This document shows positions 1 to 64,000 of a DNA stretch of 64,000 bases, one piece after another. Both the position numbers and the translations under genes were made by a program. The notes beneath the pieces are model-generated. The model made no database searches. It saw only the letters and a program-made list of their open reading frames with translations, and was not told where the DNA came from. Origin of the DNA: an uncultured cyanobacterium (GTDB taxonomy: Bacteria > Cyanobacteriota > Cyanobacteriia > Cyanobacteriales > Cyanobacteriaceae); contig CAVVOP010000017.1 of the NCBI GenBank assembly GCA_963749915.1, positions 60,538 through 124,537 of the forward strand. The letters run 5' to 3'. Every line of letters begins with the position of its first letter. The first letter of the stretch is position 1.

Positions 1-670
1 TTTGCAGGGCTTCGCTTAATACTTGTCCGTACTCCGTTGCCTGTTGCTCGATCGCCAAAGTTTGCAAAGTGCCTAAATTATTTTCAATACTAGCCAATAA
101 ATCCTTTCGCCGTGCCAATAGTCCACGACTTTGTCGGAGAATTTTTTCTGCTATCAACCCGGCGATCAAACTATTGCGAATCAACTGCAATGCTTCGAGA
201 ACATCATTGCCATTGACAAGATTGGCGGGAGAACCACTAACAGCTTTGAAGCGATCTAGAACTACCACAGTTTGTAAAACATCATGATAGTGATCGATTT
301 CATCTAGCAAGTGCATCAGGGTTTTCAAGGTTTTGGCTTTGATTATCATGTAGAGATTCCAGCCAATTATAATAACCATAGTCAATCCTAATGTAACTTG
401 CAAAAAGTTCAGAATAGTGGGAAAATCACTGATTGTTTCTTGAGAGTTGCGAATAGTAAAAAGGCCCACTGGCAAAGTGAAGGCGAAAGTTAAAGCCGTA
501 ACCAATAACTCAGTAAAACAAAATAGAAACAGTCTTTGAGGATGCCGAAAAAGAGAAGATCTATAGACACCGCCAAATACCCCCCCAACAAATATTTCAC
601 TGACATCTAAACCGCTCAAAATTTCTATTTCTTTTTCGGTAATTCTGAGGTTTTTGAGTTCGGGATTCAT
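1..670 (-). CDS. Conserved cyanobacterial hypothetical membrane protein, partial (runs off the window start)
   Basis: Not in the ORF track because its stop lies outside the window. ATG at 670 reads open to base 1: MNPELKNLRITEKEIENLSGLDVSEIFVGGVFGGVYRSSLFRHPQRLF..., with two hydrophobic segments followed by a helical region. Confidence 0.75.
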   Translation of the reverse strand, partial: MNPELKNLRITEKEIEILSGLDVSEIFVGGVFGGVYRSSLFRHPQRLFLFCFTELLVTALTFAFTLPVGLFTIRNSQETISDFPTILNFLQVTLGLTMVIIIGWNLYMIIKAKTLKTLMHLLDEIDHYHDVLQTVVVLDRFKAVSGSPANLVNGNDVLEALQLIRNSLIAGLIAEKILRQSRGLLARRKDLLASIENNLGTLQTLAIEQQATEYGQVLSEALQ

Positions 671-731
671 GGCTGTGAGTTTACCTCTTTCAATTCAGTT
701 ATAATTGGCAGTAACTTGGGATGGCGGGGGA

Positions 732-1406
732 TCAAAATAGAAAATCTACCAGTGCATTCCAGACTCCAGAGAAAAAGGTGCCTTCCCTCGGACGGAACAG
801 TTCAAATTGACCGGCAGAACCGAAAAAGGGACGGAGTGTCCAGCCTAACTGACTGCCGACAAAACCATAAAGGACTAGCCAGAATCTTAAAATATTGGTA
901 CGGACTTTGATATTTTGCTGAGTATCATCATCACCAACTGGTTTCATGATCTGGTACAAAAAAGAAACTCCAATAATACCTGTCAGAGCAAAAATGACCA
1001 CATTTAGAAGTACAAAAAAAGGGTAATCGTTGACGGTGATTAAAAAGAAGAGAACAACTGGTGCAAAACCACAAAGTAAGACGGCAATTACCGTTACGGC
1101 AGTGAGCAAATAAGTGAAGTGTTGGGCAATACTTTGTTTGGCACCAAACAGGACATTGAAAATATAAAGTGTTGGCAAGCAGACCAGCAGAGTTATCAGG
1201 TAAAGGGCGGGTAATTTAATGGCAGAAGAAACTGCTTGTAGTGGACTGTGAAATGTGCCGATGATAGCTCCGTAGATAGAAAACAAACAAAAGCTGGAAA
1301 GCATCAGAGAAGAAGTTTTACTTTTTAGTTTTACACTGTCATGAATTTCTGCTAAGAATTCTTGGCGATCGCGTAACAGATAAATAACCGTTGAAAAGTA
1401 GTTCAT
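732..1406 (-). CDS. Multi-pass membrane protein (cyanobacterial family commonly annotated 'actin-binding WH2 domain-containing protein')
   Basis: 224 aa with about 5 TM helices; family motifs SSAIKLPALYL and GSQLGWTLRPFFG. Confidence 0.65.
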   Translation of the reverse strand: MNYFSTVIYLLRDRQEFLAEIHDSVKLKSKTSSLMLSSFCLFSIYGAIIGTFHSPLQAVSSAIKLPALYLITLLVCLPTLYIFNVLFGAKQSIAQHFTYLLTAVTVIAVLLCGFAPVVLFFLITVNDYPFFVLLNVVIFALTGIIGVSFLYQIMKPVGDDDTQQNIKVRTNILRFWLVLYGFVGSQLGWTLRPFFGSAGQFELFRPREGTFFSGVWNALVDFLF

Positions 1407-1531
1407 TTGGATTCAGTATTCTCCTCAGTTATTAAATATTTCCCGTTTTTATTGAAAAAACCATAGCAAATAAATTATAGCTAGCAATTCTTATTATGGA
1501 AATGACATATCGCCTTCATTTAAACCCAAAC

Positions 1532-3112
1532 TCAACTAATTTTTGGGATGATTTTTAAATTTTGTCCTTGATATAGATAAAAGACTTCTGTTATCTCACC
1601 AGACCGTTTAAGAGGAATCTGAGCAATTTCTCGCCAATTTTCAAAATATTGACTGAATTTACCCCCTTCTTGCGAAAAACGCTTGGAAGTAAGATATAAT
1701 CCCGTTTTTCCCTTCAGTTCCTCTAACGGGTACCAATAATTAAACCCACGACTATCATCGCTAAAACAAACTAAAGGTATATCTGTTAAGGGTGCAATCG
1801 CCATACCAATGTAACCGCCGAGATAGTATTGATTAGTAAAAATAAAATCGGCGGATTTCAAGGCTTCAGTAAAGAAGGGAGAAGATGCCAAATTAGCTCT
1901 AAGTTGTACAATGTCAATTAATTCTGTAGAGGGATCATTTTGAGGTGAGATTAAACCGGAAAAAAAGATATTTTGACTGGGTTTTTGGAATAATCCCCAA
2001 TGAGAGTGGGCCAAGACCAGGAGAAGAATAGTATTAATAGTCAGCAAAGAAAGATATAACCAACGTTTAACGAGTTTTTCGGAGTATTTAAGCCATTGAT
2101 GTGCAAAATCTCCCAAAATTAATGTTAAACTCCAAAATCCGGGCATTGCCCATGTTGGTAATATTTGAGTGACTGCACCCAAAACAGTGAATCCCATGGT
2201 TAAGGGTAAAGAAACCCATAGAATCAGTTGATAACGATAATTATGCCTGATGGTAATTTCACTCCACAGACTTTTAAAACTTACCCACCAGAGGGGAAAA
2301 CCAAAAGTAGGGAATAAGTAACCGACTCCTACCAATGCCACAAGAATGATATTGAGGGGATTAATAATTAATGGGGAGGGATTGCTAGATTTAAAACGCC
2401 CTGATAATTGAAAGCCGAAAGAAATCCAGTCGTGTTGCCAATTCCAGTATAAAAGAGGAAATAAGGTTAAAAGGAATAAACCTGCGGCGATAAGTAACCA
2501 ATAAGAGGTAAATACTCGGCGGTAGGGAGGATTAAAAAAACAAAATCCCACTAATCCCAATCCCAAAATAAAGCCGTGATATTTTCCTAAACAGGCCAAA
2601 CCAACACTAACACCGATGAAGGCAATACGATAACTAGGTTGATAATTAGATAAATTTTCGTGGAGAAAAAACTCATAAGAGGAGCATAATAGAGTCAATG
2701 TCCAAAAAAATATTAATGGTACATCAGGTAAAGTTAAAACTCCAAAAGCAATGGTAAAAATGGGAATTATTGAGGCGATAATCAGAGTTAATAAGGCACT
2801 TTGATCATCAAATAATTTTTTCCCTGTTAAATAGAGAAAATAAAGACTGGCAGTAAAAATAATTAACGTACTGATTCTGATAGTAAATTGATTCACTTCC
2901 CCCGTCAACCAGACTCCGAAACCGGTGGTTAAAGATACTAAAATGGGATGATCAAAATAACTCCAATCTAAATTTTGACTATAGATATAGTAATAGGCTT
3001 CATCATATCCGGGAAATAAATAAACGGCGATAATGGTGCGTATAATGAGCCCCAATAAGAGAATAGTTACTAATGGAGAGAAGAAAATTGATAGTTTGGT
3101 TATTTTAGTCAT
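1532..3112 (-). CDS. Glycosyltransferase family 39 / ArnT-like membrane glycosyltransferase
   Basis: DEAYY...LDWSYFDHP N-terminal motif, PDVPL and GLACLGKYHG, many TM helices. Start placed at MTKITK (3112); the ORF extends to 3169. Confidence 0.85.
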   Translation of the reverse strand: MTKITKLSIFFSPLVTILLLGLIIRTIIAVYLFPGYDEAYYYIYSQNLDWSYFDHPILVSLTTGFGVWLTGEVNQFTIRISTLIIFTASLYFLYLTGKKLFDDQSALLTLIIASIIPIFTIAFGVLTLPDVPLIFFWTLTLLCSSYEFFLHENLSNYQPSYRIAFIGVSVGLACLGKYHGFILGLGLVGFCFFNPPYRRVFTSYWLLIAAGLFLLTLFPLLYWNWQHDWISFGFQLSGRFKSSNPSPLIINPLNIILVALVGVGYLFPTFGFPLWWVSFKSLWSEITIRHNYRYQLILWVSLPLTMGFTVLGAVTQILPTWAMPGFWSLTLILGDFAHQWLKYSEKLVKRWLYLSLLTINTILLLVLAHSHWGLFQKPSQNIFFSGLISPQNDPSTELIDIVQLRANLASSPFFTEALKSADFIFTNQYYLGGYIGMAIAPLTDIPLVCFSDDSRGFNYWYPLEELKGKTGLYLTSKRFSQEGGKFSQYFENWREIAQIPLKRSGEITEVFYLYQGQNLKIIPKIS

Positions 3113-3283
3113 TGCCAGAAGTTGCAATTGCTTCGAGGGTTTTATTTTATAATGAAACAGCCCTACCATGGTGATAGGGAGATAAAAAGCAAAAATGTTC
3201 AGAATGAACAGTTAAATATAGATTAAAAACGAGACACTAGAAAATGCCTCTCAAACCCAGTACCCTCTAAAAGCAAAAAAACC

Positions 3284-5905
3284 ATGAAAATCCTTAAAAC
3301 ACAAACTTTACGTGGCCCTAACTATTGGAGTATCAGAAGACAAAAACTGATCCAGATGCGTCTTGATTTAGAAGATGTGGCCGAAAAACCATCTAACCTA
3401 ATACCGGGATTTTATCAGGGTTTAGTGAAGATACTACCCTCCCTCATTGAACACTTTTGTTCCAAAGATCGCCGCGGTGGATTTTTAGAACGGGTACAAG
3501 AAGGAACATATATGGGTCATATAATAGAACATGTTGCCTTAGAATTACAAGAATTAGCGGGGATGGCGGTGGGTTTTGGTCGTACCAGGGAAACGGCGAC
3601 ACCGGGAGTCTATAATGTTGTTTTCGAGTATGTGTATGAAGAAGCGGGAAGGTACGCTGGTAGAGCGGCTGTGAGATTGTGTAATTCCATTATTACCACC
3701 GGAAGTTACTCCCCTGAAGAGTTAGGGCAAGATTTAGCTGATTTAAGAGATTTAAGGGCGAATTCGGCATTAGGTCCTTCCACCGAAACTATCGTTAAAG
3801 AAGCCGACGCTCGACAAATACCTTGGATGTTACTAAGTGCAAGAGCTATGGTACAGTTGGGTTATGGGGCAAATCAACAACGTGTTCAAGCTACTTTAAG
3901 TAATAAAACCGGTATTTTAGGAGTAGAGTTAGCTTGTGATAAAGAAGCTACTAAAACCACTTTGGCGGAGGCCGGTGTTCCCGTTCCCAGAGGTACTGTA
4001 ATCTATTATTTAGATGAATTAGCCGATGCCATTGCCGATGTTGGCGGTTATCCCATTGTACTCAAACCCTTAGACGGGAATCATGGTAGGGGCATTACCA
4101 TTGATATTAATACTCAACAAGAGGCAGAGGAGGCTTATGATTTGGCTAGTGCGGCTTCTAAAAGTCGCTCAGTAATTGTGGAAAGATATTATAAAGGGAA
4201 TGATCATCGCATTCTCGTGATTAACGGTAAACTCATCGCCGTATCCGAAAGAATCCCCGCCCATGTCACCGGTAACGGATACTCTACCATTGAAGAATTG
4301 ATCGAACAAACTAATTTAGATCCCCATCGAGGAGAAGGTCATGATAATGTATTAACCAAAATTAGTGTTGATCGTACTTCTTTAGGGATACTGAAAAAAC
4401 AAGGTTTTGACATGGATACAGTACTCAAAGAGGGAGAAATAGCTTATTTAAGGGCTACCGCCAATTTAAGTACTGGAGGTATCGCTATTGATCGCACAGA
4501 TGAAATACATCCTGAAAATATTTGGATAGCCGAAAGAGTCGCCAAAATTATCGGCTTAGACATCGCCGGGATTGATGTTGTGACACCTGATATCACTAAG
4601 CCTTTGAAGGAAGTAGATGGTGTCATTGTGGAAGTAAACGCCGCCCCCGGATTTCGGATGCATGTAGCACCCAGTAAGGGTTTACCTCGTAATGTAGCCG
4701 CCCCTGTGTTGGATATGCTTTTTCCTGATCACAAATCTAGCCGTATTCCTATCCTAGCGGTGACAGGTACTAATGGTAAAACCACCACTACCCGATTATT
4801 AGCTCATATATATCGCCAAACGGGTAAAGTTGTGGGTTATACCAGCACCGATGGTATTTATTTGGGTGACTACATGGTAGAAAAAGGAGACAATACAGGT
4901 CCTCTGAGTGCCGGAGTTATTTTAAGAGATCCGACGGTAGAAGTGGCAGTGTTAGAATGTGCCAGAGGTGGAATACTGCGATCGGGTTTGGCCTTTGATA
5001 GCTGTGACGTGGGTGTGGTTCTTAATGTCGCAGAAGATCATTTGGGCTTAGGGGATATTAATACCATTGAGCAGATGGCAAAAGTCAAAGGAGTCGTCGC
5101 CGAATCCGTCAACCCCGATGGCTATGCGGTCTTAAATGCTGACGATCCCTTGGTTGCACAAATGGCTCAAAATGTCAAGGGTAAAATTGCTTATTTTTCC
5201 ATGAGTGCCGATAATCCTATCATCATCGATCATTTACGCCGTGACGGCATGGCGGCTATTTATGAAAACGGTTATCTCTCGATTTTTGAGGGAGAATGGA
5301 CATTAAGGATTGAAAAAGCGGAAAATATCCCCGTCACCATGAAAGGCATGGCACCCTTTATGATTGCCAATGCTTTAGCAGCTTGTTTAGCGGCTTTTGT
5401 TCACGGTACAGATATTGAGTTAATTCGTCAGGGGGTGCGGACTTTTAACCCTGGTACGAGTCAAACTCCGGGGAGAATGAACCTTTTTGATCTGAAAGAT
5501 TTTTCTGTACTCGTCGACTACGCCCATAATCCTGCTGGTTATCTAGCAGTAGGGGAATTTGTCAAAAACTGGAAAGGCGATCGCTTAGGGGTAATTGGAG
5601 GACCTGGAGACAGACGTGATGAGGATTTTATACTGTTAGGTAAAATTTCTTCTCAGATTTTTGATCACATCATCGTCAAAGAAGATGATGATAATCGTGG
5701 TAGAGATCGAGGAACCGTGGCAGACTTAATCGTTCAAGGTATATTAACCGAAAATCCTCAAGCTAGTTATGACGTTATTCTCGATGAAACCGAAGCCATC
5801 AAAAAGAGTTTGAACAAAGTTAACAAAGATGGTTTAGTAGTGATTTTCCCTGAAAGTGTAACTAGATCGATCTCCATAGTTGAAGAATATAAGTCGGATG
5901 GATAG
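3284..5905 (+). CDS. cphA: Cyanophycin synthetase
   Basis: 873 aa starting MKILKTQTLRGPNYWS; ATP-grasp domain (KPLDGNHGRG, EVNAAPG) plus Mur-ligase domain (GTNGKTTT, DYAHNP). Confidence 0.98.
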   Translation: MKILKTQTLRGPNYWSIRRQKLIQMRLDLEDVAEKPSNLIPGFYQGLVKILPSLIEHFCSKDRRGGFLERVQEGTYMGHIIEHVALELQELAGMAVGFGRTRETATPGVYNVVFEYVYEEAGRYAGRAAVRLCNSIITTGSYSPEELGQDLADLRDLRANSALGPSTETIVKEADARQIPWMLLSARAMVQLGYGANQQRVQATLSNKTGILGVELACDKEATKTTLAEAGVPVPRGTVIYYLDELADAIADVGGYPIVLKPLDGNHGRGITIDINTQQEAEEAYDLASAASKSRSVIVERYYKGNDHRILVINGKLIAVSERIPAHVTGNGYSTIEELIEQTNLDPHRGEGHDNVLTKISVDRTSLGILKKQGFDMDTVLKEGEIAYLRATANLSTGGIAIDRTDEIHPENIWIAERVAKIIGLDIAGIDVVTPDITKPLKEVDGVIVEVNAAPGFRMHVAPSKGLPRNVAAPVLDMLFPDHKSSRIPILAVTGTNGKTTTTRLLAHIYRQTGKVVGYTSTDGIYLGDYMVEKGDNTGPLSAGVILRDPTVEVAVLECARGGILRSGLAFDSCDVGVVLNVAEDHLGLGDINTIEQMAKVKGVVAESVNPDGYAVLNADDPLVAQMAQNVKGKIAYFSMSADNPIIIDHLRRDGMAAIYENGYLSIFEGEWTLRIEKAENIPVTMKGMAPFMIANALAACLAAFVHGTDIELIRQGVRTFNPGTSQTPGRMNLFDLKDFSVLVDYAHNPAGYLAVGEFVKNWKGDRLGVIGGPGDRRDEDFILLGKISSQIFDHIIVKEDDDNRGRDRGTVADLIVQGILTENPQASYDVILDETEAIKKSLNKVNKDGLVVIFPESVTRSISIVEEYKSDG

Positions 5906-5915
5906 GAATTAATAA

Positions 5916-8237
5916 TTATTTGATGACACTAGCACTACCGTTTTTATTGATGTAAGGTTTAAAACCACAAGCTATCAGAGATGAGTACAGAATAAGGTCA
6001 ATATCCCACACATTAAACATCCATTGAACTAGCTCCATTTTCCAGAGGCTAACATGGATCTCTAAAATTTTAGCCCCTAACTCTGTGGAGATTCCCCTTA
6101 CATGGAAAATCCCATCTTTTAAGGTAAGATTATGGCACGCTTTGCAAGCGGCGTAAATCAAATTTTCTTGTCTTTCTTTATCTAAAGAACTCCCTAGGAT
6201 TTCTGTCCTTTCTTGAGCCTGATTAGACTCAGTGGCGAACTGAGGAATTGGATACCCCGCCAGCAATTCTCCTTGAGACAATATCAGAAGCAGATCCTGA
6301 GGTAAGCCATTTAGGTATGGACTGGCAATTAGGTGATCCTTTACGCCTAATTTAATCCCTGTATCTATGATGGTGTGAAGTTCCTTTTGATAGTCTACAA
6401 AACAAGCTAACAATTGTTTTTGGGTGGTAATAATTTTGGGTACAAAGTTAGAATTCCCTGAATCTAACTTGATCAGTAAGGGATAGTAATGAACTGGAAT
6501 TTGGTGGATATCATGGAGAGAATGGAGGGCAAAAACCTCAACTCCATGAGAGAATTGTCGAGCTTCAAAAATTAGTTTATTAAACTCATCAAGAAGAATT
6601 TTTTTTGACATTAATAATTGGCTTTTAGCTAGGGTTACGCTCTCATAGCTATTACTAGGTTTTTGCAAGAAAATAGCGACTAAAGTGGCTAAAACTAGAT
6701 AGTTTTCTTCAAGGGAAACTACTCCATGAATATCGAGTTGATGGTGACGTACTTCTTGAATAATAGCGAGGGCCTTTTCAAGCTCCTTTCGGGAGTCATC
6801 AAGGTCAATACCTAAAAACTGAGAAGGAAAACTGAGAGAGTAAGATAAAGGCTGATTATTCGCCAAAATTTGGTTAATCCCCAGCTTTGCCGCCCATTCA
6901 CAGCCCTTGAGTTTTTCCTTACCACTACCACCCAGGATCAGAATATTTTGTCCTTCTAGCATATATTGGTAAGAACGGTATAACATGGTTTCTACCCATT
7001 TATCCAGAATCATAGTCCCATGAGGGGAATGTTGAATTTCATACAATTGCAATGTGCTAGTGCAATCATGATTATTAACTTCTATTAAAAAGGGTTCTAA
7101 TTGACCATTGTTGTTTTGCAAAAAAACATCTAAGCCAATAAAATTCGTTTGCTGATGGGGAGGAAGATGGTTTAAATATTGCTTTTCGTAGTCAAGAATG
7201 GAGCAGAGAACAGTTTCTCCTAATCTATTAAGTTGGTCAGTCAACTGATTTTTTTGGTGGTCAGTTAACCCCATACAATTACACAGATAGTCAAGAGAAA
7301 AACTTTCAGAAGTATCTCCGTTGATTGGTTGATCAACATAGCCAAGACTACAAAGAATACCAGAGGTTTCTACTAAGTTATTAGGGCGACGGGTAACAAA
7401 TATTCTTAACCTTGCCCCTAGACAGTGATGAGCCTTAAGACTTGAATCAATAAATTCTTCTACCAACAAGCACTCCTTCTCACAGAGCAAATCTAGACAT
7501 TTTTGCAGATTTTCTATTGCCCGCTCTAAATTATCTTTTGACTCGATGGTACATACTTTACCTCCCATCCACCTAGCACCTGAAGGCTTAATCACGAATT
7601 TATCACAAGGAAAATTTTGAAGATATTGTCGGATTTCCTCAAGAGAGGGTTTTTGAGAAAGATCAACCAACTGAACTCGATCACTGGCTGGATGATGATG
7701 ATATTTTTCCAAACCAAAGCTAAAAGCTATGGTGAAGGGAACACAGATTTTCTTAGCTACAGCCAGTAAACGAGTATGCAATTTATCATCGACATACTCA
7801 TTTAATTCGACGCTACTGGACATGGGACAGTTCGTCGGTTTTTCATAGTTCTGAAATTGATGGGCTTTCTGTTTTAAAGCTGGGGGAGAAAAACTGAATT
7901 TTTCTTCAGTTAAAAAATTGCACAAAAAAGTAACCTTCTGAGGAGTTTTGAATTTGACATAAAAACATTGCCCCCATTCATTCATGGTAATTCCTTCGAG
8001 AAGATATAAAAAGTTTTCTTCCTCCTTTCTAATAACCTTTATCCAATTTGGTTCGCAAACCACAAAAGCATTTTCGGGCAAGATTTTGTTGGCGGATAAC
8101 AGTAAAGCAACTCTTTTTTCTGGCTCGGAAAAAAAAACGATGCAGGGTTGACTAGAATCGGATTTTCGTTCTACCAATGTTGTTAACATCGGGTTAAGTC
8201 TATAGGAAAAGAGAACTGAGTTAAGATTATCAAACAT
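5916..8237 (-). CDS. Two-domain ATP-grasp protein, carnosine synthase (CARNS1/ATPGD1)-like
   Basis: 773 aa (alternative start 8189). The first ATP-grasp domain has FVIKPSG, LLVEEF and FIGLDV...LIEVN. The linker is VETMLYRS...EGQNILILGG. The second ATP-grasp domain is degenerate and ends LIACGFKP. Confidence 0.75.
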   Translation of the reverse strand: MFDNLNSVLFSYRLNPMLTTLVERKSDSSQPCIVFFSEPEKRVALLLSANKILPENAFVVCEPNWIKVIRKEEENFLYLLEGITMNEWGQCFYVKFKTPQKVTFLCNFLTEEKFSFSPPALKQKAHQFQNYEKPTNCPMSSSVELNEYVDDKLHTRLLAVAKKICVPFTIAFSFGLEKYHHHPASDRVQLVDLSQKPSLEEIRQYLQNFPCDKFVIKPSGARWMGGKVCTIESKDNLERAIENLQKCLDLLCEKECLLVEEFIDSSLKAHHCLGARLRIFVTRRPNNLVETSGILCSLGYVDQPINGDTSESFSLDYLCNCMGLTDHQKNQLTDQLNRLGETVLCSILDYEKQYLNHLPPHQQTNFIGLDVFLQNNNGQLEPFLIEVNNHDCTSTLQLYEIQHSPHGTMILDKWVETMLYRSYQYMLEGQNILILGGSGKEKLKGCEWAAKLGINQILANNQPLSYSLSFPSQFLGIDLDDSRKELEKALAIIQEVRHHQLDIHGVVSLEENYLVLATLVAIFLQKPSNSYESVTLAKSQLLMSKKILLDEFNKLIFEARQFSHGVEVFALHSLHDIHQIPVHYYPLLIKLDSGNSNFVPKIITTQKQLLACFVDYQKELHTIIDTGIKLGVKDHLIASPYLNGLPQDLLLILSQGELLAGYPIPQFATESNQAQERTEILGSSLDKERQENLIYAACKACHNLTLKDGIFHVRGISTELGAKILEIHVSLWKMELVQWMFNVWDIDLILYSSLIACGFKPYINKNGSASVIK

Positions 8238-8354
8238 CTAAAACTTTAATTTTCTAGTGAATTTATACAGGATTATGGTCTAGTGGTTGAATGCAGAATT
8301 AAGAATGTAGAATGCACCATGAAAAACCCTTTATTTTGAGTACTTATACGAATT

Positions 8355-10058
8355 TTAAACCCCTGTTTCATTTCCGCACTTTCTCACTAGTCTCACAGGA
8401 CAGCTAACGGTTCCTGCCCTTTCCGCCACTGCCGTTACTTCAATTTCACTGCCTTCTTGCCCTTTCACTACCCACTCCAAATGTCGGCGGAAATCTGTCC
8501 CTAGTGCCAAAGCCTCAAACGCTTTGTTAGATCGTCCCTCCAGATGGTCAATTTCCTGTTTCAATTGACCACTGATTAAGGTAACTCCTTCTGGTAAGGA
8601 CAAAATCACTTCAATAGGGCGAACAGACTGCCGTTCTAAAGCTTTTTGACTGGTATAAGTGGGCAAGAAGCCTTGATTTTCCCACTGGACCACAATATGA
8701 TAAATATCTCCTCCTTGATAGGTAACTTGAGTGCGAGCAAGTGCTAATCTGGGAGACATTAGGGCATGGGTAATAGCAAAGTGACATTGTTTGTCGCACA
8801 AGTCAGGTAAGTATTCGGCGGGAGCATTTTGCCAAACTGCTTTCTCATCCCAGCCACCAATTTCCACCTCTCCTAATTGGGGATGGTGAAAAGGCTGCCA
8901 AGGAATAAAGCCTTTTCCTCCTAGCTTTTCATCATTCCACTGTAATAATTTCAAGGATTCTTCGGGAGGATGCCAGCGAAACCATTGGATATAATCTTCC
9001 TTTTCAATTCCTGCTTCAGTTGGCGCATCCCAAAGTTCGATGGTGAAACCAAACCAACCAAAGTGATCGTACCCATAATCATCCATAGAGCCATAAATTA
9101 CTTCTTTGGGATGATAACGAAAGTCATGATAAACAGAAACGCACTTGTAACCTGTTATTTCCGTTCCTTGTTTGCCAATCAGTTTATAAATTTCTAAATC
9201 TTCCGTGGGGAAATGTTCATCGCCATGAGTGCCATAAGGACGCAAGATGACGGCAGAGTAAGTGTGATAGCTAATAAAGCCATTGATGTTTCGATTTTGA
9301 TGCCAGAACTCAGCTTCGGCACGGGTTTCTGGCTCAGAAAAAGGAAATTCTCCCGCCCCTTTTTGTTGACTTTCTGGCGACCACTGGTGAGGATAGTTGC
9401 GATTGAAGTCCATGCCTTCTAGGGGTGCAGCTAACTTGATTTGGTATCCGTCGTAGTTGCGGATTATTCCTTCGGGGAGGAGGGTATAATAAGTGCCTCC
9501 AAACTCAGGAGGTTCACGATGTACCATTAGGCGGGGATCTAGCTCTGAGACTTTCCAAGCCCCACAGTCATCTTGAATGCGCATTTGCAGAATTAAACCA
9601 TCACCATTAACATCTTGCCGATGGAGTCCATCTTCTTCCTCAGGATAGGGATAAGGACGAACGCTAGAGCGGAGTCGGTAAGGCGTAGTTAGATACTTTT
9701 CCGCCCCATCAACTGCCAAGCGAGGCAGGACATAAACCGTGTAGTGATCGAGCAAACGTGTGGCCTGAGAATCTTGATGGTAATTAGTTAGCAGGTAATA
9801 GATGATGTAGCAGGCTACCGATGAACCAGTGACTTCCCCCGCGTGGGTATTAGCATCAATCCAATAGGCAGGTTTTTTGAGCGGGTTGCCTGTCTCTTGA
9901 TTGGTAAGAATAGCTAACCAAATGTCCCGCCCTGCATAACTACGACCGATAACTTTCAACTGAATCAGTTTGGGATAAGTCTTAGCCATCTGGTTGAGGT
10001 AATCTACAAGTTCTTGATAAGTGTAGTAGTGACTAAAATCAAAATATTTAATCGTCAT
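8355..10058 (-). CDS. M14 family zinc carboxypeptidase
   Basis: HxxE zinc motif (THAGE), DFNRNYP, SYHTYS and catalytic TIELW. No signal peptide, so likely cytoplasmic. Confidence 0.92.
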   Translation of the reverse strand: MTIKYFDFSHYYTYQELVDYLNQMAKTYPKLIQLKVIGRSYAGRDIWLAILTNQETGNPLKKPAYWIDANTHAGEVTGSSVACYIIYYLLTNYHQDSQATRLLDHYTVYVLPRLAVDGAEKYLTTPYRLRSSVRPYPYPEEEDGLHRQDVNGDGLILQMRIQDDCGAWKVSELDPRLMVHREPPEFGGTYYTLLPEGIIRNYDGYQIKLAAPLEGMDFNRNYPHQWSPESQQKGAGEFPFSEPETRAEAEFWHQNRNINGFISYHTYSAVILRPYGTHGDEHFPTEDLEIYKLIGKQGTEITGYKCVSVYHDFRYHPKEVIYGSMDDYGYDHFGWFGFTIELWDAPTEAGIEKEDYIQWFRWHPPEESLKLLQWNDEKLGGKGFIPWQPFHHPQLGEVEIGGWDEKAVWQNAPAEYLPDLCDKQCHFAITHALMSPRLALARTQVTYQGGDIYHIVVQWENQGFLPTYTSQKALERQSVRPIEVILSLPEGVTLISGQLKQEIDHLEGRSNKAFEALALGTDFRRHLEWVVKGQEGSEIEVTAVAERAGTVSCPVRLVRKCGNETGV

Positions 10059-10258
10059 AAACAATTCCCCACTTAAAATGCGGTGGTTCTCCTTCCTACT
10101 TAATAATTAAGATAACACTTTCAGAGCAATAAAAATGCCTAACCGAGCAGTATTGCCCATCTCCCCGCAAGATAATTTCCACATCTGATCATGCTTTTTT
10201 TAACCGCCAAAATAACCATCTTAATAAGCCAATTATCCCCTTTCCTCAATCATCATCC

Positions 10259-10864
10259 CTATGGGATCATCTTTTTTATGGAGTTCTCTAACTTAAAATC
10301 TACCCTTTCATACAAACCTGGAAACGAAATTTCAAAATCAACTGAAGCTAATTTTAAAACAGCTTTTTCTCCCTCATAATCATTGAAAAGCCATTTTTCA
10401 TCTTCTTGCTTAAAATATTGAGCAATATAAAATCGATATTGATCTATTAAAATATATTCCTGAAATTCAGGTATAGAACGATAATATCTAAATTTATCTG
10501 TCCAATCATAGTCCCGTGTTGATTTAGAAAGAACTTCTACAATGATTGAGGGATTGGTTACGTTTACCGTACCTTTTCCCTCATAGATTGGTTTTCCTTT
10601 CATTACCATCACGTCAGGATAGGTGTAGAAGCGATATTCCGCTATCCACAAGCGAACATCATTGATATAGATATAATAATCTTGATTCTCAATTGTCAGA
10701 GGAAATTGGCGACAGAAATTGAGCGCGATTTGATTGTGATTTGTCGTTCCCCCTGTCATAGTAATAATTTTTCCATCTCGATATTCATGTCTGTCCACCG
10801 CTTTCTCTTCTAATGCCAAGTATTCTTCGGGCGTGTAGTATTTTTTGTCGGTTTGAATAACCAT
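10259..10864 (-). CDS. Uma2 family endonuclease (PD-(D/E)XK)
   Basis: YTPEEYLALE..., YTYPDVMV, IIVEVLSKST and YRSIPEFQEYILIDQ motifs. Confidence 0.92.
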   Translation of the reverse strand: MVIQTDKKYYTPEEYLALEEKAVDRHEYRDGKIITMTGGTTNHNQIALNFCRQFPLTIENQDYYIYINDVRLWIAEYRFYTYPDVMVMKGKPIYEGKGTVNVTNPSIIVEVLSKSTRDYDWTDKFRYYRSIPEFQEYILIDQYRFYIAQYFKQEDEKWLFNDYEGEKAVLKLASVDFEISFPGLYERVDFKLENSIKKMIP

Positions 10865-10980
10865 GTTAATTCTCCTGATGTGCTTTTAATGCCTAATTAA
10901 TATTGATCACTGCATCCTAGTAGCCTATCTAAATCTAAGGATATCAGTTTATCTCGAATTGGGTAAGAATCACAGTCTTT

Positions 10981-12261
10981 CTACAAGTCTCGGTGAGTAA
11001 AATCTTTGGGATTGTCGCCCGTATAGGTTGCCGCAATTTGTCCGTTACCAATTAGTTTATATTTGTAAGTTACTAAACCTTCTAAGCCGACAGGTCCTCT
11101 GGGGGGCATCTTTTGAGTGCTTATACCTACTTCAGCCCCAAAACCATAACGAAAACCGTCAGCGAAACGGGTAGAACAATTATGATATACTCCCGCTGAA
11201 TCTACTTGACTCATAAAGATTTCGGCATTCCCTTGATTATTAGTGACGATCCCATCAGTATGTTTTGAGCCATAATAGTTAATATGAGCGATGGCACTGT
11301 TTAAATCATCCACAATTTTAATAGCTAAAATCAAATCTCCGTATTCTGTGTGCCAATCTTCCTCCGTTGCACTTTGACAGTTAATAATTTTTTTGGTGGC
11401 TTCATCCCCTCTTAATTCAACTCCTTTTTCTGCCAAAGCTTCAGCTATAGACGGTAAAAATTTTGATGCGATCTCATGATGTATTAAAAGAGTCTCGATA
11501 GCATTACAAGCCGCTGGATAATGGGTTTTAGCATCAACAGTGATATTAACTGCTTGGGACAAATCAGCATCTGAGTCAATGAATAAATGACAGATTCCAT
11601 CGGCATGACCTAAAACGGGAATTTTGGTATTTTCTTGCACATAACGAACAAATTCATTCCCTCCACGGGGTATAATTAAATCCACATATTCATCTAACGC
11701 CAACAATCCCTCAATTTCTTCTCTAGTGGTTAACAACTGTATAGCGTTGGGGTTAACTTCAGTTTCTTTGAGGGTTTCTCTAATAATCTTTACTAAAGTT
11801 TGACAGGTTTGTAAGGCTTCCTTTCCTCCCTTAAGCATAACGCCATTACCAGATTTTATGGCTAAACTGGTAATCTGAATTAAGGCATCGGGGCGTGCTT
11901 CAAAAATTACTCCTAAGACACCCAATGGACAACTAACTCGATGTAATATTAAGCCTTCATCTAACTCTCTTTTTAAGGATACCATGCCGATGGGATCAGG
12001 CAATGTTGCTACATCCCGAACACCTGCGATGGCACTTTTTAACTTTGATTCTCCTAATTTTAAACGGGCATATAACGAGGGAGAAATTACCCCTTCAGAG
12101 GCAGCACAATCAGCTTGGTTGGCTGTAATAATTTCATTTTGATGTTTTTCAAGGGCAGATGCCATCGCTTCTAATGCCTCATTTCTGGCAATTTCAGATA
12201 ATATGGATAATTCACGGGTGGCAAGTTGAGTTTCTTTGGCAATGATCCGTAAATTGGGCAT
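10981..12261 (-). CDS. proA: Gamma-glutamyl phosphate reductase
   Basis: [23 protein letters not shown] and [19 protein letters not shown] signature. Confidence 0.96.
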
Positions 12262-12269
12262 ATATATAG

Positions 12270-12303
12270 TAATTAGTAATTAATAGTGAATAATTAGTAA
12301 TTA
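12270..12303. repeat. Short tandem heptamer repeats (STRR-like, AATTAGT)
   Basis: taattag-taattaa-tagtgaa-taattag-taattat upstream of proA. Similar heptamer runs occur at about 8290-8316, 12395-12415, 26150-26180, 42525-42545 and 45120-45148. Confidence 0.6.
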
Positions 12304-12439
12304 TGCCCTTAAATGAGTTTGTTTCATATGTTAAATTGAAGAGTAATTTGAAGACTGCGAGGGATTTGCCCGAAAACGATTTGACGAGGGTAATTTAGAA
12401 TGAAGAATGAAGAATTTAAATTATCATTAATTATCTGAA

Positions 12440-15400
12440 TTATTCACTGACTAAATAATTAAACCAACTGTTGAGACTATCTAATTGTTGACCAGCTTTA
12501 ATTGTACCTAAACCCCTCACAATTACCTTATTTTTGCCATAGACAAAGCGACTGCGCAAATGAGAAGGCAATTTTTCCGCTAATAGTAACCAAGCTGGTT
12601 CTTGCATCGGTGTTTCAAGAATAACGTTTTGCCTCCCTTCTGGTTTGATACGGGAAAAGCCGATAGATTTCGCCTTCTGTTTTAACTCCGCTACCTGTAA
12701 CAATTGTTGGGCAGGTTCAGGGATTTCGCCATATCTGTCTTGCCAATCCGCCTCTATTTGTTTAATTTCTCGTTGACTAGACACCGTTGCGATCGCACGG
12801 TAAGCATCCATTTTTTGTTCTAAATCAGGAATATAACGATTAGGAATTAATGCGGTGAGGGTTAAATCGATTTGTGTATCTTCCACCATGGGAATTTCCT
12901 GCCCTTGAATTTCGTTGATGGCTTCTTTTAACATCTCCGTGTACATATCAAAACCGATAGCTGCCATTTGTCCAGATTGCTCAGCACCAAGCAGACTGCC
13001 GACTCCACGAATTTCCATATCTCGCACGGCTAAATGATACCCTGAACCCAGTTGCGAAAACTCCTGTAAAGCACGTAACCGTTTTCGAGCGATATCCGAT
13101 AAAGTCTTGTTGTCAGGGTATAATAACCAGGCATAGGCTTGTATTTCCGATCGTCCCACTCTCCCCCTAAGCTGATAAAGTTGGGCTAATCCGAATTTTT
13201 GGGCATCTTCGATAATTATTGTATTAACCCTCGGAATATCTAATCCAGACTCAATAATAGTCGTAGATACTAGCAAATCCGCATCACCGTTATTAAACCC
13301 TAACATCGTTGCCTCCAATTCTCCCTCTTGCATTTGACCATGGGCGATGGCTATCCTTAAACTAGGAATCATAGACTGAAGCATCGTCACGATTTTGTCC
13401 ATGCCTTCGATACGGGGTAAAACATAGAAAATTTGTCCTCCTCGATCCAGTTCATTGCGAATTGCCGTGCGAATCACCTCCTCATTGAAGGGCAAAATAT
13501 GGGTTTTGATGGGACGGCGACTAGGAGGAGGAGTGGTAATTAAACTCATTTCCCGTACCCCAGAAATGGACATATAAAGAGTACGAGGAATGGGCGTTGC
13601 GCTAAGAGTTAACACATCAATAGAGCGTTTCATCGCCTTAATTTTCTCTTTTTGGTTAACCCCAAATCTTTGCTCTTCATCAACTACTAATAAACCTAAA
13701 TCTTTATACTTAATTTTATTGCTTAAAACTAGCTGAGTACCAACAACAATATCTAATTCTCCTGTGGCTAATTTTTGAATAATTTCCTTTTTTTCGGACT
13801 CCGTACGGAAGCGATTTAATAAGCCAATGTTGATCGGGTAAGGGGAAAATCTTTCTACCAAAGTATGATAATGTTGTTGAGACAAAATCGTAGTGGGAGC
13901 GATAAAAACTACCTGTTTATTACCCGCAGTCACGATCTTAAAAATAGTTCTAATGGCCACTTCAGTTTTGCCAAAGCCCACGTCACCACATACTAATCTA
14001 TCCATCGGTCGATCGCTTTCTAAATCCCTTTTTACATCCTGAATTGCCTTCAATTGATCAGGAGTTGGTTGATAAGGAAAAGAGTCTTCTAACTCTAATT
14101 GCCAAGGGGTATCTTCGGGACAAGAATTACCTTTTAACTCCGATCTAGTAGCATACAATTTAACTAAATCTACTGCTAATTTTTTGACAGATTTCCTAAC
14201 TTTATTTTTGACATTTTTCCACTCTTTCCCAGACATATTATTCAATGGGGGAAGGTCTTCTCCTGTGAGCCTATAGCGGGATACTAATTCTAAACTATCC
14301 GCAGGAACTCTTAATACACCATCATTATATTTAATGACTAAATATTCTCTATTTTCACAAATTTCTAACTCTAAAAACTGTCCAATTCCATGATATTTAT
14401 GGACAATAAAATCTTTAGGTCTAAGTTTGTTTAAATCAACCTGTTTTGAGGCAGCTTGACGGCGTTTTCTAATATAGGTTGGACTGGCCAAATTATGTTG
14501 TCCAAAAAACTCTCGATCGGTAACAACAGCGATGCGAAAAGTTGGTAGAATAAAACCTTCTAATTCTGCTTGTCCGGAATATTTTAAAGCAGTAGAAGTA
14601 TTTTGACGATGCAGTTTTTCTATTATCCCAAAATCAAGGGGATTGGGAATGAATTGGACAGGGCAATCGTGCTCTTGTAATAGGGCGACCGATCTACTGG
14701 GTTGGGCAGAAATTAACCATCTATTATACTTACTCAAATCAATAGAATTATAGATTTCTTTTTTGCCTCTTAAAATTTCTGCTAATTTAGCGAATTGATG
14801 AGGAGAAACAGGCAAAGGACGAGAGGACAAGTTAATAGTTGGGGTCTCATTATTATGAATTTCTAAGGCAATTTCTGATAGATGAATTTGGGGATATGTT
14901 ATTAACTCTAAAGATGTCTGAAAATCTCGATGAATTTTTGTCATCGCCAAATCTCCCATACTGGAGACTTTGACTGATTCATTTCCCAAACTTAAGGACA
15001 AGGGGGCATCTTCTTTCCTCCCTTTAAAAGGGGGATTGTTTGCTAATTCGTTCATTAATTGCCATTTTTCGTCAGCTTGTTCCACCCAAATATGGCTATG
15101 GGCTTGACATTGTTCCCACTCATCGATGGCAACTATGGTATTGTCGGGAAAATAGTCTAAAATCGATGCGGGTTGATTATTTTCACCGTTAAATGCCAAC
15201 CCCAAAAAACGAGTCATACCTTCGGGATAAATGCCATTTTGTAAATTTTCTTGCTCTGAAGTAGAAATATATGGTTTAATAACTTCCATGGTGGGTAGAT
15301 TGTGACTAATTATGCTCTGCCATGTAGTGGGAGTCAGACTTAAGTCATCAATGTGATCCAAACTTCGTTGGGATACAGGCTCGAATTCTCGAATCGACTC

Positions 15401-16033
15401 CAATTCGTCCCCGAAAAACTCTAATCTGACAGGTAATTCCGCCGAAACGGGAAAAATATCGACTAAATTCCCCCTTTTTCCCCATTGTCCTTCAATTTCT
15501 ACCAGATTAACTCGCTCATACCCCATCCTCGCTAAAGTTAAATCAATGTGCTTACTATCAAAATTCATGCCCTTGTTCAAATTTAAGCAATAGTCAGCAA
15601 ACACCGAGGACGGAGGTAAATGAGGTTGAAGGGCCTTTTCGGTGGTGACAACGGCAACAGGAGTTGTTGGGGAATTACATCTAATACTCGTATCATCCTG
15701 ACCGAGAAGACTTAAAAGGGTCTGCATTTGCCCCCAAATCATCTCAGATTCACAATTAAAATGCTCATAGGGTGTTGCTTCAGAGGTGGGATAGAAAAAA
15801 ACTTGTTTCCAGCCCATAACCTCAATATTTGCCACCCAACGGGCAGCTTCTTCTAGGGTAGCGCACACTACAAGTAAGTTTTTCTTCTCTCCTTGGGCTA
15901 TAGCAGAGATAACTAAACCTTTAGGTAATCGAGCAACACCTTGTAAGTTAAGGATTTTGAAGGTGTTGAGTTTCTGGGTTAATTCTGTGGTTAAAGGTGA
16001 ATTTGCGATGTTACGGAGGACGGAGTCGAACAT
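12440..16033 (-). CDS. mfd: Transcription-repair coupling factor
   Basis: UvrB-like N-terminus, CarD/RID domain ([10 protein letters not shown]), [24 protein letters not shown] and TRCF C-terminal domain. Start placed at MFDSV. Confidence 0.97.
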
Positions 16034-16107
16034 TGACGATTGTAGTTTCTGAATTTCCCTACTCATAATTAACTATTAATTATAGTCCCACAACTCACTT
16101 AAAATTG

Positions 16108-19100
16108 CTATATTGCTTCAACAAATTGCCAATAATCATCATACAATTGGCGATAGTCATAATTTTTAGCTAAATTTTTGGCATTTTTTGAAATATAGCC
16201 TAATTCCTGATTGTTGATTAATAATTGTGAGATAATATCTGTGTATTTAGTTAAGTTATCTTCAATTATTGCCTGAATTTGATGATCAACCTTATAACCA
16301 CGAAAAGCAATATTTGTACCTAAAATAACTTTACCAAAACTCATGGCTTCCATTATTTTTAGAGATGAACCGGTACCAGACAACATCGGTGCTAAAATTA
16401 ATTTAGCTTGTTGATAAACTATGATTAATAATTCTACATCCACTTTTCCCAGGGAGACAAAGTTATCATTATTTTCTGCTTGGCAACAACTACCAATCAA
16501 AATAAATTTACAAGGAGGTTGATATTTTTTTTCTCGATAATTAGAGGCTATTTGTCTAATTTCTTTCACCGCTTGAAGATTCGGAAAATGTGCACTTCCC
16601 ACGAATAAACAATAATTTTCTGTTAGCCAAGGATAGATATTAAGCCATTTTTTGTGATTATTAATAGCTTTTTCGCTGACAGATAAATCCAGGTTAACAG
16701 GATTAGGGATAACTTTACTATTTATATCCCATTTATGTAAAAATTCCTGATCTTCTTTAGATACACATACTACTTGATTCCCTGTTTTTAAACTGGAGAT
16801 TTCTTCTGCTAATAAAATTTTATAAATAGGGGCGTTTACTGATACCTGTTGACATAAAATATCATGGGCGGTAATAATTAATTGAACTTTTTTTTCCTGA
16901 CAAATTTTACTGATAGTTTTCCCCCAAAAGGGATATTCTAACATAACTATATCTGCCCAATTTGTTATTTTTTCTAGCCATTTTTTAAAGTTATCATCAA
17001 AGCGAAATTGATTGTACATACTTAAGCGCCAATCTTCTTTAATTTGTTCGATATTTTCCTCTTGTTTTTGACTATTTTTCTTATTATCACCATCAACCTC
17101 TTTTAATTGATTGGTATTAATTAAGGAATCATAACTACTAGTATAAACTTGGTTAACTAATTCTGAATAGTCAAAATTTTGGGCATAAAAACTATAACGT
17201 ACATTATCTAAAATTAACTCTTTTTCTCCACCAATAGTAAATAACCATATAGAATTACCTTTTTTTTCTAGGTAATCAATCAATAACCCTACCCGTTGAC
17301 TTGCCCCCGCTTTTCTTTCTAAAATGTCCCCCCAAGGATACAATATCGCAATTTTTTTCCCTCCTTCACTAAGGTTATTTTTTACTCGGCGATCCCCTAG
17401 GGTCACTTTTAAAACATCATTAATTATCTGTTGATATTCTGATTTATGATTACCCCAAATCAAATCTATAACTTTACTATTTTTTATCCACTTATTTTCA
17501 AATACTAAGTTATTAAAACTTGGTAAATTGTAAGCAAATAAATGAGGATGATAATTGATAATTTTTTGAGCATGATGTTGATGATTGGCTATAATAACTT
17601 TTACCTGACTGAATAAATTAAATTCTTGTTTTAATTCTTGCTGATCAGTTTCTTGATTATTAATAATGGCATATTGATAAGATTGTAAATAAGATACTTG
17701 ACAGATAACAGGAATATTATTCAAACCCATTTTATTTACTAAAATCTGATTAGTAATAGAGTCAATAAAAACACTATCTAAATTTTCCTTTTGTAGATAA
17801 TTAATTAAACTATCAGGAATCAATAGACTATTAGCATCAATTAAGTTTCTGGTAAAAGTTATTTCATTATGAAAAACATTACCAAAATATTTTTGCTGAT
17901 TTAAACCTTTAATAAATTCAGGGAACTTCCCTAATCTTAAAAACCAAATATTTTCAAAATTACAGTAATTTAAGATGGAAGAAACTTGTTGTTCAAAATT
18001 GTTATGACTATCTCCATTTAATTCTGAATTAAGAGAATAAATAATTAGATAAATTTTATAACCTAAATCTGATAAATATTGTAAATGACTGATAATAACT
18101 TGTCCATGAATATCTAAATTCAGTAAATTATTACCTCTAATAATAGCTAAAATTTTGGGATTATTTACTAAAGGCTGTATTTTTTGTTCACCTTCTGAAT
18201 TATTCAACAAATTATCAGTAAAATCGACTTTTGATAAAAGACAATCTATTAAACTATCAGGAGAATGTTTTTTACACCAATTAATACTAAATTTCTGAGC
18301 ATTTTTTTTGTACTCATTAATATTGTCAATTACATGGATAATCGTTTGGCTAATTTCTTGGGGATGTTGATAAATTCCCCCTCTACTTTTATCGACTTGA
18401 CTGGCCAACCAACTATTGGCAGGCACAATTACAGGTTTTCCGGCAGCTAAAGATTCCGTTAAAACCCCCGAAGTTCGATAACGATAACTATTAACATCAT
18501 AGGGAATAACTAACAAATCTGCACTCATTAATAAGTTATAGTATTCCTCTGTTGTTATGGGATTTTTGATAATTTTAACTATATCTTGGGGATATTCTTC
18601 AAGTTTTAATCGACTGGCTAAAATCCCTCTTTCCCCAGCATTAATATTAAAGTTAGATTGAATTGTTATCCTAATTTTTTTTGTGATTAAATAATCTTTC
18701 CATAAGTCAGCTACTATTTGTGGTAAATATAAATAACCTTTTTCAATTCTAGCATCACCTAAATAAACTAAATGTAAAGATTGATTCTCTGTTTTTAAGG
18801 TTATAGTTTGTTGTAAATTTTCTTGTCTAAATGGTACAGGTATTTCTATTAGTTTAACAGGGGAAAGATTATTATAACGCTCAACTAATTGTTGTGTATC
18901 CGTATAAAATCTTACTTTTTGCGGAAATAATTTACATTGATAAAATTGAGTTAAACAAGCACTAATACCTATTCCTTGAGCATTCTTAACTAAACAATCG
19001 TCAATATCTCGTCTTAACATTATATGATATTGTGGTAAATTATTTAATTCTTTTTTTTGTAAAAAATATAATATTTTTTCCAATTGTTCTATGCTTAAAG

Positions 19101-19725
19101 TATGAATAAAAATATGATCATCACTAGTAATTTGTAAGGAATTAATGGTTTGATTAAAAGATTCAATAAAGCTATCATTAAAGATGATTAATAATCTTTT
19201 AATAATTTTATGGATGACTTTTTTAATAATTTTAATATTAAATCTAATTATACCCCAAATTATTTTTGATATTCCCCAAAGAGTATTAGTAAAAGGAATA
19301 TACTTAATTAAATTGATGTCCTCTTTAATCCATTGAGTTAATCTGAATAAACTACCTTCTACTTTTCCTAAAAATCCTCTTGTTTTGGGTTGAGTTAATT
19401 TTAGTTTAAAAATTTGATAATTAACCTTTTCTTGATAATGTTTAATCCGGTCAGCTAAACTGGAATCGTCTTGATTATTAATAAAGTTTTTAAGTTTTTT
19501 TTGTATAAAACTTAATTTTTGAGTAGAGTTATTAAACCAATCTACTTTAAAGATAGAAATTACTTTAATATTATTAGGATATAAAGAAGAAGAAAAATTT
19601 TTATTAGCGATAATAAATACTTTATAACCACGCCTTTGAGCCGCCTCCGCTACCGATAAACTGCACTCGTAATGGTGGCCTTGTAAATCCTGTAGAGAAT
19701 GATCAATAATAATAAATCTTTTCAC
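16108..19725 (-). CDS. Large multidomain GT-B (family 4-like) glycosyltransferase
   Basis: Two GT4 donor-binding C-lobes (YLGDARIEKG...SGVLTESLAAGKPV and FVGSAHFPN...GSSLKIMEAMSFGKVI). GTG start at VKRF assumed. Very AT-rich. Confidence 0.85.
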   Translation of the reverse strand: MKRFIIIDHSLQDLQGHHYECSLSVAEAAQRRGYKVFIIANKNFSSSLYPNNIKVISIFKVDWFNNSTQKLSFIQKKLKNFINNQDDSSLADRIKHYQEKVNYQIFKLKLTQPKTRGFLGKVEGSLFRLTQWIKEDINLIKYIPFTNTLWGISKIIWGIIRFNIKIIKKVIHKIIKRLLIIFNDSFIESFNQTINSLQITSDDHIFIHTLSIEQLEKILYFLQKKELNNLPQYHIMLRRDIDDCLVKNAQGIGISACLTQFYQCKLFPQKVRFYTDTQQLVERYNNLSPVKLIEIPVPFRQENLQQTITLKTENQSLHLVYLGDARIEKGYLYLPQIVADLWKDYLITKKIRITIQSNFNINAGERGILASRLKLEEYPQDIVKIIKNPITTEEYYNLLMSADLLVIPYDVNSYRYRTSGVLTESLAAGKPVIVPANSWLASQVDKSRGGIYQHPQEISQTIIHVIDNINEYKKNAQKFSINWCKKHSPDSLIDCLLSKVDFTDNLLNNSEGEQKIQPLVNNPKILAIIRGNNLLNLDIHGQVIISHLQYLSDLGYKIYLIIYSLNSELNGDSHNNFEQQVSSILNYCNFENIWFLRLGKFPEFIKGLNQQKYFGNVFHNEITFTRNLIDANSLLIPDSLINYLQKENLDSVFIDSITNQILVNKMGLNNIPVICQVSYLQSYQYAIINNQETDQQELKQEFNLFSQVKVIIANHQHHAQKIINYHPHLFAYNLPSFNNLVFENKWIKNSKVIDLIWGNHKSEYQQIINDVLKVTLGDRRVKNNLSEGGKKIAILYPWGDILERKAGASQRVGLLIDYLEKKGNSIWLFTIGGEKELILDNVRYSFYAQNFDYSELVNQVYTSSYDSLINTNQLKEVDGDNKKNSQKQEENIEQIKEDWRLSMYNQFRFDDNFKKWLEKITNWADIVMLEYPFWGKTISKICQEKKVQLIITAHDILCQQVSVNAPIYKILLAEEISSLKTGNQVVCVSKEDQEFLHKWDINSKVIPNPVNLDLSVSEKAINNHKKWLNIYPWLTENYCLFVGSAHFPNLQAVKEIRQIASNYREKKYQPPCKFILIGSCCQAENNDNFVSLGKVDVELLIIVYQQAKLILAPMLSGTGSSLKIMEAMSFGKVILGTNIAFRGYKVDHQIQAIIEDNLTKYTDIISQLLINNQELGYISKNAKNLAKNYDYRQLYDDYWQFVEAI

Positions 19726-19826
19726 TTTATTTTTAACAAACAAAATTAATAATTGATGGATAATATTATCTAGCAAATAGGTCCTTTATCAGCTAAATTA
19801 GAGAATAAATTAACGAAAGGATTATC

Positions 19827-20306
19827 ATGATTAGAATTGGCAATGGTTACGATTTACACCGATTAGTTGAGGGTAGAAAACTTATTTTAGGTGGTATAAA
19901 AATAGATCATCATCTCGGATTATTAGGTCATAGTGATGCTGATGTTTTAACTCATGCTATCATGGATGCTTTATTAGGTGCTTTAAGTTTAGGGGATATT
20001 GGTCATTATTTTCCTCCCACTGATCCCCAATGGGCAGGGTCTGATAGCATGGATTTGTTGGCTCAAGTACATCAATTAATCCTCGATCGAGAGTGGATTA
20101 TTGGTAATATTGATAGTGTGATAGTGGCAGAACGCCCTAAATTAAAACCTCATTTACCTGCCATGATTAATTCTTTAGCCCAAAAATTGGCGATCGCACC
20201 TGATAAAATAAGTATAAAAGCGACAACCAATGAAAAATTGGGTCCTGTAGGTAGAGAAGAAGGGATTTGTGCCTATGCAGTAGTGTTATTATGTCAAGAT
20301 AATTAA
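19827..20306 (+). CDS. ispF: 2-C-methyl-D-erythritol 2,4-cyclodiphosphate synthase
   Basis: [20 protein letters not shown] and KATTNEKLG motifs. Confidence 0.97.
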
Positions 20307-20426
20307 ACAATTCTTAATAATTTTTTCTTTAGAAAGGTGTTCAAAGTTTCATACCGTAATGTTATCGGTTTTCGTTATCATAGTCATAGTCACATAAAAG
20401 CTGAAATTTAATAAATATTTGAGATT

Positions 20427-20663
20427 ATGTCTTTAGCATTAACCAACGAAAACGTAGAACAAGTTTTAGACGAATTACGTCCTTACCTCATGGCTGATGG
20501 TGGTAACGTCGAATTGGTAGAAATCGATGGGCCGACGGTAAAATTAAGATTACAAGGTGCTTGTGGTTCTTGCCCCAGTTCTACTATGACTCTTAGAATG
20601 GGTATTGAACGCCGTTTAAGGGAATATATCCCAGAAATTGCTGAAGTGGAACAAGTTATTTAG
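20427..20663 (+). CDS. nfuA: NifU/NfuA-type Fe-S cluster scaffold protein
   Basis: [14 protein letters not shown]...[11 protein letters not shown] (CxxC). Confidence 0.92.
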
Positions 20664-20692
20664 TTTCAATCATCATTAAAACATTAAATATT

Positions 20693-20734
20693 AAGAGGGT
20701 TATCTATTATGACAATAATTAGGATCGCCCTCTT
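20693..20734 (+). terminator. Stem-loop after nfu (possible terminator or RNA stability element)
   Basis: Inverted repeat AAGAGGG...CCCTCTT followed by CTTT. Confidence 0.45.
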
Positions 20735-20743
20735 CTTTAAATT

Positions 20744-21547
20744 ATGATCGAAGCGTTACAATTTGAGTTCATGCAGAATGCCATTCTAGCGGGTATTTTA
20801 GTTAGTATCGCCTGTGGTATTATTGGGACTTTTGTAGTCGTTAACCGTATTGTTTTTATTAGCGGGGGCATCGCCCATGCGGCTTATGGTGGCATTGGTT
20901 TAGGCTACTTCTTCCGTTTTAATCCCATTTTAGGTGCCATCGCCTTTGCTGTATTCTCAGGAATAGCCATGGGATTGGTGGAAAGAAATACTAAAGAAAG
21001 AGCAGATACGATCATCGGCACAATGTGGGCTATAGGTATGGGAATCGGTATTATTCTCATCGATTTAACCAAGGGATATAAAGCCAATTTGATGAGTTAT
21101 CTTTTCGGCAGTATTTTAGCTGTCCCCAAAAGTGACTTATTAATCATGACAATTTTAGATGTGATTATTGTGGCGATGGTGTGTTTATTTTATAAAGAAT
21201 TATTAGCTATTTCTTTTGATCCCATTTTTGCTACGACTCGTAACATTCCCGTCAATGCACTGTATTTGATGTTAATTAGTGCGATCGCTTTAACCATAGT
21301 CATGGTGATGCAAGTAGTCGGGTTAATCATGGTGATTGCTTTATTAACTATCCCTGCCGCCGTAGCCAATCAATTTGTGCAAGAAATCAAACAAATGATG
21401 ATATTAAGTAGTATTTTGGGAGTATTATTTATTTTAATTGGTTTATGGCTTTCCTATGCCTTTAATCTCACCTCTGGGGCAACAATTATTATTGTATCAG
21501 GATGTGCTTATTTCTTCAGTTTAGGAGTTAAAACTATCATCAGTTAA
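20744..21547 (+). CDS. Zn/Mn ABC transporter permease (ZnuB/MntB family)
   Basis: ABC-3 family motifs GGIAHAAYGGI, SYLFGSIL and ALLTIPAA. Confidence 0.9.
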   Translation: MIEALQFEFMQNAILAGILVSIACGIIGTFVVVNRIVFISGGIAHAAYGGIGLGYFFRFNPILGAIAFAVFSGIAMGLVERNTKERADTIIGTMWAIGMGIGIILIDLTKGYKANLMSYLFGSILAVPKSDLLIMTILDVIIVAMVCLFYKELLAISFDPIFATTRNIPVNALYLMLISAIALTIVMVMQVVGLIMVIALLTIPAAVANQFVQEIKQMMILSSILGVLFILIGLWLSYAFNLTSGATIIIVSGCAYFFSLGVKTIIS

Positions 21548-21600
21548 CCATATTATTACTATACTCCAGTTGAATAAGGAAGTCATAGGTGATGTACACC

Positions 21601-21625
21601 GCGAAGCGGATCCCTGGGGGATCGC
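21601..21625. repeat. HIP1-associated short dispersed hairpin repeat
   Basis: GCG-AAGCG-GATCCCTGGGGG-ATCGC between two convergent genes. Same architecture as the copies at 52440 and 56395. Confidence 0.55.
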
Positions 21626-21635
21626 TATTTTGAAC

Positions 21636-22565
21636 TTATAAAACCTGTGCCCTTAACCATGCTACAGGTAAATAAAACATTTTACGGGGAGTTGATACAA
21701 AAGCACGGTATTTAAAGACATCATAGTTATTTTTGACGATGACATCGAGGATGCCTTGATATATCATTAAAGCAGACCACACGGGCCAACGTCCATCAGG
21801 ATTTAAGGCTTTAATACCGCTTTCGGCTTGTTGATAGTAGTCTTTAGCTCGGTTTATTTGAAACTCCATTAAACTACGCCAACGATCGTCAATTACACCA
21901 TTAAATAAGTCTTCCTCGGTATAATTAAACTTTTCTAAGTCTTCTAAGGGTAAATAGATACGATTTCTACTTGTATCTTCCCCTACGTCTCGGAGAATGT
22001 TGGTTAATTGATTGGCAATACCAAGGGCGATCGCTTCTTCTTTGGGAATATATACTGAATTATGATACCAAGGGGCGTTTAAGTAAGTTTCATCCACTCC
22101 CAACACGTCTGAAGACATTAAGCCCACAGTTCCAGCCACACGGTAACAGTAAAGTTTTAACTCCTCAAAAGTCTCATAACGATTGCGGTGTAAATCCATT
22201 CTTTGCCCAGCAATCATATCCTTAAAGGGTTGAATATCCATCGGAAAACGCTGGAGAGTGTCCACTAACGCCACATCGGGATCATCGATAGGTTGCCCTG
22301 CAAATACTGATTCTAACTGTTGTTCCCATAAATTAAGGGTTTCGGGAGTTGTTAACTTGGCTTGAGGACCATCCACTAATTCATCTGTACGCCGACACCA
22401 GACATATATCGCCCAGATAGCACATCTTTTCTCTTTGGGCATCAATAAAGTGCCCAAATAAAAGGTTTTAGAATACTTTGCTGTTACCTGACGACAGTAT
22501 TCATAAGATTCCTCTGGGGAGGCTAAGGGTTGTTTCGGTTGTAATTTTTTATGCAGTTGCAGCAT
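21636..22565 (-). CDS. crtB: Phytoene synthase
   Basis: YSKTFYLGT, RRTDELVD, YCYRVAGTVG and QLTNILRDVGED motifs. Confidence 0.97.
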   Translation of the reverse strand: MLQLHKKLQPKQPLASPEESYEYCRQVTAKYSKTFYLGTLLMPKEKRCAIWAIYVWCRRTDELVDGPQAKLTTPETLNLWEQQLESVFAGQPIDDPDVALVDTLQRFPMDIQPFKDMIAGQRMDLHRNRYETFEELKLYCYRVAGTVGLMSSDVLGVDETYLNAPWYHNSVYIPKEEAIALGIANQLTNILRDVGEDTSRNRIYLPLEDLEKFNYTEEDLFNGVIDDRWRSLMEFQINRAKDYYQQAESGIKALNPDGRWPVWSALMIYQGILDVIVKNNYDVFKYRAFVSTPRKMFYLPVAWLRAQVL

Positions 22566-22684
22566 TCATCCCTGCTGAAATAGTTAGCTAAATATAAATT
22601 TTAAAATAAGAATGATGACAATTCTATAGTATTGTCTCACTTTCTGACCCATTTTCATAATTGATTATCGGTCAACTTCTTTCT

Positions 22685-22752
22685 GTAGAGCAAGTATTCT
22701 CACCAACCTACAAAAAGAGGTTTCAATTTAGGTTGGGCAATGCTAACCCCAC
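22685..22752. repeat. Degenerate REP-like palindromic doublet between crtP and crtB
   Basis: GTAG...CCAACCTAC paired with TAGGTTGGGCAATGCTAACCCCAC, resembling GTAG-family REPs. Confidence 0.45.
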
Positions 22753-22754
22753 TG

Positions 22755-24173
<1,419 letters not shown>

Positions 24174-24385
24174 CTATTTTTTGTTTACTGTTTTACTATT
24201 TCTCCCTACTATTTTAGTAGCAATTCTTGACATTTCGTTACATTTTTTAAAGATTTTTTTGGCCGATGGTTTATTCCTCGTGTTTTACCATTTATGAATG
24301 GGATAATTTATCAACTTCGTGGGAACATTGACACATTATTTCAAACCGTGGCACCAAACTATATTCTGAAAGAATACAGAGGTGA

Positions 24386-24459
24386 TGGACGTAACTGGAT
24401 TCGAACCAGTGACCCCATCGATGTCAACGATGTACTCTAACCAACTGAGCTATACGTCC
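24386..24459 (-). tRNA. trnV: tRNA-Val(GAC)
   Basis: Reverse complement GGACGTATAGCTCAGTTGGTTAGAGTACATCGTTGACATCGATGGGGTCACTGGTTCGAATCCAGTTACGTCCA folds as a cloverleaf with anticodon GAC. CCA is not encoded. Confidence 0.96.
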
Positions 24460-24665
24460 TCGTCAGAAACCATTATATCTTCAATAATTAAGATCTGGCA
24501 AGGATGTTTTGGTTTTTGGCAGATTTCTACAATACATACACTAATAGTAAGTATTCTTTAACTGAGTCCCTCCATAAGATGAAAGTCTCATGTTCCGTTC
24601 TAAATACAAGTGATAGTAGTGATATAATGACTTCGTTTAACATTTAAGAATAAACTAAACAGTCT

Positions 24666-25169
24666 TTGAGTCAATCACTAGAAATTCCGAAACTCGATAC
24701 CTTGGCGCAAGAATTAGCAGCTATTCAGCAAACTAGCTCAAAAAAGATAGCTATGCTAGGTTCTCGCCATGTTCCGATCACTCATCAACATTTAATCGAA
24801 ATGATGAGTTACGCACTTGTGTTAGAAGGCAATAGAATCATTACCTCTGGTTCAGCGGGTACCAACTCCGCAGCTATCCGAGGGGCAATGCGTGCCGATC
24901 CCAATTTGCTGACAGTAATACTACCCCAAAGTCTTAACCGGCAACCGAGAGAATCACAGGATCAACTCAATCAGGTCATTCACTTAGTAGAAAATCCTGA
25001 TCATGATCATCTTTCTTTAGGAGAAGCTAGTGCTATTTGCAACCGTGACATTATTTCTCGTTGTCAGCAATTGATTTGTTTTGCTTTTCATGATAGTCAT
25101 ACTCTAATGCAAACTTGCGAAGAGGCTGATGAACAACGAAAATTAGTCACTCGATTTTATTTTGATTAA
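24666..25169 (+). CDS. Small DprA/SMF-like Rossmann-fold protein ('DNA recombination-mediator protein A' family)
   Basis: IAMLGSRH, IITSGSAGTN and CNRDIISRCQQLICFAFHDS. Conserved cyanobacterial protein with a TTG start. Confidence 0.75.
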   Translation: MSQSLEIPKLDTLAQELAAIQQTSSKKIAMLGSRHVPITHQHLIEMMSYALVLEGNRIITSGSAGTNSAAIRGAMRADPNLLTVILPQSLNRQPRESQDQLNQVIHLVENPDHDHLSLGEASAICNRDIISRCQQLICFAFHDSHTLMQTCEEADEQRKLVTRFYFD

Positions 25170-25406
25170 TTGTGCAAGGGGATTTACCGCCAGAGGCTTA
25201 AGGCAAAAACATCTGATTTTGTCTTGTCTCATGGTCAAAATATTTTACTTTAAGTAGTATCAAGGAAAAGTATTTATAAATTAAAATCAAGGAACGTTGA
25301 GATTAAGATACAACTGGAGAAAATCATCATTAGTCATGAGTATTTGATAAAGATGTGAGATAATTAAGTATTGTTAACAAAATTATTAACTAACATATTA
25401 TATTAC

Positions 25407-26075
25407 GTGGATAGACTTCGCACTGTTTCTGATACTAAAAGAAATTTTTACCAGCATCATAATCGCCCCATTAATTCAATTTATCGCCGGGTGGTAGAAG
25501 AATTAATGGTAGAAATGCACTTACTCTCTGTGAATGTTGATTTTCGTTCTGACCCTCTTTATTATTTGGGTGTTTGTCAGAGTTTCACTCAATTTATGAA
25601 CGGTTATACCCCAGAATCTGAAAAAGAATCTATTTTCCGGGCATTATGTGAATCCATTGGAGATAATCCTGATGAATACCGTCAAAAATCTGAGACTTTA
25701 CTTAATTTCGCTACCCAAAAGTCTCCCCAAGATTTAATTGATTGGTTACTCCATCCCCAAAATGATAAAGGTTTAGAAGCGATCGCTGATCAGTGGCGTT
25801 ATGGATTAGATAATCCTAATTTTAAATATAGTCGTTTATTTGCCATCGGATTCTATAGTTTATTAGAAAAAAGTGATCCAGAAATGGTTAAAGATGAAGA
25901 AAAATTTACGGAGTTAATTAAACCTTTGACCGAAAAATTAAACTTACCGGTAGAAAAACTTAAAAAAGATCTAGATTTATATCGCAGTAATATTGAAAAA
26001 ATGACTCAAATGCTAATCGTGTTAGCGGATACCTTGGAAGCTAGTAAGAAAAAAAGACTCGAAAAAGCAAGTTAA
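25407..26075 (+). CDS. psb29: Photosystem II biogenesis protein Psb29/Thf1
   Basis: RTVSDTKRNF...PINSIYRRVVEELMVEMHLL, FKYSRLFAIG and KDLDLYRSN. GTG start assumed. Confidence 0.95.
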   Translation: MDRLRTVSDTKRNFYQHHNRPINSIYRRVVEELMVEMHLLSVNVDFRSDPLYYLGVCQSFTQFMNGYTPESEKESIFRALCESIGDNPDEYRQKSETLLNFATQKSPQDLIDWLLHPQNDKGLEAIADQWRYGLDNPNFKYSRLFAIGFYSLLEKSDPEMVKDEEKFTELIKPLTEKLNLPVEKLKKDLDLYRSNIEKMTQMLIVLADTLEASKKKRLEKAS

Positions 26076-26101
26076 ATGAGTTAGGGTTTCGGATTTTCTG
26101 A

Positions 26102-27466
<1,365 letters not shown>

Positions 27467-27479
27467 TTTATCTTAGGAA

Positions 27480-27660
27480 GTGTTAAAGAAAACAAAATTA
27501 TATTTAAATATGAAGAAAAGTAACAAAATGTTGACTTAAATGAGAAAACATCGAGTTTGAAAACCTTGTCTGAGGGAATATTAAGCAAATTTTAAATATT
27601 GTTAAGCAATCTCCACATTAGTGACAAAATACCATTATCATCTTGATTAATCTAGTAGTT
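27480..27660 (+). promoter_or_regulatory. psaAB promoter region with AT-rich upstream elements (possible RpaB/HLR1 sites)
   Basis: Intergenic AT-rich tracts such as AAAGTAACAAAATGTTGAC and TTTAAATATTGTTAAG upstream of psaA. Assigned by position and resemblance only. Confidence 0.35.
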
Positions 27661-27689
27661 TAAGTATTTTGTCGAGAGAGGAGTTCCTC

Positions 27690-29942
27690 ATGACAGTAAG
27701 CCCTCAAAAAGAGGCGAAAGCTAAAGTTATCGTTGATAAAGATCCAGTTCCTACCTCCTTTGAAAAATGGGGCAAGCCCGGACACTTTGATCGTACTTTA
27801 GCTAGAGGTCCAAAAACCACCACTTGGATTTGGAACCTTCACGCCGATGCACACGATTTCGATAGTCAAACCAGTGATTTAGAAGATATTTCTCGTAAAA
27901 TCTTCAGCGCTCACTTCGGTCATTTAGCAGTAGTATTCGTTTGGTTGAGTGGGATGTACTTCCACGGAGCTAAGTTTTCCAACTACTCCGCCTGGTTAGC
28001 AGATCCTTTAAACATTAAACCAAGCGCCCAAGTTGTCTGGCCCATAGTCGGTCAAGATATCCTCAACGCCGATGTGGGCGGTGGCTTCCACGGTATTCAA
28101 ATTACATCCGGCTTCTTCCAATTATGGAGAGCCTCTGGTATTACCAACGAGTACCAGCTTTATGTAACCGCTATTGGTGGTTTAGTAATGGCTGGTTTAA
28201 TGCTCTTTGCCGGTTGGTTTCACTACCACAAAGCCGCACCTAAGTTGGAATGGTTCCAGAATACGGAATCCATGCTAAACCACCACTTAGCTGGTTTATT
28301 AGGGTTAGGTTCTTTAGGTTGGGCTGGACACCAAATTCATGTATCTTTACCTATTAATAAGTTATTAGATGCAGGGGTTGCACCCGGTGATATTCCTTTA
28401 CCTCATGAATTTTTATTCGACACCGCTAAAATGGCTGAGTTATATCCCAGCTTTGCTCAGGGTTTAACTCCATTCTTTACCTTGAATTGGGGAGTTTATT
28501 CTGACTTCTTAACCTTTAAAGGTGGTTTAAATCCTGTTACTGGTGGCCTATGGTTGTCTGATACTGCTCACCATCACTTGGCGATCGCAGTGTTATTCAT
28601 CATCGCAGGTCATATGTACCGCACCAACTGGGGTATTGGTCATAGCATTAAAGAGATCTTAGAAGGACATAAAGGCCCCTTTACTGGAGAGGGTCATAAA
28701 GGACTCTATGAAATATTAACCACTTCGTGGCACGCTCAATTAGCCATCAACCTCGCTTTGTTAGGTTCTTTGACTATTATTGTGGCTCACCATATGTATG
28801 CTATGCCTCCTTATCCCTACATGGCTACCGACTACGGTACTCAGTTATCGCTGTTTACTCACCATACTTGGATCGGTGGATTCTTAATTGTAGGTGCAGG
28901 TGCTCACGCCGCTATCTTCATGGTTCGTGACTATGATCCTGCTAAGAACGTTAATAACCTCTTAGACAGAGTATTGCGTCAACGTGATGCATTAATTTCT
29001 CACCTCAACTGGGTATGTATCTTCTTGGGCTTCCACAGCTTTGGGTTGTACATTCATAATGACACCATGAGAGCTTTGGGTCGTCCTCAAGATATGTTCT
29101 CCGATACCGCAATTCAGCTACAACCAATATTCGCTCAATGGATACAAGGTCTCCACACTGCGGCAGCTGGTGCAACGGCTCCTTTTGCGGGTGCAACGGC
29201 TAGTTACGCTTTCGGTGGCGACATCGTGGCCGTAGGTGGCAAAGTAGCGATGATGCCTATCACTTTAGGTACTGCTGATTTCATGGTTCACCATATTCAT
29301 GCCTTTACCATTCACGTTACCGTCTTAATCCTCCTTAAAGGTGTGCTTTATGCCCGTAGCTCCAGACTTATCCCTGATAAAGCTGAGTTAGGCTTCCGCT
29401 TCCCCTGTGATGGACCTGGTCGTGGTGGTACTTGTCAAGTATCTGGATGGGATCATGTCTTCTTGGGCTTATTCTGGATGTACAATTCCTTATCCATTGT
29501 TATCTTCCACTTCAGTTGGAAAATGCAGTCCGATGTTTGGGGAACTGTCTTACCTGATGGTAGTGTTTCTCACATCACTGGTGGCAACTTTGCCCAAAGT
29601 GCTATCTCTATCAACGGTTGGTTACGTGACTTCTTATGGGCTCAAGCTGCTAACGTAATTAACTCTTACGGTTCTGCTTTATCTGCTTATGGCATTATGT
29701 TCTTAGCAGGTCACTTTATCTTTGCCTTCAGCTTAATGTTCCTCTTTAGTGGACGTGGCTACTGGCAAGAGTTAATTGAGTCCATTGTTTGGGCACATAA
29801 CAAACTTAAATTAGCTCCCGCCATCCAACCTCGTGCTTTGAGTATTATTCAGGGTCGTGCGGTAGGTGTAGCTCACTATCTTTTAGGAGGTATCGTGACT
29901 ACATGGGCATTCTTCCTCTGTCGTATCCTATCGGTAGGTTAA
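27690..29942 (+). CDS. psaA: Photosystem I P700 apoprotein A1
   Basis: MTVSP...[16 protein letters not shown] and the [12 protein letters not shown]x motif. RBS AGAGGAG lies upstream of ATG 27690. Confidence 0.99.
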
Positions 29943-30214
29943 GAATGTAAACTTTCACTAACAATTGGGAGTGAACTCGGCAAAATAAGTTATAAAATAA
30001 CCAATAAAGCCGTTTTAACAGCGAAGAGTTAATCGAGAAAAGTCAATAGTTTATTTAAAAACTTGACGACTATTAACTACTTAAAAAACAACTTTTTAAA
30101 AACTTGCCTAGGTTCTTATACTTTAAGCTCTGGGCAAGAGCAAAAAACAAAATAGAGCAGCGTATTTGCAACGTTGACCCTCATTGTGTAACAGGAGAAT
30201 TCCTTAAAAAAGCT

Positions 30215-32431
30215 ATGGCAACTAAATTTCCCAAATTTAGCCAAGATTTAGCCCAAGATCCAACTACACGCCGGATATGGTACGGAATTGCTACCGCTCA
30301 TGACTTTGAAACCCATGACGGTATGACCGAAGAGAATCTCTACCAAAAGATTTTTGCTTCTCATTTTGGTCACTTGGCAATCATTTTCTTATGGACTTCC
30401 GGAACTGTATTCCATGTAGCTTGGCAAGGCAATTTTGAGCAATGGATCAAAGATCCTTTAAACGTCCGTCCCATCGCCCATGCAATTTGGGATCCTCATT
30501 TCGGTCAGGGTGCTATTGATGCTTTCACCCAAGCTGGTGCTTCTGGCCCGGTAAACGTGGCTTATTCCGGTGTTTACCATTGGTTCTACACCATCGGCAT
30601 GACCACTAACCAAGATTTATATACTGGTGCATTATTCTTACTAATAGTGTCTGCCTTTTATTTATTTGCTGGTTGGTTACACTTACAACCTAAGTTCCGT
30701 CCTAGCCTTTCTTGGTTCAAAAATGCTGAGTCCCGTTTGAATCACCATTTAGCTGGTTTATTCGGTGTTAGTTCTTTAGCATGGACTGGTCACTTAGTAC
30801 ACGTTGCTATCCCCGAATCTCGTGGTGTTCACGTTGGTTGGGATAACTTCTTAAGTGTTAAACCTCACCCCGCCGGATTAGCTCCTTTCTTTACTGGTAA
30901 TTGGGGCGTTTATGCTCAAAACCCTGATACAGCTAGTCATGTTTTCGGAACTTCTGATGGTGCAGGAACTGCGATTTTAACCTTCTTGGGTGGTTTCCAT
31001 CCTCAAACCGAATCCCTCTGGTTGACTGATATTGCTCATCACCATTTGGCGATCGCTGTTATCTTCATCGTTGCTGGTCATATGTACCGCACTAACTGGG
31101 GAATTGGTCACAGCATCAAAGACATTCTGGCGGCCCACAATCCTCCTCAAGGTACTCCTTTTGGTGGTGCATTAGGTGCAGGACACAGAGGTTTATATGA
31201 CACCATTAATAACTCCTTACACTTCCAGTTAGGTTTAGCCCTAGCTTCTTTAGGGGTTATTACTTCCTTGGTGGCTCAACATATGTACTCTTTGCCTTCT
31301 TATGTGTTTATCGCTAAGGACTATACCACCCAAGCAGCTCTTTACACTCATCACCAGTACATCGCTGGTTTCTTGATGGTAGGTGCTTTTGCTCACGGTG
31401 CTATCTTCTTCGTCCGTGACTATGATCCTGAAGCGAACAAGGATAACGTTTTAGCTCGGATGTTAGAACACAAAGAGGCGATTATTTCTCACTTAAGCTG
31501 GGTATCTCTTTTCTTAGGTTTCCACACTTTAGGACTTTATGTTCACAATGATGTTGTGGTTGCCTTCGGTACTCCTGAGAAACAAATCCTCATTGAACCT
31601 GTCTTTGCTCAATTTGTCCAAGCGGCTTCTGGTAAAGCTCTCTACGGTTTTGACACTTTGTTATCTAACCCTGAAAGCGTTGCTTCCACCGCTAGTGCTG
31701 TATGGTTACCTGGTTGGTTAGATGCCATTAACAGCGGTACTAACTCTTTATTCCTCAACATTGGACCTGGTGACTTCTTAGTACACCATGCGATCGCATT
31801 AGGATTGCACACCACTACCTTAATTTTGGTAAAAGGTGCGTTAGATGCCCGTGGTTCTAAATTAATGCCCGACAAAAAAGACTTCGGTTTCTCCTTCCCC
31901 TGTGATGGACCTGGTCGTGGCGGTACTTGTGACATCTCTGCATGGGATGCCTTCTACTTAGCTATGTTCTGGATGCTTAATACTTTAGGTTGGTTAACCT
32001 TCTACTGGCATTGGAAACACCTCGGTATCTGGCAAGGTAATGTTGCTCAGTTCAATGAAAACTCCACCTATTTAATGGGTTGGTTCAGGGATTATTTATG
32101 GGCAAACTCCGCTCAGTTAATCAACGGTTACAATCCTTATGGTGTAAATAACCTTTCCGTCTGGGCATGGATGTTCTTATTTGGACACCTTGTTTGGGCA
32201 ACTGGTTTCATGTTCTTAATCTCTTGGCGGGGTTACTGGCAAGAATTAATTGAAACCATCGTTTGGGCACACGAACGCACTCCTCTAGCTAACTTAGTTC
32301 GCTGGAAAGACAAACCCGTTGCTCTTTCGATCGTTCAAGCTCGTTTGGTTGGTTTAGCCCACTTCACCGTTGGCTATATCCTTACCTACGCCGCCTTCTT
32401 AATTGCTTCTACTGCTGGAAAGTTCGGTTAA
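30215..32431 (+). CDS. psaB: Photosystem I P700 apoprotein A2
   Basis: [22 protein letters not shown] start, [13 protein letters not shown] and ASTAGKFG end. Confidence 0.99.
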
Positions 32432-32463
32432 AGATAATTTACGCAGTTTAAGTGATTGAATAT

Positions 32464-32496
32464 AAGCCCTCTACCTTCTTGGTGGGGGGGTTTTAA
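32464..32496 (+). terminator. Rho-independent terminator after psaB
   Basis: GC-rich hairpin AAGCCCTCTACC-TTCTT-GGTGGGGGGG followed by TTTT. Confidence 0.7.
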
Positions 32497-32649
32497 TTTA
32501 TGTCCTAGCAACATAAGTATAGTTTAGGGCAGATCAAGGATTTTAATCTGTGTTGCAATCCTAAATAATTCGTCATAAATCAATATTTAGACTGCTATAT
32601 TAGTTGAGAGGGTTTGAATTGTCATTATGATACTTTGAAAATAAATTTC

Positions 32650-35600
32650 ATGCTTAATTCTTATACCAATCCCGACAAAATCCGTAATCAATTAATTAAA
32701 ATCTATCAGGAATTGCCACCAAAGGAAAGGCAAATGGTACAGTTATTCTCAGTGATTTATGAGCCTGTTAGTAGAACCAGTTTTATGTCATGTCTGGGTT
32801 ATGCAGGAATTAGAGATGACAATGGAAAAGCCTTTATTAGCAAAACTCTTAAACCGTATATCGATAGGTTGTTGGATTTGGGAGTAATCATACAACAACA
32901 AGGAGAAAGTCCTCAATGTCATCCTCTCTTAGCAGAAATTGCCACTCGTGACGCTATCAAAGAGGGAAATTTTGAGAATTTTGCACGAATATCTGAAAAA
33001 CAATTACCGAGCAAAAGTCATTATACTATTTACCGCAATCAAAATCCAGCTTACTTTTTAAGAGGTCTCCGTTTTGGTATTTATCGTCGCAAGTTAAATT
33101 CCGTTTTTGAAGAATATGACAGATACTACCAATATAATTACGGTAAGCCTCGACTATCTTGGGACGATGTACTTCTTCAAATCTTTGACAATCCTTTGGA
33201 TGGTGATTGGTTATGTAGCCAACCTTTGGAGTTGTATCAAAATGCCATTTCGGCTATTTTATCACGGTCAGAAGAAAAATTAATCCCCATAGATGACGCT
33301 TTTAATCTTCTCTATGAACAGTGTTTTAACAAGAAAGTATCTGCTTCAGATTATCTTTTATTTTTGCTATCACAACAGTTATGTTTCAGGGGAAATTGGC
33401 AAAAATTAGAAGATTGTTTAAAAGAAATATCTTCAGATAATCAAATTAACGTCCCAATTTTTTGGGGATGGTTTTATTTTATCACAGCACAGAATGAAAA
33501 GGCGATCGCCACTTACACCCAAGCCCATAAAGATATACAAAAGGCTACAAGAAAGAAAAAAATTTATTTTAACTCCATATCAGGTATCTTTTTTATTCTG
33601 GCACTCATTAAAGAAGGTTCTAATAAATGTTTGCAACAAGCTAAAGATTATGCCACCATGATTGCCAATGATGATGATCACTGGTTGCAAGAAATTTATA
33701 TCAGATTAAAACGAGTAATTGCTGTTCAACTGGGGGACATCTCACAAAAAAACTTGATTATTTCAGAACGTATCCCCAATTACACAGTGGGGAAAAATCG
33801 TGCTTTAACTACTCTGTTTTCCTGTTTATGTTTGTACTGGGTAGATGAAAAAAAGGCAAAAGAAACTTTACCAAAAATCTTACTATCTTTATTTACAGAT
33901 GCTCAGAATGCTGGTTATTATTGGATAGCAAGGGAAGCAGGAATATTGTTAACTAAACTTAAACCCCACGAAAAACTAGAGATGAAACCTGAAGTATGGA
34001 AATTATCCCGAGATTTAGGAATACAAAGTTTAGCCGAGATAATTCAACCTCAAGAGGAATGGCAACTATCTCTAAAGGCCCTTATTGAACTTCAACCTAA
34101 AAAAACGGAATCCCCCTCAACTTTAAGAGAAAAAAGATTAGCTTGGTTTATTAATCTCTACAGCAGTAGTAACTGGACAGTACAGCCCAAAGAACAAGCC
34201 GTTAACAGTAAAGGAGAATGGACAAAAGGACGTGCCATCGCCCTGAAAAGACTAAAAAATAGCCAAGACGAGTTTAACTATCTCACTCCCCAAGATTTGA
34301 AAGCTTGCTCTCAGATAGAAACCTCTTATTCTGGTTATTATGGTGGTACAGAATACCAATTTAAACCAAAAGTGATTTGCGAATTAATTGGACACCCGTT
34401 AGTGTTTTGGGGAAGCACCCCCAACATTAAAATAGAAGTTATTAAAGGTGAACCACAATTACAGGTGCACAAAACCAAAGATGGAAAAATTACTTTAAAC
34501 TTTGTTCCGACAGTTAAAGCAGATCAAGATATTCTGGTAATGCAAGAAACCCCCACTTGTATTAAGGTAATTGCGATTCAACCCGAACATCGCCGCATTA
34601 CTGAAATTTTGGGTAAGCAAAATAAATTAACGATTCCTGCCAAGGCTGAAAAGATGGTATTATCAGCCATCAATAGTGTTTCCCAGCTAGTAACAATTCA
34701 CTCGGATATTGGGGTAGGTGCAGAAGATACCCCCGAAGTTCCATGTCATTCTTTACCTCACATTCATCTTTTACCCGCAGGAGAAGGCTTAAAAGTTACT
34801 ATCTTATGCCGTCCTTTTGGGGAAAATGGTCCCTATTATCGCCCCGGTAATGGCGGAGAAACGGTAATTGCGGAAATAAAAGGGCAACGATTACAAACTA
34901 AACGAGACTTACAGTTAGAGAAAAAATTAGCTCAAGAGGCGATCGCCAAGTGTCCCACTTTAATCCTTTATTCTGATGATCTAGGAGAATGGTTAATTGA
35001 AAACCCTGAAGATTGTTTGGAGTTATTACTAGAATTACAGGCATTAGGGGAAGAGGTAATAATTGAGTGGCCCCAAGGGGAAAAACTGAAAGTAACTCAT
35101 AGAGCTAATTTTGACAATCTACGCCTACAAATTAAAGGACAAAAAGACTGGTTTTCTGTGGATGGGGAATTACAGTTAGATGATAGTTTGGTTTTAGAAT
35201 TACAACAGTTATTAGAACTATTAGAAAAAAGTCCTAGTCGTTTTGTCCCCATGGGAGAAGGGCAATTTTTGGCTCTGACCCAAGAGTTTCGCCAAAGATT
35301 AGAGGAATTCAAAGCCTTTTCAGAAAAACAAGGTAAGGGCAGACGTTTTCATCGTTTTTCTTCCCTTGCGCTGGAGGAATTTATCGATGAAGCTGGGCAA
35401 GTAAAAGCTGATAAACAGTGGAAAACACACCTACAAAAATTACGAGAAATGGAGAGTTTGGAGCCTCAAATTCCCTCTACCCTACAGGCGGAATTAAGAG
35501 ACTATCAAATAGAGGGTTTTAACTGGTTAGCCCGTTTATCTCATTGGGGTGTAGGGGCTTGTTTAGCCGATGATATGGGTTTGGGGAAAACCTTACAAGC

Positions 35601-36870
35601 CCTTGCTGTTATTCTTACCCGTGCTAATCAGGGGGCAACTTTAATTATCGCACCGACTTCCGTCTGTTTTAATTGGCAAAATGAAGCGGAAAAATTTGCT
35701 CCTACCCTTAACCCGATTATGTTTGCTACGGGGGATCGCCAAGCTATTCTAGATCAACTGCAACCCTTTGATTTATTAATCTGTAGTTACGGTTTACTGC
35801 AACAGGAAGAAGTCGCCGAGATGTTGGCACAAGTGCAATGGCAAACCATCGTTTTAGATGAAGCTCAAGCCATTAAAAATATTGCCACCAAACGCTCTCA
35901 AGGGGCGATGAAACTGCAAGGAGAGTTCAAACTAATTACCACAGGTACACCTATCGAAAATCACTTAGGAGAATTGTGGAACCTGTTCCGTTTTATTAAT
36001 CCGGGGTTATTGGGTTCAATGGAGCGATTTAATCAGCGTTTCGCTCAAGCAATCGAGAAAAATAAGGATAAACAAGCCCGTCAACAGTTGAAAAAGTTAA
36101 TTCAACCCTTTTTACTACGGCGAACTAAAAATCAGGTGTTAACAGAACTACCATCTCGTACTGAGATCACCTTACAAGTGGAGTTGAGTAAAGAAGAAAC
36201 CGCCTTATATGAAGCCTTAAGACGAGATGCGATCGCCAAATTAAATGACACCGACACGGATACAGGACACAAACATTTACAGGTTTTGGCGGAAATTATG
36301 CGGTTAAGACGAGCTTGTTGCAATCCCAATCTGGTCATGGCTGATAGCTCTTTAAAAAGTGCCAAATTAGAAGTATTTGCGGAAGTTTTGACTGAATTAT
36401 TAGAAAACCGTCATAAGGCTCTAGTTTTTAGTCAGTTTGTCGATCATTTACAAATTATCAAAGATTATTTTGATCAACAAAAAATATCTTATCAATATCT
36501 CGATGGTAGTACCCCAGTAAAAGAACGACAAAAACGAGTCACTGCCTTTCAATCAGGAGAGGGAGACGTATTTTTAATTAGTTTAAAAGCAGGGGGTACA
36601 GGACTTAATTTGACGGCGGCTGACTATGTTATTCACATGGATCCTTGGTGGAATCCGGCGGTGGAAGATCAGGCTTCAGATCGGGCACATCGTATTGGGC
36701 AAAAACGTCCAGTAACTATCTATCGTCTTGTTGCTAAAAACACCATCGAGGAAAAAATTGTTGAGCTACACGCCCACAAACGAGATTTAGCCGATAGTTT
36801 ACTAGAAGGAAACGATCTCAGTGGGAAGATTTCTACGGCAGAATTACTTAGTCTTATTCATGAAACTTAG
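32650..36870 (+). CDS. SNF2/SWI2-family helicase with long N-terminal extension
   Basis: LADDMGLGKT, VLDEAQ, TGTPIEN, ISLKAGGTGLNL and DRAHRIGQ motifs. Confidence 0.93.
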   Translation: MLNSYTNPDKIRNQLIKIYQELPPKERQMVQLFSVIYEPVSRTSFMSCLGYAGIRDDNGKAFISKTLKPYIDRLLDLGVIIQQQGESPQCHPLLAEIATRDAIKEGNFENFARISEKQLPSKSHYTIYRNQNPAYFLRGLRFGIYRRKLNSVFEEYDRYYQYNYGKPRLSWDDVLLQIFDNPLDGDWLCSQPLELYQNAISAILSRSEEKLIPIDDAFNLLYEQCFNKKVSASDYLLFLLSQQLCFRGNWQKLEDCLKEISSDNQINVPIFWGWFYFITAQNEKAIATYTQAHKDIQKATRKKKIYFNSISGIFFILALIKEGSNKCLQQAKDYATMIANDDDHWLQEIYIRLKRVIAVQLGDISQKNLIISERIPNYTVGKNRALTTLFSCLCLYWVDEKKAKETLPKILLSLFTDAQNAGYYWIAREAGILLTKLKPHEKLEMKPEVWKLSRDLGIQSLAEIIQPQEEWQLSLKALIELQPKKTESPSTLREKRLAWFINLYSSSNWTVQPKEQAVNSKGEWTKGRAIALKRLKNSQDEFNYLTPQDLKACSQIETSYSGYYGGTEYQFKPKVICELIGHPLVFWGSTPNIKIEVIKGEPQLQVHKTKDGKITLNFVPTVKADQDILVMQETPTCIKVIAIQPEHRRITEILGKQNKLTIPAKAEKMVLSAINSVSQLVTIHSDIGVGAEDTPEVPCHSLPHIHLLPAGEGLKVTILCRPFGENGPYYRPGNGGETVIAEIKGQRLQTKRDLQLEKKLAQEAIAKCPTLILYSDDLGEWLIENPEDCLELLLELQALGEEVIIEWPQGEKLKVTHRANFDNLRLQIKGQKDWFSVDGELQLDDSLVLELQQLLELLEKSPSRFVPMGEGQFLALTQEFRQRLEEFKAFSEKQGKGRRFHRFSSLALEEFIDEAGQVKADKQWKTHLQKLREMESLEPQIPSTLQAELRDYQIEGFNWLARLSHWGVGACLADDMGLGKTLQALAVILTRANQGATLIIAPTSVCFNWQNEAEKFAPTLNPIMFATGDRQAILDQLQPFDLLICSYGLLQQEEVAEMLAQVQWQTIVLDEAQAIKNIATKRSQGAMKLQGEFKLITTGTPIENHLGELWNLFRFINPGLLGSMERFNQRFAQAIEKNKDKQARQQLKKLIQPFLLRRTKNQVLTELPSRTEITLQVELSKEETALYEALRRDAIAKLNDTDTDTGHKHLQVLAEIMRLRRACCNPNLVMADSSLKSAKLEVFAEVLTELLENRHKALVFSQFVDHLQIIKDYFDQQKISYQYLDGSTPVKERQKRVTAFQSGEGDVFLISLKAGGTGLNLTAADYVIHMDPWWNPAVEDQASDRAHRIGQKRPVTIYRLVAKNTIEEKIVELHAHKRDLADSLLEGNDLSGKISTAELLSLIHET

Positions 36871-36935
36871 AAAATATTTTAACCCAAGTTTTGTCGAGAA
36901 GTTTTTTCTGGGGTCTGAGAACAGGCAATAGGCAA

Positions 36936-37676
36936 TTAAGAGTCGGATTTATGACATTTCTGATGACTAACACCGAGATATAACTCCGCTACCTGGGGAT
37001 TATTAAGTAAATCTTCTCCCTTACCCTCAATGGCATCTCTACCACTTTCCAACACATAACCACGATGTGCCATCATCAGGGCTTTTTTGGCATTTTGTTC
37101 CACCAAAACTATAGCCTTACCAGTGGCATTAATGGCTTTAATTTGTTCAAAAATATTATTAACTAAAATAGGGGAGAGTGCCGCCGATGGTTCATCTAGT
37201 AACAACAAATCAGGATCTAGCATTAAAGCTCTACTCATGGCTAACATTTGTCTTTCACCACCAGATAATGTCCCCGCACTTTGTTTTGCCCTTTCTTTCA
37301 ACTTCGGGAACATCGTATATATTAGTTCTTTTTGCCTTTTTGTTGAACCAGATAAAGTATAAGCGCCCATTTCTAAATTTTCCTCGATGGTGAGACTGGG
37401 AAAAACATTGACAATCTGAGGAACATAAGACATCCCCCGCTTAACAATCTCATTAGGTTTTAATCCAGCAATATTTTCCCCTTTAAAGATAATTTTGCCC
37501 TGATTGGGCGACAATAAACCGAAAATTGTCTTGGCAAGGGTAGATTTTCCCGCACCATTAGGACCTATTACCGCAACTAACTCATGGGCTTCAATACTAA
37601 AATTTATGCCCTGCAAGATATTCAAATCCTTGATATAACCAGCATAAACATTTTCAACTTCTAGCAAATGGCTCAT
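36936..37676 (-). CDS. Branched-chain/neutral amino acid ABC transporter ATP-binding protein (LivF/NatE-like)
   Basis: GPNGAGKST, LSGGERQMLAM, LLLDEPS and LVEQNA motifs. Confidence 0.9.
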   Translation of the reverse strand: MSHLLEVENVYAGYIKDLNILQGINFSIEAHELVAVIGPNGAGKSTLAKTIFGLLSPNQGKIIFKGENIAGLKPNEIVKRGMSYVPQIVNVFPSLTIEENLEMGAYTLSGSTKRQKELIYTMFPKLKERAKQSAGTLSGGERQMLAMSRALMLDPDLLLLDEPSAALSPILVNNIFEQIKAINATGKAIVLVEQNAKKALMMAHRGYVLESGRDAIEGKGEDLLNNPQVAELYLGVSHQKCHKSDS

Positions 37677-37803
37677 AACAATTAACAATTAATATAATAA
37701 TTTTCTCCTCGTCTTATAATGCTCTAATATGCCATTTTCCCGGTCTTCTAGTCTCCCTGATGTTTTCTTCCTTTCTCCAACGAAAAACTTGTAGAAGAAT
37801 CAA

Positions 37804-38031
37804 CTAAACAGGGTTTTTTTGCAATTCGGGACGTTCTTCTGGTAAGATAGCACCTTCAACGGGGCATACTTGGAGACAAATTCCGCAATCAATACAAGTA
37901 TCAAAATCAATCCAATACCAATCAGTGCCTTTTATGTTTTTACTAGGACCTTCATGAATACAAGCAACAGGACAAGCTGAAACACAGTCTGCTATTCCTT
38001 CACAAACATCAGTTACGATAGTATGTGGCAC
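37804..38031 (-). CDS. Bacterial-type dicluster Fe-S ferredoxin
   Basis: CEGIADCVSACPVACI and CIDCGICLQVCP motifs. Confidence 0.92.
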   Translation of the reverse strand: MPHTIVTDVCEGIADCVSACPVACIHEGPSKNIKGTDWYWIDFDTCIDCGICLQVCPVEGAILPEERPELQKNPV

Positions 38032-38178
38032 TTTTGTTAACTCCTCTTTAATATATTTTAATGCCCAAACTATTATAGTTTAAGGGATTATCCTTTCGCA
38101 ATGAATCAGGAAAAATGAAAAATTAATTTTGATTCTAAGCATAAAATTTCCAATATAGTAATTGTCAATTAATAAACA

Positions 38179-38775
38179 ATGTCTTATTCTCATTATTCGC
38201 CAAAAAAAGGAAATAATCAGCAGCTAAGTTTATTTGAGTCGGCGGCAGTTTACCAGGTAAAAAAACCGAATTTAAAACCCGATTTTGTTATGAGTAAAGA
38301 TTTTTTGGAAAGTTGGAAAAATAATATTTATAATTATCAACAAAGCCGCCGTCATAATTTATCTCAACAAATTAATTTTATTGCTGATAATAATATTTTG
38401 TCTGATGTAGATTTATTTGATCCTTTTATAATTAAAACCCATCCTGATCAATTTTTTGATTTGCCACAATATAATCTTAGTGAAAGTTGTCTTTATTTCA
38501 TTTTGGATACCTGCACTGATTTACTTTTATATGTGGGTGAAACTAAGTTATCCCCTCACCAAAGATGGGTTAATCATGACTGTAAAAGTTATATTCAAAA
38601 TTATATCGAATTGCACCGCAAATATAACTTAAATTTGATGATAAGAAGTGCTTTTTGGTGGGGTATTCCTAAGGAGAGAAAGTTACGTCAAACCATCGAA
38701 AAAAACTTAATTCTTAAGTGGCGATCGCCTTTTAATAAAGAATCATGGCAATATTGGGGACAACCTTTTAAATAA
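38179..38775 (+). CDS. GIY-YIG nuclease family protein
   Basis: CLYFILD...LLYVGET, R-W...HDCK and E...LI.KWRSPFNKE; conserved cyanobacterial type. Confidence 0.75.
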   Translation: MSYSHYSPKKGNNQQLSLFESAAVYQVKKPNLKPDFVMSKDFLESWKNNIYNYQQSRRHNLSQQINFIADNNILSDVDLFDPFIIKTHPDQFFDLPQYNLSESCLYFILDTCTDLLLYVGETKLSPHQRWVNHDCKSYIQNYIELHRKYNLNLMIRSAFWWGIPKERKLRQTIEKNLILKWRSPFNKESWQYWGQPFK

Positions 38776-38785
38776 GTTTTTGTGA

Positions 38786-38899
38786 GCATTTGAGGAAAAG
38801 TATCGTCAAAAAACCCTCTCCTATCCTAAGAAAAAGGCTACTGCACTTGGTTTTGACCTTGTTTCTCATTCTTCTGCTAGGGAATCTGTTTCTTGAAAG
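38786..38899 (+). pseudogene. 3' remnant of an IS110-family transposase
   Basis: Reads AFEEKYRQKTLSYPKKKATALGFDLVSHSSARESVS*, resembling the C-terminal tail of cyanobacterial IS110 transposases. No upstream portion is present. Confidence 0.55.
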
Positions 38900-38913
38900 T
38901 TCAGCATCATTCA

Positions 38914-39273
38914 TTAGCGATTGCTTTTTTTTCCCGCTTCCCCAACCCCTAGATACGCCCTGCGCCAAGAAGACAGATTATTTCTCACATTTTCATAGAC
39001 TTGCCTTTCTTCAGGGGTAACGGCAGTTTGTTTCAGATAATTGTCAATAATATTAATACATTTATTTAACCCCGTCATATCAATAGTATCACCTTCTTTA
39101 AAGATTAATAAATTTCTAGCGTTATGATCTCCCGAACGGGAACGAATATAATAGTAACGACAACGGTTAACTTGTATCCCTAATGATTGTGTTTCTTGAC
39201 TATAAGTTTTTATCGGCAATGACACGCTAATTATCATCATTATGATAGTTACAGAATTTTTTAATATATTCAA
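38914..39273 (-). CDS. Hypothetical exported protein
   Basis: 119 aa with an N-terminal signal-peptide-like segment and two Cys; lies directly downstream of the alpha-mannosidase gene. Confidence 0.55.
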   Translation of the reverse strand: MNILKNSVTIIMMIISVSLPIKTYSQETQSLGIQVNRCRYYYIRSRSGDHNARNLLIFKEGDTIDMTGLNKCINIIDNYLKQTAVTPEERQVYENVRNNLSSWRRAYLGVGEAGKKSNR

Positions 39274-39284
39274 TTATTAGTACC

Positions 39285-42200
39285 TCAAAAAATAAAACTA
39301 AAAATTTGGTAAGGTTTAATCAAAAGATCTTGATTGTTAATCTTATCTTCTAATAAATTAACTCTGGTTTTTAACGGCAAATCTAAGAGACGTTTTAACG
39401 ATAAATCAACGGATTCTCCATGACACTCATAACCACGCAAGAGGACATTATTGGAGTTATCTTCCGTTAATTTTAACGCCATTAATATTAAATTTTCTGC
39501 TTCTATCTTAATTAATTCTGCGGTAGAGGGTAAAACCGATAATTGTGATTGATTATTACCTAAAAATAAAACTTGTAACGGCGTATTAAATTCATACCCT
39601 TTTCTCACAGTATTAGCTTTTTTCCAGTTATTTTTATGGGGATATAAACTATAACTAAATTCGTGATAACCTTGATCGCATTTTTCATCAGGCCATTTCG
39701 GACTACGCAATAAAGTTAAACGTAACTGATTGGGTTTACTATCATAGCCATATTTACAATCATTAAGCAAACTTACCCCATAATTCTTATTAGTTAAATC
39801 TGCCCAATGATGCCCATATACTTCCCATTGTGCTTTTTCTGCTTTGGTTTTAGGCTTTGTTGTCCGTTGAATATTACCACAGGCGATGTCATAGGTAACA
39901 AAATCACTCTCTATATTTAGGGAAAAATTTACCTTTAATAAAGTATAGTCTTCTTGCCAATGAATTTGATTTTTTATAATCACAATAGGTGAATTAAAGT
40001 TTAAGATATAATCTTGTATAAACTGCGATCGATTAAAAGTTTTTTCGATTCTTATTATCTGTCTTAATTTTCCTTTTTCCAACCACTGAATTGAGGTTAA
40101 AGTTGGATTTTCTAGCCTATGTTGTTCATAATTTGGATCAATATTCCAAGCATCCCAATATTGCCCTTTATCCTCAAATAACTGTAACTCATTGCCATAA
40201 CCATTTAAAACTTCTTGGTTATTGATTTTGTCATAAACGCTGATTAAATTGCCTGTATTTTTATCAACGACAACCTGTAAATACTCATTTTCTAAAATAA
40301 ACTCTGGGATGATATGATCATTCTCAGATAAAGCTTTTTTTGTTAATAATTTTTCATGGAGGGAATTCAAGCCTCTTTTTAAGTTCTTATGGGGGATAAT
40401 ATAAAATGATTTATAGCCTATACTGGGGATATTTTCTGCTAAAAATAATAGCTTACCTTCGTGAGAAATTTGAGTTTTTAACTGGTTTCCTTCCCCGTCA
40501 AAAATACTATAGGGTAGTCTTGTTTCCTCTATAATCTCCCCGAAAGAAAACTCCTCCTTTACTAAGGGGAGTTGTGGGGGATCTAACATCATCAATGATG
40601 TAGAATGACTATAGTTATCCCCTTTGATCTCGACTTCAACAGTTTCTGAACGTTGCCAATTTAAAGCATTAAAAATTACTATTATTTGACTCTCTTTTTC
40701 TTTGACATTTTCAAAATTTATATAAGATGCGATCGCCTTTAAAGATTCTTGCAAAATTTGTTGAGCATCCTTAATAATTTCTTGCCAAATCTGATGTATT
40801 TCCGTGAAAACTGAAGGAATAGAAGTTCCTGGTAAAATATCATGGAATTGATTTAATAAAAGTTTTTGCCAAATTTGTTTAATTTTTTCTTGATTATTAC
40901 TATAAATATCAAAATGTAAATCAAATTTTTGAGCTAAAATTATAGCAATAGTAGAGAATAATTCAGCTTGATATAATAATTTTTCTGAATAACGATTAAA
41001 ATATTTTTGCTCTCCGTGAGTGGTGTAACAACCCCGATGTAATTCTAAATAAAGTTCACTATTCCACACGGGGAAATTTTGAGGAGAAATAACGCTAATT
41101 TTATCTAAATATTCTTGAGCAGTAGTAAAATGTAGCTTGGGAAAAAAAGGCGATCGCTGATAACGTTTTCCGGTCTCTAACATATCACGAGTGGGACCTC
41201 CTCCATGATCTCCCACTCCGGGCAGCCAAAAAATATCTTTTAACCCTGTTTGACTTTCCCAATCAACACTATACTTAGTCATGGTAATAGGGTTTGTATC
41301 CATCACCCCCGCGATGTTGGGGGGAGACATCACCGAAAAAATACGACTACCATCCGGAGATTGCCACCAAAAACAACCATGAGCAAATTTAGTGGTATCA
41401 TTCCAATGCAATTTACCAGTAACAAAGTAATTAATTTCAGCTTGTTGTAAAACTTGCGGTAACTGCCACGGAAAACCAAAAGTATCTGGTAACCATGCTA
41501 CGGTGTTATATTTACCAAACTTTTCTAAGAAATATTTTTGCCCATATAATAATTGTCTAACAAGAGATTCTCCACTAATTAAATTTACTTCAGGCTCAAC
41601 CCACATTCCTCCCAATATTTCCCATTTATTATTATTAACCGCTCGTTGAATTTTAGCAAATAATGGGGGATTATGGAATTCTATCCATTCATATAGATAA
41701 GCCGTTGTATGTCCGAAAGTCAAGTAAGGATAATTTTTTTGTAAGTTTAAAACCGAATTAAAAGTACGTTGAGCAACCCGGTAAGTTTCCTCAAAAGTCC
41801 ACAACCAAGCCATATCCAAATGAGCATGACCAAGGGCATAAAAGTTACGTTCTTTAATACAGTTAGATAGAGGCAAAAGACTATTTCTTAAATTAGCTAA
41901 TTCTTGTTTAAACAAAGACTGATTATTAACAATATGCCAATTAATTTTGTTAACTTTTTCCTCTAAAATTTTTTTTTTTAGGGTAAAACTTATTAATATA
42001 CTTATCTAAAATAGTTAACTCATTAGCGACAAAACTGGGGTCAATATCATCATAATGACTTTCATAAAGACATTTAGAAGCCATTAAACCACCAATGTCA
42101 TGACTAGGGCTAACTAATCTTAAACTAATCAAAATTTCTTGGTTAATATTTGCTTTTTTCGCCAACAAAATGCGGCTAGAAGAATCAAATAAATCCCCTT

Positions 42201-42513
42201 CACAAACTAACTCATCCTTAAGGAAAATTCGAGCAGATTCTGCCCACCATGTTAGGGCGACCCTTAAACTTAAACCTTCTAATGGATAATCATTATTTAA
42301 ACTTTTAGGGATGACAATTTTTTGAGCGAACCATCTTATTTTGTTCCCTTTTTCCCATAGTAAATAATTTTGATCATTAACCGTTGCTTTTTGCCAATTT
42401 TCTTCTATAGTTAAAGGAGGATTATCTAAATTTTGATCAAGAAAAAACCAATTATTTTGTATCTCTAATTCTGTTAATTTTCTGAGATTTATAATAGTTG
42501 TTTGTACGCTCAT
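39285..42513 (-). pseudogene. Alpha-mannosidase (GH38), split by a frameshift in an A11 tract
   Basis: GHAHLDMAWLW, WLPDTFG, GDHGGGPT, ELYLELHRG and QFHDILPG motifs. ORFs 41950-42513 and 39285-41915 join if the T11 run at 41969-41979 is shortened by one base. Confidence 0.88.
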
Positions 42514-42752
42514 AATAATAAGATTAGATAATTAGTAATTGATAGGGTGAGACCCATTGACAATACTTATTTAATCATATGCAGAAAAAACTCGCAGGTA
42601 GATTAATTACCGACCATTACCCATTCTCTCTTACCGATCTTCACCAATAACTTAAATACCAAGTAGATTATCAATTATCAATTGTGGACTATACTAAAGT
42701 CTATAAGTTTTTACACTTACCTTTTTATATAATTTAGCTAGTTATTGAGCCA

Positions 42753-45125
42753 ATGATTCCGATTCTTAGCAGTGCTTTGATTGCCACCAATGCCCATAAT
42801 TTGTCAGTATCTGAAGTAATGGGGATTGATCCTAGTCAATCATATCTCATAATAGCTGAAGAAAATATAATTTCTGCGGATAGTAAATTTTCAAGTATTA
42901 TTCCTTCTACTAATTCTCAATCTTCTACTTTACTTTCTCAAGCAAAATTACCCCCAGAAAATCTCGAATTTACTCCTATTCCTATACCCATCGAAAACCC
43001 TCCAAAACTCAGCGCCAATGAGTTAGGAAAACCTTTAAGTTTAACCAGCAATCAACCAACCTATGAGTTTATGGTAGAGGAAAAATCTTCTTTAAAATTT
43101 AATGTTAGCAAAAGGTTAATTATTACTTCTCGTCAAGGGGATTCTCATCAGTTTGATTTTAGTTTTAATTCTTCTTCTTTTGAAATAGTCCAAGAGACGC
43201 AAGATACTACTGAAATTAACACCAATAGCCTTAATGTAGTGGAAATTTTAGCCGATGAGCAGGAATATTTAGATCGACAACAAATTGTTAAAGCGAAGGG
43301 AAATGTGGTTATTCGTTTCTCTAATGGCATTCTAATCGCTGACCAAGTTTTAGTCAATTTAGTTGATCGCATTGCCGTTGCGGAAGGAAATGTTACTCTA
43401 AAAAGAGGGGATCAATCCCTGAGAGGCGATCGCTTTGAGTATTACTTTGTGCAAGATAGGGGAGTTATATTCAATGCCAATGGGGAAATTTATCAACCAA
43501 GTCTCACTCGAGATTTTCGAGGAGAGACAGCTAACAATCCCCTACCGCAACAACCCTTAAGTTGGCAATTTGAAACTAATCAACCCCTTAGAAGAGTCGT
43601 TTCCACCGAAGGTTTTGGTTTTGCCGTTGGCAGTATTAGAGAATATTCCTTAGTAGGAAAGGGTGGAAGTCCAGCTACAATGGGTGGACAAGTTAACCGT
43701 TTTCGTTTTCAAGCGGAAAAAGTAGATTTTGAAAGTGATAGTTGGCATGCCACGAATATTCGTATTACTAATGATCCTTTTTCTCCTCCAGAATTTGAAA
43801 TTAGGGCAGATACCGCTGATTTAAGGAATATATCACCATTTCAAGACGAATTGAGGACTACTAATTCTCGTTTAGTGTTTGATCAACGTTTATCTATCCC
43901 TTTGTTTCAAGATCGTTTAGTTTTCGATCGCCGTAATCGCAGGCCTGGTCTATTTTCCATCGGTTTTGATGGGGAGGATTTAGGGGGTTTATTTATTGAA
44001 CGAGATTTTGAAATTTATAGTAATGAAAAAACTATTTTTACCCTTACCCCTCAAATCCTATTACAAAGGGCTTTTTTCCCCGATTCTTTCTTTGATCAAA
44101 ATGCCATTAATCCCGATGATGACGGTGGTTTATTAAATCCTTCTAGTTATGCTTTAGTGGCGAGATTTGCGACAGAGTTTAGCGATCGCACAAATTTAAG
44201 TGCCGTTACCCACCTTACGGGGTTAGACTTAGATAATATCAGTAATCGTCTTCGGGCCAGCATACAATTAAACCAAAAAATAGGAGATTTGAAGGCCGCC
44301 CATAACTTGGGCTTACAATATAACTACAGAGATAGACTCTTTAACGGTTCATTAGGATTTCAAACCGTACAACAGAGTTACGGATTAGTGGTCACATCTC
44401 CCTATAATCGAATCGGTGAATCAGGCTTCGGTTTCGTATATCAAGGATCAATCCAAAATGTTACTTCCGAAACCGATAGACAAGAATTATTAGGCAACAA
44501 TTCCGAAGATAACCTCGCCAACTTAACCCGTTTCCAAGGTGCAGGTATCTTAAACGGGAATGTTTTATTATGGAGTGGGCAAGCCTTACCAGCCACTCCG
44601 GAGGAAGGCTTGAAATATACATCTACCCCCGTCGCACCTTATTTAAGTTTGAATAGTGGATTAACGGGAGTTGTTAGTTATTACAGTAACGGTGACGGCC
44701 AACCCGTTCTTACCGCTACATTAGGCTTACAAGGACAATTTGGACATTTTTCTAATGCCTTTTTCGACTATACGGGGTTTAACGTCAGTTTTAGTCAAAG
44801 CATTACAGGGAGTTTATCCCCCTTCTTCTTCGATCGTGCCGCCGATGATCAAGTGCTGTCATTAGGAATAACTCAACAATTATACGGACCTTTACGAGCC
44901 GGATTACAAAGTTTTATCAACGTCAAAACCAACGATGAAATTAGTACTGACTACTTTTTAGAATATAGCCGTCGTACCTACAATATCATTATACGTTATA
45001 ACCCCGTCTTAGAAATCGGGTCAGTCAACTTGCGCATCAGCGACTTCAACTGGGATGGCAATGCCACACCCTTTGAAGGTACAGGGATTCGCCCGGTTGT
45101 CGATGGAGTCACTATAGGTAATTAA
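42753..45125 (+). CDS. LptD/OstA-like outer-membrane protein (DUF3769 family)
   Basis: OstA-like N-domain (ADEQEY, AKGNVVIRF, AEGNVTL), RITNDPFSPPE and a beta-strand-rich C-terminus ending LRISDFNW. Confidence 0.8.
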   Translation: MIPILSSALIATNAHNLSVSEVMGIDPSQSYLIIAEENIISADSKFSSIIPSTNSQSSTLLSQAKLPPENLEFTPIPIPIENPPKLSANELGKPLSLTSNQPTYEFMVEEKSSLKFNVSKRLIITSRQGDSHQFDFSFNSSSFEIVQETQDTTEINTNSLNVVEILADEQEYLDRQQIVKAKGNVVIRFSNGILIADQVLVNLVDRIAVAEGNVTLKRGDQSLRGDRFEYYFVQDRGVIFNANGEIYQPSLTRDFRGETANNPLPQQPLSWQFETNQPLRRVVSTEGFGFAVGSIREYSLVGKGGSPATMGGQVNRFRFQAEKVDFESDSWHATNIRITNDPFSPPEFEIRADTADLRNISPFQDELRTTNSRLVFDQRLSIPLFQDRLVFDRRNRRPGLFSIGFDGEDLGGLFIERDFEIYSNEKTIFTLTPQILLQRAFFPDSFFDQNAINPDDDGGLLNPSSYALVARFATEFSDRTNLSAVTHLTGLDLDNISNRLRASIQLNQKIGDLKAAHNLGLQYNYRDRLFNGSLGFQTVQQSYGLVVTSPYNRIGESGFGFVYQGSIQNVTSETDRQELLGNNSEDNLANLTRFQGAGILNGNVLLWSGQALPATPEEGLKYTSTPVAPYLSLNSGLTGVVSYYSNGDGQPVLTATLGLQGQFGHFSNAFFDYTGFNVSFSQSITGSLSPFFFDRAADDQVLSLGITQQLYGPLRAGLQSFINVKTNDEISTDYFLEYSRRTYNIIIRYNPVLEIGSVNLRISDFNWDGNATPFEGTGIRPVVDGVTIGN

Positions 45126-45153
45126 CAATTAATAATTAACCATTAACCCTTGT

Positions 45154-46614
45154 TTACTTTCCCCCCTTATAAGAGATAGTTTTAAAACTACTATTCCGAC
45201 CATTGTCAAAGTCTGGAATCACCCAATCTTGTCCTAGTTGAATCGTTATATCCGATGCTAATACGCCTGTACTCTCTACTATAACTTCACCCACTCCTAA
45301 ATCAGCCCTAATTTTGGCGGCGGAATAATTATCTCCTTGTTGTGCGACAATTTTAGTCTTTAATAAAGGTTGAGTAGCAAATTGTTGAGTTAAAAATGCC
45401 CGACGATAACCATTAGCCTGTAAATATTCCACTACTTTTTGTCCCGTTTCTTGATTATCTTTATTACTTTGTACTGCAATCTTTAACCTTGTGGGATCAG
45501 ATTCACGGGAAGCTGTGTAAGAATCTGGCTGCATCTCAAAGTGTTGAGCCATTACCCCGGAGATTTTATTATGATTGGGCAACCAGTAGCTTAATTCTCC
45601 TTCTTCAGGAATATTAAAATCTCCGGGCAACATAACCATATTCACGTTAGAGCGATTTTTTTGTCCGGTAAAACCTGCGATCGCAATTAATTCATTGGTG
45701 GTTAAATTAGTGTCTAAATATGACCGAACCACAGATAGAATATCAGGCATTCTTAAAATAGTTCTCGGATTCAAAGCCTGTTCAATCAAAGCGCGCATGA
45801 AAGTTTGTTGTCTTTGAACTCTACCAATATCTCCATAGGCATCATAACGGAAACGCAAAAATTGAAGGGCTTTTTCTCCGTTAAGATGTTGTTGTCCTTC
45901 TTTTAAATCAATATATAGATGTTGACTATGGTCAGTATATTTCATGTTTTGAGGTACATAGAGATTAATACCCCCCAAAGCATCAATAAATTTTTCTACC
46001 CCTAGCACATTTATCCGGATATAGCGATCTATGGGTACATCATCTAATAAACTACTAACAGACTCCGCCGCTAAAGCAGGCCCTCCGTAATAATTCGCAT
46101 CGTTAATTTTAGTTACACCCCTACCTCTAACTAGGGTTTTAGTGTCCCGAGGAATTGATAAAACTGTCACATAATCTTTTTCAGGGTCAAATCTTAGCAA
46201 CAGCATACTATCAGATAACCCCTGAAAAGAGTTAACTAGGGAGTGATACCCCAAATCCGGGTGATCTTGATCGGGGACATCATCGCTAGTAACCTTGATA
46301 CCGAGAACAAGGATATTAACAGGCCTACTTAATTTCGGAATTTGCAAACTGTCAAAAGTCAGAGTTTCTTCTTGATTAAAAACGGCTTCTTGTGCAGGAG
46401 TTAATTTAGCTTGTCGTAAAGGGGTGTGAGATAAAGATAGGGCTAATAACGCCCCTACTGTAGCAGAAAATACGGCGATGGCACTCAACCCAAAACCAAC
46501 TAATAACCAACGAGGATTGGGTTTAGACGCATTTTGAGAGATCGATGTCGGAATTTTGGCGGACTGTTGACGATTAAAAGATTTACCTTTACGGCTAAAA
46601 TTTGCCTCTGACAT
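45154..46614 (-). CDS. LCP (LytR-CpsA-Psr) family protein with LytR_C domain
   Basis: N-terminal TM, SDSMLL, LSIPRDT, KINDA, FLRFRYD..GDIGRVQRQQ and C-terminal DITIQLGQD. Confidence 0.92.
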   Translation of the reverse strand: MSEANFSRKGKSFNRQQSAKIPTSISQNASKPNPRWLLVGFGLSAIAVFSATVGALLALSLSHTPLRQAKLTPAQEAVFNQEETLTFDSLQIPKLSRPVNILVLGIKVTSDDVPDQDHPDLGYHSLVNSFQGLSDSMLLLRFDPEKDYVTVLSIPRDTKTLVRGRGVTKINDANYYGGPALAAESVSSLLDDVPIDRYIRINVLGVEKFIDALGGINLYVPQNMKYTDHSQHLYIDLKEGQQHLNGEKALQFLRFRYDAYGDIGRVQRQQTFMRALIEQALNPRTILRMPDILSVVRSYLDTNLTTNELIAIAGFTGQKNRSNVNMVMLPGDFNIPEEGELSYWLPNHNKISGVMAQHFEMQPDSYTASRESDPTRLKIAVQSNKDNQETGQKVVEYLQANGYRRAFLTQQFATQPLLKTKIVAQQGDNYSAAKIRADLGVGEVIVESTGVLASDITIQLGQDWVIPDFDNGRNSSFKTISYKGGK

Positions 46615-46765
46615 TGAATCTCCTCACACACAAAGATGATAAATATTTAATGATAACTTAACAATTTTAACTTGATTTTGTCTTTATGGTTATTATTGGC
46701 ATCTGACTTTTACCGAAAATTGCTAATTTTGAACAAAAAAGCAGAACAAAGGCGATGATGATCTG

Positions 46766-47539
46766 TTAAAAATTATCCTTCATGCCCCTTAAACGCCCAA
46801 AAACTCTTTCAGGTTCTTGAAAACCCATGGCCGTTTGAATGCTAGGAGTATCCCAACGTAAAAAAGGATTCGTTAATTTTTCCATTTGAATAGAAGATGG
46901 TATTGTGGGAATATCTTGTTGACGATCAAGAGTAACTTGTTGATAACGTTTTTGTAAATCTTGATTATCACCATCTACCGTCACCGCAAATTTTAAATTG
47001 CTGAGGGTATATTCATGGGCACACCATACCCTAGTAGAATCGGGAAGATTACGCAATTTACTTAAAGAATTTACCATATCCGTCGGTGTTCCCTCAAATA
47101 ATCGCCCACAACCACCGGCAAATAAAGTATCACCGCAAAACAATTCGCCCCAACCTGACTCCTCTACAGGGGAAAAATAATAGGCAATATGAGCGTAAGT
47201 ATGACCAGGTATAAAATACACATCCGCTTTTCTACCGGCAAATTCGACGGTATCACCTTCTTGTAAAAATACCTTTTGACAGGGGATTCTACCTTGATCC
47301 TTTATGCCACCGTAAACCACCGCATCAGGATAATGCTCTAATAGTTCTTTATTACCGCCTACATGATCACCATGATGATGGGTGTTGAAAATCGCCACTA
47401 AATTTCCACCAAGTTTTTCAATTTCGGCCAATACAGGTTTTGCTTCGGCTGGATCAACTACTGCAACCTGGTTACTATTAACATCATGGAGTAAAAATAT
47501 ATAGTTATCACTTAAAACGGGGATTCTGATAATATTCAT
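46766..47539 (-). CDS. gloB: Hydroxyacylglutathione hydrolase (glyoxalase II)
   Basis: THHHGDHVGG, PGHT, GDTLFAGGCGR, CAHEYT and NPFLR motifs. Confidence 0.95.
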   Translation of the reverse strand: MNIIRIPVLSDNYIFLLHDVNSNQVAVVDPAEAKPVLAEIEKLGGNLVAIFNTHHHGDHVGGNKELLEHYPDAVVYGGIKDQGRIPCQKVFLQEGDTVEFAGRKADVYFIPGHTYAHIAYYFSPVEESGWGELFCGDTLFAGGCGRLFEGTPTDMVNSLSKLRNLPDSTRVWCAHEYTLSNLKFAVTVDGDNQDLQKRYQQVTLDRQQDIPTIPSSIQMEKLTNPFLRWDTPSIQTAMGFQEPERVFGRLRGMKDNF

Positions 47540-47669
47540 GGAATAATCAAATAAAATAACTTAGTATCTTCATTTTAGCTATTATGATTCTCTTTCTTTT
47601 TTGTCGATCCTGAAAAAGAAAAACCCTTCAGGCAATCGTGTTGGCTGCGGCTCTTCTGAAGTAAAGAAG

Positions 47670-47790
47670 TTAAATGGCCAACAATCTTTCTGGTTCCTGA
47701 AACGGGAGCAGGTCAGGTCAAATTTGCAGAACAAATAAACTACTTTTTTCCTTCAATTGTCCAATCTGTTGGTATAGTTCGTTGATAAAG
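47670..47790 (-). pseudogene. IS3-family remnant
   Basis: The minus strand encodes INELYQQIGQLK (IS3 OrfA coiled-coil tail) next to TGACCTGCTCCCG, an IS3-like terminal sequence. Confidence 0.45.
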
Positions 47791-47831
47791 TTTCCATATC
47801 TTCAGGAAATTCACCTTTACTAACTAATTTG

Positions 47832-49134
47832 CTATACTTTTGCAGTTTTTTGTAAATGATTTGTAATTTTTATACTCAGAGACAAAAAAATTAATAAATA
47901 CTATTTTAGCAAGGGTGATCGTGTAAGAGGTAAGTCAATCTGACACTTCACTGCCATTTTCGCCATCATTGATTGAGTCCTGATGATAGAGTAAATCATG
48001 GAAACATCAGTTAATCTACAGTTAGTCCCAATGGAACGGTTTATCCCCATAGAATTACTCAGCTACTTCACCTTATTTCATTGTCATTTCTCGAAACCGA
48101 ATTTTGTCTATAGTGGCAATGCCGATAGAGGGTCCAAACTTAAAGGACATCATTGGGGTATTCTGGGACTGATTAGTTGGGAGAAAACTAGCAATCGTTA
48201 TTGGTGTTGGGTGACGAAGATGAGACTTATTTCGGGAAAATTAAATCCATTCCAGTTTAATCGTTGATCCCCAGGGTGTAGCTCGGCGAGCTGATTTTTG
48301 GGATGGAGTCATTCCCTTAATACTGAATTAAAACAGCAAATCGGGTCTAGTCTATTGCGAATTGTCGTGGATGCTTATTTTTGTAAGGTTCCTTTTTTAC
48401 AGCCTTTAGTCTCGGCGAAAATTCACGTGATTACTCGAATGCGAAAAGATGGAGTCGCTTGGGAGCAAAGAATAGAACAGAAAGGGAAAAAATCTGTCAA
48501 AATGCAAGGTGAATGGAAAGTGGCTCATTTATTGGAACAGTTTTCTCCTCAGCAACTGTGGGTCAACATCTATGGCAAACAAGTCCAAGTTGAAGCAGTA
48601 GAAAGAGAAGTTTTTATTCGCGGATTTGGGCCCAAAGTCAAGGTGGTTGTAACCAAGGGAATCAAAGAACCGATTATTTTTCTCTCAACGGATCTGAGCT
48701 TAAGTGCAGCTCAAATTATTGAAATTTACGGTGCTCGCTTCTCAATTGAATTAGCCATCAGAGACTTGAAACAGCATTTTGGCTTGGGAGACTATCAATG
48801 TTATTTAGGCATCGCCATTGACCGCTTTGTTAATCTAGCTTGTGTTACTTATTGTCTTTTTGGCTTATTGCAACGGCAACAAATGAAGTCGGAATGGATG
48901 CCTAAAGTTTCTCCTCGTCATTCCGAATTGAGTTTTTCTCGTCTTCGTCAAGGACTTCAACATTTTGCTATTAGTCGTGTGCTTTCACCTAAGTCCGCTT
49001 CTGAAGCGGACTTGCCGCCAGAGTCTCCTGAGCTAGACCAGATTCTTCGTCTAGCCGCCTAACCCCGTCAGTTTCAATATTTAATGAGTCAGCCCAGAAT
49101 CTGGATTTTTGGGTAAATTTCTGCGAAAGTATAG
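47832..49134 (+). mobile_element. Internally deleted IS701/IS4-like DDE insertion sequence
   Basis: Terminal inverted repeats CTATACTTTTGCAG (47832) and CTGCGAAAGTATAG (49121-49134) match at 13 of 14 positions. Transposase fragments 47998-48267 and 48298-49062 carry VVDAYF, ITRMRKD and Y..RFSIE..IRDLKQHFG. Confidence 0.8.
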
Positions 49135-49169
49135 TTGTTAATAAATTCAATTTTGAGCAGAGGTAAATT

Positions 49170-49772
49170 ATGACGACATTACTTGTACAAGCGACCTCGG
49201 CTCCTATGACGATCAATCTTCCTTGGATTATGCCAATGACGGAGGAACAATTTTATGAATTTTGTTTAGCCAATCGAGATTTACGCATTGAACGCACTGC
49301 CAGTGGAGAAGTCATCGTTATGCCTCCTGCCTTTTCGGATACGGGTAATCGGAATTTTAATATTGCTGTCCAACTTTGGAACTGGACAGAAAGGGATGGG
49401 ACGGGGCTTGGGTTTGACTCCAGCACGGGCTTTACTCTGCCCAATGGTGCAACTCGTTCACCCGATGCTGCTTGGATTAAATTAGAACGCTGGAATGCTT
49501 TAACAGAAAAACAAAAAGCATCTTTTGCCCCCATTTGTCCCGATTTTGTCATTGAATTGCGTTCTGCTAGTGATACAGTATCCAGTTTGCAGAAAAAGAT
49601 GGAGGAATATATTGCTAATGGTACTTTACTGGGCTGGTTAATCGATCGCCAAAATCGCCAAGTCTATATTTATCGCCCCCATCGGGAACCAGAGATTTTA
49701 AATGCGCCTGAAACCATTAGTGGCGATCCAGAATTGCCAGGGTTTGAGTTAGTAATGGCTAAGATTTGGTAA
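49170..49772 (+). CDS. Uma2 family endonuclease
   Basis: FDSSTGFTLPNGATRSPDAAW, PICPDFVIELRS and KMEEYI motifs. Confidence 0.93.
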   Translation: MTTLLVQATSAPMTINLPWIMPMTEEQFYEFCLANRDLRIERTASGEVIVMPPAFSDTGNRNFNIAVQLWNWTERDGTGLGFDSSTGFTLPNGATRSPDAAWIKLERWNALTEKQKASFAPICPDFVIELRSASDTVSSLQKKMEEYIANGTLLGWLIDRQNRQVYIYRPHREPEILNAPETISGDPELPGFELVMAKIW

Positions 49773-49848
49773 CGGCGATCGCCGCGTGTCAGCCAATCCC
49801 CATTCCGTAGAATAGCTGAGGTTATTGCTGATACCCGCCATGTTTGAT

Positions 49849-52299
49849 AACGCTCTTCTGGAACTTTAGGTAAAGGAGAAACAAAAACTATAGGAAAAAA
49901 ACTTCTCCAACATAGAATTTATGAATTGATTTATTTGGGAAAATAATCGCCAAAACGAGCCAACTATCTTAGGTTTAAAAAACATTAATAACCAAGGCTT
50001 TAGCAAGTTAAAACAAGACAATGGTTGCAGAAATAGCCTTAATTTATTGAGGATATTTTTCCAGCCTTTTCCCTCATTCCACCACGGATGTTTTTTCATT
50101 TCTTCGTAAGCGTTCAGGGGGGAACGAAAATATGGTAGTTTAGAGACATGGAAAAAGAGCAACTACTAAAAACGAATTTTTTCACCACAGAAGAATGGGA
50201 TTCGACTCCTCAAGGAGTTAAAAATTTTGTGGTGCAACAAAAATTAAGAATTCAAGAACTGGAAAATGAACAACAAGAATTAAAGAAGATAGTAGAAAAT
50301 CTGCAAGAAAAAGTTAATTGTAACTCGAAAAATTCGGGTATTCCACCATCGAGTGAAATAGTTAAACCAGAGAAGAAAAAGGCGAAGAAAAGAAAGAAAA
50401 GAAATAGAGGTGGGCAAATTGGGCATCACGGTTATAGTCGAGAATTATATCCAGAATCCCAATGTCAAAGTACCAAAAACCACTTACCAGAAACCTGTAA
50501 ATGTTGTGGGGAAAAACTTTCAGGTACAGACTCCAATCCCTATCGACACCAAGTAGTGGAAATACCACCGATTTTGGGGTGAAAATGTCATTAGGAATGG
50601 TAAATCGCCTCAGAAATGAAGCCAGTGTAGCGTTGTCATCAGCTGTAGAATCAGCAAAAACTTATATTCAATCATTTGATGGCACAAGAGAAAAAGTTGT
50701 TCAGGTTGTGGCCAAGAGTCAGAGATGGAACTTTAAGTAGAAAGGAATTTCAATTGTTAGTATCACCAATTAGGAGTCGTGTTCAAGAACTATTGACAGA
50801 AACAGCCGCATTTGAGATTGGTTCAAGGGAAAAAACTCCTTGGGCGAAAACGGTGCGTACTTGCCGACAATTGTTGAAAGTGGAATCTGCCTTATGGCTG
50901 TTTGTGGAAGTAGAAGATGTCGAACCGACTAATAATTCGGCGGAAAGAGCAATTCGTCCTGGTGTTTTGTGGAAAAAGACCAGTTTTGGTTCTCAAAGTG
51001 AGAATGGGAGCATTTTCGTGGCAAGAATGCTCACGGTGGTTAGTAGTTTGCGCTCTCAAAATCGTAGTGTTTTAGAGTTTATCCGAGAAACTATCACAGC
51101 TCATAGACAGGGAATTTCCACACCATCTTTAATCCCAACAGCGATCAACTCTGAAGATCGAGAAGATGGGATCGTTACCTCAAATCTTGAAAGAGAAAAT
51201 GAGTCTATCCCTTTAGTTGCGTAACCCTCTGAACGTTTACATTTCTTCTTGTAATTTTTTTTCTTTTTCTACAGTTTCTTTTTTTGATTGATTTAATTGT
51301 TCTGACTGTAAACTTACCATTAAGTATACAGTCATTACCATTTCCCACCATTTTTCAATTCTCCTAAATTCTGTTACCCTAAAATCAGCCCATCCTAATT
51401 CATTTTTGCTTTGTTTTAATCCATATTCTACCCAATTTCTTAACCCGTACAAATTTCCCACTTCTTGATATTTTATCCCCGGTATTTTTGTCATTATATA
51501 CCAGGTTGAATTTGGGGGTAATGTTTCTTGATCATCTGTTACTTGCCAATATCTAGTTTCTCTTTTCTTGCCGTAAATTATTTCCCTTACATATCTTTTT
51601 TCTTTCTTTTGTGTGGAAAATATTCTCTCAAATTCTTTCCATTTATTTGCTCTCACTCTTTGTCCAGAAGGCAACCACATCCCATGGTTACTTCTTATTG
51701 CGCTTTACGAAGTTTAGTTCTTCTTGATTTAAGATACTGACAAAATTGTCTTCACTTTCTCCATATTCACTATCCCCTAACACTAACTTAATTTTAAAGC
51801 CTTTTTCTTTCAATTTTTTGATCATTTCTCCTCCTATTTTTGGCTTACTTTTGTATTGATCTCCTTTTTTTAATCTCTCTTTTGGTTTATAAATTTCCTC
51901 GAGTAAAGGAAATGTAATTCCTCGAACTAATCCATAAGCTGTTACCGTTACTATTCCATTTTCTACTTTGCCTAAATTTCCAATATATTGCCTTGTGACA
52001 TAATCGGTTTTATTTCCTTTCTTTCTATCTCCTGTTTCATCTATTATTACGATAATGTCTTCTCCATTTATTACTTGTAAAATTAACTCTAATCTTCTAT
52101 TTTTTAGCTCTTCCACTGACCAAGGTGATTCGGTTAAAAAGTGATTTAATCCCTCAGCATTTTCTAACCCTAATACCTTGGCGATTGCTGGTAAACTTTT
52201 TCTTTTTATATCTGATATTAGTCCCAAATGCAGATACTTAAAATACTCAAATGTTCTCACTTCTGGAAATAAATCTCGATAGATTTCGCAGTATTGATC
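49849..52299 (-). mobile_element. IS701-family element, 5'-truncated, frameshifted and interrupted by IS66
   Basis: Transposase pieces are 51688-52299 (RKSLPAIAK, IIDETGDRKKG, RQYIGNLGKVENG), 51237-51680 (YGLRNWVEYGLKQSKNELGW) and 49866-50105 (HPWWNEGKGWKN). A terminal-repeat-like AACGCTCTTCTGGAACTTT lies at 49849. Confidence 0.85.
50106..51240 (+). mobile_element. IS66-family element (single-ORF type), internally deleted
   Basis: TIRs GTAAGCGTTCAG / CTGAACGTTTAC with a perfect 8-bp target duplication ATTTCTTC (50098-50105 and 51241-51248). Transposase fragments carry NSKNSGIPPS, GGQIGHHG, CKCCG and EPTNNSAERAIR. Confidence 0.9.
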
Positions 52300-52479
52300 C
52301 TCCGCCAACTTTTGCGTCGTATCGGTGAAGTGACCCCAGAAAGGCGATCGCAGATCCAAGCCTTATCCCTCCCTCAGCTTGAAGCATTGGGGGAGGCGTT
52401 GTTGGATTTTACGAAACCCGACGATTTGGATGAATGGTTGCGTTCACGCAGTGTCGCTGATAGCGAATCGCATCTGTAG
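52294..52479 (+). pseudogene. C-terminal DUF4351 fragment of an Rpn-family gene
   Basis: LILRQLLRRIGEV...IQALSLPQLEALGEALLDF...DLDEWL is the DUF4351 consensus. The probable original start ATG TTT GAT AA lies at 49840. Confidence 0.8.
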
Positions 52480-52580
52480 GATTGGCTCTTGGGGCGATCG
52501 CATTCTTGTCGCAAGAGTTTGAAGAAAGCGATCGCACTATGATGAGATTCGCTATAATAGCGCAGTAAATCTAGCAAAGT

Positions 52581-52868
52581 ATGCACATTATTTCTGTTAA
52601 AGCATTGCGTCAATTTTGGGAAAAGTATCCTGACAGTGAAACTGCACTGATTCGTTGGTTTAAACTCATGAACTCGGCAAAGTTTCAAACTTTTGACGAA
52701 TTACGCTCTGTTCTTCCTAGTGCTGATCTTGTGGGTGATTTAATCGTGTTTAATATTGGTGGTAACAAATACCGCTTAATTACTTCAATTCATTTTAATC
52801 GCCAGAAAGTTTATATTCGTTATATCTTAACCCATTCAGAATACGACAAAAACAAATGGAAAACTTAA
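52581..52868 (+). CDS. higB: HigB-family toxin (type II TA)
   Basis: MHIISVKALRQFW, PSADLVG, VFNIGGNKYRLI and ILTHSEYDK motifs. Confidence 0.92.
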   Translation: MHIISVKALRQFWEKYPDSETALIRWFKLMNSAKFQTFDELRSVLPSADLVGDLIVFNIGGNKYRLITSIHFNRQKVYIRYILTHSEYDKNKWKT

Positions 52869-53266
52869 CCACACTTCCCCCAGATATTAATACTCATTGG
52901 AGTGCGCTCTCACCTATACTTACGATTCGCAATGAGGAAGAATATGAGCAAGCTATCAAGCTATTGAATGATTTAATTACTCAAATTGGTACGAATGAAC
53001 AGCATCCTCTCTATAATTTGCTTGATACCTTGGGGACGCTGATTGAGGCTTATGAGACAGAGCATTATTCTATTCCTAATTGTAGCGGGAATGATATATT
53101 AGCTTATCTAATAGAAGAACATGGATTAGGTTTATCAGACTTGCCTGAAATTGGTACAGCGGAAAAAATAGAAGCGATTTTAAATAAAAAGCAAGATTTA
53201 ACTCTAAGTCAGATACAACACTTAGCACAACGTTTTAAAGTTCAACCTCGGGTATTTCTAGATTAG
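52856..53266 (+). CDS. higA: HigA-family HTH antitoxin
   Basis: IRNEEEYEQA...LLDTLGTLIEAYE with a C-terminal HTH. Overlaps the toxin stop codon in toxin-first order. Confidence 0.9.
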   Translation: MENLTTLPPDINTHWSALSPILTIRNEEEYEQAIKLLNDLITQIGTNEQHPLYNLLDTLGTLIEAYETEHYSIPNCSGNDILAYLIEEHGLGLSDLPEIGTAEKIEAILNKKQDLTLSQIQHLAQRFKVQPRVFLD

Positions 53267-53430
53267 AATCAATGTTACGTTACCTATTTGTCTGACCACA
53301 ATCTGGCTTGATTTATAATCTTCAACTGAGTTGGTTTTATTTGAGGCGATCGCTCTTTTTGTCCTAAGAGTTTGAGACTATTTTCTTACATCGAACTCAG
53401 GTGAAAATAAGCCTCTGTAGAACTTTCCCC

Positions 53431-55055
53431 CTGAAGGGGTGACGACACCTCTGAAACGATTAAACTGTAAACATTTTAAGAGCTAAGTTGACTTTTAAAT
53501 TAACTCAAATCTAATTTCTTATTAAGAATATAGCGACACCATAAATATTAAGTGTTCTTTTAATGCTGGTTAAATAACAGACAAAATCTGGCACAATTAG
53601 TACTTGTAATTATATTTCTTACTAATAATGATTAGTTTGTTAAAAGATTTTGAAACACATTTAAATCGATATTTAAAACCAACACAATTTCAAACATTAT
53701 CAATTTTAATTGGTTTATTAAATCAGTATAAACAAGTTAAAATAGAAACCTTAGCCACTTATTTTCCCTTGCCAATTTTGTTTGAAAGTCGCCGAAGACA
53801 CATTCAAAGATTTTTAGTGCTTACGGGTTTAAGTATTAGTTTAATTTGGTTTCCTATTATTCTCACAATTATTCATCAACAAATTCCCTGTAATTTTCCC
53901 TTGATAATCGCTTTAGATCGAACTCAATGGCAAGAGAATAATGTCTTTATGATTAGTTTAATTTATTCTCGTCGTGCATTGCCAATTTATTGGACTATTT
54001 TGAACAAAAAAGGGGCGAGTAATCTTCAAGAACAAAAAGCATTAATTCGACCAGTAATCAAATTGTTAAATAAATATCATATTATGATCATAGGAGATAG
54101 AGAATTTCATTCCATTGAGTTAGCTACATGGTTGAAAAAAGAGAAACAAAAAAGGAAAAATAAAATCGATTTTGCCCTCAGACAAAAACAGGGTACTTTT
54201 TATCATCGAGGGGGTAAAAAGTATGAAAAACTATCAGATATAGAGATTGAAAGGGGAGTAAAGCAGATAAAGATGGGGATAAAAGTTACAAAAAAGACTG
54301 GTTTTAGCCGACATAATTTAGCAATATATCATCAAAGAAAAAGAAAAAATAAAAGTAGTGAAGAACCATGGTATATCTTAACATCATTAGAGAATGAAAT
54401 AGAAGTAATCAAGATTTATGAGCAAAGAATGGGTATTGAAATGATGTTCAAAGATTATAAAACAGGAGGTTATAATTTAGAAGGAAGTAAAGCAAATATA
54501 CAAAGACTAACTAATGTAATTTTATTGATTGCTATGGCCTATACAAAGCAAACATTGAAGGGAAGAATAATTAAAAATAAAGGACAGCAAAAATATATAG
54601 GAAGGCCACAAGAAAAAAGAAGAAAAACAAAAAGAAACAGTGAATTTTGGATTGGTTTATATGGTGAAAGTTGGGCAAATAAATATGAAAAATATCAAGA
54701 GGAAATTAATAAAATAATAAGTTTAAATAGTAACAAGTTAACGTTTTATCACCGAGGGTTGAAAGCAAAAGATGAAATAATGAAAGTCTATGAATAAACC
54801 TAAGGTAATTATTGTAAATATTACGCTAATTAATTTTAGGCAAGTTTTTCGTTGTACTGAAAATAAATAAAACTACTGGTACTTGTGCTGATCACGAAAA
54901 AATTAAGGGACTAACTATGTTACTTAACACAAATCTCAATATATACAATAAGGCTATTCTCAATAAGAACTTGAGATACTATCAATTTATATAGTATGTC
55001 AAAAAGCCGAATTAATTACCAAATATAGCTTTTGGGCTGCTCGTCACCCCTTCAG
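53431..55055 (+). mobile_element. IS4-family insertion sequence, apparently intact
   Basis: Perfect 15-bp TIRs CTGAAGGGGTGACGA / TCGTCACCCCTTCAG. No target duplication is visible. Confidence 0.9.
53628..54797 (+). CDS. IS4-family DDE transposase
   Basis: IALDRTQW, IIGDREF and Y..RMGIEMMFKDYKTGGYNLE (YREK-type) motifs. Confidence 0.92.
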   Translation: MISLLKDFETHLNRYLKPTQFQTLSILIGLLNQYKQVKIETLATYFPLPILFESRRRHIQRFLVLTGLSISLIWFPIILTIIHQQIPCNFPLIIALDRTQWQENNVFMISLIYSRRALPIYWTILNKKGASNLQEQKALIRPVIKLLNKYHIMIIGDREFHSIELATWLKKEKQKRKNKIDFALRQKQGTFYHRGGKKYEKLSDIEIERGVKQIKMGIKVTKKTGFSRHNLAIYHQRKRKNKSSEEPWYILTSLENEIEVIKIYEQRMGIEMMFKDYKTGGYNLEGSKANIQRLTNVILLIAMAYTKQTLKGRIIKNKGQQKYIGRPQEKRRKTKRNSEFWIGLYGESWANKYEKYQEEINKIISLNSNKLTFYHRGLKAKDEIMKVYE

Positions 55056-55312
55056 TTAAAAATTAGCTCATCAATAGTAATATAAGTCCATTTTTTTGAG
55101 ATTTTTATTGCTTCGATAATAGTAATAGCTGTAGATTTTAAAGAAATAGGACTAAAAGCATTACCGAACTCTAATAAAATAGCACTTGTAGTGACAAAAT
55201 GAATTTGCTGTTGTTTTAATTCATCTCGTATTTTAACCGCAGAAAGATGAAAAGTATCTCGCTTATTTCCCAATGCAATCAACGCCGAAGTATCAACAAA
55301 GATCGATTTCAT
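55052..55312 (-). pseudogene. VapC/PIN-domain toxin truncated by IS4
   Basis: IFVDTSALIAL and TTSAILLEF PIN motifs. The 86-aa ORF ends at a TGA inside the IS4 TIR. Confidence 0.85.
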
Positions 55313-55317
55313 TTTAA

Positions 55318-55554
55318 TTATTTTTTCGGGATTCCATATAAATAATGATCGTGATTTTCGGCAAAATCTTCTATTCCCGTATCAACAGCAATTTCAGAAA
55401 TCTTGAGATGATCCCAAGGATCTTCTTTGCTAGTTAATTCTTGTTGAATCTCATATGATATGCCTTCTGATAATAAAATATTTTCGATCTCCTTAATTAA
55501 CTCCGATGTTTTTTCTTGAGATAAAATGTCAGGTAAATTAATAGTTAGTTGCAT
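55318..55554 (-). CDS. Putative VapB-type antitoxin
   Basis: 78 aa ending DTGIEDFAENHDHYLYG, immediately upstream of the PIN gene. Confidence 0.75.
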   Translation of the reverse strand: MQLTINLPDILSQEKTSELIKEIENILLSEGISYEIQQELTSKEDPWDHLKISEIAVDTGIEDFAENHDHYLYGIPKK

Positions 55555-55711
55555 TTTTTGATTCTATTTAGAGCGATGATTTTTAATCATATTTAATATT
55601 ATATAACTGTTACTATCTCGTGTCTAAAATTAGAGAACTAATAGGTAACAGTAATGAGATTTAAGTTCATTATTAATCTGAAATTAATTTTGTCCTAAAC
55701 ACTTATTGAGT

Positions 55712-56100
55712 TGTCTCGCTAATCGCTCGGTTATTTCGTTCGCAAACACGACTGCGCATTTTATCACCGTTCGTGAGGAGACTACTCACACTGGTAGAGG
55801 TTTATATGCGGTGATGATGCTTGTCTTGGGTGTTTGCTCTCTAGTTTAGATTGGTTTTTTGAAGTGGTGAGGGGGGTGGGGTAAGGGTTTGGCTCTGTGC
55901 CCTTTTTTCTTTGCCCTCGTGGTGGTTTCCGCCGCTCATCCGCCCTGAAAATCCCTGCCTCTGCGAGGCATTCAATAAAAGCTCTAGCTAAGGTTTTCAA
56001 TTCCTGTCTCTGCGAGGCAAATTTATCTCGCTCACCATAATAGGTTTGCCGCCCTTGCCGATCGCCCACAAAATGCAGATCTGGGCAAGGGCTATTGCTC
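55712..56100. other. GC-rich, multi-hairpin non-coding region (plasmid single-strand-origin or leading-region-like)
   Basis: Nested inverted repeats GCAAACAC/GTGTTTGC, ATCACCG/CGGTGAT and GTGAG/CTCAC; two TG(C/T)CTCTGCGAGGCA hairpins; a GCCCTTGCC/GGCAAGGGC stem. Confidence 0.45.
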
Positions 56101-56274
56101 GTAAATAAAGCATTTATGGTCTTTTTTATTAATAGAAAATAATAGAAAATATAGTAGATATTTCTAATAACAAATATTATAATATAGCTATAGAAAAAAC
56201 CCCCAAACTTTGGCGGTTCTAAGGGTCTTTTCTTTATTCAATAACCGGTTAGCAAAAAACTAACCGCTAATATT

Positions 56275-56505
56275 ATGTTAACAAAAAAATCATCCATAAA
56301 ATGGGGAGCCAAAACCCCAGAAGCTCGCATTGTCTTTTATCCTCGTTCTGACAAAAAAAACGCATATTTTGCCGTTTTTTCCATAAATAATAAAGCGATC
56401 GCGCAGCGCCGGCATTCGCCGATCGAAGTCAATTCATGGGAGGAAATGAATGAAGCTTTATGCCATTTCATCAATGAAAGTGACGTCATATTTACTCCTT
56501 TCTAA
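56275..56505 (+). CDS. Small hypothetical protein (plasmid/phage-like)
   Basis: 76 aa preceded by TATAAT (about 56178) and hairpins; contains an in-frame HIP1-associated insert. Confidence 0.5.
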   Translation: MLTKKSSIKWGAKTPEARIVFYPRSDKKNAYFAVFSINNKAIAQRRHSPIEVNSWEEMNEALCHFINESDVIFTPF

Positions 56506-56532
56506 TTAAATAACTGAGGTTACGCACTCATG

Positions 56533-56825
56533 TGTTAGGTTTTAGATATTAGGTCTCAGGTCTCAGGTATTAGGTTTTAGGTTTTCCAGACATGATTGAA
56601 GTAAAAAGTTATCGGGATTTGACAGTTTTGCTTATTGTTCAACGATTAGGCTATCTGAAACCCCAACAATTAGAACCAGTATTAAACAAGTGTGATGAAA
56701 TTGGCAAAATGTTATATACCTTGATGGAAAAACTCGGTCAAAAGAAAAAAATCAACCAGAATTCGTCACGATAAATTTTTGGTATTTTCACACCTGACAC
56801 CTGATACCAGCCACCTGATACCTCA
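56533..56825 (+). pseudogene. Four-helix-bundle (23S rRNA IVP-like) gene remnant flanked by inverted heptamer arrays
   Basis: ORF 56592-56774 fuses KSYRDLTV directly to LLIVQRLGYL...DEIGKML. Flanks are about 7 (NNTYAGG) units at 56533-56582 and about 5 (NACCTGA) units at 56791-56825. Confidence 0.75.
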
Positions 56826-56894
56826 CTCTTCAATACCTTCGCCAAAATTATGAAACCTTATCGAGATCCTAAAATTTTTACTAACCTTATAAGA

Positions 56895-58280
56895 TTAAAG
56901 CAATCCATCTCGAAAATTGAAGAGTGCCATCTCGAAAGTAAAAATACTTCCCTGTTGTAACTGACTTTTTACTTGAAGATGAGCTTTATGTTTGACAGTG
57001 ATCGCTTTGGCAATTGCTAAACCCAAACCTGTACCTCCACTATGACGAGAGCGATCGCCATCAATACGGTAAAAACGATCCCAAATTTTGTTTTGTTCTG
57101 CTGGATCAATCCCAATTCCTGTATCTTTAACCTTAATAACAGCAGTACGCTCTTTCGTTGTTAAACTTACTTTGACTTCCCCTCCACTAGGGGTATATTG
57201 AATAGCATTACTAATCAAATTACAAACTAAACGATAAAGTTGAGATTCATTCCCGAAAACATAAATTGCCTCAGCAGGCATGTCATTACTTAATTCAATC
57301 TCATTTGCCGTCGCTAATTCTAAAAATTCTTCAGTTAAATCACTAATGAGATCATTTAAACAACAAGGTTGAAAGGCTATCGTCCGAGAATTTTGCTCAA
57401 GATTGCTCAAAAAAAGTAAATCTGTAATTAAATAGCTTAAACGCCTTCCTTGTCTTTCCACAGTTTCTAACATCACCGCTAAATCCTGAGATTGATCTGA
57501 AGGTATACGTAACATTGCTTCTACTGTAGCTAAGAGACTAGCAAGGGGAGAGCGTAATTCATGAGCCGCATTAGCTGTAAACTGTTGTTTTTGCTGATAG
57601 GATTGGTAAATTGGCTGCATCGCTAAACCAGAAAGCCACCAACTAGAAATGATTACCAAAACTAAAGCTAAAAGAAAAGCTATCAGGAAAATCCATTGCA
57701 AACGCTTAACCTCAGCATCAAAACTGGCTAAAGTGCGTCCAATTTGTAAGTAACCCCAAGAAGGGTGAGAATGATTCCCTTGATGAGTATGACTACCTTC
57801 TTGAGCATGTAACATAATTGTAAACTGATGATAGCGAATACCATCATCACTACGAAAGGTATGCCATGATTGTAACTGGGGAGTAGGGGAAATTCCTAAA
57901 GGTTGACTAGGGGTAAACGCAAGTAATTTTTGGTGATAATCATAGAGGCGAATATAGTATGTATTGCGATCGCTAATACCTGTAGTATGTCGTTCAATTA
58001 AACTGGGCTGAACCTGACAAGGTTGTTCTACTAAACATAATTCTGGCAAAATACGTTGTAGAACTACCGTTGCTTCTCCTGAATTAGGTAACATTGGTTC
58101 TAAGCTATCATGGAGAGTTCCCGCAATTGATTCTAATTCCCTTTCCATCGCATACCATTTAGATTGAATGAAGAATCGATAGACGATGAAGCCTAATAAG
58201 CTTAAAATAATTGCCATCACTCCAGCATACCAAAAGGCTAAACGAAGACGACTATAACGAAATAGCTGACGAGTATTCAT
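56895..58280 (-). CDS. Sensor histidine kinase, RppB/NrsS-like
   Basis: Two TM segments, H-box FTANAAHELRSPL, NLISNAIQYT, DTGIGI and GGTGLGLAI. The sensory region is His-rich (SHTHQGNHSH). Confidence 0.9.
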   Translation of the reverse strand: MNTRQLFRYSRLRLAFWYAGVMAIILSLLGFIVYRFFIQSKWYAMERELESIAGTLHDSLEPMLPNSGEATVVLQRILPELCLVEQPCQVQPSLIERHTTGISDRNTYYIRLYDYHQKLLAFTPSQPLGISPTPQLQSWHTFRSDDGIRYHQFTIMLHAQEGSHTHQGNHSHPSWGYLQIGRTLASFDAEVKRLQWIFLIAFLLALVLVIISSWWLSGLAMQPIYQSYQQKQQFTANAAHELRSPLASLLATVEAMLRIPSDQSQDLAVMLETVERQGRRLSYLITDLLFLSNLEQNSRTIAFQPCCLNDLISDLTEEFLELATANEIELSNDMPAEAIYVFGNESQLYRLVCNLISNAIQYTPSGGEVKVSLTTKERTAVIKVKDTGIGIDPAEQNKIWDRFYRIDGDRSRHSGGTGLGLAIAKAITVKHKAHLQVKSQLQQGSIFTFEMALFNFRDGLL

Positions 58281-58300
58281 CGACACTAAACTCAAAACTA

Positions 58301-59004
58301 TTATTTTACTCCTGAAAGATTACTATTAAAACGATAACCTTGTCCTTTAATAGTTTCGATCGGACAGTCACAACCATAAGTTGCTAATTTACGGCGTAAT
58401 AAACGCATTTGTGCCGCTACCACATTACTTACTGCCTCGGTATCAAAATCCCATAACTGATCTCTAATTTTACTTCCTGAAATGATGCGATCTGAATTTT
58501 GCATTAAATAAGCAAAGATTTGAAATTCTTTCACGGTTAAAGGGATAGTTTGTGAAGGGGTACTTAACTCACAAATTACAGTATTATTCGCATAATCAAG
58601 AGTAAATCCCCCTTTACTTAAAGTTTGAGGTTGAAATTGAGGAGATCTTCTCGTAAAGCTCTTAATCTTGCTAATAATTCTTCCATCACAAAAGGTTTAA
58701 CCAAATAGTCATCAGCCCCAGCATCTAAACCAGTAACACGGGATTGAGCATCACCCAAAGCAGTTAACATGAGTACAGGCAAAGGATTTTTTTGTTGTCT
58801 GAGTCTTTGACATAACTCTAAACCTGATAAATGAGGCACTAGCCAATCAAATATAGCAACAGTATAATCAGCCCATCCATGTTGCAAATAACTCCATGCT
58901 TGATTACCATTAATTGCCCAATCGACTACATATTTTTCACTCACTAAAACTTGCTTAATAGCTAATCCTAAATCTTCTTCGTCTTCCACCAGTAAAACTC
59001 GCAT
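58301..59004 (-). pseudogene. OmpR-family response regulator, RppA/NrsR-like, with one frameshift
   Basis: Receiver domain (LLVEDE, FDW, GADDYLVKPF) and wHTH (KEFQI, SNVVAAQMRLLRRKL, IETIKGQGY). Adding one base near 58652 restores LQRRSPQFQPQTL... Confidence 0.85.
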
Positions 59005-59221
59005 TTTTCAGATTTTGTTGATAACAGTTGTGATTTTATCTTAATTACTTTAATTTCATCTAATTTTTGAAATACTCTAAGTAACTATCTTTGAGTAACA
59101 ACACTAACTCATGATGCCTAATTTTTACTTATTTCAAAGCCTAAAAAACCCTATTTTGCCAGACTTTACAGCTATAAATAATACCATGAGGAATCGTACC
59201 AATGGAAATTATTTGAGATGT

Positions 59222-59554
59222 CTAATGAGTAACATAAGTTAAATTTTCTGAAAAACAAGGTTCTCCATCACAACAATTTACCTCTATTAAAATATGAGTC
59301 AATTTAGGAATATGTTGCAGTAATTTTTTATAATATTCAGGAGGTTGAGGATAGTGAGTTACTACTAAAGAGAGCTACAATCGCCAAAACAGAAGTTAAA
59401 GCATCTGCTAATACATGAATATAGGCGGCTTGGAGATTATGATCATGGTGATAGCAGTTAAAGCCATGACTATTTGGGTTTTTTTCTCACCTTTTTGATT
59501 ATCCGAAATAAAATAGTGAGAGTGCTGCCATTTTTCTAAATTTTCTTTGTGCAT
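59222..59554 (-). pseudogene. CDF-family Co/Ni efflux transporter (DmeF-like) remnant with two large internal deletions
   Basis: Collinear fragments MHKENLEKWQHSH...EKKTQIVMALTAITM, NLQAAYIHVLADALTSVLAIVAL and VTHYPQPPEYYKKLL...LTHILIEVN. Confidence 0.75.
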
Positions 59555-59728
59555 AATTCTATATTTATTGGAAAACAAATTAGACTTCTCCACAAAAATA
59601 TTTTTCATTGGCTTGTAGTAAGAAGCTCTTGCCCTTGTTTTGGGAGGTACTGGAGATGTCTATTATTCTTAATACATTATTTGATTAATAATCTATATCT
59701 ACAAAAATTATAATCTTTCAGTACATCA

Positions 59729-59745
59729 TTTCATCTCAATTTCAT
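59729..59745 (+). promoter_or_regulatory. TTTCAT-N5-TTTCAT direct repeat (CopR/NrsR-type OmpR box) in the efflux operon promoter
   Basis: TTTCAT CTCAA TTTCAT, followed by a -10-like TGGCAAACT and an RBS (GAGGAG) before ATG 59801. Confidence 0.7.
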
Positions 59746-59800
59746 CTTACTTGTGGCAAACTATGTAAACAAATTTATAAAGCTCAAGTGAGGAGTAACT

Positions 59801-60498
59801 ATGAAATCATTATCATTAACAAGTATTTTAAGTCTTAGTTTAATTTTAAGTACCCCCAGTATATCATTTGCTCATGTCGGACATGGAGATGAATTTCAGG
59901 CAACAGGAGGGATTGAGAAAGTACAAGTAAATCCCGAACTCGATGGCTTATTTGGCATTGAAGTAAATGCGATTGAAAAAGCCGCTTCCGATGGTGTAGG
60001 GGTAATGATTCCCGTTACCGCTTTAGTAGATGCAGATGGAAAACAATTGGTGTTTGTGCAGTATGAGAATTTTTATGAACCTGTGGAAGTAACCGACCGG
60101 GTGCAACAGAAGGTGATTTGATTGAAGTGACGAAGAATTATCCATGTGGGAGAGCAATTAGTCACTCAGGGTAGTTTATCTCTTTATGCAGAGTCTCGTA
60201 AAACCAAAAGTGCAGATACAACCGAAACAACCACCAGTGAACCAATAATTACCGATTCTACCACCCACGCGCAAGCAGATAAACAAGGAATTCCCCATAG
60301 TCACGACAAGAGGGTAATCTAGTTAATTCCGCCGAAAATAGTGAAAAATCAGCAGGATTTCCCATTTTTAAAACATTAATCGGCATTGGTGGTTTAGGGA
60401 TAGTGGGATTGACGGGATTATTTACTATTCCTGCTTTACGGGCAAAAATAAGAAAAGACGGGGGGCAAAAATAAGAAAAAACCTCGTAGCCAAGATTA
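59801..60498 (+). pseudogene. RND periplasmic adaptor-like 'cobalt transporter' protein, frameshifted
   Basis: Signal peptide followed by AHVGHGDEF, IPVTALVDADGKQLVFVQ and YEPVEV. It continues in shifted frames (GEQLVTQGSLSLYAESR, HAQADKQGIPHSH, C-terminal TM). Confidence 0.75.
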
Positions 60499-60509
60499 AA
60501 TAATATTTA

Positions 60510-60566
60510 GTTCGTAGTAAGCCTTTTAAGGCTGATTTATCAATGGCTAAAGCCATTACTACAAAC
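60510..60566. repeat. REP/REPIN-like palindromic element
   Basis: Outer inverted repeat GTTCGTAGTAA...TTACTACAAAC with inner hairpins AGCCTT/AAGGCT and ATGGCT/AGCCAT. Confidence 0.7.
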
Positions 60567-60605
60567 TTTTTTGCGCCCTTTGTGAGAAAATAACCCTAAT
60601 TTAAA

Positions 60606-63600
60606 ATGCTTAACTCAATTCTGAATCAGATTCTCAAAAATTCCATTGCCCAACGGTGGTTAATTGTGGTCGGGGCAATTTTAGTGACGGTATGGGGCGT
60701 TTTCAGCCTCACCCAGATGCCCTTAGATGTCTTTCCCGAATTTGCTCCGCCTCAAGTGGATATTCAAACCGAAGCCACTGGACTAGCTCCAGAAGAAGTG
60801 GAATCCCAAATTACTGTTCCCATTGAAAGTGCAGTAAATGGTTTACCTGGAGTGACAACGGTCAGATCGTCCTCCAAAGTCGGATTATCGATGGTACAGG
60901 TGGTTTTTGACCAAAATGCACGACATTTACCAAGCCAGACAATCCGTCACAGGAAAGTTACAACAGATAACCAGTCAACTACCTGAAGGCATCATATCCC
61001 CTGAAATTTCCCCTCTTGTATCTCCATTAGGGACAATTTTACAGTATGCCTTTACCGTCAACGGACAAGGTCAAACTTCCTTAATGGATTTACGCCGTTT
61101 AGTGGAAGTTGGCTTCAGTAATCAAATTCTTTCTGTACCTGGAGTTTCCCAAGTCACTATTTATGGAGGGGATGAACGCCAAGAACAGGTTTTAGTCGAT
61201 CCCGCCCAACTGAGATCGCTTAATGTTTCTCTCACTGAAGTGACAGATGCAGCCAGAGGTGCTAATTCTTAATGCACCTGGTGGTTTCTTAATTGGTGGG
61301 GGTCAAGAGCTATTGATTAGGGGCATGGGGCAAGTGAAATCGGTTGAGGATTTACAAAAATCGGTTGTTAAGGTCCAAAATGGCAAACCTATTTTGCTTG
61401 AAGATGTAGCGGAGGTTAAAACCGGATCGGCACTCAAGCGAGGTGATGCCAGCTTTAACGGACAATCTGCGGTGGTATGATGATCAATAAACAGCCTGAT
61501 GTGGATACTCCCACCGTCACCAAAGCGGTAGAAGCGGTAATGGAATCGTTACAGCCGCACTTTTCCCGCTGACGTTCAAGTGGCTCAGAACCTTTCGTCA
61601 GGCCAATTTTATTGATTCTGCCATTGGCAACGTTAGTAGTTCTTTAATTGAAGGCATTATTATCGTTTCGGTGGTCATGTTGCTATTTTTGATGAATTGG
61701 CGCACCGCAGTGATTACCTTGAGTGCTATTCCTCTGTCGCTGTTGATTGGCTTAATGTTCATGAAAGCCTTTGGTTTGGGTATTAATACCATGACATTAG
61801 GGGGATTAGTGGTTGCCATCGGTTCAGTAGTGGATGATTCTATTGTTGACATGGAAAACTGTTATCGCGGACTACGCAAAAACCAAGCCCAGGGTAACCC
61901 CAAACATCCTTTTCAAGTAGTTTATAATACTTCAGTAGAAGTGCGGTTAGCAGTATTTTTTCCACGGTGATTATTATTGTTGTGTTTGCACCTATTTTTA
62001 GTTTGACGGGAGTAGAGGGACGAATTTTTGCTCCTATGGGGTTGGCTTATTTACTCTCTATTGCTGCTTCTACCCTGGTTGCTATGACCCTTTCCCCCGC
62101 CCTCTGTGCGATTCTGCTGGCTAATCAGACTCTACCCCAAGAAGGAACTTTTGTTTCGCGCTGGGCAGAACGGTTGTATCGCCCCCTGCTGAACCTGTCC
62201 CTGCGCTTGCCCCAACTCATTCTCGGTTTAGCTCTAGCTTCTTTGGTAGCTACTTTGGCCCTGGTTCCCTCCTTGGGACGAGTCTTTCTGCCCGAATTTC
62301 AGGAAAAATCGATGGTTAACTCAATGGTTTTATTTCCTGGTGTTTCTCTGGATATGACCAATCGGGCAGGGATGGCTTTGCCAATTCTCTTCAGGACAAT
62401 CCCCTGTATGATTGGGTACAGGTCCGGGCGGGACGCGCTCCTGGGGATGCCGATGGAGCAGGGGTTAGTATCGCCCACGTCGAGGTGGAATTAGCGACCT
62501 TGCCCTCCAAGACCGCGAAGCCAGCGTCAAGCAACTGCGGGAAACATTTTTGAAATTACCAGGGGTAGTCCCGAATATTGGCGGGTTTATTTCTCACCGT
62601 ATGGATGAGGTATTATCTGGGGTCAGAAGTGCGATCGCCATTAAAATCTTTGGTTCCGACCTCAGTGAACTGCGTCAAATTGGCGAACAAGTGCGGGATG
62701 CCATTGAACCTATTGAGGGAGTCGTTGATTTGCAGCTCGAACCCCAATTGCCTATTCGTCAGGTACAGATTCAGTACGATCGAGGAGCAGCGGCCAATTA
62801 GGGTTTACTATGGCGGAAATTTCGGCTGTGGTAGAAACCGCACTAAATGGTCGAGTTGTTGCTCAAGTTCCAGAAAATCAGCAGTTAATTAATATTACGG
62901 TCGGTTTAAAGGAATCGGCTCGTAATAACTTAGATGCGATTCGCAATCTTCCTCTATCAACCCCAACAGGCCAAATCATTCCTTTGAGCAACGTGGCGAA
63001 GGTTGACTATGGAATGGGGGCAAATGTGGTCAATCGGGAGAATGTTTCCCGTTTAATCGTTGTTTCTGCTAATGTGGCTGAACGGGATTTAGGGAGTGTC
63101 GTGGGAGATATTCAAAAAACCATTCGTGCAAACATACAATTACCTAAGGGCTACTTTATCCAATACGGAGGACAGTTTGAATCAGAGCAACGCGCTACTA
63201 ATGACTTACTGGTGTATAGCACATTGGCGGCGATTATCATTGCTATTTTGATGTTTTTCTCGGTCAAATCCCTACCTGCGACCCTTGCGATCATGATTAA
63301 TCTGCCTTTAGCCTTAGTAGGGGGGATTATCTCAATTAAGTTGACAGGGGGCGTGATTTCGATTGCCTCTTTGATTGGATTTATTACCTTATTTGGGGTA
63401 GCCGTTCGCAATGGGTTATTACTCGTCGATAACTATAACCACCAATTTGCTCAGGGAATACCCCTTAAAATCGGTCATTTAACGGTTCTTTGGACCGGGT
63501 AAACGCTATCTTAATGACAGCCTTAACTTCAGCTTTGGGGATGTTGCCATTAGCGATCGCCTCTGGTGCTGGAAATGAAATTATGCAACCGTTGGCCATT

Positions 63601-63786
63601 GTTGTTTTAGGGGGGTTATTTACGTCAACTGCCTTGACTTTACTGGTTATTCCTGCGCTTTACGCCAAATTTGGTAGGTGGTTAATTCCCAAACCTCAAA
63701 AAAAATCCCCTGTCACAGATTTTAGTTCTGAGAACAATACAAAAGAGTTAATCACGATGGTTAATAATGAAGGTAGAGAGAATTAA
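60606..63786 (+). pseudogene. CzcA/CusA-family heavy-metal RND permease, broken into at least 8 ORFs
   Basis: Collinear fragments MPLDVFPEFAPPQV, GLAPEEVE, INTMTLGGL...VDDSIVDMEN, EGRIFAPM, VFLPEFQE, YGGQFE, GVAVRNG, ILMTALTSALG and PLAIVVLGGL. Confidence 0.9.
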
Positions 63787-64000
63787 GTAACTAGTAGAGG
63801 TAAACAGGAGTTGGAACAAGTTTAGAAGCAGATATTAAAGATAACGGCATAACACTTCATTTACCTCTATTTTATCGCCAATTTTTGGCTCAATAAAAGT
63901 TGAAGTTGTTAACGCAAAATGATTAAACCCACATTCCGCACGTCACTTTGTAAGATGATAAAAGTATTAAAACCAAGCAACTTATTTTGGACAAAATATA

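Follow-up and report, generated by a model that had tools for sequence, protein, structure and literature searches.

In the vertebrate carnosine synthase CARNS1 (ATPGD1; EC 6.3.2.11), the C-terminal of two domains is taken as the catalytic one, and the sequence pattern described below agrees with this. RimK, LysX/ArgX and GshB all extend the carboxylate of a peptide or protein, and ligases of the TTL/TTLL type form add/remove pairs with cytosolic M14 carboxypeptidases (CCP), an analogy for an ATP-grasp ligase found together with an M14 peptidase. The paper that originally identified CARNS1 may reportedly already discuss its domains and its mollusc homologues. Our literature search, with most subscription papers outside its reach, yielded nothing on bacterial CARNS1 homologues, on the roles of the two domains or on reciprocal loss of their sites, and no role for the N-terminal ATP-grasp domain of CARNS1. 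In the available parts of the papers concerned, ATP-grasp enzymes are described as forming an acyl-phosphate which an amine then attacks (PMC3249071), vertebrate carnosine synthase as joining beta-alanine to His, Lys, Orn or Arg (PMC6920838), beta-Ala-Orn-Orn as present in Corbicula clams (PMC13256729), and ATPGD1 homologues as expressed in bivalves (PMC3595286, PMC5504028); none of these parts ties the enzyme to the tripeptide.

The stretch of cyanobacterial DNA analysed here (the window, 64,000 nucleotides in all) encodes a member of this family, referred to below as the ligase:

5916..8237, minus strand: CARNS1-family protein of 773 aa, with intact N site, decayed C site and missing C-terminal domain
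6966..8147, minus strand: N-terminal ATP-grasp domain (residues 31-424), ArgX/LysX/RimK/GshB-like, predicted to be active
7074..7082, minus strand: E386-V-N388, putative metal-binding motif of the N site
5922..6962, minus strand: C-terminal L-amino-acid-ligase-like domain (residues 426-772), with decayed catalytic residues, stopping before the C-terminal domain of L-amino-acid ligases (LAL)

The open reading frame starts with an ATG that agrees with the starts of homologues, and a genome search found a single copy of the gene in its own genome. With bat CARNS1 (P0082, NCBI name carnosine synthase 1), used as a stand-in for the human protein, BLASTP gave an end-to-end alignment over residues 33-770 (164 bits, E 5e-46, 179/776 identities, 23%), in which the ten aligned blocks named in the first-pass annotation are all in register; its claim of a full-length CARNS1 homologue thus holds. 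An exhaustive phmmer search of 1.84 billion representatives returned 227 at E <= 0.001, with bat CARNS1 at E 3.6e-38. The names looked up, for 23 of the 150 matches listed, include CARNS1 of bat and bowfin, carnosine synthase 1-like proteins of chiton, octopus, snail, brittle star and ribbon worm, a mussel and a euglenid protein, and long proteins of Elusimicrobiota. Matches of the ligase in Pfam, to two ATP-grasp models, lie below cut-off (PF14397, 20.7 bits for a cut-off of 31.4; PF18130, 19.5 for a cut-off of 27); neither the Pfam models of RimK and GshB nor the NCBIfam profiles matched, searching PDB sequences with this one protein yielded weak matches, mostly repeat noise, and no CARNS1 structure was found among PDB chains by sequence or by fold. 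The two-domain architecture is that of vertebrate CARNS1, collinear over 740 residues, and this full-length similarity, together with two ATP-grasp folds of which the C-terminal one is of the LAL type, places the ligase in the CARNS1/ATPGD1 family. It is genuinely related, over its full length, to the animal carnosine-making enzyme.

An AlphaFold model of the ligase (pLDDT 87.5, pTM 0.90), with ATP-grasp folds at residues 31-424 and 426-772, was compared with 48,161 solved chains (VIA). The N half is closest to ArgX (Z 22.0, rmsd 3.3, 273 aligned), with LysX/ArgX (21.9), RimK (20.9), GshB (20.9) and DcsG (20.8) so near that the classes are almost tied; TTLL11 scores lower (19.0), and the look-alikes in the Atlas are ATP-grasps of the YheC/D and RimK types. 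With the RimK/LysX/ArgX/GshB class the N half shares its fold (Z 21-22) and the K...K, RxR, GxD and ExN motifs, but identity is 11-14%, and the ligase differs from that class in its fusion to an LAL-type domain. The C half has the fold (Z 26) of the L-amino-acid ligases (PF13535 + PF18130) BacD/YwfE, 3vot and RizA, matching 3vot at Z 26.2 (297 aligned), BacD at 25.9 and RizA at 22.5; by profile, BacD is a weak match (E 0.007). Unlike these enzymes, it is without E-x-N-x-R, EHD, the glycine loop and the C-terminal domain. Its match to 3vot stops at residue 335 of that chain, and the model of a two-site relative (P0028) aligns with 376 of the 394 residues of 3vot (Z 35.2); the LAL C-terminal domain (about 85 aa) has thus been lost from the 773-aa protein, whereas the two-site relative and the animal proteins have it. 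The earlier description of two tandem ATP-grasp-like halves is correct as to the two folds, not as to a repeat: tandem duplication was rejected because the halves match different fold classes, ArgX/LysX/RimK/GshB and LAL, which makes the protein a fusion of two ATP-grasp classes.

All predicted N-site residues are present (K152, K217 at 7589, E260, R276, R278, D370 at 7130, E386, N388 and D391), each of them in 24/24 sequences of the clade to which the protein belongs (the ligase clade); K152, K217, E260, D370, E386 and N388 are those expected of an active ATP-grasp, with roles assigned by motif. Of the columns conserved to at least 90% in 29 two-site rows, a count that is partly circular because these rows were chosen for intact motifs, the 773-aa protein keeps 29/29 in the N site and 24/48 in the C site, bat CARNS1 18/29 and 45/48, and bowfin CARNS1 15/29 and 37/48. 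The canonical set previously reported for the N domain is thus intact, down to the E-x-N at 7074-7082. In the C site, the changes from the two-site consensus comprise K540Q, E646P, H647Q, D665P, E714R, N728H and R730S, and K590 is no longer followed by the glycine loop; the features of carnosine synthase absent from the 773-aa protein are the intact LAL site (K, EHD, DxxP, NxE, ExNxR) and the C-terminal domain. Across the ligase clade E646, H647, D665 and R730 are found in 0/24 sequences and N728 in 2/24. The earlier statement that the C site has lost its key residues is right about this decay and overstated for K590 and E726, which the window protein still has, along with D648; the clade keeps K590 in 3/24 and E726 in 2/24. 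In bat CARNS1 the N site retains the equivalents of K217, D370, E386 and N388, with K152 replaced by R, R278 by C and D391 by L. Since K, D, E and N are kept, the mammalian N site is eroded, not proven dead, and to call it dead is an inference from what appears to be only partial decay. An intact N site and a decayed C site make a product other than carnosine probable, as had been suggested, and carnosine synthesis unlikely. The label "swapped active domain" is apt in that the intact site is the opposite one to that of bat CARNS1, but the state is not peculiar to this gene, since both sites are kept by many relatives, including those in molluscs, a euglenid and other bacteria as well as 857-aa cyanobacterial proteins.

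The N site of the ligase is essentially identical to that of invertebrate and protist CARNS1-like proteins (chiton, mussels, octopus, snail, brittle star, euglenid) and of the 857-aa cyanobacterial proteins, most of which, unlike the ligase, have retained the two sites as well as the C-terminal domain; the long cyanobacterial forms share 46-57% identity with the ligase. The 51 close relatives, of which 31 were aligned, comprise long forms of ~855 aa, mostly with two intact sites, and forms of ~765 aa in which the C site has decayed. A table of 166 sequences selected by coverage contains all three kinds of member, two-site, N-only and C-only, and a search for stand-alone N domains among shorter proteins gave 14 matches, of which the two inspected are both fragments of the long form. 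To keep decay of the C site from driving the topology, only the N half was used for the trees (a quick tree of 79 rows and a careful tree of 25 rows). The ligase clade (support 100/100) is nested within a larger cyanobacterial clade in which the deepest branches, like the outgroups, are two-site proteins; the C site was therefore lost secondarily. Other C-decayed forms (the P0037 group, P0043 and P0048) are placed elsewhere in the tree, with 3 changes needed; this suggests several independent losses of the C site, a single loss not being rejected (AU p 0.09). Judging from sequence comparison, the pattern in the family is one of reciprocal loss from a two-site ancestor. In the 79-row tree, which is unrooted and came with long-branch warnings, the cyanobacterial clade is not sister to the animals. 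The proposal that the gene bears on the origin of CARNS1 finds no backing here: the ligase is a CARNS1 relative in sequence, apparently neither a carnosine synthase enzymatically nor the ancestor of carnosine synthase, and its gene probably has no direct bearing on that origin.

Three further features adjoin the ligase gene:

8355..10064, minus strand: M14 zinc carboxypeptidase of 569 aa, upstream of the ligase on the same strand (PF00246, E 1e-56)
8289..8314, no strand: short repeat between the M14 and ligase genes, matched 18 times across the genome when up to 2 mismatches are allowed
3284..5905, plus strand: cyanophycin synthetase cphA (TIGR02068), convergent with the ligase, stop codons 10 bp apart

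The zinc and catalytic motifs of the M14 protein are intact (H74, E77 and H267; N-R-N at 221; E343). Thirteen loci were drawn from the genome collection, seven of them in the ligase clade, which makes eight with the window. An M14 gene lies upstream of the ligase on the same strand in 6 of these 8, directly in four and with one DUF3800 gene between in two. In another genome (L008) it is found elsewhere, at 86% identity, and in the last (L007) no M14 was found in the bin, the contig beginning inside the ligase gene. At 84-89% identity, the ligase-linked M14 proteins group in a single clade (support 100). Neither gene was found in the 19 other genomes of the bacterial family (0/19 for each), so that the two probably arrived together; since the linked loci are kin, they were counted as one acquisition, kept over time. 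In the phylum, the M14 subfamily occurs far more often, without the ligase, than the ligase family does (28/401 vs 2/401 genomes, the latter including the genome of the window). The closest solved structure is carboxypeptidase T, and an Asp in the pocket aligns with the Thr-to-Asp position of the mutant carboxypeptidase T chains 4iav and 3prt, a single residue that leaves specificity unfixed; we take these mutants to imitate CPB, the position presumably being equivalent to CPB 255. The same Asp occurs in most unlinked M14 copies whose motif was retrieved, and the pocket is therefore not tuned to the ligase. The intergenic repeat is probably unrelated to function. Loose contig ends pile up at 8280 and 8313. 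A promoter scan came out no better than chance (12 found, 12.9 expected), a look-up for RNA data sets carrying the region listed none, which says nothing about expression, and no carrier-protein gene was seen near the ligase.

We propose, with a probability of about 0.55, that the protein descends from a two-site ancestor of the CARNS1 family and acts as an ATP-dependent amide ligase with a single site, extending the carboxyl end of a peptide-like acceptor, and that the M14 enzyme reverses this extension or trims its product. The observations cover the fold, the pattern of residues, selection, the place in the tree and the linkage of genes; the substrates are inferred. Following ATP-grasp chemistry, the N domain, which is very probably an active ligase, would bind ATP-Mg and phosphorylate the acceptor carboxylate, and the amine of an amino acid would then attack the acyl-phosphate. 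The fold class points to a pre-formed peptide, acyl-amino acid or protein C-terminus as acceptor and not to free beta-alanine; a peptide-like carboxylate is the likelier acceptor overall, whereas a protein C-terminus as the target would come as a surprise. The C half would no longer ligate and may be retained as a structural or binding partner. The M14 enzyme would remove C-terminal residues, the reverse reaction, giving an add/remove or make/trim pair. The weakest step is the nature of the added residue, which might tentatively be basic (Orn, Lys or Arg), because the family uses His, Lys, Orn and Arg and the M14 pocket contains an Asp; that ArgX, LysX and RimK add acidic residues does not favour this. 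Also weighing against the proposal are the wider occurrence of the M14 subfamily without the ligase, the pocket Asp shared with unlinked copies, the kinship of the linked loci, the near tie among fold classes for the N half and the partly circular column count.

It is also conceivable, although unlikely, that the N site has taken over from the C site and makes a carnosine-like dipeptide from free beta-alanine (or GABA) and an amino acid. This possibility draws on the neighbourhoods of the long-form relatives, whose genes were typed by Pfam with one representative per cluster. The beta-alanine source panD lies directly upstream in 3/5 of these loci (L004, L006 and L010, the last cut by a contig end), an ectoine-synthase-like gene (ectC-like) takes its place in L009 and L011, and Ddl-like ligases, ABC transporters and A-MT-T-TE NRPS genes are nearby, not M14; L006 carries one two-site and one C-decayed copy. 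The genome of the window does have panD, unlinked to the ligase, and offers no other dipeptide-acceptor source that we could find: no two-site copy was found in it or in the 7 other clade genomes searched, nor in it a PF13535 ligase or separate C-type ligase, which leaves a beta-Ala-X dipeptide without obvious source and counts against the main proposal. However, the panD link is missing from 8/8 loci of the ligase clade, the N site is so little changed from that of two-site proteins that it gives no sign of re-tooling, and the fold class that forms dipeptides (LAL) is that of the decayed half.

Rates of substitution bear on whether the C half still works, either with a changed chemistry or by controlling the N site as an allosteric or nucleotide-binding module. 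By NG86 over 7 clade genes (21 pairs), the N half has a dN/dS of 0.18 and the C half one of 0.28, with the C half higher in 21/21 pairs; two-site genes (9 of 10 pairs) give 0.12-0.23 and 0.15-0.28, respectively. The C half is thus modestly relaxed and still under constraint, which fits a structural role. Such purifying selection, the intact fold and the presence of K590, D648 and E726 in the window protein would suit a working C half, but the clade as a whole has mostly or entirely given up K590, E726, N728 and R730 (counts above), the C-terminal domain is gone, and two C-site loops (residues 627-632 and 668-681) fall below a pLDDT of 50, with no such segment in the P0028 model. We regard a working C half as improbable, and slightly less credible than a dipeptide made at the N site.

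Still less probable is that the gene no longer has a function and is decaying, as what is left of a biosynthetic cluster. The family occurs rarely and patchily, the genes that accompany the long forms in their clusters are missing at the window locus, a relative of 97% identity (P0019) is frameshifted near residue 495, and another ligase gene (L013) is split in its C half. The frameshift in P0019 is possibly an assembly error, as the tail drifts in and out of frame. The DNA contigs aligned over the ligase region of the window, fragmentary as they are, contain no net frameshift in the ligase gene. Invariance of the N-site residues in 24 sequences at 60-78% identity, the dN/dS of the N half and the maintained M14 link all argue against decay. 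Finally, a role as cyanophycin accessory enzyme, making or recycling beta-Asp-Arg, would accord with the adjoining cphA and with an M14 pocket Asp suited to C-terminal Arg, but is the least credible of all; the link to cphA was judged incidental, since cphA is convergent and not co-transcribed, lies beside the ligase in this genome only and in none of the other loci, and is followed by a flank that differs in 4/4 same-genus genomes with sequence there.

An extension of the proposed single-site ligase and its M14 partner to the whole family is tempting, if speculative and rather less probable than the reading itself. At its root, the CARNS1 family may have been a two-station tripeptide synthetase, whose C domain made beta-Ala-X and whose N domain added a further residue, as in beta-Ala-Orn-Orn; the vertebrate enzyme would then be a C-only remnant and the cyanobacterial clade an N-only remnant, with M14 as the other member of a write/erase pair on peptide or protein C-termini. 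In present two-site enzymes, beta-Ala-X would be made at the LAL site and extended at the RimK/GshB-like site, which the adjacency of panD fits.

Bacterial homologues are automatically named "carnosine synthase" in IMG, and the present data suggest that such database labels on bacterial proteins cover at least three catalytic states. In the ligase clade the CARNS1 N domain occurs naturally in single-site form, within a bacterial protein amenable to expression and assay, and the clade could show what the front half of the animal carnosine synthase does. If the tripeptide-synthetase reading is true, the two-site, N-only and C-only forms would together allow the function of the CARNS1 N domain to be dissected with natural variants. 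Comparing the three forms would test whether CARNS1 descends from a tripeptide synthetase, could identify the enzyme that makes the tripeptide of clams, and would pin down an as yet uncharacterised metabolite, or C-terminal modification, of cyanobacteria.

The cyanophycin synthetase gene cphA (window 3284-5905) is separated in its genome from cphB, which is located on contig C5, unlike the arrangement in four same-genus genomes with listed ORFs, where cphB lies directly 5' of cphA. Two further features accompany the ligase gene and its M14 zinc carboxypeptidase neighbour:

Window 8289-8314: short repeat in intergenic DNA, for which the genome holds 18 matches when 2 mismatches or fewer are allowed
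Window 10259-10864: Uma2-family gene, upstream of M14

At locus L012, a gene resembling this Uma2-family gene, as judged by eye, is also found 5' of M14. The GC content of window 16001-20000 is 25-30%, compared to 37.5% genome-wide, and this segment represents a possible acquired island.

Among homologous loci, the ligase gene (GC 42%) and M14 gene of L003, titled Rhizobium, cluster with cyanobacterial sequences, and this contig is probably mis-binned. The Rhizonema ligase gene (L013:5866-8438) is split by a frame break around residues 460-490; its C site is decayed, yet the C-terminal domain is retained. In each of three cyanobacterial genomes (L024, L025, L041), the matched span of the M14 homologue contains a single in-frame stop.

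Beyond cyanobacteria, CARNS1-like double ligases are embedded in long proteins (1,087-5,940 aa) of Elusimicrobiota (P0064, P0078, P0086, P0089 and similar) and in P0084, all with another residue in place of the first Arg in the RxR motif of the N site. The N site is decayed in several animal lineages (P0077, P0081, P0091, P0120: bowfin, snail, ribbon worm and a sturgeon-labelled contig flagged as a contaminant), more completely than in mammalian CARNS1.

Long-form ligases occur in the following cyanobacterial gene clusters:

L004:7371-18143: panD and long-form CARNS1-like ligase
L006:1645-16787: panD and long-form CARNS1-like ligase
L010:1139-3781: panD and long-form CARNS1-like ligase
L009:94-10574: Microcoleus variant, two-site ligase
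L011:2453-10574: Microcoleus variant, two-site ligase

In both Microcoleus clusters, an ectoine-synthase-like gene directly 5' of the ligase replaces panD. Both also encode Ddl-like ligases together with an ECF sigma factor, and L009 additionally carries an amidinotransferase-like gene. Floridaenema (L006) has a second, C-decayed paralogue of the CARNS1-like ligase with a variant N site. A Ddl-like ligase, an ABC transporter and an A-methyltransferase-T-TE NRPS are encoded near panD and the long-form ligase in L004, L006 and L010. These are uncharacterised cyanobacterial biosynthetic clusters, for which a beta-alanyl peptide is a candidate product.
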